In this document: positions 1 to 586 of the stretch, one piece after another | Numbering within the stretch: the stretch's first letter is position 1 | Layout of the letters: the number at the start of each line of letters is the position of its first letter | NCBI RefSeq assembly: GCF_003334255.1 | Contig: NZ_QOWU01000220.1 | From: Escherichia coli | GTDB taxonomy: Bacteria; Pseudomonadota; Gammaproteobacteria; Enterobacterales; Enterobacteriaceae | Length of the DNA: 586 nt | Strand: one strand, 5' to 3' | The notes under the pieces: generated by a model | Told to the model about the DNA's origin: nothing | Database searches by the model: none | The model's input: only the letters and a program-made list of their open reading frames with translations | Made by a program: the position numbers and the translations under genes

Positions 1-6
1 TCTTCG

Positions 7-46
7 TCAAAAACAACGGGGCGACCATCAAACAGCGTCGCCCCGT
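7..46 (-). terminator. Rho-independent (intrinsic) terminator for the minus-strand gene: perfect 10-bp GC-rich stem, 11-nt loop, followed by a U-tract
   Basis: Plus-strand 16-25 ACGGGGCGAC is the exact reverse complement of 37-46 GTCGCCCCGT (8 of 10 stem pairs are G:C), separated by 11 nt (26-36). On the minus strand the stem is immediately followed by TGTTTTTGA (plus coordinates 15..7). It lies about 51 nt downstream of the CDS stop at 98-100. On the plus strand the hairpin is followed by gttcatgctg, which is not U-rich, so it looks unidirectional. Confidence 0.55.
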
Positions 47-97
47 GTTCATGCTGCTCGAGTGCATCCAGCACTGCAGCACGGATATCAGTGTGTT

Positions 98-553
98 TCA
101 TCGTTTTATCGCAATCCTCAGTTGTTGTTTCAGCGCGGATGCCAGTTCTCCGGGCAGGCGTTCACGCCGGATACGGTCAACATTCTCATCAAACGCCTGT
201 TTCAGTGGGGCCGCCATCGGGATTTTCACCACATCAATAGGGTAACGGTTTTTCCCGGCCACACGCTGCATGACATGCCAGCGACCGTTTTTTAATCGCT
301 GAATGAATGCCCGCTGATACCGATGCTGACCGGCTTTAAGTATGCTGTTCGGACGACGGCCCAGCATCCTGATCCCCAGCTTAATCACTGGAAGATCACC
401 GCGGTTAACGATAATTTTTGCGTTCGGATTTCTGACCGTCGCCCTTTTCAGTCTGGACCGTTCCTTAACCAGTTTCCGGCGTACCTTTGTCTCCCGGGCA
501 ACCTGTGATGAAGACTGATTAATCGCCGTTGTGGCCACGCGGTTAATCGTCAT
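98..553 (-). CDS. Hypothetical highly basic (Arg/Lys-rich) protein, probable nucleic-acid-binding; 151 aa from ATG at 553 to TGA at 98-100; true start may lie upstream of the window
   Basis: Longest ORF in the window, covering about 78% of it. My codon-by-codon reverse-complement translation reproduces the supplied 151-aa protein. It has 24 Arg and 13 Lys versus 9 Asp/Glu, no Cys, and non-repetitive, protein-like composition. A strong hairpin plus U-tract lies about 50 nt downstream of the stop on the same strand. No family assigned; recognition is from memory only and no search was possible. No obvious Shine-Dalgarno sequence precedes the ATG at 551-553 (upstream minus-strand sequence ccggcggcttcagcaATG) and the frame is open through 554-586. 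Confidence 0.6.
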   Translation of the reverse strand: MTINRVATTAINQSSSQVARETKVRRKLVKERSRLKRATVRNPNAKIIVNRGDLPVIKLGIRMLGRRPNSILKAGQHRYQRAFIQRLKNGRWHVMQRVAGKNRYPIDVVKIPMAAPLKQAFDENVDRIRRERLPGELASALKQQLRIAIKR

Positions 554-586
554 TGCTGAAGCCGCCGGAATGGCGTTTTTACGAAC

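Follow-up and report, generated by a model that had tools for sequence, protein, structure and literature searches.

A hairpin and U-run within gene U of a lambda-like Escherichia coli prophage as a possible latent intragenic terminator

What is the role, if any, of a perfect palindrome that runs into a tract of T residues inside a stretch of prophage DNA? The sequence analysed here, a 586-nt stretch of Escherichia coli DNA (the window), raises this question because the original prediction read the same letters as an intrinsic terminator with an overlong loop, as an operator for a dimeric protein, or as a recombination or attachment core. The elements on which these readings were built are present as described. 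The two 10-nt arms, at 16–25 (ACGGGGCGAC) and 37–46 (GTCGCCCCGT), are 100% complementary with 11 nt between them, and the minus strand reads through the stem and immediately into TGTTTTTGA (window 15 to 7).

The minus strand of the window is coding along its whole length. The 5′ part of gene U, which encodes the tail terminator (tail-tube terminator) protein of the lambda gpU family, occupies positions 1–101 on this strand, with its ATG at 101–99 and its left end open. Gene Z, which encodes the tail completion protein of the lambda gpZ family, occupies positions 98–586 on the same strand, with its TGA stop at 100–98, and is truncated at the right end of the window. The U frame translates as MKHTDIRAAVLDALEQHEHGATLFDGRPVVFDE and matches PHROG 37 (phrog_37), tail terminator, with an E value of 5e-10 on 33 aa; this profile match, together with the annotated gene order Z-U-V, places the protein in the gpU family. 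A full-length homologue is 80% identical to lambda U, and the RefSeq name of the protein is 'phage minor tail U family protein'. The Z frame matches PHROG 27 (phrog_27), tail completion protein, with an E value of 4e-55. The stop of Z and the start of U overlap as ATGA (window 98–101, minus strand), an arrangement typical of translational coupling that lambda, N15, phi80 and most relatives share; the annotated Z of VT1-Sakai and Stx2_14744 ends ~10 nt ahead of the U start. At the nucleotide level, the window is 74% identical to the Z-U region of phage lambda, 96% identical to Escherichia phage PhiR12_1, where the genes are annotated Z and U, and 100% identical to prophage DNA of E. coli strains that include ATCC 25922, where the copy lies at NZ_CP009072.1 3967722–3968307. 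Of 5426 complete E. coli genomes, 1561 contain a match that spans 80% or more of the window.

Read on the minus strand, each part of the palindrome is made of U codons. The 5′ arm ACGGGGCGAC (37–46) comes from (C)AC-GGG-GCG-AC(G), His-Gly-Ala-Thr of gpU; the 11-nt loop GCUGUUUGAUG (26–36) from (AC)G-CTG-TTT-GAT-G(GT); the 3′ arm GUCGCCCCGU (16–25) from (G)GT-CGC-CCC-GT(T), the Gly-Arg-Pro-Val at the D-G-R-P motif; and the U-run UGUUUUUGA (7–15), directly 3′ of the stem, from (GT)T-GTT-TTT-GA(C), Val-Val-Phe-Asp. The hairpin thereby takes up U codons 19–29 (H-G-A-T-L-F-D-G-R-P-V) and the U-run codons 29–32 (Val-Val-Phe-Asp). It begins ~55 nt past the U start codon and roughly 300 nt ahead of the U stop, and V, G, T, H and the remaining tail genes (through J) follow downstream on the same strand, placing the site mid-way in the late operon. 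Because the hairpin lies inside U with V, G, T and H still to be transcribed, it cannot mark the end of a transcription unit.

Folding of the minus-strand transcript, suggested as a check by the original prediction, returned a stable structure. A 60-mer containing the hairpin has a folding energy of −25.5 kcal/mol (z −3.65), a stability not reached in any of 200 dinucleotide shuffles, and the hairpin on its own accounts for −20.2 kcal/mol. The plus-strand RNA of the palindrome also folds (z −4.72), but the letters that follow it are GUGUUCAUG, with no U-run, and we rejected an antisense terminator. When the window was dinucleotide-shuffled 3000 times, 0.57% of the shuffles contained a perfect inverted repeat with arms of 10 bp or more and a 3–15 nt spacer. 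The palindrome is unusual within one 586-nt window and ordinary at the scale of a phage genome, since roughly half of shuffled lambda late regions yield a hairpin this stable: hairpins of −18.5 kcal/mol or lower, the stability of lambda's own copy, appeared in ~52% of block-wise dinucleotide shuffles of the lambda 19-kb late region.

The proposal of an intrinsic terminator holds for the anatomy of the element and fails for its context. On the minus strand, a hairpin and a U-run are arranged as in an intrinsic terminator; the site nevertheless lies inside the U open reading frame with tail genes downstream. The stem has 10 perfect pairs, 8 of them G-C, at −20.2 kcal/mol, and falls within the GC-rich stems of about 5–14 bp expected of such terminators. 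The U-rich tract UUGUUUUUG follows the 9-bp core of the stem, with a tail score of 3.5. The loop, already flagged as long, is 11 nt in both the window and lambda, beyond the 3–8 nt of a short terminator loop. The position, at U codons 19–32, is neither the end of a transcription unit nor an untranslated leader. Terminator prediction, also suggested beforehand, gave a divided answer: the scan misses the window site only because its loops are limited to 3–8 nt, and it calls the homologue in L437 (16 pairs and a 3-nt loop, a loop length shared with L419), one member of a Pantoea-associated clade.

A graded picture emerged from a discriminant of the d'Aubenton-Carafa form, which combines hairpin energy with the U-tail and whose values serve as a heuristic only. 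The window element scores +8.3, the lambda element, with its weaker tail CUGUUUUUG, scores −22.6 and lies below threshold, the homologous element of the Pantoea type scores +33 to +42, and an unrelated intergenic terminator with the same arms scores +19.6. By this heuristic score the U hairpin is the top sense-strand hit in five Pantoea-type contigs carrying 10–14 kb of late-gene DNA, and it is also the top hit in 6.6 kb around the window-type U. Judged by its sequence, the window element is a borderline intrinsic terminator, and its relatives range from sub-threshold to textbook. Elsewhere in the window, the scan calls a small terminator-like site at 563–575 on the plus strand, antisense to Z, that reads CGCCGGAATGGCG and then TTTTTACGAA; such sites are at chance level here (1 found against 0.7 expected).

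If the element acts at all, it may do so as the sense RNA. Stem variants in which C has changed to T opposite G leave a G·U pair in the sense RNA, would mispair as A·C on the antisense strand and make the DNA asymmetric. The variants CCT, GGT/GCC and CGT/GTG all keep RNA pairing through G·U and make the DNA arms asymmetric. These G·U-keeping variants, together with a U-run on the sense strand only, point to the U mRNA as the relevant molecule, if there is one. The G·U bias toward sense RNA is weak evidence, because such transitions are the commonest mutations anyway.

Our preferred reading, to which we give roughly an even chance, is that the sense-strand RNA hairpin and U-run in U of this lambda-like E. 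coli prophage constitute a latent intragenic intrinsic terminator or a functional RNA hairpin. Its arms would be supplied by the Gly-Ala-Thr and Gly-Arg-Pro codons and its U-run by the Val-Val-Phe codons. It is known that, with Q, polymerase from PR′ passes tR′ and goes on to transcribe the late genes (PMC7547250), that closely trailing ribosomes stop terminator hairpins from forming, and that E. coli intragenic terminators become active once coupling is lost (PMC5021804). During lytic growth the late operon would be transcribed by Q-modified, terminator-resistant polymerase and translated at the same time, and the hairpin would be read through so that V to J are expressed; this step is drawn from established lambda biology, and the anatomy and the coding context were observed directly. 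Polymerase release would be expected only on transcripts made by unmodified polymerase without a close ribosome, for example from stray transcription in a lysogen. Alternatively, the hairpin could serve as a 3′-exonuclease barrier in decaying late mRNA. Our literature search found nothing that describes a hairpin in lambda U or maps 3′ ends in lambda gene U or the late genes.

A latent terminator in U would resemble, in several respects, the masked intragenic terminators of rsxC and narY in E. coli (PMC5021804). Both kinds of element pair a GC-rich hairpin with a U-run inside an open reading frame of a polycistronic operon, and both are expected to be active only when the ribosome lags behind polymerase. 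The U hairpin differs in lying in a phage late operon under Q antitermination and in having an unusually long loop of 11 nt. Like lambda tR′, it lies on the PR′ late transcript, and read-through is needed for tail gene expression. Unlike the U hairpin, tR′ is intergenic, follows right after the promoter and is a defined regulatory target of Q; the U hairpin is found ~12 kb further down and within coding sequence. A terminator-like hairpin inside a translated gene is a known and common kind of element, and this instance in U is newly noted.

The strongest rival follows from the way in which the palindrome is encoded. The 3′ arm GGT-CGC-CCC specifies the Gly-Arg-Pro of D-G-R-P, a motif that is nearly invariant in the U family, and its reverse complement, GGG-GCG-ACC, specifies Gly-Ala-Thr, exactly the peptide that U encodes seven codons earlier, in a variable stretch or loop of gpU. 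The palindrome exists because the Gly-Ala-Thr codons (GGG GCG ACN) are the reverse complement of the Gly-Arg-Pro codons (GGT CGC CCC). The whole structure could then be a by-product of coding that originated by chance from reverse-complementary codons, is kept by descent, by the constraint on D-G-R-P and by codon preference, and has no function as RNA or DNA structure. We regard this as a serious competitor whose chances fall somewhat short of even, and the near invariance of the motif encoded by the second arm speaks in its favor. Each third codon position pairs with a first position of the opposite arm, and the stem therefore needs specific synonymous choices. From the peptide and lambda late-gene codon usage, we calculated that a perfect 10-bp Watson-Crick stem in the same register has a probability of 3e-4 given the window peptide, or 4e-3 with G·U allowed, and of 3e-3, 2e-3 and 7e-3 given the lambda, Pantoea-type and Stx2_14744 peptides. 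The stem thus calls for improbable codon choices in each clade (3e-4 to 7e-3), which argues against a mere by-product, and these choices include the minority codons GGG (23% of Gly in lambda late genes) and CCC (16% of Pro). Compared with synonymous-codon shuffles, the 60-nt segment with the hairpin has a z-score of −4.1 in the window type (0 of 150 shuffles as stable), −4.1 in the Pantoea type, −3.3 in the Stx1 type and −3.1 in lambda.

Comparison among U lineages yields evidence on both sides of this question. Lambda has the same hairpin, with a 9-bp stem (CGGGGCGAC/GTCGCCCCG) and an 11-nt loop (J02459 8608–8636), and phage 21 and the Stx1 phages also carry it. Window-type and lambda U differ synonymously at 49% of the codons that specify the same amino acid, and the longest stretch without a synonymous change, 12 codons, is the hairpin, with replacements in the loop and in both flanks; a stem that is the longest synonymously unchanged run between lineages so diverged is not what a coding by-product would lead one to expect. 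The stem is almost invariant across 80 lambda-type loci, where a pair is broken by GGT in one allele and the outermost pair is missing from another. The palindrome is likewise intact in 77 of 80 window-type loci, which were found by protein similarity alone, and the sole variable stem site there is a G·U change, CCC to CCT, in 3 loci (also seen in phage 21). This single variable site in 20 nt compares with ~2.2 expected from the gene-wide rate and is not significantly fewer, so that stem polymorphism is not depleted, in agreement with a coding by-product.

More distant relatives retain the pairing in two further forms. In the Pantoea-associated clade, where the protein is only ~55% identical, a stem in the same register has 11 pairs and a 9-nt loop. 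Genome, viral and metagenome collections yielded 12 occurrences of the Pantoea type (pattern hits, 8 from viral contigs and 4 from metagenomes, some of them in the same phage); the search that widened this sample, a wobble-free pattern against viral contigs and metagenomes, returned these 12 hits only, and they are closely related. In the 12 occurrences, the pair between base 1 of the Thr/Ala codon and base 3 of the Gly codon is A-U, G·U or G-C and never A·C, and the absence of the mismatched combination from this series also counts against a by-product. The Stx2_14744 type keeps 11 pairs through a change of GGG/CCC to CGG/CCG plus two G·U pairs. Pairs inside the stem are mismatched in its sister, the Sakai type, and an A·C occurs in one relative. 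In most other lineages, among them N15, phi80, mEp043, mEp460/cdtI, Fels-1, Rahnella, Kosakonia and Citrobacter, the stem is broken in this register.

Across the family as a whole, the by-product reading fares better. Synonymous-shuffle z-scores were calculated for 44 U lineages in 11 windows of 60 nt each, and no family-wide excess of structure was seen at the hairpin position, where z averages −0.59 for 44 distinct U genes, a value in line with the rest of the gene. The lineages that stand out are the window type (−4.1), the Pantoea type (−4.1), Stx1 (−3.3), lambda (−3.1), Gifsy-2 (−2.6, with a different stem) and Superficieibacter (−2.3). When 68 distinct segments of 48 nt are aligned without gaps, pairing is seen in 65.8% of cells, compared with 62.3% after redistribution of the 3′ partners and 35–51% in slid registers of the same alignment. 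Stem complementarity across the family comes largely from the amino-acid columns, with a small sequence-specific surplus. A universal RNA element of U genes is ruled out by the z-scores of the 44 lineages and by the mostly compositional pairing of the 68 sequences. A coding by-product is furthermore in keeping with a shuffled-partner control that still pairs at 62%, with a stem that was lost or never present in most lineages, with the appearance of comparable hairpins in about half of late regions after shuffling (a chance rate of roughly one per late region), and with the frequency of predicted intragenic terminators in E. coli genes, 49 of 255 (PMC5021804). Taken with the codon choices, conservation in three clades suggests weak selection for pairing; the selection signal for the stem is suggestive, restricted to clades and not decisive.

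Several observations on individual U genes were made in the course of this comparison. Gifsy-2-type U (L011, codons about 19–37; L420–L433) is without the lambda-register stem and has a different perfect 10-bp stem, CTCCACCACG/CGTGGTGGAG, with a 20-nt loop around the same F-F-D-G-R-P codons (z −2.6). That stem is identical in 13 loci and missing from an 80%-identical relative (L432). One viral-contig U allele (L096–L215) has GTTGTTTTGAC for GTTGTTTTTGAC, which makes the U-run one T shorter and would shift the U frame; the allele either reflects a homopolymer sequencing error or is a pseudogene. Three contigs of 380, 481 and 288 bp (L225, L251 and L252) from assemblies of marine bacteria (Amphritea pacifica, Ancylomarina longa and Algoriphagus lutimaris) match lambda 8405–9198 at 99.8–100% identity and are almost certainly lambda DNA contamination. 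The E. coli window-type U gene is also present on a Collinsella MAG contig (L217), which was probably mis-binned.

A bolder form of the terminator reading, which we hold only tentatively and think unlikely on balance, is that several lambdoid lineages (window-type, lambda, Pantoea-type and perhaps Stx2_14744-type) actively maintain a conditional terminator in U through codon choice and compensatory changes. Such an element might act as a checkpoint that passes only Q-modified or ribosome-coupled polymerase and cuts off stray transcripts in the lysogen, or it might be a decay barrier that sets the ratio of head to tail mRNA. If so, a regulatory RNA signal would be overprinted on a structural gene of the best-studied phage and kept there by rare codons and compensatory changes. 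An element that terminates unmodified polymerase would be an internal safety signal in a lambda-type late operon, and would bear on the silencing of structural genes in prophages and on the need for Q antitermination beyond tR′. If the hairpin is instead a by-product of coding, it carries a caution, namely that GC-rich palindromes and T-runs arise within genes from reverse-complementary sets of codons. A check of the reading frame is needed before such palindromes are annotated as terminators or operators.

We also considered that the hairpin works after transcription. As a barrier in the mRNA, it would block 3′-to-5′ exonucleases after endonucleolytic cleavage, and the upstream head-gene and Z message would outlive the downstream tail messages, as with REP hairpins. 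The stem is stable on the sense strand (−18.5 to −25.8 kcal/mol), and in lambda (L411) stable hairpins are found in the short gaps just past the abundant head genes D (6097–6118) and E (7163–7180). Furthermore, the lambda late region (1–19000) contains 8 sense-strand hairpins of −15 kcal/mol or lower compared with 2.6 in shuffles, a ~3-fold excess that may come from elements stabilising the mRNA or from a biased null model. Like REP-type and intercistronic stabilising hairpins, the U hairpin is a stable sense-strand stem-loop in a long operon that could stall 3′ exonucleases. Unlike them, it is not intercistronic, is present in a single copy per phage and overlaps translated codons. An intragenic site would be unwound by each translating ribosome, and the high-copy tail tube gene V, which lies downstream, would gain nothing from it; we consider this role improbable.

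Least probable, and in our judgement very unlikely, is a site that acts as DNA, either as the operator of a dimeric protein or as a core for site-specific recombination or attachment: its 10-bp half-sites are 21 bp apart centre to centre, or two helical turns, and satellites are known to integrate into lambdoid late genes (PMC10111431), but the palindrome lies inside a structural gene without a promoter-like site nearby, is single-copy in each phage, and has natural variants that lose DNA symmetry and retain RNA pairing. The operator or dual role put forward at the outset finds no promoter-like site on either strand of the window, no further copy, and no conservation of half-site symmetry among homologues. 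The suggested recombination or attachment core fares no better, as U is uninterrupted at this position in all ~400 loci. In the same report, the late-gene attachment sites seen for helper-embedded satellites lie in A, B, C, E, V, T and L, and no U-family site (Phage_tail_U) is mentioned in the text and six supplementary files covered here (PMC10111431).

A search for further copies, which had been recommended for a possible repeat element, turned that idea down. The window holds no second copy of the palindrome, and 120 of 120 viral contigs with the exact pattern have one site each, 117 of these in U. A dispersed REP-like repeat is ruled out by this distribution of one site per contig, all in U except for three unrelated intergenic terminators. 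Those three matches outside U are an ordinary intergenic terminator, which likewise gives no support to a DNA-level site. Other candidate classes were also rejected. The known lambda small RNAs LPR1, LPR2 and 6S map elsewhere; Rfam 15 contains no match, the best overlap being RF01676, whose 13.9 bits (E = 7) lie below its gathering score of 40; and sequence inspection found no slippery heptamer upstream of the stem, which argues against a stimulator of programmed frameshifting.

The look-alike intergenic terminator (L096 8359–8389, L110 55–85 and L151 55–85) has the same arms, ACGGGGCGAC/GTCGCCCCGT, the same 11-nt spacing and a T-run. It differs from the U hairpin in being intergenic, in its unrelated flanks and in a spacer that pairs internally (ATC-GAAA-GAT). 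The resemblance is a chance convergence of GC-rich terminator stems and not homology. At the edge of prophage contigs, the 3′ half of a tRNA-Gln-like sequence (...TCGAATCCTCGTACCCCAGCCA) immediately precedes the look-alike. ARAGORN detected no complete tRNA there, and the 3′ half, the only part present, is probably an att-site duplicate.

Two other repeats occur in the window near the 5′ end of Z. One is a 90% inverted repeat at 517–548, GATTAATCGC/GCGGTTAATC, with a 12-nt spacer, and the other is a direct repeat, TTAATCGCCGTTG/TTAATCGTCATTG. Both lie within the codons of the N-terminal peptide MTINRVATTAINQ.

Follow-up and report, generated by a model that had tools for sequence, protein, structure and literature searches.

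A strongly basic Escherichia coli open reading frame is the truncated 3′ part of a lambda gpZ-type tail completion gene of a lambdoid prophage

What protein lies behind a 151-codon open reading frame that is extremely rich in arginine and lysine, lacks cysteine, and fills most of a 586-base stretch of Escherichia coli DNA (the window, by which we mean the whole stretch that was analysed)? A sequence-only reading of the window took the product for an orphan, a candidate uncharacterised nucleic-acid-binding protein that could be assigned to no named family. The list of open reading frames in the window does contain 151 codons from ATG to TGA at 98..553 on the minus strand, but these do not make up a whole protein, the frame upstream of position 553 running without a stop up to the window end at 586 (VRKNAIPAASA-MTINR...). 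The window is 100% identical to a segment of the E. coli ATCC 25922 chromosome and to many other strains, and the coding sequence annotated there by RefSeq (WP_000974996.1; 534 nt, 177 aa; 8098-8631 of the ATCC 25922 locus, referred to as L001) has its start ATG 45 nt past the window end, with AGGGGGAAATT directly before the ATG and an AGGGGG Shine-Dalgarno sequence. Since the annotated start falls outside the window, the ATG first noted is an internal methionine, Met27, and the gene appears in the window as follows.

98..586, minus strand: 3′ part of the lambda gpZ-type tail completion protein gene (codons 16-177 plus the stop TGA at 100..98)
98..553, minus strand: 151-aa open reading frame as first noted, beginning at internal Met27 of the real protein

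A genuine start at Met27 was considered and rejected on three grounds: no Shine-Dalgarno sequence stands in front of it, the 26 residues that precede it fall within the Pfam model and show conservation with lambda, and the same residues belong to a confidently predicted N-terminal helix. The position aligned with Met27 in lambda gpZ by BLASTP is also a methionine, and the 151-aa fragment taken alone matches Pfam family PF06763 only from model position 26 (model length 190; E = 4.7e-47). A short window may thus truncate a gene so that an internal methionine resembles a start and a well-known protein resembles an orphan.

Searched at its full length, the 177-aa protein matched the Pfam model PF06763 (Minor_tail_Z) over positions 1-190 of 190 with E = 3.3e-57, which removes the claimed novelty, and fell into phrog_27, 'tail completion or Neck1 protein', among the PHROGs (E = 3.8e-55). 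BLASTP aligned it end to end with lambda gpZ, with 129 of 192 positions identical (67%; E = 2e-81). Nor is the protein rare: 556 homologues were recovered from a database of 5.8 billion proteins, and all 120 of the matches listed carry PF06763; an exhaustive HMMER scan yielded 254 clusters of gpZ homologues at 50% identity; 164 phage records contain a homologue; and related DNA, annotated 'phage tail protein' or 'phage minor tail U family protein', occurs in 3713 of 5426 complete E. coli genomes. Proteins of 177 aa are common too, two clusters of the protein database (P0002 and P0006) each holding >1000 member sequences. An NCBIfam scan of the fragment and of the full protein returned no family at E <= 1, a result that is no evidence for orphan status because the gpZ family has no NCBIfam model. 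Profile match, similarity to the prototype, synteny and composition all agree with membership of the gpZ family, and the PHROG match together with a fold match between the predicted structure and a solved tail completion protein (TCP) points to the wider TCP/Neck1 group. We regard it as virtually certain that the protein is the gpZ orthologue. Neither 'orphan' nor 'uncharacterised' can therefore be upheld: the protein is already known, already annotated in RefSeq and covered by both Pfam and the PHROGs, and as a routine prophage copy of a classical lambda tail gene it has small discovery value.

The E. coli genomes contain 6669 matching places, 28 of them on plasmids, with up to seven copies per genome, a distribution consistent with several lambdoid prophages per genome and occasional phage-plasmids. 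In a few database entries (P0089, P0033, P0084 and P0082) the Minor_tail_Z domain is joined to unrelated domains, namely the terminase small subunit PF07471, Big_2 PF02368, HTH/GntR-type domains and capsid PF03864; each of these entries comprises one or two member sequences and most likely reflects a wrong or chimeric gene call, not a genuine fusion. One further entry, P0249 (916 aa, six matched stretches), was set aside as an unrelated repetitive protein with a C-terminal part that is lysozyme-like by eye, its match being a repeat artefact.

The window also holds the beginning of a second gene on the same strand.

1..101, minus strand: 5′ part of the tail terminator gene (lambda gpU homologue; RefSeq 'phage minor tail U family protein')
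16..46 (arms 16-25 and 37-46), minus strand: GC-rich hairpin within the 5′ part of U (stem 10 bp, loop 11 nt), from the inverted-repeat search

The coding sequence of U spans 7706-8101 of L001, and its translation within the window is MKHTDIRAAVLDALEQHEHGATLFDGRPVVFDE. Its start ATG (101..99) overlaps the Z stop in an ATGA junction (window 98-101). Lambda and phi80 are annotated with an identical 4-nt overlap, and VT1-Sakai has a 12-nt gap at this place; the overlap suggests that translation of the tail completion gene is coupled to that of the tail terminator gene. In ATCC 25922 the two genes sit within a complete lambdoid morphogenesis module reaching from Nu1 to J, which encodes, in this order, the small and large terminase subunits, a W-like protein, portal, protease, decoration protein, major capsid protein, FI, FII, the Z gene, U, V, G, T, the tape measure, M, L, K, I and J. 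The order FI-FII-Z-U-V-G-T-H, in which FII was confirmed by NCBIfam model NF049848, is annotated identically in lambda, phi80 and VT1-Sakai, so that the Z gene is flanked by FII, for head-tail joining, and U, for the tail terminator, and stands upstream of the major tail gene V. The gene is thus part of the late structural operon of a lambdoid E. coli prophage, and the phage origin that the sequence-only reading had entertained is borne out by these flanks.

The same observations bear on whether the frame might be spurious, or what is left of a pseudogene in a prophage undergoing decay. It is common for prophage genes to be cryptic, and many database entries of this family are partial, but nothing specific to this locus speaks for decay, whereas the gene is full-length with a Shine-Dalgarno sequence, the Nu1-to-J structural module around it is complete, conservation extends over the full length down to ~25% identity, and the fold is predicted with confidence. 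As far as sequence data go, the homologues and their full-length conservation refute the possibility of a spurious frame, and we consider either form of this explanation vanishingly improbable.

On the coding strand of U the hairpin consists of a perfect 10-bp stem followed by UUGUUUUU (-25.5 kcal/mol; z = -3.65 against shuffles). Lambda U carries the same hairpin, followed by CUGUUUUU, at ~2131-2165 of the lambda locus L002 (-23.3 kcal/mol; z = -2.98); in phi80 and VT1-Sakai it is degraded (-16.1 kcal/mol, z = -0.25, and -14.3 kcal/mol, z = -1.2, respectively). To judge by its sequence, the stem with UUGUUUUU looks like an intrinsic terminator, which may be read through by Q-modified (antiterminated) polymerase. 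Alternatively, since the arms encode the G-A-T and G-R-P of the conserved U motif GATxFDGRP, the pairing may be a by-product of these codons. With its 11-nt loop, the hairpin exceeded the loop length allowed in the terminator scan and so escaped it. The sole match of that scan, at 563-575 on the plus strand, lies within chance expectation, and a further inverted repeat (I2, 155-162 / 192-199, 8 bp) was likewise taken as chance.

The compositional observation from which the sequence-only reading had started is real. Our count reproduced 37 basic residues (24 R, 13 K) against nine acidic ones (4 D, 5 E) and no cysteine in the 151-aa frame, giving a net charge of +28 and a calculated pI of ~12. 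The full-length 177-aa protein has a net charge of +30 and lambda gpZ one of +37; among 81 close relatives, nearly all cysteine-free, the median is +32, and among 75 distant cluster representatives it is +29 (range +11 to +41). Strong basicity is thus a conserved property of the gpZ family, and the adjoining tail terminator gpU has a net charge of -19.

Such a composition (net +28 to +30, pI ~12) could by itself suggest a soluble regulator or chaperone that binds DNA or RNA as a free protein, such as an arginine-rich-motif antiterminator, a FinO/ProQ-like protein or a nucleoid-associated protein, all of which had been proposed. Profile searches, however, matched no such family, Pfam returning PF06763 only and NCBIfam nothing; the gene lies within a late structural operon, between head-tail joining and terminator genes and overlapping the start of U; and mass spectrometry places the lambda orthologue in the virion (PMC10721106). 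A regulator of this kind is therefore highly improbable. The nucleic-acid-binding reading nevertheless keeps a sound part, contact with DNA being likely: the extreme positive charge of the family probably reflects DNA contact inside the tail, and we take the basicity to be, by analogy, a conserved functional property of a virion-internal structural protein rather than the mark of a regulator.

The protein was next considered as a predicted structure. An AlphaFold2 model built from an alignment of 82 sequences, reaching down to about 23% identity, had a mean pLDDT of 93.3 and a pTM of 0.84, and shows a long N-terminal helix (residues 6-48), a beta domain (59-134) and a long C-terminal helix (140-176). 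The beta domain, of ~75 residues, holds +17 of the net charge of +30. The alignment with lambda gpZ has 15 gap positions, all of them within a single block of this domain at residues ~87-105 (window ~239-295), where model confidence drops to a pLDDT of ~79; within residues 87-120 lambda gpZ has an Arg/Lys run, RRRRRKKGQRSS, where the 177-aa protein has gaps. This block represents a basic loop of variable length; in E. coli prophages the 177-aa class and the class of about 192 aa are both abundant.

In the PDB, neither a phmmer sequence search nor a Foldseek search with the model gave a significant match, and hmmsearch with the 82-sequence profile returned only a chance match to yeast BFR2 (E = 1.5); Foldseek against BFVD gave five viral matches with E <= 0.001. 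The predicted fold best matches the TCP of Staphylococcus phage 80alpha, which is located in the tail lumen. Our model thus agrees with PMC11661146, in which AlphaFold models of lambda gpZ were found to resemble the 80alpha TCP with an extra beta domain at the apex.

The literature on gpZ gives this likeness its significance. As the prototype tail completion protein (PMC11784142), gpZ joins the tail once the terminator gpU is in place and before the head is attached (PMC11099176, PMC11661146), and it was found in lambda virions by mass spectrometry, as mentioned above. Lambda particles lacking Z look normal and are ~500-fold less infectious, a defect ascribed to DNA that is wrongly placed where head and tail meet, according to the accounts in PMC11099176 and PMC11661146 (the latter citing Thomas, Sternberg, Weisberg 1978). 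In 80alpha/SaPI1, a TCP monomer inside the neck caps the last DNA base pair and holds the terminal phosphates; together with three tape measure N-termini it makes up a five-stranded sheet and a helical bundle, serving as connector and plug (PMC11661146). A neck-lumen location with contacts to both DNA end and tape measure has been seen only for this protein, 80alpha gp51 (PMC11661146). The lambda structures of 2023 and November 2025 did not resolve gpZ (PMC10721106, PMC12617516), and our search of the literature after the latter found nothing further on its location. Of the lambda tail and neck components named in the cited literature, gpZ alone has a place in the virion that has gone unseen, and the fold match to a TCP that sits inside the tail and caps the DNA end yields a concrete, testable expectation of its position.

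Altogether, the open reading frame very probably represents the C-terminal 151 residues of a 177-aa gpZ-type TCP (Neck1) of a lambdoid prophage, with a role at the DNA end in the neck and tail lumen. As to mechanism, we lean, by analogy with 80alpha/SaPI1 and with only slightly better than even confidence, towards contact with both the tape measure and the DNA end or lumen. One or a few copies of gpZ would lie inside the neck or tail lumen, as the fold match suggests, and their helices would associate with the tape measure protein. The apical beta domain, bearing most of the positive charge, would face and hold the packaged DNA end, and it may in addition hold on to the acidic lumen wall that gpU and its neighbours provide. 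In this way the end of the DNA would be placed in the tail and plugged, ready to be ejected.

Alternatively, the gpZ homologue might act outside the neck lumen, for instance as a monomer on the exterior of the tail tip, like T5 p143, or as a transient assembly factor. In keeping with this, no high-resolution map of lambda shows gpZ in the neck (PMC10721106, PMC12617516), the nominal TCP p143 of T5 was placed at the side of the tail tip (PMC11784142), and PMC10721106 speculates that gpZ occurs without symmetry in the tail. The absence from the maps, however, is accounted for if a monomer inside a C6 or C12 map was averaged out; the predicted fold of T5 p143 stands apart, the other TCPs sharing one fold (PMC11784142); the gpZ-type model best matches the TCP located in the lumen; and the phenotype of lambda lacking Z, as cited in PMC11099176, concerns the DNA end at the head-tail junction. 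On this evidence we consider an action outside the lumen distinctly unlikely.

Within the lumen-located role, a narrower proposal concerns the way in which DNA is packaged. Phage 80alpha packages DNA by the headful mechanism and has blunt ends; lambda DNA has 12-nt cohesive ends. The apical beta domain might accordingly be a dedicated clamp for the single-stranded cos end and the acidic gpU/gpFII lumen, an idea that we put forward tentatively and think rather unlikely. Under such a clamp, the Arg-rich loop of variable length, which lacks 15 residues of the lambda form, would adjust the grip, and the domain, if the proposal is true, would be an adaptation of cos-packaging phages that is absent from headful phages.

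The closest known system is lambda gpZ itself (UniProt P03731, per PMC11099176), which shares with the protein studied here PF06763, the position between FII and U, the stop/start overlap, the basicity and the absence of cysteine; the only substantial difference is the shortening from 192 aa and +37 in lambda to 177 aa and +30 here. Phage T5 p143 was called TCP/Neck1 from its gene position, but its predicted fold is unlike that of other TCPs and its membership of the group was questioned by the authors themselves (PMC11784142). SPP1 gp16.1, a TCP of a Bacillus phage, serves both head-tail joining and the delivery of DNA, is required for infectivity and, in line with gpZ, lies in the same gene neighbourhood, yet shows no detectable pairwise sequence homology to it (PMC11099176); it has 141 aa and is devoid of the beta domain. 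The 80alpha TCP gp51 (PDB 9MU2 chain P; HK97 gp10 family), the best match in fold, shares only 12% identity with the protein and belongs to another Pfam family, PF04883, to which only one of 82 gpZ relatives gave even a weak match (E = 0.03). What sets the gpZ type apart from 80alpha gp51 is the apical beta domain of ~75 residues, which the latter lacks.

Follow-up and report, generated by a model that had tools for sequence, protein, structure and literature searches.

A frame of 456 nt on the minus strand of a 586 nt stretch of Escherichia coli DNA (the window, by which the whole stretch analysed is meant) is rich in arginine codons other than CGT and CGC, and the question that this locus raises is what such a bias says of the gene. 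An earlier note on the same DNA had read it as the mark of a horizontally acquired or weakly expressed gene. Here we identify the gene and its context, compare its arginine codons with those of the host and of the DNA around it, and weigh the ways in which the bias may have come about.

Gene content of the window

The window holds one long frame, on the minus strand, from which a mechanical search takes an ORF at 98..553 (151 aa); the frame is still open at the right end of the window, position 586. The start of this ORF, the ATG at 551-553, was mistaken by the earlier note for the start of the gene. It is the codon of an internal methionine, Met27, which aligns with Met27 of lambda gpZ, and in an identical record (NZ_CP009072.1) the true ATG of the annotated CDS lies 45 nt past position 586, outside the window. 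The ORF corresponds to the last 151 residues of a lambda gpZ homologue of 177 aa, and the left part of the window holds the beginning of gene U.

98..586, minus strand: gene Z, 3' 489 nt (162 codons and stop), cut by the right end of the window
551..553, minus strand: ATG of the internal Met27 of gpZ
1..101, minus strand: gene U (tail terminator), first 33 codons, translation MKHTDIRAAVLDALEQHEHGATLFDGRPVVFDE, cut by the left end of the window
L001:19956-20489 (NZ_CP009072.1): annotated CDS of Z, 534 nt, 177 aa
L001:20486-20881 (NZ_CP009072.1): annotated CDS of U

The Z protein matches the Pfam family Minor_tail_Z (PF06763) with an i-Evalue of 3.3e-57 (query 3-177, model 1-190 of 190) and PHROG 27, 'tail completion or Neck1', at 6.8e-62, and it aligns end to end with lambda gpZ (129/192 identical, 67%; E = 2e-81). 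The U protein matches PHROG 37, 'tail terminator', at 2e-63 and is 80% identical to lambda gpU; no NCBIfam model matched Z or U. Judged by these matches, the frame is the tail completion gene Z of a lambda-like prophage. In lambda, gpZ is the prototype tail completion protein, found in virions by mass spectrometry and unresolved in cryo-EM maps (PMC10721106; PMC11784142). Our search of PDB sequences returned no solved structure for any relative of gpZ, in agreement with its absence from the lambda maps (PMC10721106). Lambda virions from which Z has been deleted look normal but infect far less well, a defect that may stem from wrong insertion of the DNA end into the tail. For lambda only, gpZ is regarded as a low-abundance virion protein required for infectious tails (PMC10721106; PMC11784142). 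By likeness to lambda gpZ, the product of Z in this prophage would have the same virion-associated role in making infectious tails.

Plus-strand ORFs in the window (45..245, 62..295 and others) were considered as genes and set aside as antisense shadows, lacking support, within two well-supported genes. Rfam gave no match in the window at E <= 1, the direct repeats of the window were only short two-copy families such as are typical of chance, and a scan of the window for promoters and terminators found no promoter. A terminator-like site at 563-575 on the plus strand (CGCCGGAATGGCG followed by TTTTT), antisense to Z, is weak and probably due to chance, one such site having been found against 0.7 expected in shuffled sequence.

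The prophage, its locus and its distribution

The window occurs letter for letter (100% identity) in the chromosomes of E. coli ATCC 25922 (several assemblies), M16807 and M1/5, among others, which bears out the E. coli-like host that the earlier note had assumed; 193 records match it at 99% identity or more. In ATCC 25922 the window belongs to a prophage that sits between potB and potC, inside the potABCD operon (NZ_CP009072.1 3951140-4000684). In this strain 49,545 bp separate potB from potC, as against a 4-nt overlap of the two genes in K-12 MG1655; the site is therefore empty in K-12, and ATCC 25922 carries an insertion of 49.5 kb. The integrase gene directly adjoins potC and the tail-fibre end of the prophage adjoins potB. 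As a separate matter of annotation, potB is 36 nt longer in NZ_CP009072.1 than in K-12.

The late region runs in the order small and large terminase subunits, W, portal, C, D, E, FI, FII, Z, U and V, followed by G, T, H, M, L, K, I, J, lom, stf and tfa. Upstream of it lie the lysis genes, rusA, a DUF968 gene and hokD, and farther upstream the replication and regulation genes, dicB, and the genes for exonuclease, excisionase and integrase. With integrase and excisionase at one end and complete packaging, head, tail and lysis modules, the element has the make-up of an integrated lambdoid prophage. The FII-Z-U-V order (L001 19587-21638) is the same in lambda and in nine further phages. The prophage carries no tRNA genes, so that the rare arginine codons of Z must be read by tRNAs of the host. 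Some Stx phages carry rare-codon tRNA genes of their own.

In a set of 5426 complete E. coli genomes, some match to the window occurs in 3713 and a copy covering at least 80% of it in 1561; window-like copies occur in one to seven places per genome, and about 70% of the genomes lack a near-full-length copy. The window DNA is also, over its full length, 95-96% identical to the sequenced lambdoid phages PhiR12_1 to PhiR12_5 and PhiR5_1, in which Z and U are annotated. The 96% identity to phages deposited as complete genomes is an indirect hint that the prophage may be inducible and yield viable phage. The foreign origin proposed in the earlier note is thus established independently of codon usage by the prophage context and the phage matches, that is, by the Pfam match, the lambda-type gene order, the integrase, the empty site in K-12 and the presence of the copy in 1561 of 5426 genomes; the arginine profile points the same way.

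Some genes of the prophage are pseudogenes; there is a frameshift in a DUF6645 gene and an internal stop in a DUF977 gene. Its cargo includes hokD, iraM, lom, dicB, a class I SAM-dependent methyltransferase gene adjoining the tail-fibre genes and a RelB/RelE-type toxin-antitoxin pair.

L001 1155-1310, 4548-4883, 31530-32129 and 35946-36614; L010 6173-6644 and 8197-8385: prophage cargo and broken genes

Arginine codons of Z

A recount of the ORF at 98..553 on the minus strand gave the same 24 arginine codons as the earlier hand count (CGT 6, CGC 5, CGG 6, AGG 3, AGA 2, CGA 2), with AGR and CGA codons together making up 7/24 (29%) and CGG 6/24 (25%). The full 177-aa Z has 26 (CGT 7, CGC 5, CGG 7, AGG 3, AGA 2, CGA 2), arginine amounting to 15% of this basic protein. 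The codons other than CGT and CGC (non-CGY) lie as follows in the ORF.

116-118, 368-370 and 443-445, minus strand: AGG codons of Z
431-433 and 452-454, minus strand: AGA codons of Z
296-298 and 101-103 (terminal), minus strand: CGA codons of Z
167-169, 311-313, 320-322, 458-460, 476-478 and 494-496, minus strand: the six CGG codons of the ORF

When aligned with lambda, the AGG codons at 116-118 and 443-445 are AGG there also, and the AGA codon at 452-454 is AGG. The AGA codon at 431-433 aligns with a lysine codon, AAA, and the CGA codon at 296-298 with a glutamine codon, CAA; we infer that at these two sites the change ran from lysine or glutamine to arginine. At residue 72 it is Z that has lysine (AAA), the lambda residue being arginine (AGA). 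In a protein rich in lysine and arginine, single-base exchanges of lysine or glutamine for arginine thus give rise directly to AGR and CGA codons.

Comparison with the host core genes

The host background was a sample of the genome, five 50-kb stretches of the ATCC 25922 chromosome, from which 176 ordinary chromosomal genes with 3464 arginine codons, delimited by their RefSeq coordinates, were taken as the core. Set aside from the core were 36 genes of a satellite-like element and of a T6SS/PTS island (the islands below). The prophage set consisted of 41 intact genes, and 31 genes of K-12 MG1655 for ribosomal proteins, elongation factors and rpoA served as the reference for high expression. 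The fractions of the six arginine codons in each set were as follows.

Ribosomal/EF genes: CGT.70, CGC.28, CGA.00, CGG.01, AGA.01, AGG.00; non-CGY 2.1%, AGR+CGA 1.4%
Core genes: CGT.38, CGC.45, CGA.05, CGG.09, AGA.02, AGG.015; non-CGY 17.6%, AGR+CGA 8.7%
Islands: CGT.24, CGC.36, CGA.06, CGG.16, AGA.12, AGG.07; non-CGY 40%, AGR+CGA 25%
Prophage: CGT.30, CGC.25, CGA.07, CGG.23, AGA.07, AGG.08; non-CGY 44.8%, AGR+CGA 22.1%
Z: CGT.27, CGC.19, CGA.08, CGG.27, AGA.08, AGG.12; non-CGY 53.8%, AGR+CGA 26.9%

The strong dominance of CGT and CGC in core genes, on which the earlier argument had relied, holds in the 176 sampled genes, in which only 17.6% of arginine codons are non-CGY. Tested against the core rates by the binomial distribution, the ORF has an excess both of non-CGY codons (13/24, P = 5.6e-5) and of AGR and CGA codons (7/24, P = 3.4e-3), the non-CGY excess of the full Z gene having P = 3e-5; a six-category G test of Z against the core profile, evaluated by Monte Carlo, gave P = 2.6e-4. 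When gene-to-gene overdispersion is allowed for by resampling each gene's own rate, the values become P ~0.018 for non-CGY and P ~0.07 for AGR and CGA codons. The non-CGY fraction of Z (54%) is matched by none of the 131 core genes with at least 10 arginine codons, their maximum being 50%, and its AGR+CGA fraction is attained by two of these 131 genes.

Within the prophage, Z is typical. It does not differ from the other 40 prophage genes (G test, P = 0.95), which without Z have 44% non-CGY arginine codons, and the likelihood ratio of the prophage profile over the core profile for Z, 10^4.4, lies above those of all 148 core genes. CGG alone accounts for 22.7% of arginine codons in the 41 prophage genes and for 9.0% in the host core genes.

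The deviation is confined to arginine

The earlier note had proposed a comparison of codon adaptation index (CAI) and GC3 with the host, and the two measures came out differently. With weights from the ribosomal set, the CAI of Z is 0.31, at the 2.3rd percentile of core genes and hence abnormal; without the arginine codons it is 0.424, at the 35th percentile. The low CAI is therefore due to the arginine codons alone, arginine being 15% of the protein. GC3, in contrast, is normal (0.54, 19th percentile of core genes), and so is GC (0.52, 35th percentile), so that the base composition of Z is not atypical. Other rare codons are present in small counts (ATA 3/16, GGG 3/8, TCA 3/8), and usage is not atypical across several amino acids; arginine alone deviates. 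The 'atypical codon usage' of Z is a matter of one amino acid and 26 codons, and the gene looks largely fitted to the composition of its host except at arginine. As measures for separating the prophage genes from the core genes of this sample, non-CGY arginine reached an AUC of 0.89 and CAI one of 0.77, and GC3 gave no separation (0.43).

The Z/U junction and a hairpin inside U

Genes Z and U overlap at a CGATGA motif, in which the last arginine codon of Z, its stop codon and the start codon of U share bases.

98..103, minus strand: CGATGA junction, made up of the terminal Arg codon CGA (101-103) and stop codon TGA (98-100) of Z and, overlapping both, the ATG (99-101) that starts U

The A that opens the U start codon also serves as the third base of the terminal arginine codon, so that arginine can be encoded there only by CGA or AGA. 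The same CGATGA is found in 11 of 12 gpZ/gpU pairs, including those of lambda, 21, N15, phi80 and Fels-1, and the conserved ATGA overlap in 11/12 lambdoid Z/U pairs suggests that U may be translationally coupled to Z. The AGG codon at 116-118, which forms part of a GAGGA, was weighed as a candidate Shine-Dalgarno sequence for U; at ~13-14 nt upstream, its distance from the ATG is greater than is usual.

Inside U there is a perfect 10-bp GC-rich inverted repeat, ACGGGGCGAC and GTCGCCCCGT (window 16-25 and 37-46, loop of 11 nt), placed 46 nt into U. The repeat as a whole, 16-46 on the minus strand, falls within U codons 19-29 and so inside the late operon. In the sense RNA of U the predicted hairpin has an energy of -25.5 kcal/mol (z = -3.65 against shuffled sequences) and is followed by UUGUUUUUGA, an arrangement that resembles a terminator. 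Lambda, PhiR12_1 and one Stx1 phage have the identical stem, and phage 21 has it with a single G-U change; the stem is missing from the diverged U genes of N15, mEp237, phi80, mEp043, Ayreon, Fels-1 and one Stx2 phage, in which the amino acids differ too. No covariation was seen in the stem among the lambdoid phages compared, which included nine diverged phages taken from GenBank, a scan of viral_contigs with gpU having yielded only proteins 100% identical to it.

Homologues of gpZ

Twelve gpZ genes were examined, namely Z of this prophage and those of lambda, 21, N15, mEp237, phi80, mEp043, Ayreon, Salmonella Fels-1, Stx1, Stx2 and PhiR12_1, the gpU proteins linked to them being 100% down to 52% identical to U here. 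In all 12 the non-CGY fraction of arginine codons is high, from 40 to 71%. The Z gene of phi80 (L095 120-704) stands out by its use of CGA for 8/24 arginines and an AGR+CGA fraction of 62%, far above the other homologues examined.

Like lambda Z, the gene described here lies between FII and U and shares with U an ATGA stop/start overlap. The arginine profiles of the two are also close, with 26 arginines here against 28 in lambda gpZ, 54% against 46% non-CGY and 27% against 25% AGR and CGA codons. The protein is 15 residues shorter than lambda gpZ, and protein and DNA alignments delimit a central variable segment.

317..373, minus strand: central variable segment of gpZ, residues 87-105, IRMLGRRPNSILKAGQHRY

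This segment is shorter than, and unrelated to, the very basic segment of lambda (residues 87-120). The 5' half of Z is too diverged from lambda for megablast, lambda-type matches covering query 274-586 only and starting just on the downstream side of the segment, which indicates a mosaic joint within Z of the kind usual among lambdoid phages. Phages PhiR12_1 to PhiR12_5 and PhiR5_1 resemble this prophage more closely: their Z is also of 177 aa with the short central segment and is annotated 'tail component protein Z'. These phages differ at ~4% of nucleotides, including synonymous arginine changes (AGG63 to CGG, CGT93 to CGC), and PhiR12_1 differs also by a non-synonymous one at residue 72 (Lys AAA here, Arg AGA there).

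Origin of the arginine profile

Our preferred reading, to which we give a probability of roughly 0.85, is that the gene is Z of a ~49.5-kb lambda-like prophage between potB and potC and that its arginine excess is the profile of the lambdoid late region, brought about by three causes together. The excess of CGG, AGA, AGG and CGA would then not be peculiar to Z but would be the standard profile of a lambda-like late region. The first cause, and one that the data on this locus demonstrate, is that Z was drawn from the mosaic lambdoid gene pool and not from the vertically inherited genome of the host. The second would be that translational selection for the codons preferred by the host acts only weakly on virion proteins made in few copies, and strongly just on those made in great abundance, such as the major capsid protein, as the contrast within the prophage and published analyses suggest. 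The third is local and accounts for a few of the rare codons: the overlap with the U start dictates the terminal CGA, and one AGA and one CGA stand where homologues have lysine AAA or glutamine CAA, a single mutation away.

The contrast within the prophage is between the genes for the major capsid protein E and for lom, in which non-CGY codons make up 1/22 and 1/12 of arginine codons, and Z (14/26), portal (22/45), C (16/28) and K (14/21); V, U and D, with only two to seven arginine codons each, are too small for the comparison. Lucks et al. (2008) found that elevated CAI in phages occurs mainly in head genes (PMC2266997). The prophage shows a gradient of the same kind, in that E uses the arginine codons preferred by the host and the low-copy Z, portal and K do not, although our comparison, unlike that of Lucks et al. 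(2008; PMC2266997), concerns only the arginine codons of one prophage and takes the abundance of the proteins as presumed. The explanation of the arginine contrast by copy number is thus a correlative one. Weak expression, which the earlier note had offered as an alternative to foreign origin, is in this sense partly true within the phage, as the 1/22 of E illustrates; a native, weakly expressed host gene is excluded by the context.

It is unlikely that the rare arginine codons are instead a selected device that limits the translation of Z through the scarce tRNAs for AGA/AGG and CGG, the aim being few gpZ molecules per tail or a late-gene output tied to the physiology of the host. In all 12 of the diverged gpZ genes the non-CGY fraction has stayed high, lambda has two of the AGG codons and the terminal CGA at the same positions, and the prophage, being without tRNA genes, depends on host tRNAs; moreover, it has been proposed that in E. 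coli genes rich in rare codons are regulated through argU and other rare tRNAs (PMC2408971). However, the profile is common to most genes of the prophage whatever their function and so is not specific to Z, most of the rare codons are not conserved in position relative to lambda, CGG, CGT and AGG interchanging freely, and the overlap with the U start accounts for the terminal CGA. Somewhat more doubtful still is the suggestion that the arginine profile of gpZ is kept by selection as a translational throttle, perhaps with the hairpin in U setting the Z:U:V ratios. Were it true, gpZ would be held to a few copies per tail and late-gene output would be coupled to the rare arginine tRNAs, and the Z:U:V ratios would be set within one polycistronic late transcript.

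That the pattern is a sampling fluctuation in 24-26 codons and carries no information is highly improbable. The sample is small, and the AGR and CGA excess taken alone has P ~0.07 with overdispersion; but the non-CGY excess has P = 5.6e-5 by the binomial and 0.018 once overdispersion is allowed for, none of 131 core genes attains the value of Z, and the same excess is present in the remaining 11 homologues and in the pooled prophage genes. Least credible is a native, vertically inherited, weakly expressed host gene, for although some core genes of low CAI approach Z (caiF, yhjV and ysaA with 50% non-CGY, rppH with 37% AGR and CGA codons) and GC3 and the non-arginine codons of Z are host-like, the gene lies within a complete lambdoid prophage with an integrase that interrupts potABCD, about 70% of complete E. 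coli genomes lack a full-length copy whereas others carry up to seven, and lambdoid phages sequenced and deposited in the GenBank phage collection match the sequence at 96% identity.

Gene Z and this type of prophage are already known and well documented, and so is the biased codon usage of late genes in lambdoid phages. The bearing of the present case is on the reading of sequence, since a hand count of the arginine codons in a 456-nt frame sufficed to flag prophage DNA correctly, and arginine codon choice may be a practical aid in the triage of E. coli-like DNA when nothing but sequence is at hand (AUC 0.89 in sample). Codon usage reportedly served for the detection of foreign ('horizontally transferred') E. 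coli genes in the work of Medigue and colleagues in 1991 and of Lawrence and Ochman in 1997-98. Z resembles that codon-atypical class in its low CAI and its excess of AGA, AGG, CGA and CGG over the core, and differs from it in having no anomaly of GC or GC3 and host-like codons for the other amino acids.

A minor observation concerns the genes set aside from the host core. A ~11-kb integrative element adjoins a tRNA-Pro gene (L003 6836-17525; NZ_CP009072.1 106836-117525) and carries genes for an integrase, Icd-like proteins, a primase, SSB, a major capsid protein, a head decoration protein and a small terminase subunit, without tail genes; from this gene content it looks like a putative capsid-forming phage satellite. 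Pooled with those of the T6SS/PTS island, its genes have 40% non-CGY arginine codons.

Follow-up and report, generated by a model that had tools for sequence, protein, structure and literature searches.

The protein gpZ of bacteriophage lambda is the prototype of the tail completion proteins (TCP, Ne1) (PMC11784142) and the last protein to be joined to the tail before the joining of head and tail. It has been found in lambda virions by mass spectrometry and is not resolved in cryo-EM maps (PMC10721106). Virions that lack gpZ still assemble, but they are about 500-fold less infectious (PMC11661146). In phage 80alpha, the equivalent protein is present as one monomer in the proximal tail lumen, where it touches the N-termini of the tape-measure protein as well as the DNA end (PMC11661146). 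Tail completion proteins are described as starting with a long bent helix and ending with another long one, the two being separated by a loop or beta insertion, and AlphaFold models of gpZ display the same helix-loop-helix plan together with an extra beta domain (PMC11661146).

The locus considered here lies on a stretch of 586 nt of Escherichia coli DNA (contig NZ_QOWU01000220.1), referred to as the window, which contains the larger part of a gene of this family on its minus strand. The minus strand of the window matches many complete E. coli genomes with 100% identity over all 586 nt, including that of strain ATCC 25922 (NZ_CP009072.1, 3967722-3968307). This identical ATCC 25922 locus, designated L001, was used to extend the sequence; the window corresponds to L001 4001-4586, and its own flank was taken as equivalent to that of the copy. 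The genes at L001 follow the order portal, S49 protease, decoration, major capsid, FI, FII-like, gpZ homologue, U, major tail, G, T and tape measure, in which the order FI-FII-Z-U-V-G of lambda is retained. The window almost certainly lies within the late (structural) operon of an E. coli lambdoid prophage. Among isolated lambdoid phages, those of the PhiR12 and PhiR5 series are 95-96% identical to the window, and phage 2B8 and lambda are about 82-85% identical, lambda over the 3' half of the gene only. This confinement of the megablast match to lambda (query 274-586, about 82%) is consistent with lambdoid mosaicism.

The assignment to the gpZ family draws on profiles, on position and on full-length alignment. 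The fragment encoded in the window matches the Pfam family PF06763 (Minor_tail_Z, "Prophage minor tail protein Z (GPZ)") with E = 2.8e-50, its residues 2-162 aligning with model positions 15-190 of 190, so that about 14 model positions fall outside the window. The profile phrog_27 ("tail completion or Neck1") is matched with E = 3.8e-55 over positions 30-191 of 199. Both profiles are thus covered over nearly their whole length, and both matches begin well inside their models exactly at the window edge, as is typical when a query has been truncated. The part of the gene in the window is 100% identical to the RefSeq coding sequence WP_000974996.1 (E. coli ATCC 25922, 177 aa; L001 3956-4489), PF06763 is present in all 120 best homologues of a database-wide protein search, and the gene is located between an FII-like joining gene and a U tail terminator gene. 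The alignment with lambda gpZ is collinear over the full length, including the start methionine, and runs from M1 to R177, the latter corresponding to R192 of lambda. NCBIfam models matched neither the gpZ nor the gpU homologue, only the FII-like neighbour, which scores above the cutoff of NF049848 (tail_join_FII). On the sequence evidence given here and below, the gpZ homologue is almost certainly a protein of 177 aa whose start lies 45 nt outside the window, the window holding its residues 16-177 and the ATG at 553 being codon 27 of the tail completion gene of a lambdoid prophage (Table 1). The plus strand of the window also has open reading frames, of 49-77 aa, but these are mere shadows of the Z and U genes in antisense.

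Table 1. Features of the window, with the evidence for each.
Feature	Window coordinates	Strand	Evidence
gpZ-family gene, 3' 489 nt (codons 16-177 and TGA stop)	98..586	-	PF06763; phrog_27; identity to WP_000974996.1
Met27 codon, internal to the gpZ homologue and not its start	551..553	-	Alignment with Met27 of lambda gpZ; start positions of homologues
Codons 16-26 of the gpZ homologue (VRKNAIPAASA), coding, no 5' leader	554..586	-	Translation; conservation at the protein level
gpU-like tail terminator gene, 5' end (33 codons and 2 nt), cut by the other window edge	1..101	-	phrog_37

A first-pass annotation, made from the letters of the window, had called an ORF of 151 aa (98..553) from the minus-strand ATG at 553..551 and had marked this start as uncertain, with a possible truncation by the window edge. 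Its description of the sequence is accurate: the ATG is present, it is preceded by the 15 nt ccggcggcttcagca, and the frame is free of stops from 586 down to the ATG. Its judgement that the ribosome-binding site is weak also stands, as the best duplex with the anti-Shine-Dalgarno sequence in the 20 nt upstream reaches -5.0 kcal/mol (UCCGGCGGC, 7 nt spacing). It had offered two explanations for the 151-aa product, namely that it forms the C-terminal portion of a longer protein or that it belongs to a translationally coupled gene. The first is borne out, the longer protein having 177 aa and therefore 26 residues more; the second finds no support at this position, since no upstream gene ends near 553. 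The suspected truncation is likewise real, as the identical ATCC 25922 copy stays open for 15 codons past 586 until it reaches an ATG at L001 3956.

The DNA beyond the window edge carries the elements expected of a start. The 45 nt past position 586 end, in the ATCC 25922 copy, in ...TAAacgcAGGGGGAaattATG; the DNA upstream of the ATG reads ...cgacgaTAAacgcAGGGGGAaattATGgcgataaaagggcttgatcag..., and the start region reads ...cgacgaTAAacgcAGGGGGAaattATGgcgataaaaggg.... A strong Shine-Dalgarno sequence, AGGGGGA, is located 4-5 nt upstream of this ATG, and the corresponding anti-Shine-Dalgarno duplex amounts to -9.4 kcal/mol (GCAGGGGGA, 4 nt spacing). An in-frame TAA, which is the stop of the FII-like gene, precedes the ATG by 15 nt (5 codons including the stop, the 4 sense codons being TQGE-I), and translation of the gpZ frame across this stop gives ...NRRR*TQGEIMAIKGLDQAIDNLSRVRKNAIPAASAMTINRV.... 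Between the TAA and codon 32, the only in-frame ATG, GTG or TTG codons are the ATG at L001 3956, the Met27 codon at 4034 and a GTG at 4049, the duplex being nil at the GTG. The upstream arrangement is the same in every close relative examined; the DNA of the relatives retains both the Shine-Dalgarno sequence and the ATG, while the spacer differs. Initiation almost certainly takes place at the ATG outside the window, with AGGGGGA as its ribosome-binding sequence and 15 nt after the TAA of the FII-type gene, and the ATG at 553..551 simply encodes Met27 within the N-terminal helical region.

The simplest alternative holds that the ATG at 553..551 is the sole real start, that the protein has 151 aa, and that the frame is open upstream by chance. 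This ATG is indeed the first in the window, and the estimate of the first-pass annotation that 11 stop-free codons have a chance of roughly 60% was reproduced (0.59 with uniform codons, 0.60 with the composition of the window); not weighed there was the open frame as a whole, which starts at the window edge, runs for 162 codons until the stop and has a chance probability of about 5e-4. The homologues speak against such a start. Among the 120 best, 88 share exactly the start of the 177-aa protein and none begins at the equivalent of Met27. Two observations had been named as confirming 553, a stop just beyond 586 and homologues starting at the same methionine, and both turned out negative. The gpZ proteins of lambda (192 aa), 2B8 (177 aa) and PhiR12_1 (177 aa), with 73%, 82% and 98% identity to the gpZ homologue, respectively, all begin with MAIKGL and are collinear with it from M1, and the ATG of the window aligns with Met27 of lambda gpZ (AAAMAINRV). 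In the column of Met27, the 120 homologues carry M in 92 cases and W, Q or H in 14 (W 9, Q 4, H 1), so that Met27 is not conserved as Met.

The residues that precede Met27 also behave as protein. Full-length relatives with 54-60% identity are found in six genera (Citrobacter, Salmonella, Gibbsiella, Brenneria, Erwinia and Klebsiella), and M1, G5, N12, L13, P22 and A24 are invariant among them, which places the 26 residues before Met27 under constraint at the protein level. A comparison of codons 1-26 with those of lambda reveals 24 nucleotide differences, 17 of which occupy third positions; 9 codons are changed synonymously, and in 9 others the residue is replaced, mostly conservatively. In addition, the Pfam model is entered at position 15 right at the window edge, and a start at Met27 would remove one predicted helix and part of the second. 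In view of this conservation, the variability of Met27 and the difference in duplex strength (-5.0 vs -9.4 kcal/mol), we regard it as extremely unlikely that Met27 is the only start.

The predicted structure is in line with a 177-aa protein. An AlphaFold2 model built on an alignment of 13 sequences (mean pLDDT 78, pTM 0.67) contains two helices at residues 4-16 and 20-48, then a beta region in the centre and, at the C-terminus, a long helix (140-176), and as modelled it matches what has been published on the architecture of tail completion proteins. Since Met27 falls inside the second predicted helix (20-48), a start there deletes the first helix and roughly two turns of the second. A phmmer search with the full-length protein against PDB sequences gave no hit, and a Foldseek search of the model against PDB chains gave nothing below E = 0.5, its top hits (OspA/OspB and others) being meaningless; with neither a sequence nor a fold match to the solved tail completion proteins, the likeness to them is drawn from the published descriptions.

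It can also be asked whether the 177-aa protein is accompanied by a minor isoform of 151 aa that arises from internal initiation at Met27. Low-level initiation at this codon would yield a gpZ form that lacks the first helix and that might serve, for example, in regulating tail completion or in positioning the DNA end. A weak GGCGG about 8 nt upstream could assist such initiation, and Met27 is kept in the 92 of 120 homologues that are the E. coli lambdoid copies. However, other genera carry W, Q or H in place of Met27, the codon has a poor ribosome-binding site, it lies deep within a region coding for a predicted helix and displays no special conservation at the nucleotide level, and no isoform of this kind is reported for gpZ (PMC10721106, PMC11784142, PMC11661146). 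The isoform is accordingly judged very improbable, and with it the regulatory role that it could play.

The junction with the upstream gene leads to another alternative. The FII-type gene (L001 3587-3940) ends 15 nt before the ATG of the 177-aa protein, the two genes being tightly packed with no overlap. FII-type and Z-type genes share one frame both in L001 and in PhiR12_1, where they are split by the TAA and 4 sense codons.

Read-through of the in-frame FII stop in this prophage could, on this basis, generate an FII-Z fusion, given that 3587-3940 and 3956-4489 share a frame with only the TAA and 4 codons between them; the C-terminal-only match to phrog_8274 (positions 191-354) indicates moreover that some phage annotations contain longer proteins with a Z-like domain. 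Yet the genes lie in different frames in lambda (7612 vs 7977) and in 2B8, so that the shared frame looks coincidental here, TAA is a strong stop, and a strong Shine-Dalgarno sequence and an ATG follow directly after it. We consider a fusion by read-through to be practically negligible as an explanation, and the separately initiated protein of 177 aa is retained. As to phrog_8274 itself (354 profile positions, no function given), it is the best PHROG by score (E = 8.2e-71); its member proteins seem to be longer, with a Z-like C-terminal half, and may represent fusions or mis-annotated merged ORFs.

A start still further upstream was considered on account of the homologues P0001 (204 aa) and P0019 (218 aa) and was rejected: both are singletons from one or a few contigs, and in their extensions the 3' end of FII is translated in a frame other than that of the reference sequence, which implies indels or assembly errors. 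Both proteins begin within the 3' end of FII, P0019 carries an internal insertion besides, and a further singleton homologue, P0008, has an unrelated C-terminal tail; such extensions translate the adjacent genes out of frame. All three look like indel or assembly artefacts, or like pseudogenised prophage copies.

At the opposite end of the gene, the downstream junction is of the overlapping type. The TGA stop of the gpZ homologue (window 100..98) overlaps the ATG of the gpU-like gene (101..99) as ATGA, within the sequence ...aaacgATGAaac.... In L001, the gpU-like gene occupies 4486-4881 and overlaps the gpZ homologue (3956-4489) by 4 nt, and the same ATGA-type overlap exists in lambda between Z (7977-8555) and U (8552-8947). 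Although the gpU-like gene is partial in the window, 33 residues suffice for a match to phrog_37 ("tail terminator") with E = 5.1e-10, which supports its membership in the gpU family; the full gene in L001 encodes WP_000683079.1 (131 aa, "phage minor tail U family protein"). The ATGA overlap suggests that translation of Z, the tail completion gene, is likely coupled to that of U, the tail terminator gene. The idea of coupling put forward in the first-pass annotation thus applies to the Z-U junction, at the far end of the gene, and not to 553.

Among the described systems, close counterparts of the window protein are gpZ of phages PhiR12_1 (XSB41629.1) and 2B8 (YP_009909843.1). These variants have the same length of 177 aa, the same short central segment and the same start, and differ from the window protein by few substitutions; they belong to isolated or induced phages, whereas the window matches a resident prophage. 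Lambda gpZ (NP_040590.1, 192 aa) shares with the window protein the N-terminus MAIKGL, Met27, 73% identity over the full length, the place between FII and U and the ATGA-type overlap of 4 nt with U. In contrast, it is longer by 15 residues (192 vs 177 aa), which the alignment shows as one gap of 10 columns and another of 5 within a central segment rich in Arg and Lys, where NARVVLSRRRRRKKGQRSSLKGGG of lambda is replaced by IRMLGRRPN. The segment that lacks the 15 lambda residues lies at about 270-330 of the window (minus strand, residues 86-105) and is common to 2B8 and PhiR12_1. Both length classes of gpZ are abundant, with database clusters of more than 1000 members each. The similarity to lambda that megablast detects begins only downstream of this central segment, which suggests that a mosaic recombination joint lies within the gene. 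More distant counterparts are 80alpha gp51, SPP1 gp16.1, HK97 gp10 and T5 p143, whose genes, like the window gene, follow the head genes and precede that of the tail terminator; the architecture predicted for the window protein resembles the one published for such proteins, and the role is presumably the same, within the proximal tail at the tape-measure N-termini and the DNA end.

Sequences resembling the window are widespread in the species. Of 5426 complete E. coli genomes, 3713 contain matches at lower identity, which shows that lambdoid tail modules are common in E. coli. A single genome has such sequences at as many as 7 places, and 28 of the places are on plasmids.

Altogether, public records already contain annotations of the gene together with its start, neighbours and family, and this is ordinary known biology. 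An ORF called from the window alone is mis-started at an internal methionine and loses 26 N-terminal residues, and the consequence is one of annotation hygiene only. By analogy with the characterised phages, the gpZ homologue of this prophage would be the final protein to join the completed tail ahead of its union with the head, and it would be carried in the virion and needed for full infectivity. It probably positions the DNA end or the N-termini of the tape-measure protein in the proximal tail lumen.
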